This document shows, piece after piece, positions 1 through 64,000 of a stretch of 64,000 nucleotides of DNA; the first letter of the stretch is position 1; each line of letters starts with the position of its first letter. The stretch comes from Eutreptiella sp. 'Long Island Sound 2002' (Eukaryota; Protista; Euglenida). The notes under the pieces were generated by a model that was given only the letters and a program-made list of their open reading frames with translations, made no database searches and was not told where the DNA came from. The stretch lies in contig OZ038379.1 of NCBI GenBank assembly GCA_964036045.1, positions 9,052,001-9,116,000 of the forward strand. Reading direction: 5' to 3'. Position numbers and translations under genes: made by a program.

Positions 1-540
1 TGATACGGTGTGCCATAGTGCCATTGCCAACGTCTCGTATTCGGCATTTAAGGTTGTAGGGTATCCCTCAATAGTAGCTCGGAGTCGCCTTCAAGTGGCG
101 CTATGATCTCTGCTTGGGCGATCCTCACGGCGTATGATGCTCGGGCACGATTTGGCTAGTAGTTATAACCGCCCACGAGGAGTCATTTTGCACGCAATGG
201 CAATAGGCATAGGATGTAGGCTGCGCTTGACCGTTTGATATCGAGGTATCGAGGTATGCCAATGTGAAGTACCACCAAAACCTGGGGCAAGGTGCGAATA
301 GCGAGGCAAGTTGAGAGCAAGGCGCCTTAACCCACCGAAACCACGTGCAGCATCGTGTCTTGGTCTTGACCACGATAGCAACATGCAACGTTCACGTTTT
401 CGGTATTATGGGCATCCCTTTGTTAGGGCCTTGCCATTTTGTTACTGCAAAGCTTCCGCTTTGTGTGCATGCCAATCTAGTTGAAGAATATTACAATTTT
501 GCACGTGCCCTTGAGCCCACGAGTTTAGCTGATATCCGCA

Positions 541-888
541 CTAGCCGCCGTGGCGGTTAGTGTTGCCGAGTGGCAAAAAATCCCATTTTTCCGTCGGTGA
601 GTGCGGTGAGCTGTTTCGTACAAAGGAAATTGTGGGGAAGATCTTCGACCTCTAGGAAAATTGGGGAAATGGGACTGTGAAAAATGGGTGTTTCGTCTCC
701 CATGTTTGTCCCATTTTTGTCCCATTTTCCTCAGCCACATCCCTCCACAACCCACATCGTGTGCTATGCCCGCTATTTCTCCCCACATTTCCCCCCAGTT
801 TTCTCCATTTTCCCCCATTTCCCCCATTTTTCCAAACTTCAAAATCGTGGTTTGGTGAGTTGGTGATTTCGGTGGCGGTGAGCGGGGA
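541..888 (-). mobile_element. Non-autonomous Helitron-like element (about 350 bp)
   Basis: On the minus strand it starts with TC (888-887) after an A and ends with CTAG (544-541) before a T, i.e. A|TC...CTAG|T. There is a GC-rich terminal hairpin CTAGCCGCC-GT-GGCGGTTAG (541-560). The interior is GGGAAAAT/CCCATTTT low-complexity sequence with no ORF. Confidence 0.4.
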
Positions 889-1149
889 TCCGTGCCATAT
901 GACGAAACTATTCATGGCCTTAGTCCCCATTTCGAATCCTTTCATGCCTCTTTCACAGGAGCGCACAATTCTTGTATGCCGGGCTACACCCATCCAACTT
1001 CACCCCAATAGAGAGGAAGAGCGCTTGGAATCGGACGTACCACATGATTCAGGTCGTTTGGCTCCACTCCCTCCGTTGAGCAGCGATGACTACCAACGAG
1101 TCCAAAAAGGGTGAGGCATACGTTGGGCTTTTTTTTGCACCTCTTCCTC

Positions 1150-1210
1150 TTTCTCTCTCTCTTTGTCTCCCACGCACACACACACACACACACACGCACA
1201 CACACACACA
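1150..1210. repeat. (CT)n/(CA)n microsatellite
   Basis: Directly visible dinucleotide runs. Confidence 0.9.
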
Positions 1211-2055
1211 CCACTGTGTGTGTCTCCCTTTGTAGCTCACTCCCGTGCTTCGTGTGTCACCAAGCGGGCGTATTCCTCCACTAAAAACAACGCGATTCAA
1301 CCGATTTGGACGTTTTCGCAATTTTCTTCACCTCCCGCGTCCCGCGCGCACGCACGAAACCAACGGCAACAAAAGATTGCGCCGAAAAGTGCCCAAAAGA
1401 GACGTTTCTCGGCCGCCACTCGGTGATGTGTGATTTTTCTCGCAAAGGGTAATACACATGAACCCATCTGAGAGCTAAGGCTCCAACGTACAGAAAAAGT
1501 GTTCGTTGCCTTCAATACACCAAACGTTGCACGAGCATTGGCAAGGGAGCGAAGGAAACCCACACCGGCACACCCCGAGTGCTTCACACTTGTAACCCTC
1601 GTGCAACTTGCCGGGGTTGGATGTCATGACGACAAAATCACAAACATTTAATCATTCACAGTTGCACAGTTGTTCCAAAGCCTGTCTTCTCCACATGCCC
1701 TGCTGCCCTATGGGCTGGTGGGCTTGCGGGGGTAGACCACGCCACGCATCGCTGCATCGCGCACAGACCATGTTCCCACACTACGGGGATTATCGCAAAA
1801 GTGTGAAGACCTTCGAGTGGCACGGAGAGGATAAATTTCCCGTGGAGCTCGCCGTCCGCCACTACAGGTCGTCCTGCCCGGCGCTAACGACCCGTGCGAC
1901 CGATTTCTCTCTGTGCCTTTTCTCCGGCTTGTTGTTCCACATGTAGCACATGGCATCTTGTGCTGAGTCATGCATCTAAGGCTGGTGTCACGTTAGAACT
2001 GGATTGTTCCGCACCCCATCTTCACTTGATGCGGGATGGCCACGTGGCAGCAGAT

Positions 2056-2219
2056 AACACGTCCGTGGTGGCACAGACTCCGATGCCGGTTTGTCGGGTT
2101 CGAGTGGAAACCCGGAACGACGGACAGGGGTGTATTCCCAACACGTCCGTGGTGGCACTCCTATGCCGGTTTGTCGGGTTCGAGTGGAAACCCGGAACGA
2201 CGGACAGGGGTGTGTTCCC
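2056..2219 (+). repeat. Tandem duplication, 2 copies of an 80-84 bp unit
   Basis: aacacgtccgtggtggcac...atgccggtttgtcgggttcgagtggaaacccggaacgacggacaggggtgt starts at both 2056 and 2140. Confidence 0.9.
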
Positions 2220-3382
2220 TGCAGTCGGCACGCTTAAGCGATGGGGTGACTCCATGTTTGTGTCTGCCCATCTGTCGTTCGTGCCAAGATCTATCAACAA
2301 ACACCATTGTTCGCGTACCATTTCCTCTCTCCTCGTTGAACGACCCGCAGGCCGGTGCAGGTGCGTTGTGAACGGCAGAAGCTACTGGCACAATGCTGGT
2401 GTGCGGCGTAGTTCATCCCTCGAAGCATAGGGGACCCGACTCTTCCACTGAAAACGTCGGAGGGAGCTCATTGCATGGGAAGATCACCATGAAGAGAGGG
2501 CTGTTTCTTCGTGTGTCGTACGCATGCAAGCGGTGTTTGATCCTTTGCATGGTGTCTCCCACCGGTCTTTCGTGCCAAGATTTTTGTTTCTTCAAAGGGT
2601 TGTCTTTGCTCTCAATGATTGTTTTTCGGTAATTGCTTCATTACGATTGTCTCTTTGATTACAGTTTACAACGAATGCATGCTCCCGAAGGGAAGTAAAT
2701 GCACATTTGTGTGTGTGCCGGATCCCTTGAACAGCCACCCATAGTAGCACATGACCTGCCCCCTCCGCACGTTTCTTCTCATTTCGTGAGCCCTCAACCG
2801 CCGTCGCGTGGCCTCTGATTTCTCTTGGACACTCGTCCAACTCTCTGTTCCCGCCGCTGCCGGGTGGCCCGCAGTTCTTGCTTGGCCACAGAAGCAGTCA
2901 CCAGTGACCCTTCCTTTGTCCGTTACTTTTTTTTTCGTGGATGCGGTTGGTCCGGGGTCCAAGTGGGGTCGACCTGGAACAAACGGGAGGTTGCTGAACC
3001 GCTTGTTCGTTGCCGCAGTTTCCCATTCAAAGACATCACCAAGAATTCAGAGGTCGTGTTTACCAGAGGTGTGCCCTGCCGTTCATGGAAAGCTTGCCGT
3101 CATTGCGTGTATCGTGCCACGGCCGTCCGTGCAGTCTCATCGGCTGCTGTACGGCAGCCGTGCTCCGAGGAGCGGGTCCGAGTCCGAGAGGCCGGATTGG
3201 GGGGAGGGGGAGGCGCGGCAAATGTCTGCTGGTCAGTTTGCCACTGAAGGAGGCCAGCAGAGAGACCCGTTCCGCGTGTTTTTGGCATAGGAACACAGAG
3301 ATATTCTTGGCTTCAGAAGAGATGCACAACTGAACAGGTCTACATAGTCGTATCTTCTCATGTTTCTCGGACGGGTGTACTA

Positions 3383-3468
3383 CCGTAGCCGTGGTATTGC
3401 AGCTGTGCATCGCATGCTGGGTACCGGCGGATGTGCAGGCTCGAATGCTGCCTGGGGCTGCTTTTTTT
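3383..3468 (+). mobile_element. Degenerate tRNA-like (SINE head-like) sequence
   Basis: A-box-like gtagccgtggta (about 3385), T-arm/B-box-like gcagg-ctcgaat-gctgc (3435-3451), then a T7 run (3462-3468). It does not fold into an intact cloverleaf. Confidence 0.35.
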
Positions 3469-6400
3469 CCTTCTTGAGGGATCCTTGTTTCTTTACACTC
3501 CGGGGGCGATAACGCGTTGAGTATAGACAAAGCAAAACAGATGCCCCGCCTATGTTTCCAACGGGAAGTGGTTTAACTATGGCCTGTCTTCGCCAGGGCT
3601 GACACTCGCCATTGTACACACACACCCCTGAATATCTTTTGCGTTTCATTGACAAGGATACCCAGTGGCTATGCTGTACATACCGCGGCAGTCCTTGGGT
3701 GGACTTGAGTTTATTCGAGGTAATGCAGTTGTGGCTGAAGAAATTTGTTGTTGGGCGTAATGACGCCAGCAAAGTTCAGGATGCCAAGCGGCCTCTGAAG
3801 GCTTCTGGCACTTTGGCACACATCGCTGCAGTACCGCTCCCCTGGCCGACACGAAACGGTGTGGGCGGACACCGCAGACGTGAGGGATCTGGAAACACGT
3901 GCAGAAAACAGGGCATTCCGGAGTGAGGACCACTCACCGGCCCACAAAACCTGCAGTTAGAGCAACAACGCCCAGACGAGGTCGCCGTTGAAAGCCGTGC
4001 GAGCGCACAAGGGGCATGGGTGGAGCGTCCCATGTGGAGCACTCGTATTGAGAGGCAAGCACAAGGAAGGCAGCCTATGTGCTGCAAGTTGCATTGGTAC
4101 CGCCTTCCAGAACGTGCCCCCCCCCCCCCGGACAACACGCCTGCCCGCAACCGGACCCCCCGCAACAGCACGCCACCTCCCCGAGCCGCTGGTAGCACGG
4201 GGCCTGTCAAGCCCCCTACCCACGCCGGAACATCACGGCAAGGCCATCGCCATCGCTGCTTTGCCTTCTGTTCAGGAGAGCAGAAAGTGCCAGTGGTGAT
4301 GGATGGCATGGCGTACTACATCTTCTACCGGCCCCAGGGGTTCCAGGTGGACGGGTCACCTTTGCCGGGACCGTGGATGCATGTCGATGAGAGCATCCCG
4401 GATGCGGAGGACGAGGATGTGGAGCTCGTTGGAGGCGACCCCCTCAGCGATCCGCAAGGGGGTCAGGGGGAATAGTAGAGGGTCCCTGCATGGGCTCTGG
4501 GTCTGCAGTCTGGGTTCAGGGACGGGGTAGTCCACGAGGAGATGAGGGATGAGGGGAACCCCTTTTCTTCCACCGGCTACAACCGCAAGCACCGTTGTCC
4601 CGTCGGGCTATGCCTGGCCGGCAGACAAACAGTGTGGACGAACCCTCTGGAAGACTGACCTCGTTCAACAAAGCGGTCCCCCAAGAGCTTTAGGGACCGG
4701 TTCCCTCGGAGCTGAGTGTTGAGCATCACCTGTTGCGTCTGGCATCCTGCTCCATCCTGCTGCGGGGGTGGAATGAGAGGAAGGAGGCGCTATGCTGCCA
4801 GAAAATCATACCTCCCGCACCACCCACCGGCTTGGAAGCCCCCAACTAACCCCCTGACCCTACCCCTCACCCTAACCATGGAGAAACGCAAACGGTGGGC
4901 CACCACAGCAGCTTGCTGGATTGTGATTGGCCAGAAGTCCATCGATGCCACCTGCCAGGGGAGCAGCAGCATCTCAGGGCTTTGTCCTAAGCCCCCCCCC
5001 CCCCTTCCCCGGAAGGGGCCAAGTAAAAATCCACCAGACGTCCAGTGGCGGGTGGCCCGTCGCGGGCCTCAGTGATGGGGATTCCAGGTTCAAAGGGCGG
5101 CGGGCAGTCTGGGGACACCGCAGGATTTGCAGTTGCCCTCCCCCGAGTCATCGCAGGGCTGTGTTCCCGCATGCATGACCTCTGTCTGGGTCGCCCTCGC
5201 TGCACGAATGGAGGAGGCGAAGGGGTGGCACCGTCTGCGACGTCGGCCATGCTGCGCCGGGTGTTCCTCGTGTCGTCTGGCTGACTTGTGAGCGCTGTCG
5301 GTCTGCGATCCCCACGTCCCCAAGTGCGATTTCCCCAAACCCCAGGCATGGCTTCAGACATGCCTCGGTAGCTGTCGCCCATACAAGCTGGCCATGGACC
5401 CCTCCACCATTTTTCCCCTTCTTGAAGCCACAGCCCAAAACATTCCCTGTGCAGCCAAACATGCATCACTCAAATCTCGGGCTGTCCACGATGTTCGAAT
5501 GGGGGACGCGATCGAGATCAGACATCATCTGAGCATCGTGATCACGCGATTCCACATTGGAAAAGCGCTTTGTGGCTTTCTCTGCCTTCTTGGCTCGCAC
5601 CGCTGCGCAGCAACCGCACTTCCACAACCCCTGATCCTCACCAACCCCCCCCCTCCAGCCCCCAACCCCACCCCGACCCCAACCCTCCCAAAACCCCCGA
5701 AACTCACTCCAACCCACAAAATCCCACCGCACCAATGTAATACATCCCCATATCACCACCCCCCCCTCCCCCAACCGCCCCACCCCCGAGGTCCATTCGG
5801 TTGGCCCTCTGACTTGTGGTGGAGGGGTACACGTTTCCGTGGGACGTAGTCCTGGAATCCCAAGGGATCCCGCCAAAAGGCAGGGACTTGGGGTGTGCCG
5901 CAACTCCATCCGTCAAAACTCAAAACCCAACCGTGCGAAGGAACTCCGTCCAGGCAGGTACTGCGTATTGGTGTATGGGTGTGCGTAGAGTACAGGAAGG
6001 TGGTAAAGGACGTGTGAAGACACGGACGGTCTGATGGGGGGCGGGCCTCATCAAAACACAACCGAGTGCGGTGGGCGGGAATCACCAACCGCCAAACCCA
6101 CACCGCCTTTGATGGTTCGGCCGCCCTGCCCCTCCTGTGGCCAAGGAGATCCCCGGCACGGTGTCAGATCAGGGGCGCATTTGTGCCGTACTCCTTTGCG
6201 GCCTGGCTGCGTGTTGGAATGGGGGAACGGAGGGGGGGGGGGAAGGTGCACGCGACCCAAGTTTCCGCACCCCTCAGATTTCTGGGCGTTGTCAGTTTCC
6301 CCACCATTCTCTCCATGAAAAACGGATCGTAACGGTTTGAATTCGCACCCCCTTTGCAGCAAGGGGCGATGCGGGGCCTCAGCCTCCCATACCCGCTCTC

Positions 6401-8654
6401 CGGACCTCCCTGGACCACGCAACCGGGGGGCGGGTTCCGAAAGGTGGACGGAGGGGCCCTGTCTGTGCTGTTATACCCAAAGCCCAAGGCTTTTTTGCCC
6501 CGGGAGTTCCCCACGTGGCGGTGGACCCAATGGTGGCGCGATGTCACGTCGTTGCCTCAGGGCGTTTGGTGCCATCGCTTCGGTGGTGTCCCCCGCAGTT
6601 ATGTTATATGTATCCCTGTCCAGGGCTTTGTATCCGCGCGTCCACGGATCTCCGCATGCTGAACCCATTCGGACCATAGTTTTTGACGGTCCGGTGTGTG
6701 TTGAGGTAAGTGTCGTCGCGCAGTCAGTCACAGCGTTGTTGGTGCACGGGATCCCTGTGTGGGCCGTGGGGCCCGCCACAGCCACACACGGCCAACAGAG
6801 CCACAGCCACACCACGACAACCACGGCCAGCAGCGCTTGGGTACAAGGCGCGGTTCCCTTTCTGGGCGTGGAAATCAGCGGGTGGATGCCGTGAGAGTGC
6901 ACCGTGTGGGGCGCTGCCCGGGCGCAGTGGATGCTCCGCGGAGAGTCTCTGTGTCCCGTTGCGAGGCGAAATTGCCGCTGGCCCCCCAGGAGGTGGTGGG
7001 GCCCCCGCGCCCAGACCAGAACGTGCTCGCGGGCGACACGTACGTTGAAGACGAGTTGGACGCGACTGAGCGTTCGGACTTCCGCGTGCTGTCATTTGGT
7101 GGCGGCCTTCCCCGGAGGCGGGACGACCGCCACACGGAAGCGAAGGCGCTATTCCAGCAGAGCTGTCCGCCAGGACCCGAATTTCGTTTTGTTAAATGAG
7201 GACGGCCCTCTGGGCCGGCGGTCAACTGCTGGCAGCAGGTGGGTAACGCAGCACTTAATGAACGAGGTCCGATGATTTAGCACCGATTGCCGTCTTGTAA
7301 CCGCCAACTGCTGTCGGTTGAATGCCGCTCTCCATCAAATAATTGCCCGTCACTGATTGGCGAACCCCTGCTGCCGTCGGACGACTGTTTTTTTTGTTCT
7401 GGATTCCAGGAGGATGCTTGAGTTGTGTTTGTAATTTGCAGCGCGCTGCGCGTAGGCGAATCGCCGGTGCAGTTGCACCGAATCAGGGTGGGCTGCGAAC
7501 AGGAAATGGTCACGTGGCTGTCTGCAGTTCGTTGCTTTCCACCCCCAACGGCCCACCAACCATTTTGTAGCCGCCAGACTTTGCCCCTCATTCATTTTTC
7601 CAACGACCAGTACCTTTGCCGACCACTTTTGTAACTCCCCGTCAGTCCCCTGGGTCAGGGATGGAGGGTTACCTGAGTATGCAACAAGTCATGGATGGGT
7701 TGCGACATCGCCTTCCCCGTGAGAGATTGGGCTATTGCTAAGGTCTGTGATGGTGCATTTCTTCCGGACACAGGGTCAATAATGTTCGGTGTGCCCTGAT
7801 CTCGATGGCTTATGAGGAGCACCAAACATGGCAGCGGATGGGGAATACCTGCTGCCTCCCGAACAATAACTCCCAACAATTCCCCTTTTGAACTGACCCT
7901 AAAAGATTGGATGTGGGCCGCACGCGCCGAATGCCGGGGTATTGCACGACTACCCCCTGGGTGTGCGCAGTCGTGTGTAGGTGTGTGGCGTGTGGGTGGA
8001 TTGGGGGCGAGGAGCCCCCCGCCCCCCCCTGGACCCCCCCTCGCTAGAACCCCCCACCCTCCTCCCCTTCTAATGTGCAACTGAACACCGAAAATTTGTG
8101 GAGGTGAAAAAACCATTTTGGCGGCCTACATCAGTGTCATGTTGCACTGCTCTACAGGTCCCCCCTTGATGGTTAGTCCACCTGTCTCCACCGCATCTAT
8201 TACCCACTGATCCGTCAGCGATGGGTAGGCTTGCTGGCCCCTCGCGAGGTGCTGACAGAGTCCTGCAGTGCCAACAAAGGGGTGGGGTGGGTGGGGGGTT
8301 CCAGGAGGTGGTTTGGCAACATTCACAATTCTTCTGTGAGGGTGTACCACCGAGAATGTCGAAACCGAAACAACGTGTTGAGGTTTCATGAGGTCAAGTT
8401 ACAGACCATTGCTTCTGAACTTGCATTGCGTTGCCTGTTGTGTGGGTGCGGTGTGGTATGATGAGAAGTAGCCAAAGGGATGAAGCTGCAATTATTCTTT
8501 TCTTTTTGCAGCAGCATTGGCGCTCTTCCATCATTGCTATTGTCACACCAGACAAGAAGTTGTGAGTAATTGGACCACCGTGATAGTGGGCACTGTGTGC
8601 TCGTGCGGGCTTCTGGTGGCATTCAGAGAGGGATATTAGTGCTTTGGGCTCTGT

Positions 8655-8990
8655 ATTCGGAGGCAGGTCCGTTAACCCCCCTTATGGGCCATCTCATGTT
8701 TTGAAGACAACGGATGCAAGCAACTCAGCTGCCACACAAGATAATGGAGGGATGAGGTTGAGATTTGCGCATCGTGCTCCTGGAAGCACACCACCATACT
8801 TTGTGGTGAATGTAATAGGAGTTAGGCAGAGTGAATTGACCCACACACATGTGGGGACGATCCAGGGTACGATGGAGATAGGTCGGAGGAGTCTGAAGAA
8901 GATGAGGAGGAGGAGAGTGAAGAGGAGGATGAGGAGGATGAGGAGGATGAATCCTGCAAGCAGTGGACGGACGAGCAGGTGGAGCACTAA
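8655..8990 (+). pseudogene. Decayed C-terminal fragment of a PIF/Harbinger-like transposase with Cys/His finger and acidic tail
   Basis: Reads CIRRQVR*PPYGP...ICASCSWKHTTILCGECNRS*AE*IDPHTCG...ESEEDEEEE. It is homologous to 51700-51920 in this window. Confidence 0.5.
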
Positions 8991-10358
8991 GAAGCAAAAA
9001 ACTAATATGGAAATTCAAAAATGCTAAATACTAATTAATCAAAATTACTCAAAACTGACTTTTTTGCCATAAAACTGAAAATGTTTTCTTGAATTGCATC
9101 TAGCTGGATTCGAACCAGTGATGTCTTTTCAGCATTGTACTGATTGCCTGTCGCAGACCAGGGGTACATGAACAATGAGTTTGTGCTTGCTCGAGTTTTG
9201 GGTCCCTCTACACAAGGTGAGTGGTATATTTGCATTATGTGTGAGCACAATGGTCATGGACAAGAGCATGTTGCCCCACCAGATTGTGTCACTTTCCCTG
9301 CAACTGCACGCACCGTGGTGTCCTGACAGCGTGTTCGGTGAAAGGTAAAACGAACGAGGCCATGCATTTCATCACGTCTGAACCCCTGAGAGACGTCTTT
9401 CAGGAGAAGAAGGCCTCATATTGTGTTGATGGTGCACCTGCCCACATGCATGCCTCTATGTGCAAGGTGATGCACAAATTGGGCACAAATTGTATGTTTC
9501 CCCACCAAATAGCACAAGCTTGTGACAAGGTGGAGGTAAACAAGAAATTGAACTGTGAAATGGAGGAATTGTTCAACCCTTGGGTCATCCATGTTTGTTA
9601 AAGGACACTAATGCCATTCGTGCACCTCAGATGTCTCAGTTTGGGCAGTGGATAGAAAGGGCATGGGCTTACATCTTATATGATGAATTGCGCTGAGCCA
9701 TGCGAGAAGCCATTGTCCAAAATGGAATGAAGTTGAGGGGTAGGGTTGGGTGATGTCTGCAACGTGTGTAATGTGTCGTATGCAAACACAGGCTTGTCCA
9801 AACACTGCGACTGTTTCTGCATGTTTATCGAACCTGGCACGAGGTCAGCGCAAGGGGGGGGGGGGGGGTTTACAATGGAGTTGTAGTGGAAAAGTCTGGT
9901 TTGGGGGTTCTTGTGCATGTTCCCCCATGGGAAGGGGGCCGTCATTTGGTCGCCGTTCCTCGGGGTTGTGGGGACCATCGCGCGTCCTGGGGGGGGCTTC
10001 ACAGGGGCTGGCGGGGCTACTCACCTCACGAAATGACGTCCCCCCCCGTCTGTGGACGCACAATGCAGACAATTTCCTCGTGCAAGCCCAAACCAGTGCA
10101 CAGACCCGGAAGCACCAAGCGGCACACCTATTGAGCCTTTGTGGTCCACCTCCCCCCCAAGGAGTCCGACAGAATATTCCTCATGGGGAAATCAGATTGT
10201 CATGGTCGATGACAATTGGGGGCTATTCTGGCACCAAAACGCTTGCATCCGAGGACCCCCGCCCTCCCCTCCGCCGCGGAGGGTGGTCGTAGGCGCAAAA
10301 CATGTGAAAGGTATGTGTACGTCATCCGGTGTCTCGCAGGCAGACACTTGTGACTGCA

Positions 10359-10721
10359 ATGGTCGCAGTGATTCCGTGTGGCACAAGTGCAATGGAGTGG
10401 CCCCGCCGGGCCGCCGTCGTCACCACTCTGGCGTTGGTCCTGCTGACGCTGAGTGGCACCCTTGCCTATCAATGGGGCGGCCGCAGCGTTTCCGCTTTTG
10501 CCCCCCCCAGCGCCTCTGCGCCCGGCCTGGCCCCCCGCGCGGCGGGCGTGGCGCCACAGCATCGCGGAGCTCCCGCCGCCGCCGCCGCCCGTCGGTCCCC
10601 CATGAACGTCGCCTCTCGCAGCTCCTCAAGTCTCGTGCCGCCCCCCGGACCCCTGATTCGGTACCGCGGCGTCGCCCCGGAGGCAGCGTATGTGCCGTTG
10701 CCGGGCTCTCCAAATGCGGAG
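10359..10721 (+). CDS. Plastid/thylakoid-lumen protein, exon 1 (signal peptide plus transit-peptide-like region)
   Basis: Hydrophobic AAVVTTLALVLLTLSGTLAY is followed by a Ser/Ala/Arg/Pro-rich, acid-poor stretch. Donor GAG|gtgtga at 10722, phase 0. ATG 10392 is an alternative start. Confidence 0.75.
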
Positions 10722-11541
10722 GTGTGATGCCATATCGTGCCGATCCCCGTTCCCCAGTCCTGGCGATGCAACCCCCACAAAGCCGCCAGTCGTGTCGTCC
10801 GTTCACCTCCGCAGCCAATCAACCTCCAGGGCTTTACGGACCGATGTTTGTCTGAACTAAGGGGAGCCCTTCGGGTCGGCAGATACTGGCCAACCGCCTG
10901 CGGCCGCCGGCGGTCATGAGCGGTGCAACGCGGAATCCTTGTGCCTGCCGTCCCCGTAGCACGCTACAGGGAGGGATGTACTCCAGGGGTGGAGGGAGCC
11001 GTTTCGAACCGGATACGAACGTTCCTGAATCCGAGGTGCCTAACCACTGAGCTGCCCGCTCCCGAGGTGGGGCTGGGTGGCCCTTCCGGGTTCGAACACG
11101 ACGTTTCTCGGGACCTCCTCCACGTGTCACTCAATGGGATTGGTTGGGACAACTACACTTTTCAGCCTCTGACCACTCCGCTGCCGGTGAACCCCTTCCC
11201 ACCCGCCGGCAATTGCCCGCTGCTCCGCAAAAGTCATCGCACGCATTGTGTTCGGTCAGAACTCCTTTCAACCACTTCTGAGCCCTGCAGGACGTGTTGC
11301 GGCGCCTTCGGCCCGGATCGGATGGCAATCCACCGACTGCACCGGACCCGTCTGCAACAACAGCGGGCGGTGACATGACAGCGCTTTGCCGTTGGGGGAC
11401 GGCGTTTGGGGCTCAACCAGCAAAACCTGGCCGGTGACTGCCACCCCATCGTCCCTCTGATGCCATTCGCACGGGGCGCTGCGTCTTCCCTCCCCGTCGC
11501 CTTTCAAACCTTAGGACAGCGTGTGACCCTCTCTGTCGCAG

Positions 11542-11607
11542 GCCTATTGGTGGTTCGTCAGTGGTGCGGCATTGACCATGTTGGGGGCTGTCTTCTTCAA
11601 AAGGCAG
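11542..11607 (+). CDS. Plastid protein exon 2 (second hydrophobic, stop-transfer segment)
   Basis: ctctctgtcgcag|GCC...CAG|gtgcag gives 22 codons, AYWWFVSGAALTMLGAVFFKRQ, a TM segment followed by basic residues. Confidence 0.7.
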
Positions 11608-12632
11608 GTGCAGAATGCCTCTCCCATGGAGGCCCTACCGCTGCAGGTGTGCACCCCAGTGCCCCCACACGCACGGAAGTACCCCAGGCAGCAGGCAAGC
11701 GGGACGCGGCCCATGCGCACAGGGCCCAGCCGGGTCAAGCGGGCGACCGCAGTGGACGCGAGCCAGGCGCAGGGTGGCCGCGCAGGGGCGGACGCCGCAT
11801 GATCCCTCGACAAGGGCGGCTCTCATCGAGGTGAGGGGCCAGGTTTATGTGGATGTCCTGCCCGCCAGCCCTGGAATGACCAGTGGTCCCACACGACAAC
11901 TGACCCCGCTGACCCACGCTGGTGTCCCTCCGTGACTACTCCGTGACGACGGTTGTCCCCCCTGCATTGCAATGTCCACATCCACCCGTCCTTCAGACTG
12001 ATCAGCGTGTCCCGGTGGTTCTTATGAAGTATGCACGTTGGGGTCGCCATACCTCCTCTCCTCTGGGGGCTTCCGTCAGGGGTGCCCTTCTGGAAGGGGA
12101 GCGGGCGCCAGAAAGTGAACTCGAACGCCCCTGCCCCCTGCCTGCGTATGTCTTTCACCGCAACCCATACACATCAGCAACTTCCACACGACACTGGCAA
12201 TGGCTGTCTTTTAGCGAAATGTGTCGGATGTACTCGTGAATCGCACACAAGAACCGTGTCCCACACTTCCCAGCCCACGTGGTGGGGGTCTGGTCACGTT
12301 TCCCATTGTTTTGGTTGCAGAAGCCCCATTCCCAGCGGCTGCACACCACTGCACGATCTGTATCTGAGTCACTTGAGGCCGCTCTGACTTGTGCTGGAAG
12401 GGCCAGTGCAACTGGCAGCAACGCCTGGGCAGGGCGGGGGGGGGGAAGAGCATTTCCTTTGTTTCATGTCGGAAGTCCCTGCCCTGTGTGACCCCTGTGT
12501 ACGCCCTCTGTGTGCCCCCTGTGTGCGCCCTCTGTGCTTTCTGCCCTCATGCCGGCACCCTTTTCTCTGCCTTCTCTGGCCGCCCCCCCTCGCCCAGCCT
12601 CCCTGGCCTTTTTCGCACCCCCGTCCTCTCAG

Positions 12633-12806
12633 GGGCAATCCCGGCGCGCATGGCTTGCGCAAGTGGCCTCCGCCAGCACCGCCGCTGTCATTGGCGCCTT
12701 CGGACCAGCTCAAGGGGCCCGGGCAGACGAGTGGACTCAACCGCCGGAGGAAGTGTCCGGCCTCGTTGTGCTTCGGGTCGCGGAGGTGGCCGCCTTCCAA
12801 GAAAAG
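12633..12806 (+). CDS. Plastid protein exon 3 (twin-arginine lumen signal plus start of mature protein)
   Basis: Pyrimidine tract then ctctcag|GGG. Encodes GQSRRAWLAQVASASTAAVIGAFGPAQGARA/DEWTQPPEEVSGLVVLRVAEVAAFQEK, then AAG|gtacgt. Confidence 0.85.
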
Positions 12807-14307
12807 GTACGTTGCTATTGTTGTTGGGTGGGGTCGCTGAGGATGTCCGCCACGGGCCAATGGTTCTCTTGAATGCGAGTGCGAAGGAGTTTTGGGTGCA
12901 GTATTTTGCCGTGCAATCTCGAGGCACCAACAACGCCGGGGGCTCCAAACAACGACAAGCCCCGTTTTCCAGTCCGGCCGACGTGTCCGGCTGGCAGACA
13001 CACAGTGCGGACGTGCCTCACCAAGAGCCGCACGACACTTAGTTCCTTTGGCACGGGTGGCGGGGGGCGCCCCTGGGCGCCTGTGTGGATTACCCCCCGT
13101 TCCCCGCCTCTGGAGACCGTCCTGGGCGTCGGCACCTGCTCTCGGCCAATGCCGTAGTTTGCCCAAGGCGGAGGCGCAGGACCTGTTGTCTCTTCTGAAG
13201 TTTGGGGTCGGAGTTGTTTTCTGCAGCCCAATTGTGTGCACTCAAAACACTGCGGATTTGACGGGGCGCTCAGAATGTCGATTGTGCAACTGGACCCCCC
13301 CCCCCCCGCCGCCGCAGAGACTGTGGGGTCGGAGGCGGGGGGGGGGGGGCTCCGGCTTCCACCGGAGAGTGACAGGGTGCGCTCCATGGGGAGAGGAAAG
13401 AGTGTTGATGTTGCAAAGGGGGCGTGTGCGCACTACTGACAAACACTGTGCTGTCGCCATGGACCGCTCTCATTGGGCCCCCCAGTGGTCAGCCCCACAT
13501 TTAGGCACAAAGAGTGCACAGCCGTCCCTTCACTTGGCATCCAGCTCCGGCCAATGATGTTGGAGAAAGTCTGTCAACCCCCCACACCCCCCCACCCCCG
13601 CAGTATGTACCTCAGCGTCGTGATCATCATCCATCCGTGTTGGGGACCCTGCCCCATCGTGGCCCAAGGTGCTTGTGTGGCCCAGTGTTCGGTACGCCAG
13701 GACTTCTGAGTTCGATTCCTTGGGACGGAGCACCGGTTGAACCCGGGCAAAAGCCGGGACAAATGCCGGGAAAGGAAGGAACAGGGGTCCTCCGCTGAGG
13801 GAAGAGGGTGGTACCCATTGACTACTTCCTGTGTGGAGCGTGCACACCCCTAGGCCACGCCCGTGCTTATTTTTTTTCCCAAAACAAGGAGCCCCCCCCC
13901 CCCCCCCCCCGGGGCTGGACCCCCCCAGACCAAAGTGACCACAGTGGGGAAAAACAAAATTTACCATGGGGAAAATGTTGTCGGGCCATGTTTGACACAA
14001 ACCTTTGGGTCCCAGACCCCCCCCCCCCTCCCCCCAGGGCGTTGTGTTAATTTTCATTTCGGCAGGGGGGGGAGGCTTCCCCTTCCCTGGACCCCCCTCC
14101 CTCCCCCCTTGCTCTAAATCACATAAGAATCAGGGTTCTGAGGACCCTGATGTTTTTTTTCATTTGGGCCAATTTTTTTTCTCCTGCGCCTTCGGCGCAC
14201 CTATAGCGCAGTTCTTTGGTCATTCCACTCGTATCACCTCTTCCCTGTGTTGCAGATGTCATGTTGCAGCGTCCCATAGATACGTTCTTTGGCACCCCGG
14301 TCCAACC

Positions 14308-14622
14308 ATGCCCCCGGCCAAAAAGCGACGACGTTATAACTGCGATCCTCTATTTTCGCTTGGGAGTGGGAAGAAAGGGCAAGAGGCATACAATGCTGCC
14401 CAGAAAGCATGTTCCACACTTTTTCTGAACACTCCAATAGCAACTCTGTGCGAGTTTTTTGTACGACAAGCAGCCGTAATGGCGCGACAAGACCGCGAGA
14501 TGCGCTGCCTGCCGCATGAGTTCTTGCTCCTGAAGCCTGTTGTGCGCGCACGCTGGGCACCACAGCTGCCACAAATACGCGCTCTGTTGCGACATGTGTA
14601 TTTTTTGTTTGGTGGTGTGTAG
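14308..14622 (+). other. Intronic ORF (104 aa) starting with an NLS-like MPPAKKRRR, probably TE-derived
   Basis: ATG at 14308 and protein-like composition. It lies inside intron 3 of the plastid gene, and no domain was recognised. Confidence 0.3.
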
Positions 14623-14974
14623 GTGAGGGCACCATGTATGGACCGAAACAGATGAGTTGCATTGCCTGTCTGCAGATGTTATGACAAATGTATATGCTGA
14701 ATGGGTCAGTGTGGTACATTTTTGCTGTTCCTTGCGGGCATGCTGCATTTCGGCAGGGGGGGGGTCCCCCCTGGACCCCCCCCCCCTCCCCTAGACCCCC
14801 TCCCCCCCTCCACCCTTCGCTCAAGCAATGCTCTACCCCCCCCCCCCCTTTAAGCACAGCCCTGCCCCAGGCATGCTACTACGACTGCCCTGGGATGCCT
14901 GACGCCCGTTGTTATGCCTCAGCGCCCTAAGTGCGTACAGGACCAGTCGTACGCTCTGCTTGTGGTCTGCATAG

Positions 14975-15106
14975 ATCTTGCGGTTGGCCGCCTCTGGGGA
15001 GGACGTCGGGCTTCAGTTGGCCCCGATCCAGTTCGTGTACGGGACCAAAATCCTTCTGAAGAACAGCAACCTCGACGGCAACATGAAGCTGATGATCGAG
15101 ACGGAG
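14975..15106 (+). CDS. Plastid protein exon 4
   Basis: ctgcatag|ATC...GAG|gtgtgc gives ILRLAASGEDVGLQLAPIQFVYGTKILLKNSNLDGNMKLMIETE, in frame with exons 3 and 5, with GC3-rich codons. Confidence 0.85.
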
Positions 15107-16391
15107 GTGTGCGGCTCCCCAGACAGGAGGCTGCATATGCCTTGGACAAGCGGCTCTTGGCGGGGGGGGAGGGGGGCAACGGGAGGAACCCGCCAAGAAA
15201 TACCGCCGTGGTCGAGCCCTTTGCTGATGGTGGTACAGGGACAGGGTAAGTGGATTGCAGGACCGCAATTTGCACGTGCCTGAGTACCAGCGGGGGGTCC
15301 AGGGAGTGGATGGGGGAAGCAGTTGCACAGCAGTGCTGTGCTGCATCCAAGGCACCCTCTTTGGACTGATGACCTGCTGCACGGCATTCCACATCAACAT
15401 CCGTCTTTCTGCCAAGGCTCTGCTTGACCAGTGTTGAATCTCTGGTTTTGTTCCTGCTGCTGGAAATTTCGCCACTGTTGAAGGGCGTGCATAGCCTTCG
15501 TGGCCCATGCAGTCCACTGCTAAGACCCTTCCACCACATCCTGCCCACATAGACCCCAGGCCTTGATAGGATGGTGGGAGACCTTCGTCCACTGGACGGC
15601 CCCATCCCACTTCACCGCATTGTGGGAAATCCACCCTAACCCCTCGCGCACTTGCTCAGGGGAGGGAACCCATTTGATGCTCTTCGCCGCAAGCACGTTG
15701 CCGCTTTTGCTTCTGAAGCCAGGCGAACCCCCCCCCCCCACGCGCAATTTCCCTGTACAACATTTCCCCCCCCTCCCTGTGTGGGAATCCACGAGGTATA
15801 CCCCTGTTTGCCATTCTTTGATGTTAAATTGGGTGTCAGCCCCTTTGGGTGTTGCTCTTCCCGAGTGGTGGAACGGGGAACTGCCCCACCCCAAATGTTT
15901 GGGGTAAATGTAGCGTTTCGTTGTTCATGTTCATCGATCTTTCTGCCATGTGTACTGACCCTAGAGTGTCCCGAGGTGTGGCGTTCCGCGGCGTTGCGCA
16001 CTTCTCCTCCCCTGATCGGGGCCTCTCGCTGTGATTTCAGGGCGTCGGAGACCGACAGCCACTGAAGACAGGGGGTGCGCACCACGGGCCGCAGGGTCAG
16101 GGCACCACCCCTGCCCCATGCCGATGGCCCGGGCCATGACCGTTCACTCCTGTAGGGGCCATACCTCTTCCATCCAGAGGAGGGGTTCATTGACATGCGT
16201 TGGGGGGGAGGGTGATCAAATGGAATGACTTCAACACCCTCGACCCGTCAACGGTCGTTGAGAACCCCCAATGGCGGTCGATGAAGCGCCAAACGCCGTC
16301 CGCGAACGGCACCCGTTCTCACCCGAGCCCCGCCACTGCCCCCTCGCCCCGCCCATCCCCCGTCCCAGCACGCGCCGTGCCTTGTGCCCAG

Positions 16392-16661
16392 GTGCCCCGC
16401 AAGAAGCGGAGCGACGCCGTCAAGAACGCGGTGGTCATCATGAACACGTTCGGCGAGATCGAGCGCAAGGCGGCCGGGCTCATCGAGTTCACGCCGGAGG
16501 ACATGCTCGAGATCGCGGACCTGTACGCCCGGTCCCGGGCGGAGCTCGCCACGATGTTCGAGTACCTGCCGCCCCAGGAGCAGGAAAGGTACATGTTCTA
16601 CGCCAACGCCCTCAGGGCCTACGAGCAGAACTTGGCCGCCGAACCGGACGTGGACGTGTGA
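16392..16661 (+). CDS. Plastid protein exon 5 (final; helical uncharacterised domain). Spliced product about 334 aa
   Basis: gtgcccag|GTG gives VPRKKRSDAVKNAVVIMNTFGEIERK...NLAAEPDVDV*, with very high GC3. Confidence 0.85.
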   Translation: MPRKKRSDAVKNAVVIMNTFGEIERKAAGLIEFTPEDMLEIADLYARSRAELATMFEYLPPQEQERYMFYANALRAYEQNLAAEPDVDV

Positions 16662-17410
16662 CGCGGCGGGACGGCCCACAACTTCTGTTTTGTTTTGGAC
16701 TTCAGAGTCGATTTCGACGCCGGTGTTCACGAGCATGCCAAGGAAAACTGTCGGTGTGTAAACTCGGTCTACTCTGAGGCGTTTGATGGGCAGCACGGGG
16801 CCAGGGTGGCAGACCCACTCGGCCGGCACCGGGAGTCAACCCGAGGGTCTGGAATACCGCCCACAGGCCTCCGCAGAGGTCGTGGGTTCGAAGAACACAC
16901 GACACACGCCCAGTCGTGCGCTCGCGTGTGGGCGAGTGGTCCTCGGAAGTGGGACTCCCGGGCCCGCAACGCCCTGCTTGGAGGCCCCCCACACGGCCAG
17001 GCAGGTTGCGGGCCGGGAGGCACGGGGGGATTTGGGGAGAGGGCGGCTGTGTGCCGGCTGTCGACACAGAACCAGCCGCAGCTCTCCATGGAAAATGGGC
17101 TGGTGTGTGCAGGGCCGCCGCACTCTTGCTGCTGGTTCAGAGCGGTCAGGGATACTGAAGCTATGCGTGCCAGAGCGTTCACGCGGTTCAGCCATAACAG
17201 AGCCGCGGGATTATCTTTGTTCTAGGGCCACGGGGAGGGGTGATCCCTGGGTTCCCAGACGCGACTTCCATCCCCCCCCCCCCCTCCGCCAACCTCTCTG
17301 GTCTTTGGCTGTGCACATTTATTTGCCCAAGGGTAGCGAAGTGTACATGACCATTGGCGCTGGAAGGAAGATTCTGTTGATGGTGCCCAGGACAACAGAT
17401 TCCCCCAAAA

Positions 17411-17461
17411 ATCATACATCAAAATGATCGGCACGACGTGGCGATCATTTTGAGGTATGAT
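17411..17461. other. Near-perfect hairpin (20-bp stem, 19 pairs)
   Basis: atcatacatcaaaatgatcg / cgatcattttgaggtatgat around an 11-nt spacer. Confidence 0.85.
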
Positions 17462-20009
17462 ATACTGTGATATATTGTGAACCCACCCTCCCCCCACAAG
17501 GGGCCTTCGGCCCACTTGTATTGCCGGGGGATTCGCGTCTCAGGCCGAGGGGTCCCCCCCCCCCTGCCCCCCTGCAATGTCGAGGGGCTTCTGGGACCTC
17601 CTTGGGGTCGACTGTAGGTGTGGAACCGACAGCCTCTGTACCCGAGACATTGGGAGGCCAGTTTTTGCAACTGCAAATCATGTAACACTTTTTAACACCA
17701 CCACTTCAAAAGGGATTTGGGCCTTGCCAAAGCTGGTCATTTTGCCTGTCAATTGTCACCGGGTGTCTGCCATGTATTTTATTGAATTTATTGTCCGCTT
17801 CTTCTTTGGTACGCCTTGTCCCTCTTTCCCGTGCCCCTCCGATCCCGGTGCTCCCCCGGAACAACAAGGGGACAGAGCCCATGGCATCGTTGCCTGGAGG
17901 AAGACCGTGCAATAAAAAAGCTGTGCATCCCCATCACTCTTCAACTCCCTCGGAAAACGCAGACAATGGCCAGTGATGGCCAGTGTGAGGGAGGGTTTGC
18001 AATTTGATTCCTGGGTCATTGCTAATCATCAGATTTAGGTTTCACACCTCCGGAGCCAGGACATCAGAGCACTGGCTGACCAGTAACTATTGTCGGTCTC
18101 CCGCCTATCAACATACTCCCATCTCTGTATTGCAAGAGCTTGCTGGTCAAGTTCCTTGCCCCTGTTGCTGTTTTGAGGCCATTTTGAAGGGGGCGCGTTT
18201 TTTTTTGCCTTATCAGTGTGTCTTCTCACAGCTCTCCACCACAAAGAGAATGGTTTATGCAACTGCGATGTTGGCGTTGTTGTTCACTGTGGGATGGTGG
18301 ATTTCCGCACTGTCAATGTCAGCAGAACCGAGCAACACCACAAAGTCCATGCCAGCATCATTCCCTTAAAATTTTGGGCCAGGGCAACATGCAAAAAGGG
18401 GGGCATGCACTGTATTGTGTGAATGAGTGGACTTATGAACTATGCACCCGAAAGACCAGCAAGACACTGAACGTGAAGGAGCGCCCTGAAATCTGATTTC
18501 GTTGGCGGTCTGGTTGGCCAGCATCGATCTTCGGGTTCCCTTTGATGTACCATGAAGTTTGTGATTGTTGTATTTTATCATTGCTGCTGGCTGCGCCTTC
18601 CAAAGCTCCAGCATGAGCTCTGACAGTGCACATGCAGCTTAAAGATGATCGTTGTCTGTCGCTGCCCCGCTCCTGCTCATGACACTAGCAGCGTTTGCAA
18701 AGGTGTTGGCATAGGCATGCCTCCAAGCATGGGGGGGGGGGTCGATATGCGTTCAGGGGAAGCCTTTGCCTGTAGGGCAGAGGCTTTGTACTGCTAGAAC
18801 TACTGGAAGCCTCTTTCTTAGCTTTTTCAACAGAATATGAAACTATTGGCGCAGATGGGGGTTCCGAATGTGGCGTTGTCCGTCTCTTCTTGTGAGAACA
18901 CTTTATGTAGCACATCACTCCATTGTGCTGCATTCATAATGGCAGCATGGCGGTCACCTACCAAATCATTACCTCCTGGTAGCCGAGAGGACTACGCGGG
19001 TGCGAGCAAAGAGTCACATGTTTCCTCTCTGGTTTCAGCCACAAAATGTGTCCAGACATGCAGGCATGTTTCCTTTCTGCTTTTGGGATCCTTGCAGTAT
19101 TGGGGTCACAAAGGGTGTACCAGCACAGTGCAGCGTACAAGCAACACCCTTGTCTAAGCAACACTAGGTGTTGGTTCTGTTGGTTTTTGGTCATTCATGG
19201 TTGCTGGGACATGGGGGAGGGGTTGAGATGTCGAGGAGAGGGACTGCAGGCAACATGGCACACATGGTCAAGAGGAGCGGTGGGATCTGCCATGCAGTGC
19301 CCATTCTGTATTTATTAGATGCTCCGCACTTTCGCATCAAGTCCAAGGCAAGGCTGTTGACAATAGTTGCAGGCACTTCCTATCTACAGGAGCAGGGGCA
19401 GCACACAAACCCAGGACCCCACCATACTTACTCGGACACTAGGACAAGAAAACGGCTTTCATGGACCCCAATACAACACATGATGATCCAAGGCACACAC
19501 AACGACATGGGGGCATTCACTGCAAATAGTGTGCACAAAAACAGGGCACCACCAACACGAGGTATTCTAGCATCAAGAAAGTTCGCACAGAGTACACGCG
19601 GCCCGGCCCATGTACAGTGCATGCACGGGGGCTGCAACTCCCTGTTACACTGCACACAGATTGATCATCCTTGCTAACATCTACAGCTCAACACTGAATT
19701 CAATCACAAGTCCATCAAATTACTGAGTTACGTGCCCTCCATATCTTGGACAAAGTGTGTATTGGACAAAGGGAAGGGACATACAGACCCTTCTAAGTGA
19801 CAATGTGGGGTGCAAAGGTTGCCTAAGGGTGCAATCTCTGGCGGATATTTTCCTTGTCATGGGACCCATCTTTTCGAATTCAACATTTTGCTGATCCTTT
19901 TCTTTCAGTTTTCATATGTCGTGTTTGGAATATGGTTCCATGTGGGGGAACATATGCAGGGCCATGAATCTCCCCATCTCAGGACTTTTCTTGGGCATTA
20001 TGTCTGAAA

Positions 20010-20360
20010 TGTACCAATTTAGGAAAAAAGGGAGGAAATGGGGGATGCATTGATATTTTTTTGTTTTTTGGGAAAAATGGGCAGACTTGAGTGTGAAAAG
20101 CCTAACAATGCCACTTTTGGCTAGCAGATTGGGGGAGTTGGGTCACTAATGGGTCTTCAAGGGGAGGAAACATGGGGGGGAAGTGGGAACAAACAGGCAA
20201 AGGAATCTTCCTCTATTGTTCCTCCATTGTCCCCCCCCCCCCAGTTTCCCTTGTGCCCCCTCCATTACTCCCAATTTCCACCATTTCCCCCCAATTTTCC
20301 TGGTTTCCCATTTTTCTTGGGGAACGGTGCGGGGAACCTTAGTGGCAGATTGGCGGGGAA
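20010..20360. repeat. Degenerate GGGAAAAT/CCCATTTT repeat resembling 541-888
   Basis: Same purine-run/pyrimidine-run architecture, ending in gcggggaac as the first element ends in gcggggatc. Confidence 0.4.
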
Positions 20361-21944
20361 CTTCATAGGCCTGCATATGCAATAGTGTATGTGTTGTGGT
20401 TGGTGGAATTGTGGTATGCCAAGGAACCCATTCACTAGGGCTCAAGGGTTTTGTGGGGGAGTGGAGGCAAACTCAGTCCTCGGTGTTTTTCACTGGGTTG
20501 CGGCACATCATTGGGTAGATGGGACCTGTAAACAGTCTTCTCAAAACCCCCTTTTCCCATTGTGCTGCAAGTGCTAGAGAGTGCACCCTTGGTACCCATC
20601 ATTGTGATGGGGCCAAACCATCGAATCCAGACTGGAGCCCCCGTCAAGAGCTGCTTCCCGTGAGTTGCACATAAGCACCCTGTCTGAATATGTAATTCTT
20701 GTTTGACCATTGTTCTGCCTATCTTTGGCATGCTTGCCCAAAGGGGAGCCTCCCCTTTGTTGGTGACTAAATTGTGTTAGCATGTGTCCACCCTTGCATG
20801 ATGTGTACAAGCGTAGTAAGTGAGTGAGACTCTGCTCCCATCGACATCTTTTCCCCTGTCTGCAGCTTTTCGACACACCTCACATGCGACCGCCATGGCC
20901 CCAATGTGCAGCCTTCCATCACAGTAATTCCCACGGCCCAAGCCTTGAATTGAAGCTTGTGACCACTGTGAATTGCAGTTTTGCAATTCTTGCCATGACC
21001 AGCACACATGCTGAGTGATAGCATACACATTTGCTTCCCATCAATTGAAGAGTTGGCACTTTTCAACATTTTCATGATTTCTTTTGTTTCATTTTGTTTA
21101 TGTGCACATTGTGGTTGGTGGTTGGCAGGGCTTGGGAAATTGTTGGGCTGGTATGGGAGGGCATTTCTGGGAAAGCGTTGAAAATATTGCTGTTTTGCAC
21201 GCGTTGTGCGAAGGCTCTCCGTCAGTTGTTTGCTGAGTCACACTAATTTGATTGCAATTTGGGTGATTTTTTGCCATGTGTTTGGCCAACACTTTTGTGA
21301 TCATGGGCCACCGTGCATCTAGCCTGCAAGGTACAGCTTTTGCACCACATACCATGTGTACGGACCTTCGTCATGCATTCCACGGGCCATTCCAGTCATT
21401 GTGGTAAAACTCAGAGAGTTGAGTTGAGGAACTCAATTTTTGAGGTCATGCTATGGTGCAGACAAGATTAAAAGTGCCTGCCATTTGGGTGCAGACCCAA
21501 CAGGCAGGGATGGGGATGGCCCCTCTCACAATTACAAATTCCTGCATGAATCCAGAATCCGGAACAACAATATGTTTTGCCCCAGGGCTGGCACTTGAGG
21601 CAACTTTGGGGTAAATCTTGGGAAAGGGGGTGGGTTGGATCAGGTTAAGGGGACTTTAAAACCACCGAGTCATGTCTGGATTGGTGTGGGCACGAACCTT
21701 CTCCAAGCCGCTGAACATGGCAGAACGGGACTGTGGGTTCCTTTGCTACAAGTCATCCAGTTGTTTGACTCTCGTTTGGGAGGTGTTGTGTTGTGAAATG
21801 CTTTACAGTTCAGTCATAATTGTCATATTTGTTTTTGGCTAAGTTTGATGGCATCTCGTGACCGGCCTGAGGTGAAGCCTGCTGCTGCTGCTATGCTACT
21901 GCTGTGCTACTGCTGGTGCTGTGCTGCTGGCTGCTGCGACTGGC

Positions 21945-22009
21945 GGTGGTGGTGGTGGTGGTGGTGGTGGTGGTGGTGGTGGTGGTGGTGGTGGTGGTGG
22001 TGGTGGTGG
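21945..22009. repeat. (GGT)n microsatellite of about 21 units, preceded by degenerate (GCT)n
   Basis: Directly visible; ends about 32 nt upstream of the RAP gene ATG. Confidence 0.95.
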
Positions 22010-22010
22010 A

Positions 22011-22029
22011 TTGCCTCCTGTCTCAATAG
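22011..22029 (+). promoter_or_regulatory. Putative splice (possibly SL trans-splice) acceptor of the RAP gene
   Basis: ttgcctcctgtctcaatAG lies 12 nt upstream of ATG 22042. Confidence 0.4.
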
Positions 22030-22041
22030 CCCATACATGCG

Positions 22042-24321
22042 ATGCTGCGTTGGTTACAGAGGACGCAGCCCTTTTCGAAGGCGTGGCCGACGTCCCCATG
22101 GGCCACTCTCAGCACAAGGGGCATCACAGCCCTCGGTCATACTGCCAAAAGGACTGCGTCCTTCACGGAGCATCGACTGGTCAACAATTGGCCGAGGGGA
22201 GGCGTGCCTGGACGCTGTTACACATGTGCCGGTGTAGCGCACACCGCAGGAACCACCGGCATCGCTTCCGTGTCACGTGCCATGTTCCGTGTCCCGGGGC
22301 CCAAGAGCAGAATTGTGGTACGCCGCATGTTCAGCAGCCGAAAGAAACATGGAGGACGGGGGCGGGATCGGGGCCGCGGCCACACACCAACAACAGCAGA
22401 ACGATCGCCAGGACGGCCGCAGCGGAAGGTGCAGTCCGGTGATGCCGTGGGGCATGAGGAGTTTATGGCGATGTGTGCGGAGGTGGAAAGGGGGGCCGCG
22501 GGATACACGCCCTCTGAACTGCTGGCAATAGTTCGGGAAATGGCAGATCTTTGCGCGCGTAGGAGTGACTTCCGGAGGCTCATTATGGAACCCACAAATG
22601 AAACGGTGCCTGCGTTGAGGCGTCGTGTCTCTGATCCGGAAGTGCTGGGGGCTCTCGAAGGGCGACAGGCAGCGCTGCTACTGCACGCATTCAGTAAGAT
22701 GCGAGTGCGCGATGAGGTGGTGGTGCATGGGATCGCACAACGGCTGCTTCGGCGGGACATTATGCAGAACCTCAACGGCCACGATATCTCCATGACCTGC
22801 TGGGCCTTGGCCAAGGTAGACATGCCGCACCCGGAGCTGATGGAGGCGCTTGCAACACGTGTGACGGATGACCGTATGATTGAACAGCTCTCGGAGCAAA
22901 GTGTGGCCAACATTGTATGGGCATTCGCGAAATTGGGTGTACATAATGCGGACCTGATGGCTGCAGTCGCACGCCGGCTACTGCACGACGACGTGTTGGC
23001 CACGTTCAATGAACAGGGCATTGCCAACACTGTGTGGGCCTTCGCCACATTGGGTGAACAGGATGCGGACCTGATGGCTGCAGTCGCACGCCGGCTATTG
23101 CACGACGACGTGTTGGCCACGTTCAATGAACAGGGCATTGCCAACACTGTGTGGGCCTTCGCCACATTGGGTGTACATAATGCGGACCTGATGGCTGCAG
23201 TGGCACGACGGTTATCACACGATGACGTGTTGGCCACGTTCAAGGCACAGGGCATTGCCAACACTGTGTGGGCCTTCGCCACATTGGGTGTACATAATGC
23301 GGACCTGATGGCTGCAGTTGCACGACGGTTATCACACGATGACGTGTTGGCCACGTTTAAGGCACAGGACATTGGCAACACTGTGTGGGCCTTCGCCACA
23401 TTGGGTGTACATAATGCGGACCTGATGGCTGCAGTCGCACGCCGGCTGTTGCACGACAACATGTTGGCCACGTTCAAGGCACAGGACATTGGCAACACTG
23501 TGTGGGCCTTCGCCACATTGGGTGTACATAATGCGGACCTGATGGCTGCAGTCGCACGCCGGCTGTTGCACGACAACGTGTTGGCCACGTTCAAGGCACA
23601 GGAGATTGCCAACACTGTGTGGGCCTTCGCCACATTGGGTGTACATAATGCGGACCTGATGGCTGCAGTGGCACGACGGTTATCACACGATGACGTGTTG
23701 GCCACGTTCAAGGCACAGGAGATTGCCAACACTGTGTGGGCCTTCGCCACATTGGGTGTACATAATGCGGACCTGATGGCTGCAGTCGCACGCCGGCTAC
23801 TGCACGACGATGTGTTGGCCACGTTCAGGGCACAGGACATTGCCAACACTGTGTGGGCCTTCGCCACATTGGGTGTACATAATGCGGACCTGATGGCTGC
23901 AGTCGCACGCCGGCTATTGCATGACAACGTGTTGGCCACGTTCAAGGCACAGGAGATTGCCAACACTGTGTGGGCCTTCGCCACATTGGGTGTACATAAT
24001 GTGGACCTGATGGCTGCAGTCGCACGACGGTTATCACACGATGCCGTGTTGGCCACGTTCAATGAACAGAACATTGCCAACACTGTGTGGGCCTTCGCCA
24101 CATTGGGTGTACATAATGCGGACCTGATGGCTGCAGTCACACGCCGGCTACTGCACGACGATGTGTTGGCCACGTTCAAGGCACAGAACATTGCCAACAC
24201 GTTGTGGAGTTTTGCTGTATTTGACAGTTTGCACGACGGCATCATCACCCGCCTTCTTGACCGTGCGTTTGCGGATACTGAGATACCCATGTGTCCGCCT
24301 GCACTGTGTCAATTGCATCAG
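22042..24321 (+). CDS. Helical-repeat (OPR/HPR/FASTK-like) RAP-domain protein, exon 1 (760 codons)
   Basis: Arg/Ser/Thr-rich, acid-poor N-terminus (mitochondrial presequence-like), 2-3 degenerate plus 11 near-identical xxQxIANTVWAFATLG repeats, and donor CAG|gtacgt at 24322. Confidence 0.9.
22933..24219 (+). repeat. Coding tandem array, 11 x 117 bp (39 aa)
   Basis: Unit LGVHNADLMAAVARRL(L/S)HD(D/N)VLATF(N/K/R)(E/A)Q(G/D/E/N)I(A/G)NTVWAFAT with a measured period of 117 nt. Confidence 0.97.
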
Positions 24322-24851
24322 GTACGTTGTTATGAGTTTGGGTGCGTTCCTGTTGAATGCCTTGATAGCTCGCTGGGGGCGGGGGGCGGGCTGCCGCGGT
24401 GTCGGTAACACTGATATTGTTCACCGGTTGCTGCAAACGTGGTCAAAGCACCCAGCTACTTACTATTTGTGGCCAAGTGCTTTGCCATAAGGAAGACAAA
24501 ACAAGGCAGAGTGTCGCATCTCTGGGAGCCGTAGAGAAGTAGAAGTTAGGGCAGCCTTTGAGGCTCGACGTGCCCTTCATGATGTGGAAGTACGCGCAGT
24601 GATGTGGCTTTGACAGAGTGTCATCCAAAGTCGTTAGTTTGGGAAGCGGCTTCGGGTGGGGAACAGGGGTAGTTAAGTCTGTGAACAGAACGTCTGATGT
24701 CAGAAAGTAGCGTGTGAAATTCCGATCTTTTTGATCGTTGCTTTGCCGTTAGATCGACACAATTCGCAGGAAGGTAATGCCACACACAGCCTCTCCAAAC
24801 TACTCATCGCCGCTGAAATTTTGGCCCTCATTCGCTCACGTTTCTCTTCAG

Positions 24852-25301
24852 GTCCTTCTGCACGTGGCATTGCACAAGCAGGAGCTTCCGCTCAGCAACA
24901 AAGCGCTTCTGGGCCTGGGCCCCTTCGTTGAGAAGTGCGCCAGGCATTTTACAGAGGCCTCACAACGTGCGGCTCCTTCGCGGCTGCAGAGGTCTGTGGC
25001 CGCGGTGCTCCGGCAGATGAACGTGAAGTTTGTTGAAGAGGTCGTGTTGTCTGACGCTGGGGGGTACAGTGCGGACATTCTGCTGCAGAAGCGGCGCGTT
25101 GTTGTGGAGGTGGACGGCCCATCACATTTTGTGCAGGGCCCCGGGGGCTTTGCGGCTTCGGGGGCGACGTTGTTGAAGCGACGGCAGCTGCAGTGCTTTG
25201 GGTACGACGTTGTGTCTGTGCCGTTCTGGGAGTGGTACGGAATGGCAAAGGCAAAACGGCGGAGGTACCTGCGGGGGCTGGGCCTCGGGGATACACCATG
25301 A
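24852..25301 (+). CDS. RAP-domain protein exon 2 (RAP domain). Spliced product about 909 aa
   Basis: tttctcttcag|GTC, phase 0. Contains RAP hallmarks YSADILL..RRVVVEVDGPSHF, TLLKRRQLQCFGYDVVSVPFWEW. Confidence 0.9.
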   Translation, partial: VLLHVALHKQELPLSNKALLGLGPFVEKCARHFTEASQRAAPSRLQRSVAAVLRQMNVKFVEEVVLSDAGGYSADILLQKRRVVVEVDGPSHFVQGPGGFAASGATLLKRRQLQCFGYDVVSVPFWEWYGMAKAKRRRYLRGLGLGDTP

Positions 25302-27249
25302 CATTGACCGTTGGGGCTGCCAGGGACAGGGGAGTGTGCGGGTGGAATGGTGCTGATGTCAGTGATAGGTCGTTGGGAAAAGCGATGAGGGGACCTTAAA
25401 GTGCCTTAATGGGCAGTGCCGTCGTGCTGAGGCGGTAACCGGGACCCCAGCCCCTCTGTCTACCCCCCCCCCCCCTCTTCAGGGGGCCAAAACATTTGGG
25501 GGATGTCGGTGTCGGGGTCGCCCCCCATGCTTGACACTTGGGCTGATCATATGCAGTTTGACCCATCCTCACCTTTGGGGAATCTGTGCACTGCATGTGC
25601 ACTGCGCACTACGTCTAGACCGTACCCCCTGATTTTGCAATCGTTTTTCGCCCAATCGAACGCCACATCAAAGTCGCAAAGTCACGTGCACTTCCATGTC
25701 CTTTCATCGGCGCTTCGTCTCCGTTTCCGGTTGTTGTTGACGGTGCACTGTCTTGGCTTCATTGTGTGTTCTAGATTGCCCTTGTGTCCACCCTGGGTGC
25801 TGGCGTGTGCGTGCATGGGCCCATACTTTGCTGGTTCAGTTCCTGGAGGAAGGTTTTCCCAGACAAACCAGTTTCAGTCACCTTCCCACTACTTCCTCCT
25901 GAGGCACATGGCTATGACCTCATGGAGCCGCTCTGCCAGGGCACAGGCAGACAACAATGTGTCAACTGCAACTGTTCTGATATCCTAGCGATTCATTCAT
26001 CATGCCTTTTGTTGTATTTGCACCGCTCTTCATTGATATCATCATTATTGTTCATAAATGAGGCTGCCGGCTGCATCGTTATATTCGTCTGTATTTTGCC
26101 TCCCATGCCTCCCGTTTCAGATTTTTCTTTGACTTTCTTCGTTTCAGCACTTTTTTGACTGCTGGGAAAGAGATGACACGACCCAAAAAAGAACATGCAG
26201 TCTTTGACTGAAAGGCTGGTGGGGAGGGGGGGGGATTGTCTACTTCAACAAGGATCTGTAGCACTGTGCCGGCGCTCGCCCTTTGTGGTACCCGAGACTT
26301 GAGCCCCACGTCGCTTGTTATCTGCGTCACTGCTCTCCATCTGTAGCCCCACCCGCAGCCAGTCCTTCCTCCGTCGCCTCTGCCCTTGCCCCCACTACAG
26401 TCGCTGCTTCCCTCAGGCACAGGCGCTGCACAGATCCTCAGGCAGGCGCAGGACACAAGACTTCACTTACCATGCCCACCTCCCCCATCTGCCGCCCCAT
26501 CACAGCAACACCAGAGCAGAGGTGTAGTGTAATGGCTGCACACCTCCGCTGTTGATCCGTTGCCGGGCATATGTGCCAGATGAAGAAGCTGTGTGTGCAA
26601 CTCCGATGGGGCCGTTGCAACATCGATAATTAACATGCACACAAAAGGACTGCGATTGGACACTGGAAAGATACGGACGAGGTGGCGGAGGTAGTCACTG
26701 CAATGATCCAATTCGGCAGGGCGATGCAGCCAATGCACACAGTCCCCCTGCACAGGAGGGAATCCGAACAGCAGTGCCCACCTGCCAATGCATCCAGCCC
26801 ACAGCTCCAAGACCAAGGGGCAGGCATGCGGATAGGCAGTAATGTTGGGATGGACAGTCGTGCCATTGTGGTGCCGTGTGCAGTGCCAAGGCGTCGTCAA
26901 TCACAATTAGTTGGCTGCAGGCACTTTCGATGAGATCAAGCCTTGAAATCGCATTATTGCCTGGAGGGTTCGGGTTGTGGAGGATTTTTGGGAAGTCCAG
27001 ATTTGCAGGCCCTCCTCTCTTGTCCGGGAAGATGTTGGCCAGACTTTCTAATGCAATTCAAGGTCGAGCTTTACTCACTGGTACGTTGAATTTCCAGTCC
27101 TACATGGTCCGGAGCATGTGTCTTCTGATATGTGTATTTTTTTTTGTGGCAAACGCATGTAGCAAAAAAAATCGCCATGTTGTGTAACTTGTTTTTTTTT
27201 TTGGCGGTAAGTCGTGTAAACTCGTACTCGCATTGCCGCAGGTAAAAAT

Positions 27250-27722
27250 TACACAACGTGACAATCTCTTTACACGCGTTTACTGCGAAACAAAAAATTA
27301 CACGAATTTACATCAAAAAATAGACAATTTTACTGCAAAGAAAAACATTCACAATTTTGCTGAAAACAATATGTATGCATGTCGCCAACCTGCCCACTTG
27401 TGGGCCACCAATGATTTTTTCTCCCGCTCTGAAGCGTTGGGGACCACCCAGACGGCAGGGGTTATGTAGCCACTAGGCCCACTTGTGGGCCACTGCTGTT
27501 TTGGAATTACACGACATGACAATTTCTTTTACACGTGTTTACCGCAAAACAAAAATTAAACGACCTTCCTGCAAAGAAACAGATTACCAATTTTACTGAA
27601 AATGTAGGCATGTAACCAATGTGCCCAGCTGTGCGCCACTGCCAATTTTGCCCTCCGCTCTGAAGCATCGGGGACCAGCCAGGTAGGGGTTATGTAGCCA
27701 CCCGGCCCACCTGTGGGTCACC
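27250..27722 (+). repeat. Degenerate tandem duplication (period about 230-260 bp) of a dispersed repeat; third partial copy at 40645-40742
   Basis: gctctgaagc(g/a)t(t/c)ggggacc...ggggtt(a/t)tgtagccac..ggcccac is shared at about 27427, 27657 and 40686. Confidence 0.75.
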
Positions 27723-27771
27723 GCTTTGCCTTTGGGGGCTGGGAGATGGGTTGACGGACAAGGATATCTTG

Positions 27772-29490
27772 CAGGGCTAGGCCCATATTCCGGTCCCGTA
27801 ATATCCGGAATGTTCCGGAATATTTAGATTCCGGAATATCTGTAATACCCGGAACATTCCGTAATACCGATCACGGTTGGGGGCTTGAAATTTGTGCCAC
27901 ATGGACACACGGGGGGGTGTCACTGTGACAGTGATAATGATAGTAACAGTAACTGTGATGTTTAGACAGCTGCACAATGTTTGCGTGCCCTGTGCACTTT
28001 GTACTTGCTGCATGCAGTGTCAATGCACAACATAGAGATGAGACGCGGTGTCAACGGACACTGTGTTCTCTGTAGGCATTCAAGACAGACATCCATTGGC
28101 AGCAGCACGATGTACTACACCCTGTTGCCCCTTGCAGCTGCCTTTTCACACCAGCAATGACTGAGGGGCATCACGCAGCTAGTGCAGTGTCACTTACAGA
28201 GGACCAAAATTCAGATGTTGGGGATGAACATGATGAGCCGGAGGAGCCTGCGACGAAGAAGTGCAATACGAGGGGTTGCAAGGGTGAGGCCAACAGCAAG
28301 AAGCTCGCCACGTGTTACAACGCTGAACAAAGAGTTCGTGATTTCAAAAAGGGGGAGTTGTACGTACATGCGGAGTGTATGTTTTACAGTGTGGCTACTT
28401 GGTGCGACATGATCACAAAAATTTTGGGAAGAAGCATCTTGATTCTGACAAGCATCAGTGTAATGTGCGAGCTGGCAAACAATTTGGATCTCATGCGGGA
28501 CGCCTTGCATTTGTAAAAGTGGAACAGGCAGCGGAACAGGAGTCGTCCTCGCAGTCATGCTTGCAATATGCAGCCGAGCGGTCGTCACAGCAGTCTCCAC
28601 AGCCCGTGAAACAAACTGCGCCAAACACAATTGCTGCAATGATGAAGAAACAAATGGTTGCCGACAACATCAATGCCGACTTCGGAGCAGCTTTTTTGCA
28701 GTCTGGCATTCCGGTGGAGAAACTGGACCATCCCTCCATCAAGGGCCTGTTCCGAAAGTATGTCGATGTGCATGGGATGTTGCACAGTGGTTCGTGGCAA
28801 CACAAGGATACCAGTGTGAAGCGGTTTCAGAAGGAGCACGTTACAACGGTGAAGGCTGATCTGCAGGTCACAGAAGATGATGTTCTGATTTTCATTACGT
28901 TTGATGAGTGGACTGACTGTGGCGGAAGGTGTATCATCAACATGTTGGCACAACGCAATGGCAAGTCGTATGTTGTTGCTTCCAGGGAACTGGAGTGCAA
29001 GGGCCCCAACAATGGTCCGGAGAACAGTGAGCCGTCGCAAGTTGTCCATGACGCACTGCACTGATTGAACTGGGCCTGACGTTTGCAGCACATATTGTAT
29101 TTGAAACTGACGGTGATGGTGTGGTGGGTTGTGTAGTTAACTCACTTTTGTTGTTGTACCCCAACACTCGCAAGACGATCCGCATCAGCCACATGTTAAA
29201 CAATTGTGGGAAGGCTGCATTGGAAGCTGTGGGGTATGACGATGTTCAAACCGTATGGAGAGATGGCCGGAGTTTTCTTCACGCAAAGAAGCATGGGGCC
29301 CGACGAAGCCGTTGGTTTGCGGATGGTTGAATCTGGCACCACACTGGACAACATGGCTTGGTGCCGTCGCCACATTTTTGTGGTCAATGGTGATGACAAA
29401 GAGGGATTGCACTGTTTTGTGTGTGCCTTCCATTGTCGTGTCCGGTTGGAGCGTTTCATTATTTGGGTTTGGGAACCCCTAAGCTCCATT
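27772..29490 (+). mobile_element. Decayed hAT-superfamily (CGGBP1/DUF659-like) DNA transposon, 3'-truncated
   Basis: CAGGG-starting end with clustered TTCCGGAA subterminal motifs (27787-27860). Frameshifted ORF pieces read AEQRVRDFKKGELYV, KHLDSDKH, AFLQSGIPVEKLDHPSIKGLF, ITFDEWTDCGGRCIINML, FETDG, LYPN..ISHMLN. No matching right TIR was found. Confidence 0.7.
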
Positions 29491-30587
29491 CATATTATCC
29501 GTTCTTTCTTGACGGCAATCTAGAAGCTTTGCTTAACCACCAAGCACCGGGAAGGTTGGTTTTGTGGTTTTCAGAGCTTGCAGATCACAAACCGGGTGGT
29601 GGATCACCAGAGTTCTTTGTTGGATGTGCCCCTCACCCCAATGGGTCCCAATTTTGTGGACTATGTATTGCGTATTGTTAATGCTGATCGCGCTGTACGG
29701 GTTATTGAACCGCCCGGTGATGATTTGGAGGGTCTGACTGAGCTCCCTTGCCCTCCAGAACCCCCCCCCCCCCCCCGCACCCAAGTTGAGGGTGCATTTT
29801 CGGGCACCAAGGAGAGCTTTTAGGCCACCCCCACCCCACTCGAAGGCAAGGAGACCCCCGCCAAGCAAAGCGTGGAAGGCCCGGAGGCTAAGGCGCAACC
29901 TTCCATGGCCACTCCCATAGAGGAGGACACCCGTCCCTAGGTCCTCATCCGTGGAGAGTGGTGCAAGGTGCCGGATGGCTACGTGACAGATGCATCCAAC
30001 TAGCTAGAGCGTGACCAGCTTTTCATCAATGACTTGGCCAAGCAGCTAGTAGTGGAGTTGCGTGCCGCTTGTCAGCTTAACACCAATCCTTGGGCGGGCC
30101 GAGACTTGCTCTGCGGGGGGGTTTGGTTTGGTTTGGGTCAAGGCTTGTGCCGGACGCCTGGGCCCACGGTCAGCTCACACCTCTGTGCTGACACGACTGG
30201 GCTAGGCGAATCGCGGTTGTCCGGTCTCAAGGCCTGCTGGACTGTTGACCGCCCCCGTACCCCGTGGTGGCACACACGGGAGGGAGATGCCGCCGTGCCT
30301 GTGTGTGTGGCGCGCGCGGGGCAGGGGGGCAGGGCGTGCATGCTGGTGGCGCTTGCAGGGCATGACGGGTCACACGGCTACACCGCGCCTGGCCCTGCCC
30401 GCTGGCGCCGGTGCCGCTCTGGTGTTTCACGCCCCCCCCGCTGCGGCTTGGTCCGTCTGCGTTCGCGGCCGTGGGCTCTGTTCGCAGGGGAGGGTGCGTT
30501 GGGGGGGGGGGGGGGCACACTGGTCCTACCTCTGCCTCCCTGAGCACGTGGAAGAACCAGGAGTCGCTTTGGGTTGTGGCTGGCAGT

Positions 30588-33500
30588 TCACTGTGTGGGC
30601 TCGGGTGCCGGCTGGAGGGCCCAGCGGTGGCCCACACCGGCAGAGGCAAATAGCCACAGTGGGCCCAGGGCATAAGGCTGCAGTGGCAGTGGGAGAGTCA
30701 GGGCTTGGTCCCCAGGAGGTACGGCCGTAAGCAAGGACACGCCAGCCCCCGGGGGCTGCTCACCTGACTCCGCCAATAGGGCGATTGCCCAGTAGAGGGT
30801 CTCTGGCGGTGATACTATAAGGCGTATCGGCGGTCCTGGGTGCCAGCGCGGCTCCACCGGTAGAGAAACATGGAGCTGACCTGCACTGCACACGTGCCAC
30901 GACGCCAGGCCCCGCACCAGGTAGGCCGCCGCCAAGGTATATACCCAGGGCATGTAGCTCTGAGGGTCACGGATGGTGACCGCTGGGGGCTGTGGCGGTG
31001 GCTGGTCTGGGGAGCAAAGCGGGTACGGCAGTGAGGCCCAGAGGGCCAGCACCTCAGGCGGGGACGGTGCAGGCCGGGGCAACAGGCTTACAATTACTCG
31101 TGCGGCCCGTCGCTTAGTGGCGGCGGAGAGGACGGCCTGGTCGCTGTCGGACATGAGGAACCAGAGGCCAGAGAGCGTGAGTACGTTGCCATTGTCGGCG
31201 TGGCCTTTCACGTAGTGGGCGTCCCAGGAGCATTGCAGAACAGGATGTCGGTTCTGGTCGAGGAGTACTCCGTCGGCGGTGACGGCGGCCCCACTGGTCG
31301 GGGTAACATCGAGGAGGAGCAAGGCACGGGCGTGAAGGAGATGTAGGTACGCGGCGGGGCAGCGGCTGCGGACGTGTCTCCAAAGCTGGTGCTCCGAGAC
31401 GCCGCAGAAATGGCACTCCATGGCGATGTCGGGGTCTGGGGGTGGCTGCCACTCCAACGCTCGGTACGCGAGCGCACGTTTGATGGCGCGTGTGGGCAGT
31501 TCGCCGGACTCTAGGAGGTCGTAGAAGGGGCCCCCATCCGGTCGGAGGCACGAGGCGCGGCGGCCGGTGAAGTAGGCTGCAGCTGCGGCGTCGTCGTACG
31601 CTCGGTCGAGACCAATCTGCGGCTCAAGCAGCAGGGCCCCTTGGTAGTACAGCAGCAGGGGCGAGGGGAGGTGCTGGGGGAGGGGGACCGCCCATGGGGT
31701 TGGGGTCGAGGCGCCACGGGCGGCGAGCTGGTGGGCTTCGCGGTTGAGGAGGGCCAGCACGTGTGTGTCCTGGGTGTCATGCTGGGTAGGACACCACACC
31801 TCATGGTGGGCTCGAAAGTGGAGGAGGGTGGGGGCGAGGCTCCGCCAAATGAGTTCCAGAATGGTGAGCTTGGGGGGGAATCGGGTGTAGGCGCGGTGGA
31901 GCGCGGAGGTGCCGTCAAGGGCTGACGTGAGGCACCCTCGCCAACCCTGCAGGAGGTGCAGGGCCACCAGGCGGGCCAGCCACTCCATGCCTGTGGGGGT
32001 GGCCCACACGCGAAGGCCGTACCAAGCGCGGAGGACTATGCCCGTGCCTGGGGCATAGAAGACCATGCCCCCGCCTCCGTGGCATTGGTGGAGGGCGGCA
32101 TCAGTGGAGACGATGAGGTGCAAGTGGGCGTGCAGGAGGGCGGGGTCGGCGTCAAAGCAGATTGGCATAGCGCGGACAGAGGAGTCTAGGAGGACGGCTG
32201 CAAGGGGGTGTGCTTCACTGCCCGCGACGCTAGTGGAGCTGAGGTATCGGGCCGACACGTGAGCTAGCAGGCTCCGGGAGCAAGTGGCTTGCGTGTAGGT
32301 GAGGAGGAGGCGGCACGCGGTGCGGAGGGGCAGGTTGGGCAGCCCGGGCCCCCGTAGCGGGGGGGCAGGGACAGGAGGGCGCGGGAGACCCAGCACGGAA
32401 GGCCCAGGACATGGCGGTAGAAGGCCCGGGTCTGAATGGCCAGCTCCTCGATGTGCTGTGGGGGAATGGCAACACCTGAGGCGATGAAGTCCAGCTGGGA
32501 CAGGACAAAGGCCCACAGGGAGCGTAGCGCCAGGATGGTGTTCGTGGGGACGGCATCGACGCGGAGGCACATCCGCCGGGCCTGCTTGGCGAGGTCGGCA
32601 TAAGCCTGTGGGGGCTGGAGCGCATGGGACAGGGGGATGCCAACAACCTAGGGGCAGTCGCGGGAGGTGTCGGTGAGGTAGAAGGGCACTAGGGATGATA
32701 GCTGGACTGGTCCGGTTTCCCCTAGTCGGAGAGCAAAAAAGCGGAGCTTATCCATGTGGACAAGGCCGCCCTTGGCTACTGTGGCCCGAGTGCAGAGGCG
32801 GGTCAGGGCCACCAGGGAGGGAAGGGTGGGGCTTACCAAGCGGCGATCATCGGAGTACGACAAGTTGTTGATGGGGATGCCGGTGGGGCCTGGGGGTACC
32901 TGGACGTCGGTGGGGTGGGGCAGGCTGCCACTAACCACCAGTTCGCCGACTTGGTAGGTGTCACCAGAGGGGTTGTCGCCCTGGTTCCACCCCTCATCGG
33001 TGACATAGGGCGGGGCGAACCCGTCCTCCGCCAAGGGATGTATGCGGAGGCGCCCGTAGTATTTAACGGCCCACGGGCCGAAATCCTAGGGCAGCTGGAG
33101 GATGCTGTGGAGGGGGGTGCAGTCCTCCTGCTGTTGGCGGAGGAATGCGTCTGCTGAGTCCCACTCCGTGATGGCCGCTGTGCCGTGGGTCTCCAGGCTA
33201 GAGAAGACGGCTGCCCGGAAGGAGAGCGCTAAAAATGCCGGCCGCATGTCGGAGCGGTAGGCAAAGGCGTCGGGGGGAAGGGTGCCCGATACCTCGAGGG
33301 AATGCACCAACATGGTGCGGGCGGCGCGGGACTCGGTGCGAGTGAGGGGGGAGGTGGGGGTGACGGGACGGTGGGCTTTGAAGAGGTGGGGGAAGGGTTT
33401 ACCCTTGTCGATGCCCATCATGACGGAGTCGAGGGAGAGGGAGTCCATGCCGGCGTCTACGAGCTGGAGGTGGCACTGCACACCCTGGACTCCGCCGTGG

Positions 33501-35794
33501 CGCAGGTGGTGCAGGAGTGCCTGCGGGCACTGATCCAGGCCCGCGAACAGGGAGCCGGCTGTGGTGGCCGATGCCCAGACGCGATCGTCACGAAGGACGG
33601 GTCCTGCCGCGATGGATCGGCTGTAGAGGCCTCGGTGCTGGCAGTCTCGGGGGTCCAGACCTGCAGCCAGCAGGTCGCCGAGCAGGGGGGCTGGGATGTG
33701 CGCGATGGGGTCGAAATACTGGTCCCACTTGGTCGGGTCGTACACGGCCGTGAGAAAGTCGCGGTCCAGGGTGTGGCCCCGATGTGCTGTGGTGGCGGCC
33801 GCTTGGTCATGGATTTCCTGAAGGCGGGCACTGGGAGAGGACAATGTGGCGCCGATGTCGGGTAGGATGCCGCTGTAGGGGCAGAGTGGCTTGGAGGGGC
33901 GGCAGAGGGCACCCTTGGTGGCTGAGGTAATGGAGGTGGTGCGCAGGACGTCGTCTGGACGTTCCACGCCGTGGCGCGCGGCTGTGCTGGCCAGAAAGTC
34001 GCGCAAGTCCGCCAGTTCGGACTCGGTGCGGGGGGCTGAGCGGAGCCGGAGGTCTCGTAGGACGTGGTCGAGAGGTCTGGGGTCGACGGGCGGCGGCCCA
34101 CAGGGACTAGTGGTAGGCATTCGGGCCAACAGGGTATGAGGAGAGCCAGCCCCACAAAAGATCCACCAGGGCGGCGAGGCGAGGGAGGGTACCTGGTGGC
34201 GCGTGGCGCCAGCGGATCATGCGCAAGCTGCGCACGGCGGTGAGGCCCTCCATGGGCTCTACGGTGACCAAAAGGGGCTTGTGGGGCGTGAAGGAGGGGA
34301 GGACGTCTGCGTCGGGGATGGACCGGGCGCCGCGGGTGAACACGTGATCAATGCATGTGGCTGTGTGGACCCCTTGGGAGGAGGAGAAGTGCGTAGGGGT
34401 GTCAGCTGGGAACGCCGGCCGGAAGCGGAGCATGCAGCCGGTGCCGCGGCATGCGGCCGCGAGCGGGTTGTGCGAGCTCTCACGGGACATGTCAAAGTCC
34501 CCTCCGATCAGTTCCAGGGCCGCGCGCAGGTAGGCAGCGAGGGTGGTGAGGTTGAGCAGGACAGCGCGACGGCCCTTGTAGTCCAAGTGGGGGTGGACGT
34601 TCACGGAGGCGAGCACGATGAAGCCGAGAGTGTGATGGCGCACCGTGGAAGCCAGGAGGTCCGGGGCGTCGTGCTCCACTCGGGGTTTCGTGGCTGGGTG
34701 CTGGAGGGAGCGGCGCCAGCCCACCATGAAGCCAGTTCCGCAGCCTTCGGCGGAGCTGGTGTGGTAGGCGTAACTTGACGGCAGGGCCTGCAGTAGCGGC
34801 TCGAACGCCCACAGTTCCTGCAGCGCAAAGCAGTCGACTTCGAGGGCAAGGCTACGCCGCCTATGTTCCACGAGAGGAAAACCAATCCGGCGTGGCGGCG
34901 CAGGTGGAGTGGTGAGAAGGCGAGGGAGTGCTGGTGGAGAGCCCAGGGGGGGGAAGGGAGAAGCAGGGTGTGGTCGGGGTGGAAGCACGATGCACCAGGG
35001 CGAACAGGGGCAGCTGGGACGCCCTGCAGGAGTGGCTGGCCAGGGGGGCGGACAAAGGAGCGCCGGGCAATGTCGGCGGTGAGGTGTGTCCGGCCTGAGC
35101 ACGGGTGAAGGCACATGGCATTGGGAAGTAGGAGGGCTGAGGGGGGGGGGGGTGCTGGATTGTGGCGGCTGGGACTTGGGGGCGGCCACAGGTCGGGCAG
35201 AACCACGCTGCGATGGAGATGGGGACTGGGGGGGCTGGAGTGAGCCACAAACGGTGGCCCGGGGCGCCATGGAGGGACGTATTGTAGTGGGCTCGGGGGG
35301 GGTGGCCAGGGGGTAAGGTGAGAGGGAGAATCATCGTAGAACCACGTCACATACCCATTGACGGTGAGGGGGATGCTGATGACAGGGTCGGGGTCACTAC
35401 TGTGGACGAGGTGCTGGGCCTGGGTCAGCCAGAGAGCGAAATGGCGACGGGTCTGAAGCATCTGTTGGGGAGGGGGCCGGGGGCTGCGCGTGGGCTCGAC
35501 GGGTGGGGGCAGGGCGGCCGTGAGCTGCGAGACGAAAGAAGCTTCGTCCAGGGAGAGGGGGGAGTCGTCTGGCGGGGGCAGCAGGACATGGCCAGAGCCG
35601 TGGCACCGGGGGCAGATCCAGGCAGCCTGGGCTCGGGCGGCGACGGTGCCGCACTGCCAACACGCGGCTGGGCACAGGCTCTCGGGGGACGGGCTGGGGG
35701 TCTGGGGTGGGGATTCTGCTCCCGGTAGGCGGGATAATAGGGACGCTGCTCGAGCGGCGAGGCTGTGCAGGTCTCGGTGCTGGGGATACGCCAA
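30588..35794 (-). pseudogene. LINE pol: Cys4 finger, AP endonuclease, RT, RNase H, CCHC knuckle, unknown C-terminal domain; disrupted
   Basis: Motifs CWQC..CPRC; FLSWNIGG / DCFALQE / GGDFD / CIDHVF; EWDSADAFLR, GWNQGD, SYSDD; STDAA, MEWLA, LDG, LNREAHQLA; CHFC..HV..C. There are TAG stops at 34107, 33086 and 32648 plus frameshifts. Confidence 0.88.
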
Positions 35795-35874
35795 GGCGCA
35801 GTCCAGGGCCAGTCGCGTGAGAGGGGTGGACGGGAGGGCGCCGGGGGGCAGGCAGAGGGGCAGGGCTAGTCAGT

Positions 35875-37023
35875 TCACACGGGACCCCTGAAATGGAGTG
35901 ACTCGGTGGGCAGTATGGGGCGCGTCTCGTGTGTGGGGCACGGTCTCGTACGTGCGGGGCGCTTGTGCGGAGGCGGAGGGAGCTCTGCTGGCGTTGGTGG
36001 AGGTGGTGAACCCCGGGGGGGGGGGTGCGCTGGGGGGGGCATGTCGCTGAGGCGGTGACCAGTGCGGCGGTTCTTGGGGGCCTTCAGGCGTTTATTGGGC
36101 GGAGGCTTGACCGGGCTGTCTGGGAGGAAGAAAGGCTCCCCTTTGGCTGTGCGGGAGTCCAGGGTGATGGTATAATGATGGTGGGGGTCGACATAGGTGC
36201 GTGTGGGGGCACTGGCGAAGAGGGTGCGAAACGGACTCGAGGGGACGGACACAAAGTGGGTGCCTTTGCGGAGGGCGTGAGCCGGGATTGCGATGGGTGC
36301 TCCTACATGGTGGGTGAGGGCGGTAGACGCTTGGGTGGCATCAGGAACCGTGCGAAGGCCCCGGAGAAGAATAACCTGTGGGGCGTCGACGGGTGCTGGG
36401 GGGAGGAGGCCGGTCGGGGAGGCCCCGGGCGCCTGAGGAGATGATGGAAAAGGTAGTGGGCAAGATGGCTGGGGCCAGGTGCCTGTTGGGGGGATTGGCG
36501 ATGGGCCAGGGGGGGGCAAGTGTGGGGGCGGGACCGATGCACGCCTTTCGAACCACGCGTAGGCCGCCGCGGGGCCGGCTGCTAGCTGTAGGGCTGTGCG
36601 AACCTCGGCGATCAGTTGGTCGAGGCCCTGCGTGCGTGTGGAGCCCTGAACCGCCGCTGAGACGGCTACGCGGAAGGTCACTGGGTCCCGTACCGCGAGA
36701 AGCAGGTCGGTCGCTTGGGGGGGGATCACGGTGGGGCGGGCGGCCAGGAGTGTGGCTGCGCCGGAGGACCAGACGAGGTCATGACGCGCGGCGGCGGTGT
36801 CGACGAGGGGTTCCAGGGTCTGGAGGGCTGCGAGCTTGTGGCACTCTATGGCGGAGGACCCGTGGAGGTCTTCTACGGTGGAGATGAGGTCGAGCAGGTT
36901 GGCTTGCAGGGAGGGGCGCAGATTGGTGGGGGATGCGTACCACACTGTTTTAACGGCTGACGCTAGGGAGCGGCCGTTCTTGACAGACCGCAGGGTAGTC
37001 ATGGCGCTCTCGGGGATGGACAT
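35875..37023 (-). CDS. LINE ORF-B (382 aa, ORF1/gag-like, Pro-rich); may be frameshift-joined to pol
   Basis: Helical N-terminal half, Pro-rich linkers, a VILLRGL segment that is possibly RRM-like, and a basic KRLKAPKNRR stretch. Confidence 0.6.
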   Translation of the reverse strand: MSIPESAMTTLRSVKNGRSLASAVKTVWYASPTNLRPSLQANLLDLISTVEDLHGSSAIECHKLAALQTLEPLVDTAAARHDLVWSSGAATLLAARPTVIPPQATDLLLAVRDPVTFRVAVSAAVQGSTRTQGLDQLIAEVRTALQLAAGPAAAYAWFERRASVPPPHLPPPGPSPIPPTGTWPQPSCPLPFPSSPQAPGASPTGLLPPAPVDAPQVILLRGLRTVPDATQASTALTHHVGAPIAIPAHALRKGTHFVSVPSSPFRTLFASAPTRTYVDPHHHYTITLDSRTAKGEPFFLPDSPVKPPPNKRLKAPKNRRTGHRLSDMPPPAHPPPRGSPPPPTPAELPPPPHKRPARTRPCPTHETRPILPTESLHFRGPV

Positions 37024-37662
37024 GTCAGTGCATAGGACACGGATGGACTAGGCGACGTGCTCGGCAAATAAAGCAGACAAAAGCACATAGAACTAGCATG
37101 AATGCAATAGCCTGGCAAACGTTGTTGAACGCACAACAAATGAGTATAGGCCAACACACTTCATGCACAGACAACACAGTCAATGACACAGCAAGCAGAG
37201 TGAGAGGACAACAAGAATATGAAAGATGAGCTGTGGCATGCTGAGCAAGTTGCACATATTGGCAGGAAGACATCCCACATAACATACGATACAATATTTT
37301 GATTGGCGAAACATGGCAGAACACAACCCATGTGCACTAGCATGCAACAAGTCAAGGACAGCACAGTTAAAATGTAACTTAGATGCAACATGTTCACCAC
37401 TGGCATCGCGGGTCCGCCAGAAGTGCATGCAACAAAGTCAGTGCACACATGTCGCACATGCACAACGAAAGGCAGCAGCCATACGGCTATCTTGTGAGCT
37501 TTGTGAGTCATGCTAAATGTACGATTGAGTTCTTGCTGCAATCTTCTTGCGCCGAGGCTTGATGCACTGTGTCACTGCTCAATGGTAGCGGCTCTGATCC
37601 ATTCTGATGTTTGTAACTATCAGTTGCTGCTGTCCCTGTCGTCTGTATTGTTGTTCTGATCG

Positions 37663-38499
37663 TTATGCATCATATTCGTGCTTCTGCTGTGTTGGCCTGT
37701 GGCCGTCTGGAGTGGTCGCGAGCCTTTCGATATCGGAGGTGAAATCGGTGGAGGCGGCTAGCGTGACCGGCTGCGTCAGCATCCGTTTCCACAGAGGCTC
37801 TGAGGAGGCGGAGGTGCCTGCGAGTTCGGCCCGTTTGATTGCTATGCGAGATAGTATCCCGGGGCACGTGAGGGCGGACTTGTGCCGAGTGATCTCGGCG
37901 TTCCACTGCTGCGCGGAGAGGGGGCAGGGGGCGGGAAGGCGGGTGTCCCCCTGGGGGGTGATCTGGCATCGCAGGGGCTTCTTGTGGTGGGAAGAGTGCC
38001 AAGTGAGCAGCCAGTGGACGAGGGGGACGCGGTCAATGGGCCGTTTGGGCAGCTCGTCAGCTGCCAGGAGCATCAGGAACTGGTCTGGGGAGGCTGCTCG
38101 GAGGGCATCTGTGAAGGGGCCGACATGTGCGGCCGCGGCCTGCTGCAGCTGGTGGGGCGCGTCTGGTGGGGCGGCAGCCAAGTACGCGATCAGGTCGCTC
38201 ATCGCCGCCTGGTACGTACTCCAGTGGAAGTTAGCGTCCCTCTGCTGCAGCGTGCCAATGTCCAGCGGTGGCAGGGCTTCGACCGCGACCGCCCAGAACA
38301 GGCAGAGCGCCCCGAGCATGGCGTCGCAGGGGTGAAAGGCCTCCACGGGCGTAGCTGACTCATGGTGTGTGACCGTGAGCTGCAGCTTGCCAGAGGCCTC
38401 GCTCCAGCCTACAGCCGTCGCTGGCCAGGACTGCGCAGGGCGGATGTCGGCTGCGCGCTGGGCTGGGGATTTGCCGGCGAAGGGATGCTTGGGTGCCAT
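37663..38499 (-). CDS. LINE ORF-A (278 aa, unknown function; may extend to about 37400 past a stop or frameshift)
   Basis: ATG-initiated, GC-rich, protein-like ORF inside the TSD-bounded element; no domain recognised. Confidence 0.55.
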   Translation of the reverse strand: MAPKHPFAGKSPAQRAADIRPAQSWPATAVGWSEASGKLQLTVTHHESATPVEAFHPCDAMLGALCLFWAVAVEALPPLDIGTLQQRDANFHWSTYQAAMSDLIAYLAAAPPDAPHQLQQAAAAHVGPFTDALRAASPDQFLMLLAADELPKRPIDRVPLVHWLLTWHSSHHKKPLRCQITPQGDTRLPAPCPLSAQQWNAEITRHKSALTCPGILSRIAIKRAELAGTSASSEPLWKRMLTQPVTLAASTDFTSDIERLATTPDGHRPTQQKHEYDA

Positions 38500-39917
38500 G
38501 GTCCACCCGCGGAGAGTGCGAGGAGGGGTGCGGCTGGGACAGGGGAGGGTGTGGAACGAAATCTTAGGGTCAGGGCAGGAGCAAGGGAGCCAAGCAGGTG
38601 GGGCTAGGGGCGCAACGGAGAGGGGGCAGGCGAGTACTCGGGTTGCGGCGTTCGGTACAGGCCACTCGCGGACCGGGGGCGTGTGGTGCTGGCCTTAGGG
38701 GTGTGTCGTGGGACTGCGCTGCGCGCGCACAAAGGGCCGGGGCACAGGGCAGGAGGCACAAGCAGGAGGCACACAGGATGGTGGGGTTTGTAATTTGGGA
38801 GGAGGAGAGGAGGAATATGAGTTGCGGCGGTTCCGGGGCGTCCTGGCTGGGGGCGGACGCGGTGCTGACGGTGTCGCATGGAATTCCCGGGGCGGCCGGG
38901 AAGGACAGAATGGACGTTCTAGACGTGGTTGTCGACGTTGGTTGTAGTGGCGTCCCGGCTGTTCGTGTGGTCGTCGGGTGTGAACCAGGGTCCGCCACCA
39001 CCGGGCCCTGGCTGCTATTTGTGGAGGCGTGTGTGTGGGGGGGGGGGGGCGCGTGTGGGGGGTTGTGTGATGCCTGGTGCTCCAGGCCCCGGCAGGGAGG
39101 CCATGGGAGCCTGACGCTGAGCCCGCCGGGGGAGTGTTCGGTCTGGACACGCCGCCTCCCGGTTAGTGACATGCTGCCAGCGGCCCCACGACTGCATGAG
39201 GCACGGGGGCACGCTCCCTGGACGCACGACTGGGGGGTCCCACACCTCTTGACTGCCCTAGGCACAGGAGGTGTTGTCGTGGACTGGACCATCCGCCCAC
39301 GGCTCTGAGGGGCGGCAGGAGGAGGGGCTCCAGGGCGCGCTGAGCGCTGCCCTGCCCTGGAGCCTGCCCGGGCTCGGGGCCTGGGTGGTGGTGCTACTGC
39401 CCGCGTAAACGGGGGGGCCCCGAGGGCACACCACCCGAGTGACCGCTCCGTTACTCTGCGGGGGGGGTGGCACGGGCGCGCTCAGAAGGTGGGGGGGGGG
39501 TTGGCAAAATGGGCTTCCGTGCCGGGACGCTTTGTTATGTGGTTTTGGCAGTTTTGGTGCAAATTTTGCCGGCAACAAAGAGTGTCGTGGGCTGGCATGA
39601 TACCCCCGCCGATGGTTGAGCGGATAGTAGGCCTTTTTTTGTGAAAGGCCGGGGACCGGTAGCCTTGACATTCCACTCATTTCCAAGTGTATGAACCTCC
39701 TATAGGGGCAGCCATGGGAGACAAGGGAAAAGAAAAAACTGATGACCGGGGACTCCAGCAGTGATTCCAGCGAGGACACAAGCTCTGATTCCAGCGACTC
39801 ATCAGGGTCGGCTTCTGATTGAGACGCCAATCTCCAGGGTGCCATGGTTCGGCCTGGGTGGGGCGCTGCATGGCAGCCGGAACTGACCGGGGGTCATTGT
39901 ACCCTTAAACAAAAGTA

Positions 39918-40375
39918 CCCCCCCCCCCCTTGCGCATGTGGTTATGACCATGCGCCTGTGACACGGGGGCGTATGCGAACCCAGTTTCCGTTGCCTCATG
40001 GCCCCCTTGCGCATGCACGGCCTTGTCTAAGCACGGGGTGGGCGTTGAACCGCCGTTTTGAGGAAATTTTGGGAGCGCTGTTTTTGTGGTCCAGAATGAA
40101 GAATTGGGTGTCTGTAGAGCGTTTGTACAGGGAAAGAGGGGCTCATCCATGCCTGTGATGGTGCATTCTGTTCATAACAACATTGTACTGCACATTGCAA
40201 CCCCATGCTGCTTGTTCTGATGTGATTTTCAGCCATGGCTAACAATGTTATTCCCGGTCTGGCTGTCACATGTGTCACACGCATGCACGGCCTTGTCTAA
40301 GCACGGGGTGGGTGTTGAACTGCCGTTTTGGCGTGACTGCTGGGACCGCGGCCGTGCTTGCGCAAGGGGGGGGGG
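39918..40375. mobile_element. MITE with C12-TTGCGCA terminal inverted repeats and TA target duplication
   Basis: gTA|CCCCCCCCCCCCTTGCGCA ... TGCGCAAGGGGGGGGGG|TAc, with an internal duplicated gcacggccttgtctaagcacgggg. Confidence 0.75.
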
Positions 40376-42027
40376 TACCACCCCCATTGGCACAAACCCC
40401 AAAAAACATGCTTCTGAGCCATCGACACACCACCCAAAAGTATCAGGAAGTACAAGGAACCCCCACTGTCCCCCGTTGTGAGCCTAGAAATCGTCCCGGC
40501 ACGGCGACCAAGGAGGGGGGGGGGGGTTGGGAAAATGGGCTTCCGTGCCATCTCCCCCCCGCAAACCAATTTTCTTCCCACCTTGTGCGAAGCCCAAGTC
40601 CAGCGACACAAAAGCTGACTTGATCTACAAATGTGCATTCTGCAACTAGGCCCACTTGTGGGCCACTGCTGATTTTGCCACACGCTGTGAAGCGTTGGGG
40701 ACCCCCAAGACGGCAGGGGTTTCTGTAGCCACCAGGCCCACGCCATGAAAGCTTCCCAGAAAGTGATTCTGTGCTGAAACTAAAATGCAGTTGGTAGGCA
40801 GGTTGCCTTGTCTCCAAGGTTTGTAGGTTCCGTTCCATTAGTTGTGTTTTTAGGCACCATGCCTACGCCGTGCCCTAAGATACAGCATATGTACCATTTT
40901 GATATGGGACCTATTCGTATCTCAGACGGCGGGGCGTGTTCATCCCAGTAGCGGATGTTGTTCACCACTTGCTGGGCTCATGTGCCAATAGCCACTGTTC
41001 AACTGCTTGTCAAAGCCATTTTAGTGTCACAACACAGAAAGCAAGACTGAAATGTTTACGCGCATGTAACCATTGCAATCTGTTGTAGAATTCAACTGGT
41101 AGCGCTGTGCTCATTGTGGATCCACAACACCCTACAACTGGGAGGTACCCCATCCTTCTTTGTCCAAGATCCGGCATGTCCAACATACACGAGGTGCATG
41201 GCCATCCGCCACGATTTTCAAATGTATTTGCTTATGCTGCATGCATTTTTAGAGATTTGCTGGTGACAGAAGTTCTTTGTGGCTATATTTCTGCAGTTCT
41301 GCTTCTGCCTCATTAAAAATGTTGTGCAGTCATGTTGTGGGTTTTGAAAACATTACACATGCTGTGACTCACAGTTGCAATTACTTTTACTTATGTTTCA
41401 ACCACTGAGCGTCTCCCTAAGATGCATGGGGTTGTAATTCCCGCGTTACTTGGGGACCTGGACATATGTTAGACAGGGGGGGGGGGGGTTACATTTGTAT
41501 GACCGTACTGCCGGCTGTACCATGGGACCTGATAATCTATGACTAGAACCATTCTTGCTGGTTGATTGCTGCTGACTGTACAGTGGGCAATGGGCGATCA
41601 GTGGCCTGCACAACCCCATGGGATCGGTCCAACAAGCAAGTTTGAGCTGGTCCAGAGGGACTCTGTAGGTGACAGTGGCATAGTGTGGTGCACACACAGT
41701 GCATTACGCGGTGCGGTTGGGTGGTTTTTGTATTGGATTCTGCAGTACTGGGTTTGGCATGGTGTGGCACACGACGCAGGATTACACGGTGCCTAGTATC
41801 CCCCCTCAGTACACTATCGGGCGCCTTTCCATGCCATACCCCAGTGTCTGCCAGGTGCTGAACACGAAGCATTTTGTTGGAGACAGTCTAGGGTTGATGC
41901 CAGGCCGCGTTGCAGTGTGATTAAGATGAACGTGTGCGTATCCTGTCTTCATAGGGCAAGTATTCAAGACTCTTGAGTTTGTCAAGAGCTTTTCTTCTTT
42001 TTGTGGCCTTCAATTGTGTTTCGCTTG

Positions 42028-43536
42028 ATGTCCTCCCATTTGCTGAAGTCCAGTGCAGACATGGGCAACACCATGAAGGATGCGGCGTCAAACATTCTGA
42101 GCGTCGGTGCCAGTGGCCCATTGGAAGGCAGCAAGCATTCGGTGAAGTCTGTGGCCGACATGGGCAAAGCAAGGGAGGATGGAGCATCACTCTTGCACCT
42201 CGCCAGTGAGAACGGGCATTTGGAGATTGTGAAATCTCTAGTGGAGTCTGGGGCAGACAGAAACAAAACCGTGGAGGATGGTGCGTCCCCCGTGTTCCTT
42301 GCAAGCATGAATGGTCATCTTGACGTAGTGAAGTACTTGGTGGAGACCGGGGCCGACAAGGAGAAAGCAAAGGTGGGCGGTGTATCGCCTCTCTTCGTCG
42401 CCAGCCAGAACGGCCATGCCGAAGTCGTGAAGTTTCTGGTGGATGCGGGGGCCGACAAGGAGCAAGCGATGGAAGGGGGCTCATCCCCTTTGTTCATCGC
42501 CTGCCAGAATGGTCGTCTGGATGTCGTGATGTGTTTGGTGGAGAGTGGCGCGGATACAGAGAAAGCAACGGAGTTCGGTGCGTCGCCTTTGGTCACCGCA
42601 AGCGCGTTTGGGCATCTGGAAGTGGTGAAGTATTTGGTGCGGTCCGGGGCAGATATGGAGGCCACGGATTGCCATGGGGCGTCGCCTTTGATCATCGCCA
42701 GCGCGTTCGGCCACCTCGACGTCGTGAAATACCTGGTGGAGGCCGGGGCGGACAAGGAAAAGGCCATGCGCGGGGGCGTGTCGCCCCTGTTCTACGCCAG
42801 CGAGAACGGCCACCTGAACGTCGTCGAGTATTTGGTGGAGTCCGGGGCCGACAAAGACGGCGCCGACGAGTACGGGGCGTCGCCGCTGTACATCGCGAGC
42901 TGGCACGGCCGCCTGGGGGTCGTGAAGTACCTGCTGGAGTGCGGGGCCAACAAGGAGACCGCGGACGCGGAGGGGGCGGCCCCCGTGGCCATGGCGAGCA
43001 GGAACGGCCACCTGGACGTCGTGAAGTATTTGGTGGGCGAGGCCGGCCGCTGCCCCCCTCCGTCGCCCGCTCTATTGCGAGACCTTTGCAGTGAGGCCCC
43101 CGCGGACGTAGCGGCGTGGCTGCACTCCGTGGCGGGCTGGGGGCCGCTGCATTTCGCATGCGAGGCCGATTGCCGGCCGGTGATCCAGCGACTGCTGCGC
43201 TCCGGGGCCTCCCCTTTGACGGAGGCCGGCGGTGTGACGCCGGTCATGCTCGGGTCCGCCGCCACCCGGCGGTTCGTCGCGGATGCGGTGGTCTGGACCC
43301 CCGAAGGGAACCCGCTCTTCCCCCCGGCCGTGCAGGACGTGGTGCGCACGGCCATGCTCCTCTACGCGCGGTGCGGGGGCTGCGAAGGCTGCGGGCGCTG
43401 TGGGTTGATCGCCACCCTCCCCCAAGAAGTGCTGCTGCTGGCCCTCGGCTTTCTGCCTCGAGAACTGCCCACGCGCCCGTGCGGGCACCCAACCCCCCGG
43501 CCCCTGCCCCCAGCAAAACGGCGAAGGCTGTGTTAA
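42028..43536 (+). CDS. Ankyrin-repeat protein (9 canonical plus 1 degenerate repeat) with C-terminal F-box-like motif and NLS; 5' end uncertain
   Basis: Repeats of G(A/V)SPLxxAxxxGHLxVVKYLVExGADKE. The C-terminus reads WTPEGNPLFPPAVQDVVRTAMLL...LPQEVLLLALGFLP...PPAKRRRLC*. An upstream exon is possible because the ORF starts mid-repeat after a pyrimidine tract. Confidence 0.88.
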   Translation: MSSHLLKSSADMGNTMKDAASNILSVGASGPLEGSKHSVKSVADMGKAREDGASLLHLASENGHLEIVKSLVESGADRNKTVEDGASPVFLASMNGHLDVVKYLVETGADKEKAKVGGVSPLFVASQNGHAEVVKFLVDAGADKEQAMEGGSSPLFIACQNGRLDVVMCLVESGADTEKATEFGASPLVTASAFGHLEVVKYLVRSGADMEATDCHGASPLIIASAFGHLDVVKYLVEAGADKEKAMRGGVSPLFYASENGHLNVVEYLVESGADKDGADEYGASPLYIASWHGRLGVVKYLLECGANKETADAEGAAPVAMASRNGHLDVVKYLVGEAGRCPPPSPALLRDLCSEAPADVAAWLHSVAGWGPLHFACEADCRPVIQRLLRSGASPLTEAGGVTPVMLGSAATRRFVADAVVWTPEGNPLFPPAVQDVVRTAMLLYARCGGCEGCGRCGLIATLPQEVLLLALGFLPRELPTRPCGHPTPRPLPPAKRRRLC

Positions 43537-45423
43537 CCGCTCTTTGAGCATGGTGTCCAGCCGCCCCCCCCCCCCCCCCCAAAAACCTGCAATTTTCAGA
43601 GTTCCGACAGCGACAAAGACGGGGCAGAACGAGTGGAGTTTGAAATATTGCACGGTGTTGATGATCCCTTCGAAAGGGTCGATTGGAGCGTTTTTGGCTC
43701 GTTTTCTGCGCATCAAAACGCACCCCAAAGTGATGAAACCCACGGTTTCGGTGCGTTGGGGTCGTTCTCATTCATGAACCGGACGGCACAGGCCAGAAAC
43801 CAGGACTGCAGCCCCCCCAGTTGTATCCCTCTTGCTCTTCTGTGGTCCAAACTGTGACATCACTTGTGCCGCTTATCCTCGTGCCCCTCTTTGCCCTGCT
43901 TCCTCCCCGCTTTTGCCCTTCTGTTGGCCGTTTGGTGAAGTTCAGCCGCGACTGATCCGGGGTCATGCTGCACAGATGTCCAGCGAAAATTGCCCACGGA
44001 AGGGCCGCGGAGTGCGTCAGATAGCCAGCAGTCCATGGCCACCCACATGCAAAGCTGTAGATCCGAGCGCCACTTCTATGGCGGTAGTTGCAAACATGAG
44101 CGTCACAATGCCCGACCCCCCAGTGCCACTTTCTCATGGGTTGGGGACAGACTCTGGCTCCGGGGGTTTTCTTATCTTTGATAGGATTACCTCAGCTGAT
44201 GTGCCTCTGTACATAGACATTTTATTTTCTCCTCGTGATCTCCATATCGATGCTAAAGTACTGGATATCAGCATGAGGACTGCAGTGCTCGCACGCGACA
44301 GCACAGTCCCATCCTGCATGTTGTCCTTGTCCAGTGTCAGTGCTCCTGGCTTCCCTTCCAGAGCCAGTGCTAACATACGTGGTGGCGAGTTTAGCACCTG
44401 TCGCTCATAAAGCCGTACCATTGTGCTGTGGGCCCTATCACCCGGCTCCAAGCTACCATTGCCTTTTCAAACTGCTGCAGTAAAGGCCCGCGTTTTTTGT
44501 ATCAGGAGACGGCCTTACGGCGCAGCAGATGCTTTCTGCATTACATGGCTTCGGACGCACTGCCCCGAACACAGTCCGAGCTTGGTCACACGACTCTGTG
44601 GTGCGACCACTGTATCAACTCTCCCCAAAGTTGTCCTTCCCGAGTTTCTCTGGAGAGCTGGCCAGGCACCGGCAGGCCAGAAGCAAAAAAACACTGTCGA
44701 CTGACTCGACAGATGCCCCCTCATATATGCGTTGGTGTAAATATCGGGGCTGGAAGTTCATCTTCGCGTACATCTGTGCCTGAGTGCTGATGGCATCTTG
44801 GCGGTTTGCTAGAAAGCTCCAGAATCCCCATGCATTTGTGTTGCACACCGCTGTCCCCTCTCGTCTCTTTTTCATTGTGCTCCGCATGACAGCTCCCACT
44901 GCACTTTGGTGTTGGCATCTAGTTCATCCTTACTACGTGTGCCACAACACTTGTTTGTGGGACAATCGTCGCACTTGGCAACTCTGTTCCTAGTTTCCGA
45001 GTGTTTCTCAAGTGCCATGTACCACGCAGTCTGATCCCTGGCCTGAACAACTCCCCTCCCCCCCCAAAAAGGGGCCCTTATACTTGTAGGATTTGGTTGT
45101 CTTCGGGACCAGTATTGAAAACAAGAACCTTAATATTCATGTCTGAAGCACAAGAGACTATCGCATCGTATCGCATCAGTTCCATGTCCCCAGTTCATTG
45201 TATGACTCCAATGAAACCCAACAACACATGCACCCCAGCATTCTCAGCGAGATCATAGGAGATTATAAATGCAGCCACTCCACTGCACCCACACCCCAAC
45301 TGCCTGCTCCCTGCTGACCCATACTGGTTTCCCTCCTTAAAATGAATTCCTTTGCATTTAGAGTGTATCGGACCTCAATCGGCTTGCGCCCTCCCTAATA
45401 TAATGCTCCGGTGCATCAACCTG

Positions 45424-45530
45424 CACGCACACACACACGCACACGCACACGCACACGCACACACACACACACACGCACACACACGCACACACACACGCAC
45501 ACACACACGCACACGCACACGCACACGCAC
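45424..45530. repeat. (CA)n/(CACG)n microsatellite; a second (CA)n lies at about 45696-45717
   Basis: Directly visible. Confidence 0.95.
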
Positions 45531-45802
45531 CCATATGACCCGTATGAGCACTCACCCCACTGACCCACGCTCGTGTCCCTCCATAACATCGGTGTTTTCT
45601 TCACACGCGCACACACCGAGACATACATACACCCACCCACACACCACAGACGGTTGCTGCCAAGTCTGTGCGTGCGCAGCCTCAGGGGTTGAACCACACA
45701 CACACACACACACACACATGAAAGGGCTGCAGCAAGCTATCGCAGACAGCATGCACAATGAGAACTGAGGGAGCAAAGACATGCCCTGCGGAGGGGCACG
45801 TA

Positions 45803-46497
45803 CACGGGGGGGGCGACTCCGCGGGTCCTAGGACGCCAACTACCCCTGCCCCCCCCCCCCCCCCCTAGGGGCCTTCGGCCAACAGTTAGTTGCCAAAGGT
45901 GTCGCCCTCAGGCGTCCATGGGCGCCTAAGGCGCCCGATGCTCCATGAACACCAAAGGTGCCCTAAGGAAAATTTTGTCCAATTTGCACCCCAACACTAT
46001 CCTTAAACCCAACCTTGACTCTAACACCCACCCCTAGCCCTCAGCCTACTCCTATCCCTACACCTCACCCTACCCCTAACCCTAGCCCTAACCCTAGCCC
46101 TGGCACTCACCCTAGGCTAGGGTCAGAGTGAGTGTTGGGGTCCAAAATGGAGAGCAATGATGTGGCAAAAGTAGCCATGAACGAAATTGGGGGGATCTTG
46201 TTCAGCCCAATCAACATGGCTGGCATGGCCAAACCAACTGGCTGCAAAGGTTAGGGTTAGGTTTATGGTGATGCTATGGTTAGAGGGAGGGCAAGGGGAG
46301 GTAAGGGGAGCCTGTGCCCCCCCCCCCCCCAAACACCCCGAATCGCCCCACCTGGACCCCCCCCCAACCGACCCTCCCAGAGCCCCCCCCCCCCCTCCAA
46401 TGCCCCCCCCCCCCTCCCCCCCCCCCCAGGGGGCCTCCGGCCAACAGTTAGTTGGGGGGGTAGTTGGCGTCCAGAACCGAGGGGTCGCCCCCCCCGG
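45803..46497. mobile_element. Mutator-type MITE (695 bp) with 9-bp TSD and about 44-bp imperfect TIRs
   Basis: GGGCACGTA occurs at 45794-45802 and 46498-46506. The TIR core ggacgccaactacccc / ggggtagttggcgtcc matches 16/16, and the interior carries telomere-like repeats. Confidence 0.8.
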
Positions 46498-46849
46498 GGG
46501 CACGTAGCATTCCACACACACAGACCTTTGGAAGTTCGGCCATTGTACATACTATGGCCTCTAAGCAGCATGGACAGACCTGCAGAGGGTGCTAGATTCC
46601 GTGGCGCTTGCGTCGACCTGTCTGTATCCATGGCAGCATAGTTTTTGCCTAGTCTTGTTGTGCCCACGTTCCGCCGGCCACTTTCATTCCCTTTTTCCCG
46701 AGTCGAGTCCTCTGCCTGTCCACCACTGTCTGCATGTGCGCATGGGGCCGGACCCGAGGGTGCAGTAGTCCACATGGAGGACCCACGGTGACTGACTGCT
46801 TCTTGTGGGAGAACCTTGCTGCAGGAACGGTGAGTACGTCACTGCGACC

Positions 46850-47578
46850 ATCCCCCCCCCCCCCCTTTGCACGAGCACTGCCTTGTCTAAGCACCAGGAC
46901 CTGGTCTGACCGTCGTTTTTCTGGTTTTTCTGACCATGGTTTTCATGGCCAGAAACTTAGCAGAATGTGATAGTGCGCCGATTGTAGAGGGAAAGAGGGG
47001 GGTCCTCCTGCTCATGACAACTTTTGCTTGGTACTGCAACCCACTGCTGTTTGTTTTGATGTGATTTTCAGCCATGACTAATGTCGTTCCTCCTGGCTTG
47101 GCTCAAGTTGAGCCAATTGGAGGATGTTGATTTCCCGGAGCACCACGCGGCAACTGCAACGCCCGACTCTGATTCTGATTCTGATCATGACAGTGGCACT
47201 GATTCTGACTCAGAGCTCCTCACGTTGGACGATTTGCCTGCACATTGTGTTCTAGTGCCCTGTTACGACAATTGTGCTTAGGGTGAGGTATGGGCAGGTT
47301 TTCGGTGACATACGTTCTTTTGGTACCGTGTGTCGCGCGCAAGCACTGCCTTGTCCAAGCACCGGGACCCGGTCTGACCGTCGTTCTCCTGACTTTTAAC
47401 GTGCTTGCCCAAGGGGGGGGGTTTGGCACGCGGCCATGGTGTTGGTTTGTTTGCCTTTGGCGGCGCCTATTGGCCTCTCGCCACTGCACATCCCAACCCA
47501 CTGTGGGTCTGAACGTGTTCTGGTTGTGTCAACGGAGCCCCTGGATGACTTGTCCTGTTGCGCAAGGGAGGGGGGGGT
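46850..47578. mobile_element. Second, more diverged copy of the C-run-TTGCGCA MITE family
   Basis: Ends are C-run-tttgca and tgcgcaagggaggggggg|TA. It shares gcactgccttgtctaagcac (twice) and gatgtgattttcagccatg with 39918-40375. Confidence 0.7.
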
Positions 47579-50500
47579 ACATCACGGAGGACCTGTTTTT
47601 GGGGGAATGGCCACTGTACATCAATGCATCAAGGGCACCAGAGCGTAGGGATCCTTGAATCTGACCAAAGCATTTTCACCCAGTCCATTGTGCACTGGGC
47701 CCGTGTAAGCCCGACCCATCATGTGCCCCCAGCAATGTACACAAAACGTACACGGGAGGGGTGGAACATGCACACCCACTCACACCTACTCACACCGCTA
47801 AGTTTGTATTATCGTTAACTTACATTTACACAAACCCTCTTTGACCACTGTACCATAGCCCCCCCTATGCTATACCCCTTTTCACTGTGGTTTCGTTGAC
47901 CCAAGTGAAAACAAAGCAGCACGCGGCGGTCTAATTCGCAGATGCCAAACAGGCGTCTCGAGTATTTTCTCCTGCACAATTGATCGTCATATCTTCTCAG
48001 TACCAATTGATATCCAGCAGGACAGCCTTATACAACGCACCCGCAAGAATGCGTGCTACCATAAAACTTCCCGAAGGGTTGATCTAGTCAGAACAGCCCA
48101 CTGGTACTGTGGCTCCATTGATGATCCTAACGATCACTTCAACCACTCCAGCCACTGTAGCAGCCATTGGCTTGAGGGTTAAAAAAATGGCAGACGCCGG
48201 GATTGCTGGTGTGTGTATCCCTGTTCCTCTGTTCACTTTGTTCAACTTGCTGCCGCATCGTTGACCCGTGAGTGGGGACAAGTTTCTTCCAGCTGCTTGG
48301 GCTGTGCTTGCGAAAGGGGCAGGGGTTACAGACCACGAAGGAATGGAAGCCCCAACGTGCAGCTGGAGACCAGGGACACTGGTTCTGGGTGTGCAACTTG
48401 CAGAGCTGTACATATGACATGACAACAGAGAATTAGAAGATGCCCCATACATCCACAACGTCACATGTGCTTCAAACGTGCTCATCATGCCATCATCGTG
48501 ACTTCCAGCAAAATACAAGCAGACATCAGGAAAAAGCACCCGAAGGTGCAAAAGTCGGGATCCAAGAGGGACGGCACACAATCAGAAACCAAAAAGAGAC
48601 TGACAAAGGAGTGGACATATATGTTCTCTTTATGATGCCGATGACACTTGCCAGTGTGTCCATGGCGTCTTTCCAAGGGCCTGTGAAAAATATTGCCACC
48701 TGGGTCCCTGCAATTAAAAAATGATTAAAGCCCCTCTGAAGCTTCATATTTTCGTCTGATGCGGGGGTCATGGCATCGTTCATGTCATGATGCCCAGTAG
48801 AAATATCCACCCATTGCGGGCCACACTCTTCTTCTCGATGATCGAGAACTCAACGGAAGGCCGCCTCCACGCATGTTGGCCTCCGTACCGCTTTCTGGTT
48901 GTTTGTTTTACTGCGGTGCACGCAGTGTGCTTTTCGATTCGACTTTCGGCGCCGCGGGGTCCAGGAAGCCTTTTCTGTGAACCATATGTCTCTCGTCTAG
49001 AAATTCTCACTGCTGATCTGCCAAAAGGCATTGGAGGCGGTAGTCAGACCCCTGGTCCCTGCGCCCATCATTCTTTTCCCATTTGTTGTGTTTTATATAT
49101 TTTGGTTTATGTTCACAATCTGGACAACATTGCAGCGGCTTGTATCATCTATCATCATCTCCTTTTACCATCATTTTATGCGTTTTGAGGACTTTAAACA
49201 AACAGGTCTGGGTGCAATGCCCCTTCATTCCATTTTGCTTGTGCCTGAATTTGCCCCATTCCCCCATTTCCCCATTTAGTGGTCATTGGCACTTCAACCT
49301 GCTGCCTACCCGGTCAATCATGCACCCGTGTTCAAATAAAAGAAGCTATGAAACCTACACTTTCGAGTGTATGCCTCAGGGGCTGCGGCGGGCACGCACA
49401 AGATGTACTGGACCGAGTGCAACTTTCGATTTTTGGAAGAAGGGTTCCGAAGTGGATTGTCCCCACTATGTTGTATTGTAATCTAGCGCCCCGTCCTGAG
49501 CATGGGCAATGTAGAATTGGCATAGCCTCAATCTCGTTCTTCGTTTCCAGTTATGAGGTATCCTTCTTGATTTTGGTTTGGTGTGGCGGCTCTTGCTGCA
49601 ATCCCAGGCATCAGATTCCAGAAGTCCGCACACTGTCAGCTACAGGTCTTCTATAGCAGTGGATTTTCCATTTACAGAGAGGGAAAGCACTGCTATTGTA
49701 GATTCCATGAATGAGTGCCGTTCTGAAAAATACCGATGCACATAGGGGCCTGAACAAAAAAATATCAGACAACCAGTTTGGCCAAGCTCTCATCAGTTGA
49801 GTCCGGGACACATTGCATTGCATATGTGGGACATCATCTGTACTAAATGTGATACTCTTTGACCTGGGCTGTCGCCTGAGAACTTGGTGTGCTAGTGAAA
49901 ACAAATATCAAAACAGGCACGGTGCGCGCAAGGTGCATATAGTGGGGGTGTACCAAGAGCCCACACCCCCAGTTTGGAGGGTACTGCTTGCGCGTGAGCG
50001 GTCACATTGGTGCAGGGTATGTCCCTTAATGTGTAGCCACTGTTTGCTGTTGTGCTCATCTTCCCCCCCTATTTTTAGCCGTTGGTATTGGTGGTAATGC
50101 ACATGCAATGGCAACGAAGGCAGCTTTTTGTGGGAATGGTGCCCATGTCGCTCCTCTTATCATTTGTTGATCGCTTGCATGTGTTTGAATCTGCAATTTC
50201 AGGCCTCTTGTGAGTGTTGTGTCATTCCCCATGCTTCCACGGTAGACGTGCAGGCCTTTTTATTCAAATGTGGTCTCGCTATGTCGTACACGCAGTCGTG
50301 AGGCAAAATTCTGCTTGCCACAGTTGTGGGTATCTCAAAGCGGGGGCCAAATCATCAAGATCACATACAAGCCGCACGAGGAGGAGGTGTCCTAGAAATT
50401 CCAAGCATGTCGAACAGTCATCTGTCATCTGACAGCCACCAACAAGTTACAAGAGTCGAAGCCCCAACCAAGGAACCAAATGCAACCAATTGGGGTCCCT

Positions 50501-51429
50501 TAGGGCACTCCAAAATCACCTGAGAGAAGTATACCATATTTTGAGGACCTCAAAGGGACATGATTTTGAGGGCTTCTGATGGGGGACTGTTTGCGGTAGT
50601 TTTCACCCAGTGGCAGGCATGGTGCGTGCGTGGTATCCGGCCACCCCCTTTAGACCACCCCCTGCCTCTGTGGCTTCGCTTCACGTGGATAGGTGCATAT
50701 AGGCTGGATTGTGGTTGGATTGCATTTGTTTGCCCTGTTCGTTTCTTGTGGATGTTTGCACTGTTGGTTCTCGTGGAGCTGGTCACCATGCACCATGATC
50801 TGAAATGTGTCACCATGGTTTACACTTTGGGGATGTGGTGTGTAGCGTACACATTGCGTGTACATAGTGCTAAGTGTGGGATATTTTGGGGAAGCAATTG
50901 GCTAGAAGTCACAGTTTTAGCGATTGGTGCAAGATATGATGGTTGTATGGCGTTGTTGGCTACATTGGTGTGGTTTGGTCTCAATCTTGGCAAGTGTTAT
51001 CCCCTGTGCGCAATTGTCCATCTTGGTTTTCTTAGTCTAATTTGCTAGCACTGCTGCATTCACTGCCAGCTTAGTGTGGGCCATCTTCCCAAACAGCAAT
51101 CTCCTGTATGTGCTAATGTTCAAGATCACCCTCCACATCACACGCTCGTTCCATTATGGCGTACATGGCGCTCACAGTGTGCACTTCTCATGGACTGTGT
51201 TGTATGTGATGGGGGCTGATTTTGGGTGTGGTGGTGCGGCTCGTCTTTCTCAAAAAGGTTAGCACACTATGCACTACCCTTGCTTTGTCACTTAGGTCAT
51301 CGGGGTTTGTATTTTGTCAATGGGTGCTGCAATTGTCACGTGGGTTAAGAGAAGGCTAGGGGGAACATTAGCATGCCGGGCATCTTTTGTGACCCGTGCC
51401 CCACCGGTGGCCTTCTAGGGGGTGCACTA

Positions 51430-51925
51430 AGGGGGCTCACTTAGCGCAATGCAGCTATTTGGGCATCTGGCTGTACTAGAGACCCACACTTTGAGATACT
51501 AGGAGCATCATGGTGACCCCTAGCGTAGGTTTTGACTTCTGATTTTGTTACAATGACGTGCATGGGTGGTATAGGGCACGCATTGAGCAGCTGTTTGCTC
51601 GGTTGTGGCATTGGGGTTTGGTTAGGAACATCTGGCGTGGCGGCCCCAATGAGTTGCACAAGTCAGTCCGTATTTTGTTGCATTTTACACAATTTTGCAT
51701 CCGGAGGCAAGTCCATCACCCCCCCCCCCCCTACGGACCGTGGGAGCATGTCCCGCCTCATGTTTGGACTGACCAAAGCAACTCGGCCGCCAAGCAAGAT
51801 GAGGCAGAGGATGAGGCAGAAGTGTGTGTGTTGTGTTGCCAGAAGCGCTCCACCGTCGCATTTTGTGATGAGTGTAAGTAGCACTATTGTACTGAATGTA
51901 TTGACACCCACACTTGTGGGACCAA
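51430..51925 (+). pseudogene. Decayed PIF/Harbinger/ISL2EU-like (DDE_Tnp_4-like) transposase C-terminus with B-box-like finger
   Basis: YNDVHGWYRARIEQLFARLWHWGL resembles the N..H...R..IE..F..LK motif. It is followed by CVLC..RSTVAFCDECK*HYCTECIDTHTC. Confidence 0.55.
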
Positions 51926-54900
51926 TGTTGTTTGTTAAGTACAATACAGATGACAGTTGGAGTTGCTGAATTCACAGATATTGCTTTATTATGCAACGTG
52001 CTTTGTAGGGAAGTTGTGCAGTGCAACGTGGTCTACTTGTGGGGCTTCTACATGGGAGGGTAAATCTGGGGCTGAAGTCGGGATAGTTAATAGAAAAGTA
52101 GCGCGCCGGGCACGCGCCGGGCAAACATCATGGAGGTGCTGAATTTCTGTTTGTGGTTTTTGATGCTCTTATCCGTGGTTTGAGCTAATGCTGTTTTTCA
52201 ATCATTGGTGGTTGGTGAAAAACCCCCCGTAACCATCATTTTGGCACAGATCTCACAAGAGGAACAGCCATTGAAACTTGTGTGAAGACACACTGGGGTT
52301 ATTTTTTTGCTGGGTAGTGCATCCGCCTTGCTCAGATAGGTATCACTGTACTTGTTGTTCTACTGGTTAATTGGTTTTCTTCGCCAAACCCAGTTTTTGT
52401 TTTGCCCATCTCTCATACTACTTCTGAATCAATCTTTTCCCTTGGTAGGTGTGGGTTAGCAACATGTCTGCTTTGGGCCTCTGCTGCGCTCTTGTCACCC
52501 TCCAGCCTCAGGCTGCACGTCCTATTACCCTTCAGTCCCAGGCTGCATACTTCTTTTTTTCGTCTCCAGTTTCGTGTTTAGACTAACCCCTTGCGCGCAC
52601 TTATGCGAGTGAATAACTGCCCTCAGGTGCATGCATCCGATTAAAAGAAATTCCTTTTTTGTTGACACACAGAGACATAATCGTTCCAGCCGTGTAGTCT
52701 TGTGGTTCTTGAGTAACACACATTTTCTGTGGAGTACTAACTGCATTGTATTGTATTTGATGTTGGATCCTGGGTGCCTGTTGGGCACATGCTTGCCAGA
52801 CCAAAATGACATCTTTTTTTCGTTGAAACTCAGTCTTGTTCTTGTAGTGCGCATACAGTGCAACAACATTGCTTGGGCAAACCTTCGGCTACTTCTGCAA
52901 CCCTGTGCAAGCCCTGCGCTCTGAAACTGGGGGACATAGTGGCACAACCCGGAACCATGTGATTCAAGGTTATTTATCTACTTAATTCAGCTTTTTAGTC
53001 TGCATCTAACAGCTCTTTGTCACTGCTTGCCATTTGAGATTTGTATTTCAGGAAGTTGCATCATCAGTGGTACTGATGGGGCGGCGTTGCATCAGGTGAC
53101 AGCGTGGGAGTTGGTTTCGGCACATCGCCATCCTGCCTGCACATCTTGTGTGTGTGGCAGAACCTGTGCGAACCAGCTCTGGTGTATATGGCCAAGGACT
53201 CTTTGAGAGCACACTTTGTCTACTGGTGCGCGAAAGACAAGCAGCGAAGGAGGCTTTTCGACAATCGAATCAGTGCGGGGAGTAACCTTTCCCTCACAGC
53301 CCGTTTGCTGTACCCGTTTCAGGTGGTGGTCTTGGGTAGGCCACAGTAGAAAGGCTCATGCTAACCTGGCAATACCTTATTCTGCCTCTCTGTGAGGTAA
53401 GAGGGTTGCTGGAGGGAGGTGCCTTTATGCCCTCAGACTTTTTGTCAGATGTGCCATTGCCAGGGTTCTCACCTTGTCTCGCTCTACTGGGCAGTTTCAG
53501 AAAAATTCCCAATCTTTACGCAACCAACATCAGTTTCACTATCATCTTGGTTCTATCTCTTTGCCTTCGACTCACTGAGTTTTGTGGCACGCCAACCCTG
53601 ACCAGAATTGTTCCAATGGAGAGCCCTTCGTTCGCCTGGGAGGTGTGGGGTCGGGAAGCAACATTCAATAAACTGAGCAGGGTTGCTGCTCACCTGCATT
53701 TCTTGTTTGCTTGACGGTTGTCCTGAGGTATGGCTGATAATACGGGCAGCATAGTCCCACACCATGATGGCCATGTTCACTGCCCCCCCCCCCCCCGTTC
53801 TTAGTACTTCATGCTCACTCGACTGTGTTTTGATTCGACCCCCACAGCAAGCATGCACTGCTGCAACACAGCTGAATCATCCAACGGCCATGTACTGCCG
53901 CACTTAAAAACAGAAAAGCTCTAAGCAGGGGTCAAAACATAAGTTTCTGGCGAAACTTCAGTTTCACACTCCGCCGTCTTTTTTCTGCCTACAGCCTTTG
54001 TGCCTCATGCACACTGGGAAGCCTACAGGCGTGGCAGTTTCCCACTGCATACTCTGGTTTCAGAATCAGCTACTCCTCAATACATGTCAGATCCACTACT
54101 GCAGTCATTTGTGGGATCATCGTAGAACTGGAAACCTCTGAACCTTGATTCCGAGAGGTTGTCTCGAGTACCATAGAGTGAGCAGGCTAAGCCAGCTCAT
54201 CTTGGTCTGGACAAAAAAAAGCATAGCCCCGCAGCATGATGACCAAATTTGAATATTTCTCCGGGCAAAGGAGCGCCAGCATATGCAAGGTATCGAGATT
54301 TGAGGGCACGGAGACAAGCTTTTGGTTTTGTCATTTCGTGCTTCTGTTCTCTGTGCACTGGCTGTGATTTGCGCTCCAAGGCTCATTCAGGACATTGTGG
54401 CACGTCTCTTCATGGTGATCAATCAATGATTGCAGTGTGTATGGAATTGGATCTTGCACCTCTTGCATTTTGTGCATGGCAGGATTGGGCAAGGCACCAG
54501 GACAGACAATTCCACTTGGGGAATCGGGGCCCACGACGTGTCTCAGCCAGTCACGGCCACCATTGATTGCAACCATGGCTTGGCTCCGCCTCCGTCGCTG
54601 GCCTCCAAGCAAACCAATTTAAAAGACGACCTCTTGGAGTCTACCGTGTCTCTTATGGTCCTCCTCGTCCCCTGTTGGGCCTGCGGAGATGTCCTTTCCG
54701 GCTGCTCCTGATAAGCCGAGATCCTTGGCGGCATCATGGGTTCCGACGCTTGTTTCTACTGCGGTTGTGGTGCACTGTATGGTGGTATGGCCTTGATCTT
54801 TGGTGACTTCGCCCGCTGTCTCGTTGCCGGCCCCGTGCACGGGATGACTGGCCACGCCACCATCATAGCAATCGGAACCGCCACACCAAGCGCAAGAACG

Positions 54901-55099
54901 TTTCTGGGAATGGTTCGGGGGAAAGGATGGTAACAGGGCAAGAGGGCAAGAGAAGAGGGAAACACAGGGGATGCCAAGGATGTTGCCTAGGTCGTGGAGA
55001 GAAGGAGAGCGTTACTTTAGCCAGGGAGTCAAAGAGCAGTTCATGAGAGAGATGAGAGACTATGTGCAAGGACAGATGAGTTAATGGACTGAGTGGTCT

Positions 55100-55570
55100 T
55101 GGCGTCTCGTTGAGATGCGTGGCCGATAAGGCATACCCTAATGGTTACATGTACCACTATTGGGAATCCGAGGGAATGTTTTGTCAAACGCCCCAGACAG
55201 ACCAGCATGTGCAACCATTATGGACCGTGGCGTTGCCATGATTCCGCTCTCCGAAAGGGGCCGTACTGAGGACTGGCGGAGGACCCAAAAAAAGAAAGCA
55301 AACCAATTTAAAAGAGATCATCCTTGCCTTCCTGCCCTTGTCCAATTCCCAACCTCAGTGGTTGATAGGGTTCAAATTTCTAGTATGCTTTGGGGCCTTT
55401 CTCGAGCAGGTTAGATCTGGGACTACAATTTGCGACACTTGTTCAAAACTAGTGCACTAGCCCACCCTCTCGTGCAAACAACGCCCATGTCCAAACAACA
55501 CAAGGTGTTGTTTCCGCAACTCTTGGACCTGCAGGACCTTAAAAGGCTGACGTGTTTCCGCAACCTTTGG
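55100..55570 (-). pseudogene. Highly decayed Ty3/Gypsy-like pol fragments left of LINE-2
   Basis: Shares DNA with the Gypsy remnant at 59346-59390 and with 60575-60605. AHAGLSGAFDKTFPRI resembles an integrase HHCC segment. Confidence 0.35.
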
Positions 55571-58500
55571 ATTTGGGGGGCAGGGAAGGCGCCAGGGGCA
55601 CCCCTCCCCTTCCCAAGCATAGGTGGGGAATATGAGAAGCTCCTGGGGGGGCACCAAGGCCCCCTTCCTCTTCCCAGCTAGAGCTGGGGGGGGCCAGGCA
55701 GCACAACGTAAGACCGCGGAGGAGGGGAGGGATCACAACTTCACGCTGTCCCGGTCGCAATAGGGAGACAAGCTGCAAGGCCTCGGCCCATGGCTCGCCC
55801 TAGGGGGCACCAAGGAGTGGTTGACCACAACTTCCCCCTACCCCAGGCAGGTTTCAACTGGGGGAAGGGGGACCGCACTCACCCCATCCCTACGCCAGCA
55901 TACTCTTTTCAAATAGCTAGCCCATGGATGGCAGCGGCAAAGGAGCCCCGATCCCTCCCTCCCCTAGGGATGGGAACCGCCATCCTGCCCCAGTTTTTGA
56001 CACTGGTCTGCCGAGCCGGCGCAGTAGCCGCCTTCCAGAGCGCGGGTGAGTTCTGGGACGGCGACTGGGATGAAAACGATGCCTTCTTGAGGGAGCCCCG
56101 CGATGCCTGTGCTCCGCTCATGGCGGCGCTTCCTGATGTGTGGAACTTCGGTGCGTGGGCAAATCAGGTCTACAGCCACCTGCGGATCCAACCCGTCACC
56201 AGCGAAGGCCTGGCACCCCCGTTCCGCACAGGCGAGGGACGCAACCAAGGTGATTCCTTCGCAGGGGAAGGCTTCCAAGCGACCCAGTGCCTGATCAACT
56301 CCTGCTTTGCCCGCCAGCCCGGTGGCCTCACGATACCCAACACCTTCGACCTCCACTCCCCACCGCTGCCGTGTGACCGTGTCATGTTCGTCGACGACCG
56401 CCACTTCCTCGGCAGCTCCCTACGCGCGGTCACAGCAGACGCGGCGACGTGCTCCGTTCTTTCCACTGGAGTAGGCCGCGTCGTCCACCCCTCCAAGCTC
56501 CAATTTCACGGTGTGCGCCTGACGGCCGGGAGCCTCCATGCGATTTCCACCCACGTGCCGTTCTCTGACAAGCCCTCGTCAACCCAGCCCCCGGCCCCGT
56601 TGAAGATCCCCCTCCTCCACGACTTGCCCATGACGGCCAAGATCTCCAAGCTCCTCCAACTCATCCGCTCGGTCTCAGCCGCCGCCCTCCGCCCCGACCA
56701 CCGTCCCATACTGCAACTTCGGGCCCTTCATGTGCACGCCCTGTCCGCGTGCGACTACGTATGGCGCGGAGTCCATTTCCCCCGCCTCCAGCTAGCAGCC
56801 ATGCAGGCCTCCGTGGACAAGCACTACCGGCGAGTATTCGGGCTACCTTCCTGGGCACCCCGGCGCTTCCTCCGCCTGCCGCTGACTGCTGGTGGCCCCC
56901 AATCTCCGGACTTGTTCACGCGAGCCGCCCTCCTGCTGGCCAGTACCTATTACGCGGCGTCCTGGGGCCGCAACCCATTGGCGGCGTCGGCGGCCCGCTA
57001 CCTGCTGGAGGTCAACGGCGTGGCAGGATGGGCGCCAGAGGGCGCCGTCATGCGCCGCGTATGGCTGCCTCTGGGCCTCGATTTCGTCCCCCTACCCAGC
57101 CCCTCCGTCAGCCCCATGGTTATCCACAGCGCCGGCAGCCTGGACCCGCTGCCAGCCCTCAAGTACGTCGTAGTCGCCATCGACGCGGGCCTCCTGGGGA
57201 GCCGCCTCAGTGGGGGCCTGGCAGCTTGGCACCCGAGCCTCGGCGTTTTCTATCAGGCCTGGTGGGGCCTGCGCGCGTATCAGGCATCCGCTACGGATGC
57301 AGAGTGGATAGCCAAGATAACAGCAATGCTCTTGCTGCCGCCGGCCGCGACGGAGGTGTACATGGTCTCCGATGCGAGTGGGGCGCAGCACCTCAATCTG
57401 ACACGTGGCCCGGCTCCCTTCTCGGTCATCAACGTACTGTACCGCAGGGCCATTGCACGCTGGGGCGTGTGCCCTCCGAAGGAAGTCTGGTTGCGCGCTG
57501 GACATAACACTGACAGCCGAGCGCAGCTTACACAGCTCAACCGGGAGGCCCACGAACTCGCCTGTCGCGGACGCCATGAAGCACGAGCGTATACGGCGCC
57601 CTGGCTACCACTGTTGCACGGACGCGTGGCTGCGTTCTGGGCTGGACAACTGATCGTCGACGTCTCCGCCTTCGAATCAGTGCAGAGCGACTCCGCCTAG
57701 GCCGGCAGCCTGCCGCGGCTCCAGCCCCCACCTTCGCCACCAGCCCACGCTGCTTTTGTGGCCGCCTTCCTAGCGGGGTCAGTGCCCCGCCTTGCCCTTC
57801 GACGGGTCTACGCGCTGCGCCTCTTGGACCGCCGTCACCCACCTGCAGCCCTCACCGCGTTGCGCTGTCCGTTCTGTGACGGCGTTGTCGAGGACTTGGT
57901 GGTACACCTACGTGCTGCCTGCTGGCACTACTTGGGCTTCGTGGTCTCCGCGTTGGGAGCGTTGTGCTGGCTGGACGGAGTTCGCCGACGAGTTCAAGGG
58001 CCCGCCCAGCGGCCAGCGTACTGGGTTGCCGTACCCGACGGCGTCGTGGGTCTGTGGGACCCCCTACACCCGGGCGTGGCAGCCCCCCCTGGGCGGCACG
58101 CCCTTGTATCCATGACGGCAGAGGTTTGTGGAGCGGACAATGAGGACAAAGCGATGGTCTCAGAGCTGCTGCACGTGCTGAGCCGCCCAGCGATGCAACT
58201 AAGCCATTTGCTGTGGCGGGCTACGGCTGTCGACCATGCGATTCAAGCAGGGTGCGAGCGACGCCCCGAAGCTCTAACATACCGGCAGTCAGCACTACTT
58301 GGGGTGGTAGTCCGCGTGCTGCCCCGTTGGGAGGTGGCGCCAGACACCCTGTCTGCCCTGCCCCTACCCCCGCCCCGAAGCCTTAGCCCCGGCGGTGGCT
58401 GCCTTGTGGTGGTCGCCTTCGCGGCTGACGACACGTGTTTTCTGTGGCGCGCGCTGCTGCAGCACCTTCCACCAGTGTGGCTGCTGACCCCGGCCCTAGC

Positions 58501-59345
58501 GCCAGCCCTGCGTGCGCAGTGGCCAGCGGATCTATATGTCCACCAGTTAAGCCCGGATGCAGTGTTGCTCTGGGAACCAGGCACCCAGGTGGAGTACTGG
58601 AGGCTATAAAGCAGCACCTCAACAGAGGGGCAGAGGTTCCTGCAGCGTGCGCTGTCACACCGCCCTTCCAGCCTGATGCCGGCCCTGCGTGTGCAGGGCC
58701 CCGCGACTCGCTACTCGACACGGCCCGAAAACGCCCGGATGCAGCGCAGTGCATGTCGTGCTTGCAGCTTAGCGACCCAGGCCCGCCAGCGTCCCAACAC
58801 TATGCAGTGCTTGGGCAGGCGGTAGGCAGCCAACTCCCCCCCCTCCGGCCCGCGCCGTGTGGCGCCCGGCGGAAGGCAGCGGGGACCCGGGGGACGGGGG
58901 GAGGGGGGGGGGACCGAGGGGGAGACGAGAGCGACGCGATGGACGCTTCGCCCACCGCGGTGTGGCGACGTCCAGCCCAGCCTGGCCGGGGCGGCCGTAT
59001 CCGGTGCGTCCGGTGGAATCGGCTCCAGGCACTCAGACACCAGACAACAGACACTAGGGATGGGAAGAGGGGAGCACAAGGGGGCTCCGCAGAGGGTGCA
59101 AAGGTCACCAGGGCCACAGGGGGTGAGCACGGTGTGAGAAGCGGCATCCCAGAGGGTGCAAGAGCCAGTGGGGCCGGAGAGGGATGGATGGGGGGCACCC
59201 GGACGGATGCATGGGAGGGTGTCCGGCGAAGTGACCTGGGCCATTGGGGCGGGTCCTTCCCTCGCGCATTAAGGGCGAGGCATAAGGAGGTGGCACGCCC
59301 TCACCGTTAGGTCCTGTCTCTATGTTGACCTCCGTACGCACAGCG
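55571..59345 (+). mobile_element. 5'-truncated LINE related to the 30122-39453 element (RT, RNase H, CCHC, C-terminal domain)
   Basis: ORF 55790-57700 plus in-frame 57701-58609 after a single TAG. Motifs DWDENDAFLR, GRNQGD, MFVDD, AIDAG, AEWIA, SDASG, LNREAHELA and CPFC..HL..C are collinear with the first LINE. Confidence 0.88.
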
Positions 59346-60100
59346 TGCAGGACCTAAATAGGCTGACCTGTTTCCACAACTTTTGGAACCCTTGAACCAG
59401 GCGGTTCCATTTTCTGGTTTTGGATGACGTCACCATTCGACACCTCGTGCGTGAGAGGAACCATTCCAACGGCATCTACTGTTGGAGTTGCCAAAGGGCG
59501 AAGAAACACACTCAACCATATTCGTTACGAGTCTATTACAATCATCAATGCTAGTGTGGGAAGAGGTTGAGCATCACGCATGCGGTCCTTTCTGGGTGTT
59601 TGGTGGGTGTCGAAGGGGTGATCAACACCTGGTCCCAGCCGCTGTTGCTGTCACGGCTGTCATTCATATCTGTCGAGGCCCATGCAATTTTAGAGCACAT
59701 AACCCCTTCATCCTTGATTATATCTTCAATGACCGGGAGGGGAAAGCGCTCATCAACAACTAGAGTATTGAGTTGGTGGTAGTGAATGACCAAACACACT
59801 AGCTATTAGGCTTGGGCACTACAAATGCCTTTGCACCCCACACAAACTGAGATTTTTGGGGGAATCCCCATCCTGCCGCATCATGTATCACGCAAAAGTG
59901 GTAGGGGGGGCACTTTTGGGGTTTGCGGTTTTCAGAATTAAATGGGATTGCGTGCTCCCCGTCAGGTCTGAGGGTGGTGGAATGTGCCTCACCGATAGGG
60001 GTGTGGTGAAAAATGCGGCTTTTGGACTCATTCCCCAGTCTAGCACGGGCACTGTCAGAGCGAGAACCTCTTGTATATCAGCTTCTGGGCCGGCCAACTA
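59346..60100 (-). pseudogene. Ty3/Gypsy reverse transcriptase remnant
   Basis: Reads WGAKAFVVPKPNS..LVIHYHQLNTLVVDERFPLPVIEDII, DM..SGWDQVLITP, SIDD, LTHEVSNG across frameshifts. Confidence 0.7.
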
Positions 60101-62459
60101 CATGCACGCAGCAGCATCAAGTAAGTGTTCCGGGTGACCAATGGGAGGTGAGTTGTGGTGCAGTGTGTCCATGCTGCCCCCTGCCTTCCTTCCGCCCTTG
60201 TCCTTTTGCCGCCCTTGAAGAGGAGGTCCCGAACAAGAGGACACTAGGATAGGGGTTCAAAGAAGTGGGAAGAGGCACAAAGGGGGGTGACGCCGGCACC
60301 TCCAAATACTCCACTTGCAGAAACTTCAACACCTTCAACAACGAAGAGGTCGGCGGCATTTTAGGACAGCCGTGTGCAGCCTTCATGGCACAAGGGCAGC
60401 TGCAGCGACACAACGAAGTAGACGAAGCTGTGGATCTCGAACTGCATGGTCCCCATGGCGCAGCGCACAGCCGCCACCCGGCTGGCCGTGCACCGTGACT
60501 ATCTCGACATCAATGATGCACCCTTTCCTATCACTGTTTGTGTCTTCTTAGGGCACGTGTAGACAGCACCTTTGTCCAAACAACGCGAGGTGTTGTTTCC
60601 GCAATTTTTTTTAATTTACCATTGTTTGTGCAAGGGGTGGGGGTTAGATGCGCGCGGGACACACATTCCCCTTTCGGCTATGGCCTCCTCGGGGTATGGG
60701 GGACTGTTGCACGCATGTGGGGATTCAACAAGGTCGGCAAGGAGAGGGGGGGGGGTTGCATTCCGTGCTTGGGTATTGAGCTGGCTACTGAACGGCACCA
60801 CTTGCTGTCGAATGTATTTTGTCCTAAGGTGAAATGAGGTGACAGAATTTGTACAGCATCACAAAGAATGAGAATGCAATCAATTGTAGTGGTGGCGTGC
60901 AGCTTATTTTGTACTGGATCTGGGCTTTGGAGATGCTGTGGCAAGACACAAGTTCAGGCCTTATGCACAGATTCCAGGAGCGGTTTGAAAACAACAACAA
61001 TGCCATCAAAATGGAAATGAAAGCCATGTGATAGATGTGTACTGACCCAGCGCCAAAGCGCCTCAAAGTGCTGGGCCCGGCTGCACACAGATTTTGGTTT
61101 CCGGTGTCATGCGCATCTTGAGAATCTTCTGTCCCGTAGAGGTTTTCCCAATCCATGTTCATTATAACGGAGGATGAGCGTGGTGCTTCAGGAGCGGTCG
61201 GTGATTCGGTGCTGCAGTGAGCAAGATGGGACAACGGGACCGTGGAGGCGCCTTCGGCACCTCTGAGAGGCTCGTCTATGGTGCACAGGGCAATCACCTG
61301 CTCAGGCAGGTTGTGTGTTGTGTCTGACAAGCGGGGAGAGAGAGGCTGAGATCAACCTGTGGAGCTTCCGGTCACATGGATCGTGAATGAGAAATTTGTC
61401 TGTGGTGCGTACGGGACGGTCACTAGCCCAGCGGATGTCGTAGGCCGTTGGAACTGCGGAGGTGCCTTTGGCGCCTTTGCGGGGCTGGTTGGCGAGCAAT
61501 GCGTTCAATCATTAGGAAGCAACCTTGTGTTTGCGAGCGGTGCGAGCAAATAAAAGTTTTCGAATAGTATGTAATGTATTGTATTGTATTATATTCAGTT
61601 GCAATTTGTTGCCGGACCACCCAGGTCCAACAGGCCTTTAGGCTGCATGGTCTGACTGTCATGGTACGACTCCTGTACATATGCCAGCCCGGACACAGAC
61701 GAGACAGTACGGCGATTGCTGAAAACTTGTCTTATCTGCCGCAGGAGGAGGTGAGGGCGGAGGATGGGCGGAGGGTTCCGGGGATGGTGTCACTCCATAA
61801 CTGACAACCGATAGCGGTTAGAGGGTAACCGCCGGCAATTGCACGGTGTCGAGGGCGGTCGCTTTACAGAAAAAAAAAAGGGAAGAATTCTTGCTTCCCG
61901 ACCATGTGTTGACCCAGTGATGTGGTTCGGGTGTTCAACCTCCCTGTGATATAAAGCGGAAGGCAGAGGGTTACAATGAATCGGTGTACAGATGCTTCAT
62001 GGCCACGAACGGCCACGATGGAGCATTTTCTTGGGCATGGGAGGGGGAGGGGGAGGGGGAGGGGGGTAGCATGCAGCTTTTCCTACTTTCCACCAGCCTT
62101 GGTCGTGGATACGGCGTTATGCACTAGCACCGTCACCTGTCCAGGCAGGCCACAATGTAAAGTAGATCAGGCCATATTGCACGGATAGTGCGGAGGCGCC
62201 TGCGGCACCTTTCAACCTTCCCACATGGCTTCGGCTTACGACATACAGACCCCCGATCCAGCCATCAGGCTTGAGTGGCCCCACGGGGGGGCTGTCTCCT
62301 CAGTTCGGGTGCTCAGTATTGTCAACTCGTGATCCAGAGAAAGTATAGACAGAAAGTCATTGCCACTTCTTTGGAGAAACAGAAGTGCATAATCTATAGT
62401 AACTCGCGTAAAGGCGGTCCCGCTGCTGCCCACAACCCTTAGTGCTCGTGCTTGGCTCT

Positions 62460-62561
62460 GCTCCTCCTTCATTCCTCTGCTATGCTATTTCTCTTTTCCT
62501 AGCGCCCTTCTTCTTGTCATCTTCTCCTGTCAAACCGTCTCCCCTACTGTTTGAACCGCAG
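62460..62561 (+). promoter_or_regulatory. Long polypyrimidine tract with CAG acceptor (possible SL trans-splice site)
   Basis: About 95 nt of C/T-rich sequence ends in ccgcAG, 8 nt before ATG 62570. Confidence 0.55.
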
Positions 62562-62569
62562 CTTCAAAG

Positions 62570-62956
62570 ATGAACATTCCTGCTGTCCTTGTTTCTGCCA
62601 CCCTGAGCTTCTGCCTCGGTGGACTGTGGTACTCGCCCGCCATGTTCCTCAAACCCTGGCTCAAAGCCATGAACGCCAAGGACCAGAGTGGAGCAGGACA
62701 CTCCAACGCTGCTTTCATAGCTGCATACGTGTTCGCCGTTATTGGAGCCTACATGCTGGCTGACCTGCTGGGACCGCAGCCCCCCCTTTCCGATGCGCTT
62801 GCCCTCAGCTTGAAAGTTGGGTTGGGCTTCGTAGCAACGAGCTTTGGGATCAATTATCAGTTTGCAGGGCGCCCGTTGCCCGCGCTTCTCATCGACGGAG
62901 GGTACCATGTCCTGCAGTTTCTCATCGCTGGAGTTGTGCTCGGGCTCTGGCACTGA
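62570..62956 (+). CDS. DUF1761-family 4-TM membrane protein (128 aa), intronless, bacterial-like
   Basis: Contains family motifs LGGLWYSP.MF.KPW, GLGFVATSFGINYQF and LIDGGYH..QF...G.VLGLW, with four hydrophobic segments. Confidence 0.85.
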   Translation: MNIPAVLVSATLSFCLGGLWYSPAMFLKPWLKAMNAKDQSGAGHSNAAFIAAYVFAVIGAYMLADLLGPQPPLSDALALSLKVGLGFVATSFGINYQFAGRPLPALLIDGGYHVLQFLIAGVVLGLWH

Positions 62957-64000
62957 ACTTTCTGAGCACGAAGCGGGCAAGTCATCACCAGCAAGGGCTG
63001 GCGAACATTCTACAGCCAAAAGCGTCCACAGCGACAAGGTCTACCATGCAGACAGAAATCACCACAGCGAAGCGGGACTGAGCTGTTTGGATCGGAGGAG
63101 GTGGCCATACCAGGATGGTACAGTAGCTGTGGCAGCATGGATTCGCCCCAAAAGCCATTGCAGGAGACAGCTGTTGTATGCCGATTGCGTTGAACGATTT
63201 GCAGTGATAACCTCCTCTGTGATCGTCTGCATCTTTCCCGTCCTGCCATCTCACCTTGGTGTTGAACGCTACCTCGTACCCTTTGATCAGGGCACTGACG
63301 GAATGGCAATTCTGGCCATGGTGAATCACGCCAGTCTACCTCGTTCGCTTTTGGACAGTCCATCTTTGCACCAGGACCAGTGATGCCAGGTGGAGTGTTG
63401 CTGCTGTGAAAACTGAAGTGGGCAATGCTGCGCAGTGAAGTGGGCATAGCTGAGCTGGAGCAGGATGCCATAGGTTGCAACTGGAGACCACTGCTTGGCA
63501 TGTGCAGGGTATGGGGCTGGGAGCGATAAATGCAAGAAGTGGTGCTGGATTTTCACTGAGGTCACACTTTGTGCCTCAGCTAGCAGAGCTTCACATTGCT
63601 GCCTCTAGCCTTAGCCCCCCCCCCCCCTTCATACCGCTTGACCTGATTGCTGAGGGCACTCCAAGGCCACGTGCATGGCTCCCAGTCTTTGATTTGTCCG
63701 GACTCTATCTATGTAGTTGACGGAGTGCTGGGAGGGCACAAAAGTGGAGGCGCCACAAGTGGCAAACCTAGTTGGGCCCAGCACACCAGGTAGCTCTATG
63801 GACCCAGATCCTCCAGTGGCTTGATGACATTGGTGCCGAAGTCTATTGGCACAGGTATCAGAGGCAATGAACAGGCAAACTGTCGAGCGGATGAGGGGTG
63901 ACGGAAGTCCCCGCTTTTAAAAGGACAGGTATCGGTCAAGCCCACCATCACCATGGCTGAACCAGAACACGATGACCCCCTCCCACTGCCCATGGAAATT

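Follow-up and report, generated by a model that had tools for sequence, protein, structure and literature searches.

Near-identical repeats that differ at only a few residues, joined in one protein to a RAP domain, raise the question of whether such a protein reads RNA one repeat at a time, and if so, through which residues. We examined this question at a locus in a 64,000-nucleotide stretch of DNA (referred to here as the window; contig OZ038379.1, positions 9,052,001 to 9,116,000) from the euglenid Eutreptiella sp. 'Long Island Sound 2002' (GenBank assembly GCA_964036045.1). All of the features described below are on the forward strand, and their coordinates are those of the window.

The locus is an intact nuclear two-exon gene encoding OPR/HPR/FASTK-like helical repeats together with a RAP domain (PD-(D/E)XK-like) at the C-terminus. 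Exon 1 (22042 to 24321; 760 codons) extends from an ATG that is conserved in paralogs to a GT donor, and the ORF that opens it (22042 to 24408) holds the repeat array in frame. A 530-nt GT-AG intron (24322 to 24851) is followed by exon 2 (24852 to 25301; 149 codons plus TGA), which encodes a helical FAST_2-like linker and then the RAP domain. The GT and AG are both conserved in paralogs L002 and L003, from which the intron diverges by 6.2 to 6.4%, and the splice sites are kept in three paralogs. The exon 1/exon 2 junction matches the family consensus L.QL.Q..L, with exon 1 ending in QLHQ before the GT. Directly upstream of the start codon are CTG-rich and (TGG)23 microsatellites (21879 to 22009), the lengths of which differ in L002 and L003. 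An AG at 22028 to 22029, which follows a pyrimidine-rich stretch, lies 12 nt upstream of the ATG and is retained in paralogs; it is a candidate spliced-leader or 3' splice acceptor. A 24-nt pattern for the Euglena spliced leader occurs 5,458 times in the genome, versus 0 for a control. The antisense 690-aa ORF (22218 to 24290) was rejected as a by-product of the stop-free repeat. The exact 788-aa ORF was absent from the protein collection searched, which is uninformative either way. Exons were searched and folded separately.

The earlier note on this DNA, made from the sequence without database searches, had described 11 near-identical 117-bp repeats, and Tandem Repeats Finder confirmed them (22906 to 24207; period, 117; 11.1 copies; 92% matches; no indels). 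The 11 units, each of 39 aa and in frame, occupy 22906 to 24192. The residue series that had been read at F-xx-Q-x (NEQG, NEQG, KAQG, KAQD, KAQD, KAQE, KAQE, RAQD, KAQE, NEQN, and KAQN) proved exact, and the additional switches were located at positions 26 (L/S), 29 (D/N/A), and 1 (A/G) of the unit. Three degenerate units flank the array, giving a total of 14 repeats of 39 aa. The two upstream (22672 to 22905) are 1:1 orthologous between paralogs, with 2 to 6 nt differences per 117 nt, while the one downstream (24193 to 24309) leads into the start of a FAST-like region (together, 24193 to 24321; best FAST_1 stretch, residues 679 to 743). Within the array, 31 of the 117 nucleotide columns are variable, and units differ pairwise by 2 to 16 nt. 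Units 3, 4, 7, and 10 have in common a block consisting of S26 and linked synonymous changes in codons 21, 23, 25, and 28, and another block, with N29, is common to units 5, 6, and 9; part of the variation is therefore not independent site-by-site change. The proposal that the array was amplified recently is supported by the near-identity of the units and by unit-by-unit comparison with paralogs, in which central units were closer within an array than between paralogs. The arrays are reshuffled by ongoing intra-array duplication or gene conversion. The length of 39 aa that the note gave for the unit is not new, since it falls inside the published OPR range of 38 to 40 aa (PMC8635915). Homologue units measure 37 to 40 aa, and similarly homogenised arrays are present in homologues of other algae.

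Pfam searches matched the gene to DUF1601 (E value, 1.9e-23), FAST_1 (1.2e-16), and RAP (PF08373; 1.4e-11). The RAP domain (25104 to 25274) scored 44.7 bits against a gathering cut-off of 24.2 (46.9 bits in the genome scan) and contains all family-invariant residues. It carries the conserved motifs Y..D, E-V-D-G-P-x-H-F, and G-x-T-L-L-K-R-R, and all invariant or near-invariant columns are kept (D75, E86, D88, G89, P90, H92, and K109 in exon-2 numbering). The supposed fusion of this domain to the array requires a correction: the domain is real, but it is encoded behind the intron and is joined to the repeats by splicing. Pfam gave no FAST_2 match; the stretch concerned spans the intron, and the two exons were searched separately.

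An AF2 model of exon 1 residues 141 to 760 (pLDDT, 95.7) is all-helical and forms a continuous alpha-solenoid with a helical N-terminal cap (22462 to 22671; pLDDT, >90). In each modeled unit, helix A spans positions 36 to 9, helix B spans positions 15 to 25, and a short helix C spans positions 28 to 31. The best Foldseek matches to the repeat model were RESC6, other RESC proteins, mitoribosomal proteins of Toxoplasma gondii, mL115, and PPR10. RESC6/MRB3010 of Trypanosoma brucei is also the nearest solved structure in a sequence comparison (PDB 8fn4 and 8fni; E value, 2.8e-21 over about 390 residues), and the Chlamydomonas mitoribosomal OPR protein mL115 was matched with an E value of 3.5e-12. 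The RAP exon model (pLDDT, 83) has an alpha/beta fold matching RAP domains, I-Bth0305I, Vsr, and FASTKD4; the match to the FAST1-FAST2-RAP module of FASTKD4 was weak (probability, 0.97; E value, 0.18). Pfam, the homologues, the RESC6 and mL115 matches, and Foldseek thus support the proposed assignment to the OPR/HPR/FASTK-type helical-repeat family with a PD-(D/E)XK-like RAP domain, a class whose members bind organellar RNAs and process or stabilise them.

Which label within this family fits best was considered at the level of motifs. The units contain the OPR core (i.e., F34-x-A-Q37 and N2-T-V-W5-A-F-A-T-L-G), as does the consensus of the family alignment; the Paulinella OPR motif (quoted in PMC7729196) and the Chlamydomonas motif have the core F-x-x-Q ... 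N-x-x-W/L-A-x-A-K/T-L. On our own consensus reading of where the motif should be placed, PPPEW is absent from the units, which have V-H-N-A-D-L-M after the WAFATLG core. PPPEW has been reported missing in about a quarter of OPR units and in CCS2, which has LWALAR, and it is therefore typical of OPR repeats, not obligatory. The period of 39 aa differs from the 37-aa unit of HPR proteins; this is a matter of label only, since HPR proteins are counted among the OPR proteins (PMC13126933). Neither PPR nor TALE families were among the Pfam matches to the gene, and PPR10 is a distant fold match.

Variation among the units is concentrated at positions 38 and 35, followed by positions 25/26 and 29/30. 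Over 88 units, entropy was 2.12 bits at position 38, where N, E, G, and D are mainly used, and 1.65 bits at position 35, where N and K predominate; between the two positions, at the N-terminal end of helix A, sits an invariant (A/P)Q. Paralog arrays were compared ungapped, slot by slot and unit by unit, as whole-locus MAFFT alignment mis-registers them, and variation was assessed by per-codon piN relative to mean piS, by single-difference unit pairs, and with intron divergence as the neutral yardstick. Position 38 was the most variable in six of six subfamilies with different consensus units, with piN/mean piS of 3.0 to 12.1, a ratio that is not a clean dN/dS because unit shuffling inflates synonymous divergence. 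Classical in-array dN/dS is confounded for the same reason (slot-wise dS, 0.12 in the array versus 0.02 to 0.04 in the flanks). Position 35 ranked among the top six in five of the six subfamilies, and 9 to 31 repeat positions per subfamily had a piN of 0 while synonymous sites varied. Among 66 pairs of units differing by a single residue, 24 differed at position 38 or 35 (about 3.4 expected). Between the gene and L002, dN was 0.30 at positions 35 and 38 combined and 0.031 at non-hot-spot repeat positions, compared with an intron divergence of 0.064. The expectation that paralogs would vary at the same repeat positions rather than at random was thus borne out in six subfamilies by a preset test. 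Positions 38 and 35 also vary most in haptophyte and diatom homologues, where they flank a conserved (P/A)Q.

The gene belongs to a large family. At least 60 related loci are present in the genome, among them six close paralogs located on the contig that carries the gene, and the family clusters on contigs C2, C12, C5, and C20. An initial scan of the genome gave 556 candidate family loci. Repeat number ranges from 10 to 26 units across the family loci, >25 of which have intact open frames of 700 to 1300 codons. Beyond this genome, 423 homologues with FAST_1, DUF1601, and RAP were found in euglenids, green algae, diatoms, haptophytes, and dinoflagellates. No prior description of the family was found in the literature searched for DUF1601 or OPR with Euglena. 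The locus documents a large euglenid expansion, while the searched literature mentions only a handful of 'MRB3010-like' proteins.

On the basis of these results, we consider it probable (roughly 60%) that the gene encodes an organellar RNA binder in which the specificity of the solenoid is tuned at positions 35 and 38, the RAP domain acts as the effector, and repeat shuffling generates new specificities. The protein would be imported into an organelle, more likely the mitochondrion than the plastid, where single-stranded RNA would be bound along a single surface of its solenoid. Which sequence is bound would be tuned by residues 35 and 38 in successive units, and the RAP domain would cleave or anchor the bound transcript. 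Repeat shuffling combined with diversifying selection at residues 35 and 38 would then yield paralogs with new specificities, as in the NCL (NCC1-like) OPR-RAP cluster of Chlamydomonas. According to the accounts of Boulouis et al. 2015 given in later papers (PMC8635915 and PMC13126933), NCL proteins likewise combine OPR repeats with a C-terminal RAP domain and are encoded by clustered, recently duplicated paralogs; the repeat region is highly conserved in both cases, and single residue changes in NCL proteins are considered to give rise to new RNA targets (PMC8635915). The two differ in lineage (i.e., green algae versus Euglenozoa) and may belong to different subfamilies, the best green-algal matches to the gene being about 30% identical; in the protein described here, the repeats are nearly the same as one another and PPPEW is missing.

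A more specific version of this model, in which the protein is a TALE-like RNA system, is tentative. Each unit would contact one nucleotide, with the base set by residue 38 (N/E/G/D) and modulated by residue 35 (N/K); unequal crossing-over would shuffle the ready-made units into new RNA specificities, and the RAP domain would cleave or stabilise the target. Since positions 35 and 38 are also hypervariable in the homologues from haptophytes and diatoms, such a code would apply to OPR/HPR/FASTK-like repeats in general. TALE and PPR proteins, which are analogous without being homologous, are also arrays of helical repeats with few variable positions on a conserved scaffold. The gene has the TALE-like design feature of near-identical tandem repeats that vary mostly at one or two positions, although DNA binding is not expected. 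In the AF2 model, the hot spots lie immediately ahead of helix A and within its first turn, a location resembling that of the PPR specificity residues. TALE repeats are 33 to 35 aa long and bind DNA, and PPR repeats have 35 aa and two helices, whereas the units here have 39 aa and three helices.

The protein could instead serve as a structural or scaffold component of an RNP or protein complex in an organelle, with no modular base code and with variable residues that are just the most tolerant surface positions (e.g., a mitoribosomal OPR/HPR protein, a RESC6-like scaffold, or a protein similar to ASA2 of the Polytomella ATP synthase). Subunits of complexes make up the best structural matches, comprising RESC6, T. 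gondii and Chlamydomonas mitoribosomal proteins, and a chain of the Polytomella ATP synthase (6rd4_2). RESC6, the closest solved protein by fold as well (Foldseek E value, 2.7e-14), comes from the same phylum, shares the repeat type, and carries a RAP-domain annotation; it acts largely as a scaffold using both surfaces and also contacts RNA (PMC12687428). However, its repeats are degenerate and it is single-copy, unlike the 11 homogenised repeats and the large, expanding family described here. We rejected the possibility that the gene is the RESC6/MRB3010 orthologue: the match is homologous, but at least 60 divergent paralogs exist, the gene among them, whereas RESC6/MRB3010 is a single conserved subunit of the RNA-editing substrate-binding complex; RESC6 works within the machinery for U-indel editing, and Euglena lacks such editing (PMC7403612). 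Apicomplexan HPR/RAP proteins and the OPR proteins of Chlamydomonas and Polytomella mitoribosomes (mL115 and mL123) have the same alpha-solenoid followed by RAP, bind fragmented mitochondrial rRNAs, and are stable ribosome constituents. HPR units (about 37 aa) are highly degenerate, and hypervariable code positions have not been defined for them (PMC12691811). Human FASTK and FASTKD1-5, which have roles in mitochondrial RNA processing (PMC12242768 and PMC5449608), have in common with the gene a FAST_1 match and a PD-(D/E)XK-type RAP domain; they differ in that vertebrate N-terminal domains are not regular 39-aa arrays and in that Pfam FAST_2 was undetected in the gene. Stoichiometric subunits are usually single-copy and conserved, in contrast to the number of loci, the range of repeat numbers, and the fast turnover observed here. 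In addition, piN/piS at position 38 is well above the value of approximately 1 in all six subfamilies and its residues are drawn from a restricted polar alphabet, so selection for diversity fits better than mere tolerance. A scaffold role is therefore unlikely.

An RNA-binding role leaves the choice of organelle to be considered. Function in the plastid seems rather improbable, even though most characterised OPR proteins, including those of Chlamydomonas, are chloroplast factors (PMC8635915). The N-terminal 140 residues (22042 to 22461, ending where the solenoid cap begins at 22462) are basic and rich in Ser, Thr, Ala, and Gly, with no acidic residues among the first 43. The Euglena plastid has an intron-rich genome, which favors a plastid role, but import into it requires an N-terminal signal-peptide-like hydrophobic segment. 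Such a segment is absent from the first 140 residues (maximum 15-residue Kyte-Doolittle mean, 0.85), and the start (MLRWLQR...) resembles euglenozoan mitochondrial presequences. The N-terminus is probably a mitochondrial presequence followed by a low-complexity RG-rich linker. RESC6-like proteins have been found in the mitochondrial fraction, and one MRB3010 (RESC6) homologue and eight similar proteins have been reported or predicted in Euglena gracilis mitochondria (PMC7403612). In the portion of the mitoproteome supplement of that study that was consulted, EG_transcript_7315 is the sole MRB3010 entry and the three best EG_transcript matches are unlisted. The mitochondrion appears likelier than the plastid, consistent with both the N-terminal composition and the detection of RESC6-like proteins in E. 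gracilis.

It is also conceivable, but distinctly improbable, that this locus is a recent copy, functionally redundant or in decay, within a segmentally duplicated cluster, with an array pattern shaped by mutation and by unequal crossing-over or conversion with no selection for new specificities. Outside the array, nonsynonymous relative to synonymous change between close paralogs stands at about 1 or above (N-terminus, 16 versus 3 changes; exon 2, 6 versus 3), showing weak constraint there, on small counts. Paralog L003 has lost the RAP core by an in-frame 81-bp deletion, and L018 contains seven stops. Searches revealed no matching transcript or close transcript-derived protein, the best Euglena transcripts being 33 to 41% identical, and the RAP exon matched only genome-derived ORFs. 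The greater similarity of central units within arrays than between paralogs is also in keeping with this reading. Against decay, the paralogs are about 5% diverged in DNA over 792 codons, yet their frames are open and indel-free, and many positions are invariant in protein while their codons vary synonymously (e.g., codons 21, 28, and 34). Recurrence of the same two hot spots in independent subfamilies and other phyla is likewise not expected of neutral decay. Finally, we give almost no credence to an assembly artefact, because the near-identical 117-bp units, although difficult to assemble, form an array of just 1.3 kb with ordered, distinguishable variants, six paralogs have the same design with different copy numbers, and a second public contig record (ENA ERZ25074135 ctg10473) agrees at every one of the first 10,000 bases compared, a stretch that covers the whole gene and all 11 repeats, before a 1-bp indel indicating that it is not simply the same record.

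In algae, apicomplexan parasites, and animals, RNA processing in mitochondria and plastids is under the control of OPR/HPR/FASTK-like repeat proteins, and the code by which they recognise RNA is described in recent reviews as not yet known (PMC8635915 and PMC12691811). The PPR and TALE codes were solved by comparison, a route closed to OPR-type proteins by the high degeneracy of the repeats in most members. In the family described here, change at two residues on an almost constant scaffold provides a testable hypothesis regarding the seat of specificity. The small mitochondrial genome of Euglena would limit the target space for computational decoding, and the arrays are a ready-made consensus scaffold for binding assays, making the family a promising natural system for studying OPR recognition. 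If the TALE-like RNA code is true, it could be read off these near-isogenic arrays and put to use in designing RNA binders.

The 39-residue repeats are encoded by a two-exon gene on the + strand (exons 22042-24321 and 24852-25301). The open reading frame that carries the array (788 codons, 22042-24408, + strand) ends in a stop at 24408, and splice-site sequences are present at 24321/24322 (CAG/GTACGT) and 24851/24852 (TCTTCAG/GTC). Splicing from 24321 to 24852 is frame-preserving and places ...QLHQ directly before VLLHV..., a junction that matches the family-wide consensus of unspliced homologues (L.QL.Q..L). The donor GT and acceptor AG are kept in the paralogous loci L002 and L003, with introns that are 6.2 to 6.4% diverged. 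Exon 2 (24852-25301, + strand) encodes a RAP domain (PF08373; E, 1.4e-11), which a genome scan matched at 25104-25274 (+ strand). Close paralogs keep both the ATG at 22042 and the MLRWLQR... that it begins, and an AG after a pyrimidine tract, 12 nt 5' of this ATG, could be the spliced-leader acceptor. In line with a Euglena-like genome, the 2.28-Gb assembly contains 5,458 copies of the 24-nt spliced-leader core of Euglena gracilis (reversed control, 0); these ~5,460 copies, which are dispersed over the chromosomes (e.g., L033 and L034 on contig C1), are far above the need of SL-RNA genes alone. CTG-rich and (TGG)23 microsatellites (21879-22009) adjoin the 5' side of the start codon and are present with other lengths in L002 and L003; the upstream microsatellites are read through in the open frames of L003 and L009 and yield poly-G, poly-V, or poly-L. 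A 690-aa minus-strand ORF across the array (22218-24290) was rejected as evidence of a gene, since it is explained by a repeat unit that is stop-free in that frame.

The two exons were searched and folded one by one. Pfam matches comprised DUF1601 (1.9e-23), FAST_1 (1.2e-16), and RAP, and a word-based protein search returned 423 relatives carrying the same set of precomputed domains (PF26188, PF26172, FAST_1, DUF1601, and RAP) from euglenids, green algae, diatoms, haptophytes, pelagophytes, and dinoflagellates. The best outside protein matches were Euglena transcriptome entries. Compared with solved structures, the repeat region matched RESC6/MRB3010 of Trypanosoma brucei (2.8e-21) and mL115, an OPR protein of the Chlamydomonas mitoribosome (3.5e-12). 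Residues 141 to 760 of exon 1 form a continuous helical solenoid in an AlphaFold2 model built with 41 homologues (mean pLDDT, 95.7), for which Foldseek ranked RESC6 and other RESC subunits first, followed by Toxoplasma gondii mitoribosomal helical-repeat proteins and mL115, with PPR10 more distant. The exon 2 model (pLDDT, 83) shows the alpha/beta core typical of RAP domains; its matches were mitoribosomal RAP proteins of T. gondii and Tetrahymena, I-Bth0305I (a homing endonuclease of the PD-(D/E)XK type), Vsr, and the FAST1-FAST2-RAP module of human FASTKD4. The RAP signature is intact, with all invariant or near-invariant columns of a 27-sequence alignment kept (among them Y..D, E-V-D-G-P-x-H-F, and T-L-L-K-R-R). 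Pfam, the RESC6/mL115 matches, the solenoid model, and the RAP signature thus agree on the family of helical-repeat proteins with a RAP domain to which the earlier note had assigned the gene. The domain and structure matches indicate an architecture of a variable N-terminus, OPR-type repeats, a FAST-like region, and RAP, which has been published for Chlamydomonas and Paulinella OPR-RAP and FASTK proteins (PMC8635915, PMC7729196, PMC13126933); the protein type is already known. The 39-aa unit falls inside the published OPR range (38 to 40 aa). The PPPEW motif is missing from the units, as it is from a sizeable minority of OPR units.

Tandem Repeats Finder detected a single array at 22906-24207 (period, 117; 11.1 copies; 92% matches; 0 indels), in frame with the ORF. 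Divided in phase with the repeat, the ORF gave 11 units of 39 aa, the first at 22906, and their F-x-x-Q-x series was identical to the one that the earlier note had read. With strict 39-aa spacing, the array is preceded by two degenerate units and followed by one, giving 14 units in the protein. Among the 11 units, 31 of the 117 nucleotide columns are variable, and pairs of units differ by 2 to 16 nt. Part of this variation is shared in blocks: S26 and linked synonymous changes in codons 21, 23, 25, and 28 are common to units 3, 4, 7, and 10, and N29 is common to units 5, 6, and 9. Residues 35 and 38, which flank (P/A)Q, read NG, NG, KG, KD, KD, KE, KE, RD, KE, NN, and KN, unit by unit.

The test across paralogs that the earlier note had proposed came out in its favor: variation is concentrated by repeat position, and this held on every measure that we ran. 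In 88 units of six paralogs on contig C2, entropy was highest at position 38 (2.12 bits), followed by positions 35 (1.65), 29 (1.27), and 25, 26, and 30 (~1.06), and 11 positions were invariant. Position 38 was also the top variable site (1.8 to 2.4 bits) in each of five other subfamilies with their own unit consensus (L014/L030 on C12, L020 on C5, L007/L008 on C2, L015, and L023), with positions 35 and 29 often among the next few. In all six subfamilies, position 38 ranked first by piN, at 3.9, 3.5, 12.1, 3.0, 4.5, and 4.4 times the array mean synonymous diversity, and 9 to 31 positions had a piN of 0. Several invariant residues, such as V21, D28, and F34, are on codons with high synonymous diversity (piS, 0.5 to 0.8), indicating purifying selection on the scaffold. 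In 66 unit pairs with a single residue difference, the difference was at position 38 in 15 and at position 35 in 9 (expected, ~1.7 each). Between the window gene and L002, dN was 0.30 at positions 35 and 38 versus 0.031 at the repeat positions that are not hot spots, with an intron divergence of 0.064. Essentially four residues occupy position 38 in 180 units (N, 60; E, 37; G, 36; D, 31) and two occupy position 35 (N, 89; K, 69), and residue use at one position is not independent of the other (chi-square P = 6e-5). In homologues from other phyla, homogenized arrays (period 37, 38, or 39) have their hot spots at these two positions as well, on either side of a conserved PQ; the pattern thus belongs to the repeat family as such and extends beyond Euglena. 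Such homologues (P0115, P0028, P0004, P0030, P0102, and P0032) are of haptophyte, diatom, and metagenomic origin.

In the model, each unit comprises helix A (positions 36 to 39 and 1 to 9), helix B (15 to 25), and a four-residue helix C (28 to 31). Position 35 directly precedes helix A, and position 38 is within its first turn, between the near-invariant polar residues Q37 and N2/T3; by helical periodicity, it would share a helix face with N2 and T3. Positions 25/26 and 29/30 are on the connector that runs from helix B through helix C, so that all hot spots fall within one contiguous stretch (positions 25 to 38). This placement presumably resembles that of PPR specificity residues.

When the repeat region was searched against the genome in six frames and the best 90 of 556 first-look candidates were scored, there were at least 129 matches, which by position represent at least about 61 separate loci, often clustered on contigs C2, C12, C5, C20, C13, and C14; RAP alone gave 35 matches. 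The unique 5' flank of the window gene recurs at only six other places, all on C2, of which five are close paralogs (L002, L003, L005, L006, and L009) and the sixth is weak. These paralogs have a common unit consensus and ~10 to 24 near-identical units each, and the segment duplicated in L002 and L003 corresponds to about 21656-25440. Identity between paralogs is mostly 93 to 99% in the flanks, intron, and exon 2 (about 81 to 83% in one indel-bearing part of the intron) and 91 to 95% in the array. The outer degenerate units are orthologous one to one (2 to 6 nt differences). The central units differ by 2 to 3 nt from neighbors in the same array versus 4 to 12 nt from the paralog unit in the same slot, and nearest-neighbor assignments between paralogs are collinear only in part. 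These relationships are the hallmark of unequal crossing-over or gene conversion that has gone on since the gene was duplicated, and the recent amplification proposed in the earlier note is thus correct. L009 (G000:C2:10037697-10041662) has a 1084-codon open frame in which a higher-order module (two degenerate N-terminal units followed by 4 to 6 near-identical ones) occurs three times in a row, indicating that duplication acts also on multiunit blocks. The longest array seen, in L006 (G000:C2:190133066-190137139), has 24 near-identical units (26 with two degenerate N-terminal units) in a recurring 3- to 5-unit pattern, several of them 100% identical. L003 (G000:C2:8851108-8855511) is a natural RAP-dead copy: an in-frame 81-bp deletion (equivalent to ~25085-25165) removes the RAP core, including E-V-D-G-P-S-H-F, from an otherwise open frame, and the same product is found in an ENA contig (P0122). 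L018 (G000:C18:30878533-30882945), with one TGA and six TAG stops within the match, is probably a pseudogene.

The solenoid would bind single-stranded RNA, with specificity tuned by residues 35 and 38, and RAP would cleave or hold the RNA. In function, its nearest analogue is the NCL cluster of OPR-RAP proteins in Chlamydomonas, in which single substitutions retarget a protein to new transcripts, which are destabilized (PMC8635915). We put the probability of a TALE-like code, in which one unit reads one nucleotide and residue 38, modulated by residue 35, sets the base, at roughly 0.3. That the proteins are instead scaffolds or ribosomal subunits without a code seems unlikely. The protein would function in an organelle after import, with the mitochondrion as the likelier site: the N-terminus (MLRW...) has six basic and no acidic residues among its first 40, a search of it for a hydrophobic signal-peptide-like segment found none, and the mitochondria of E. 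gracilis were reported or predicted to contain an MRB3010 homologue and eight similar proteins (PMC7403612). A plastid site is rather improbable. The copies may be young and decaying, in line with the stops of L018, the loss of the RAP core in L003, and change outside the array that is roughly neutral, but we give this little weight. An assembly artefact is very improbable because the ENA contig ERZ25074135 ctg10473 is identical in the first 10,000 bases compared, the whole gene included, with a 1-bp indel at ~29776 as the sole difference over 10.5 kb; this argues against a one-off error, although both assemblies may stem from the same reads.

In the literature searched, OPR-type repeats of Euglena were described only as far as "MRB3010-like" proteins, and specificity positions were defined for neither OPR nor HPR repeats. 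The practical value lies in a near-isogenic natural repeat series, recurring at 60 or more loci and in several phyla, that points to two candidate specificity residues.

Follow-up and report, generated by a model that had tools for sequence, protein, structure and literature searches.

A euglenid locus on the minus strand of a 64-kb stretch of DNA (the window, in whose coordinates all positions are given; host genome 2.28 Gb) carries a LINE copy of about 9.3 kb at 30122-39453, and the question raised is whether this element is, as the first-pass annotation had it, a full-length LINE with three ORFs and a divergent reverse transcriptase (RT) from a probably undescribed lineage. Its features, in element order, followed by those of a second element in the window, are:

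39454-39466, minus strand: upstream copy of the target site duplication (TSD), in element sense CCCCCCCGCAGAG, located where a longer C-run ends
38500-39453, minus strand: 5' UTR of about 954 nt
37699-38499, minus strand: ORF1 residues 1-267, the earlier ORF-A, which runs 12 codons on into the insertion
37066-37698, minus strand: copy-specific 633-bp insertion splitting ORF1
35873-37065, minus strand: ORF1 residues 268-664, frameshifted after PPPAHPPP near the C-terminus
35866-35872, minus strand: ORF1 stop UGA (35870-35872) followed by CUAG, with ORF2 continuing in the same frame
30591-35869, minus strand: ORF2 remnant, 1783 codons in intact copies and broken here
35600-35662, minus strand: zinc-ribbon-like CxxCG...CxxC motif between the UGA and the APE, conserved in three families
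34290-34844, minus strand: APE (endonuclease/exonuclease/phosphatase) domain, Pfam PF03372
32160-33460 (approximate), minus strand: RT, fingers-palm-thumb
31700-32130 (approximate), minus strand: type-1 RNase H
31359-31415, minus strand: CCHC motif C-x2-C-x9-H-x4-C (CHFCG...C)
30137-30590, minus strand: ORF2 stop codon (30588-30590) and 3' UTR
30122-30136, minus strand: (CCAAA)3 tail, reading (TTTGG)3 on the given strand
30109-30121, minus strand: downstream copy of the TSD, an exact repeat
55712-58606, plus strand: sister family B, represented by a 5'-truncated copy with RT, RNase H and CCHC, about 31% amino acid identity to family A

Both ends of the element are in place. The 13-bp TSD CTCTGCGGGGGGG is exact and occurs at only two sites in the window, 30109-30121 and 39454-39466 (shuffled sequence predicts none), and the (CCAAA)3 tail is present as had been described. 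The 5' terminus, (T/C)AACGGAGCGGTCACTCGGGTGG, is common to other full-length copies, and no terminal repeats (LTRs) were found at the element. Variable TSDs, a simple-repeat 3' tail and 5'-truncated copies sharing the same 3' end, with no LTRs, were all seen in the family and are signatures of target-primed reverse transcription (TPRT). The order APE, RT, RNase H and CCHC also agrees with the initial description. The pol region, however, contains about three frameshifts (near 34870, 34150 and 32360) and two in-frame stops (33086-33088 and 32648-32650), both within the RT, and ORF1 is itself frameshifted, so that the term full-length holds for the ends of this copy but not for its coding regions. 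The window copy is complete end to end but dead. Naturally intact genomic copies, in place of a consensus, were used as the reference for gene structure.

Two ATG-initiated ORFs of 278 aa (ORF-A, 37663-38499) and 382 aa (ORF-B, 35875-37023) are indeed open upstream of pol on the minus strand of the window, and their existence invites the reading of a true three-ORF LINE in which each is a separate gene. That reading is practically untenable. What separates them is a 633-bp insertion (37066-37698) missing from all eight other copies examined, which came from subfamilies at 94%, 86% and 72% nucleotide identity, and the final 12 codons and stop of ORF-A lie inside it. ORF-B is part of ORF1 residues 268-664, its end being read in a shifted frame. 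Intact copies encode a single 664-aa ORF1 followed by ORF2, and the ORF1 of the L042 family, found on a metagenome contig and only 28% identical, aligns continuously across the ORF-A/ORF-B junction (residues 3-600, E 9e-52). ORF-A and ORF-B are therefore two halves of one 664-aa ORF1 and not separate genes, their apparent independence resulting from a later insertion into ORF1 of the window copy; the extra ORF was read from a single damaged copy. The insertion is AT-richer than the element, has no second copy anywhere in the genome, and shows no TSD, spliced-leader ends or GT-AG ends.

ORF1 of the intact relatives is under strong purifying selection, with dN/dS of 0.12-0.17 between subfamilies A1 and A3. 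It gave no match to Pfam, Transposase_22 included, to PDB by profile or to the Atlas, and a Pfam search with its conserved C-terminal block was also blank; CCHC zinc knuckles of the I, Loa and R1 type were not found in three families. Reading its V-x-R-L and RG-Y-G-F motifs as RRM-like is only a guess, because Atlas features, the PDB profile and Pfam all returned nothing. Two A3 copies have a common frame switch inside ORF1 which, if it is not programmed, shows that broken masters can still be copied in trans.

In intact relatives ORF2 encodes, in order, the zinc ribbon, APE, RT, type-1 RNase H, CCHC motif and a conserved C-terminal region of about 260 aa with no recognised fold, and its domains have dN/dS values of 0.09-0.30 (A1 vs A3). 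Pfam searches with pieces of the window element and with intact ORF1, RT, RNase H and C-terminus matched the APE alone, with E-values of 2e-5 for the window copy and 1.7e-13 for an intact one; no restriction-like endonuclease was matched at the C-terminus, and an Rfam search of the window gave no match. Among PDB sequences the APE profile was nearest to the L1 endonuclease (E 1e-9 to 1e-11) and did not match the TRAS1 or R1 endonucleases. One residue differs between the window copy (GGDFDM) and intact copies (GGDFNM). The RNase H is recognisable on the minus strand by STDAA (32094-32108), MEW (31974-31991), LDGTS (31905-31922) and NREAHQLA (from 31745), with D, E, D and H conserved and the last Asp replaced by His in families A, B and C, giving AH-LA where other families have AD-LA. 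Its profile gave nothing significant against PDB sequences (RNase HI at E 0.015, amid antibody noise). A first AF2 run on a six-sequence alignment was poor overall (pLDDT 39.7) and usable for the RNase H part alone; over about 130 residues, RNase H scored Z 13.8 against LC11-RNase H1 and Z 12.5 against E. coli RNase HI.

The atypical RT motifs that had been reported lie on the minus strand of the window copy as WDSADAFLR (33137-33163), GWNQGD (32975-32992) and YSDD (32846-32857), and the second, diverged relative at 55712-58606 shares the same oddities in the form of WDENDAFLRE, GRNQGD and FVDD. These variants of motifs A, B and C are kept in intact copies under selection and across a superfamily numbering at least 284 cluster representatives, which bears out their interpretation as lineage features rather than decay. 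Families A and B went unmatched by Pfam RVT_1 (PF00078) even when the isolated RT was used; seven of 40 superfamily members reached E<=0.01 (best 3.7e-7), and one further member, P0046, scored 27.1 bits, under the gathering threshold of 29.6 bits. A phmmer search of the RT against PDB found nothing. A 40-sequence RT profile, on the other hand, matched R2Bm at E 4.6e-16, and an AF2 model of the RT (pLDDT 89.3) adopted the LINE RT fold, with TM scores by Foldseek of 0.76-0.77 to R2 (8gh6, 9nl3 and 9dou), 0.67-0.74 to L1 and at most 0.53 to other RT classes, and of 0.80-0.84 to LINE RTs of the ESM Atlas. The RT is truly divergent and, by profile match and confident model, of LINE type.

Likeness to R2, the best match of the RT in both profile and structure, includes the thumb GG-G-P motif and a zinc-binding motif N-terminal to the enzyme domains; R2 differs in having a single ORF, an rDNA target and a C-terminal restriction-like endonuclease, with neither APE nor RNase H, whereas the present family has an APE. 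Human LINE-1 likewise has two ORFs and the closest endonuclease, but its RT is a weak sequence match (ORF2p, E 1e-3) and an RNase H is present here; the Transposase_22 ORF1p and poly(A) tail of the L1 clade contrast with an ORF1 lacking that match and with the (CCAAA)3 tail of family A. An APE N-terminal to the RT marks the family as an APE-type LINE, and a type-1 RNase H downstream of the RT is the arrangement of the I group.

The junction between the two ORFs bears on how ORF2 is expressed. Intact copies consist of ORF1, one in-frame UGA and the 1783-codon ORF2, and the same frame is kept across a single UGA-CUN in A1, the window copy and its 94% relative, A3, L042 and L043. In every case C comes directly after the UGA, and the three families concerned are no more than about 30% identical. 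No AUG separates the UGA from the APE in A3, where codon 389 is the first Met, or in L042, where it is codon 301, and the conserved zinc ribbon follows the stop but precedes any conserved AUG. In the relative P0020 the whole is one continuous ORF with UGG (Trp) aligned with the UGA. The in-frame ORF1-UGA-C-ORF2 arrangement, the Trp alignment and the lineages without an AUG suggest programmed readthrough, a mode of translation that is, to our knowledge, undocumented for LINEs. On this model a leaky UGA-C, probably decoded as Trp, would give ORF2 as an ORF1-ORF2 fusion, in the manner of gag-pol in some retroviruses, with a junction reading ...GSRVN-[W?]-LALPLC.... The gammaretroviral (MLV-type) gag-pol similarly joins an upstream structural and a downstream enzyme ORF in one frame across a single leaky stop, readthrough being a proposal for the present family, but MLV belongs to a different class of element and uses UAG with a downstream pseudoknot rather than UGA-C(U) with no detectable structure.

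ORF2 could instead be translated after termination and reinitiation, or from a non-AUG or internal start; such routes have been proposed for SART1 and human L1 and are the mechanisms documented for LINEs (PMC5972666). In favour of this, subfamily A1 has an AUG at codon 136, which makes internal initiation possible there; constraint is weak over the 135 codons that follow the stop (dN/dS only 0.53); and folding of the RNA beyond the UGA (four lineages, z -1.7 to +1.7) revealed neither a conserved stimulator of readthrough nor a stable structure. Reinitiation, however, imposes no frame constraint, and L1 has a 63-nt spacer with reinitiation (PMC5972666) where the present elements have a single in-frame stop. 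That three families keep one frame interrupted by a single stop, that UGA and C are invariable, that two lineages (A3 and L042) lack an AUG ahead of the APE and that a natural Trp-fused relative exists all point away from such initiation, which we consider improbable, and towards readthrough.

The junctions with flanking DNA indicate where the family inserts. A CCAAA-type tail was present at the 3' end of 12/12 copies, as (CCAAA)3 in nine and as close variants in three, and in every one a run of C4-C13 follows directly. Such a run immediately behind the tail might be the element's own, implying no target preference, but this is very improbable: a copy of this C-run, together with unique bases, also stands ahead of the 5' end in all four full-length copies, so the run belongs to the TSD, which in each of them starts inside a poly-C tract. 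The upstream run exceeds the downstream one in length in three of these copies, as expected from a nick within a pre-existing run. All insertions examined (12 three-prime junctions and four complete TSDs) sit in poly-C runs, and the window element was inserted by TPRT into a poly-C/poly-G run. The APE may nick inside G-runs, with the G-rich primer end pairing with the CC of the RNA's CCAAA tail.

A large and highly diverged LINE superfamily takes in this family: it counts at least 284 cluster representatives (E<=1e-10), thousands of candidate copies in this genome, and relatives in metagenomes and environmental assemblies, with ERZ27267618, ERZ27233560 and SRR8925817 among the samples that carry them. 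Word-index searches with the RT-RNH region, an RT-to-C-terminus profile and a full ORF2 profile found family-A proteins of ENA assemblies and nothing else, the best 150 matches of a HMMER library search were solely unnamed relatives, and a cluster look-up gave no named relative, with one JGI member labelled 'ribonuclease HI'. No description of Euglena LINEs was found in the literature searched and no named relative by sequence search; on these grounds the earlier suggestion that the lineage is probably undescribed appears plausible.

The APE-RT-RNase H-Cys/His domain order is typical of ingi/L1Tc and I-group elements, and the family might accordingly be no new clade but a fast-evolving branch within the I group (Ingi, I, Tad1, Loa, Nimb), most plausibly of Ingi, the kinetoplastid LINE clade. 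The trypanosomatid ingi/L1Tc elements share with it a euglenozoan host, this domain order including the position of the RNase H, and TPRT with TSDs, a likeness judged by architecture, and among its ESM feature neighbours are clusters with RVT_1+RNase_H from arthropods and Tad1-like clusters from ascomycetes. Ingi/L1Tc, however, have one ORF (APE-RT-RNase H-C2H2), an A-rich tail and, in the case of L1Tc, a 2A peptide at the N-terminus, against a novel 664-aa ORF1, an in-frame UGA junction, a CCHC rather than a C2H2 motif, a (CCAAA)n tail and poly-C targets here, with no 2A peptide found. Named LINEs were reached by none of the sequence searches, RVT_1 misses families A and B and most of the 40 superfamily members searched, and the APE is nearest to that of L1, with TRAS1 and R1 unmatched. 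Placement within the I group is on balance unlikely, though less so than the other alternatives considered. The joint proposition of a LINE lineage that is deep, centred on euglenids and outside the named clades, with a programmed UGA-C readthrough fusion, insertion into G/C homopolymer runs and an ORF1 of no known fold, is held only tentatively, as possible but short of probable. We are considerably more confident of the overall explanation, that the locus holds a dead copy, with complete ends, of a two-ORF APE-type LINE organised as ORF1-UGA-ORF2, inserted in poly-C and belonging to a diverged superfamily.

The poly-C target rule offers a simple, testable case of insertion-site specificity, and the conserved ORF1-UGA-ORF2 arrangement, with its naturally Trp-fused relative, lends itself directly to a test of whether LINEs use stop-codon readthrough for their expression. 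In the published Euglena gracilis assembly, 'unknown' repeats make up about a third and sequence called LINE only 1.5% (PMC11252322). A LINE superfamily to which Pfam is blind, and whose candidate copies run to thousands, would account for some of this gap, and profiles of the superfamily would let annotators find the remaining copies.

The element lies on the minus strand at window positions 30122–39453, and a search of the 2.28-Gb host assembly with its 3'-terminal 4.2 kb matched 1760 first-look candidates, including one copy at 94% identity, at least 12 at approximately 86% and several at 72%. Many of the candidates were 5'-truncated copies with a common 3' end. The following features were located in the window:

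30109–30121 and 39454–39466, the two copies of the 13-mer target-site duplication (TSD) CTCTGCGGGGGGG; the element between them is on the minus strand
30122–30136, minus strand, (TTTGG)3, read as (CCAAA)3 in the sense of the element and adjoining the first CTCTGCGGGGGGG copy
35875–37023, minus strand, a 382-aa ORF (ORF-B), open in the window
37663–38499, minus strand, a 278-aa ORF (ORF-A), open in the window
55712–58606, plus strand, a 5'-truncated copy of the sister family B, approximately 31% identical to family A, to which the element belongs

The 13-bp TSD and (CCAAA)3 tail proposed in the first-pass annotation were both confirmed, the 13-mer occurring exactly twice in the window, flanking the element, with none expected from shuffles. 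No LTRs or terminal repeats were found in the window element. Its description as full-length holds for both ends but not for pol, which is spread over frames 1, 0, 1, 1 and 0 rather than forming a single ORF and, compared with an intact relative, is broken by in-frame stops at two sites (33086–33088 and 32648–32650) and by approximately three frameshifts, located near 34870, 34150 and 32360. An additional frameshift lies in the C-terminal part of ORF1. The endonuclease (APE) motif at 34488–34505 reads GGDFDM versus GGDFNM in intact copies; this dead copy has lost the Asn from GDFN, a conserved motif.

The annotation had also counted three ORFs, one of them extra, and this is contradicted by the other copies. 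A 633-bp stretch (37066–37698), containing the ORF-A stop and final 12 codons and ending just before the start of ORF-B, was absent at the matching positions in all eight other copies fetched and had no match except itself in the 2.28-Gb assembly. Intact copies of the 86% subfamily have a single 664-aa ORF1 (L013:2940–4931) and a 1783-codon ORF2. The metagenome contig L042, from a distant family, encodes a 693-aa ORF1 5' of an ORF2 product (P0004) approximately 30% identical to family A across the ORF2 alignment. Its ORF1 aligned with that of family A over residues 3–600 (28% identity, E 9e-52), unbroken over the insertion point, providing independent proof of two ORFs rather than three. The element has two ORFs, the apparent three resulting from a copy-specific insertion that splits ORF1. 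The insertion is higher in AT than the element, and neither a surrounding TSD nor spliced-leader or GT-AG ends were found; it may have arisen as filler DNA during break repair, by a template switch or in some other way. ORF1 is a real gene, its dN/dS being 0.12–0.17 in a comparison of the 86% subfamily with the 72% subfamily. It had no matches in Pfam, PDB or the ESM Atlas, and no CCHC knuckle or 2A peptide was found in it. Two copies of the 72% subfamily (L019 and L020) have a common switch from frame 0 to 2 (equivalent to −1) in the proline-rich linker of ORF1, at approximately aa 445–485, where the two frames overlap over a long stretch; this may reflect either programmed frameshifting or the copying in trans of a master that was defective.

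The reverse transcriptase (RT) had no match in Pfam, even when isolated, or in a single-sequence PDB search. When 1.84 billion cluster representatives were searched with a profile built from families A and B, 490 proteins matched (284 with E ≤ 1e-10), all unnamed. Used as a profile, a 40-sequence RT superfamily alignment reached the RT of R2Bm (E 4.6e-16), those of other R2 elements (approximately 1e-11) and L1 ORF2p (1e-3); seven of the 40 members reached Pfam RVT_1 at E ≤ 0.01. An AlphaFold RT model from this alignment (pLDDT 89.3, pTM 0.88) matched R2 with TM 0.76–0.77, L1 ORF2p with 0.67–0.74 and all other RT classes with at most 0.53 in Foldseek, and ESM Atlas LINE RTs with TM 0.80–0.84 across all 431 residues. 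In a separate model (m16d7b26a22c9), residues 364–438 (960–1034 of protein P0001) form three helices weakly matching the helical part of zebrafish PCIF1, a cap adenosine methyltransferase (Z 10, 71 residues); these helices are the RT thumb in the confident RT model, aligned with R2 and L1. Across intact, selected copies the atypical RT motifs (DWDxxDAF, G-x-NQGD and Y/F-S/V-DD) are kept; they are lineage features rather than decay, as first suggested, and the family-B copy has the same variants. No (CCAAA)n tail was visible at the 3' end of the family-B copy. An imperfect direct repeat of approximately 45 bp (GCAGGACCTTAAAAGGCTGACGTGTTTCCGCAACCTTTGGA-like) flanks it at 55528–55572 and 59348–59392, and is either a decayed TSD of unusual length or a sign of insertion inside another repeat.

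The APE of ORF2 matched Pfam PF03372 (E 1.7e-13), and the family APE profile found the L1 endonuclease closest in PDB (1e-9 to 1e-11), TRAS1 and R1 endonucleases not being reached. The modelled RNase H matches type-1 RNases H in fold (Z 13.8 to 12.5), with D, E, D and H kept, and is followed by a C-x2-C-x9-H-x4-C (CCHC) motif. In families A, B and C, His takes the place of the last catalytic Asp of type-1 RNases H, which lies in the AD-LA motif (NREAHQLA at approximately 31728–31745 in the window); the Asp is retained in about half of aligned superfamily members.

A CCAAA-type tail was present in all 12 copies with 3' flank, nine of them having (CCAAA)3 itself and three a close variant, and in each it was directly followed by a run of C4–C13. 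The TSD starts inside a poly-C tract in 4/4 full-length copies, and the upstream C-run exceeds the downstream one in three of these, which indicates that the putative bottom-strand nick falls within a pre-existing G-run. A second distant contig, L043 (Logan SRR8925817), ends in a (CCAA)3-like tail and then CCC; SRR8925817 is cited in a biogas-plant metagenome gene-catalogue paper (PMC7842101).

All tests applied identify the element as a LINE. It resembles I-group elements such as ingi/L1Tc in domain order but differs in ORF1, ORF junction, CCHC motif, tail and targets. Its ESM feature neighbours include RVT_1+RNase_H clusters, and relatives are present in environmental assemblies. No paper on Euglena LINEs was found among the articles searched; in the published Euglena gracilis assembly LINEs make up 1.49% of the genome and unknown repeats 32.7% (PMC11252322).

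ORF2 continues in the frame of ORF1 after exactly one intervening stop, UGA then CUN, in the 86% subfamily, the window/94% pair (UGA CUA G in the window), the 72% subfamily, L042 and L043. The stretch from UGA to APE lacks AUG in the 72% subfamily and L042, and a zinc ribbon (CxxCG...CxxC) downstream of the stop is kept in all three families. In P0020, an uninterrupted 2007-aa protein, the C-terminal half of ORF1 is joined to the post-stop region, with Trp at the alignment position of the UGA. No conserved RNA structure was found downstream of the UGA. L042 (ENA ERZ27267618, 10386 nt) ends in approximately 66 A residues, so the contig may represent a polyadenylated mRNA assembled from a bicistronic element of full length. 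The LINE translation modes listed in PMC5972666 are reinitiation (SART1, L1) and 2A StopGo (L1Tc), readthrough not being listed. From the conserved arrangement of these sequences, we infer that ORF2 would be expressed by readthrough of the in-frame UGA that separates it from ORF1.
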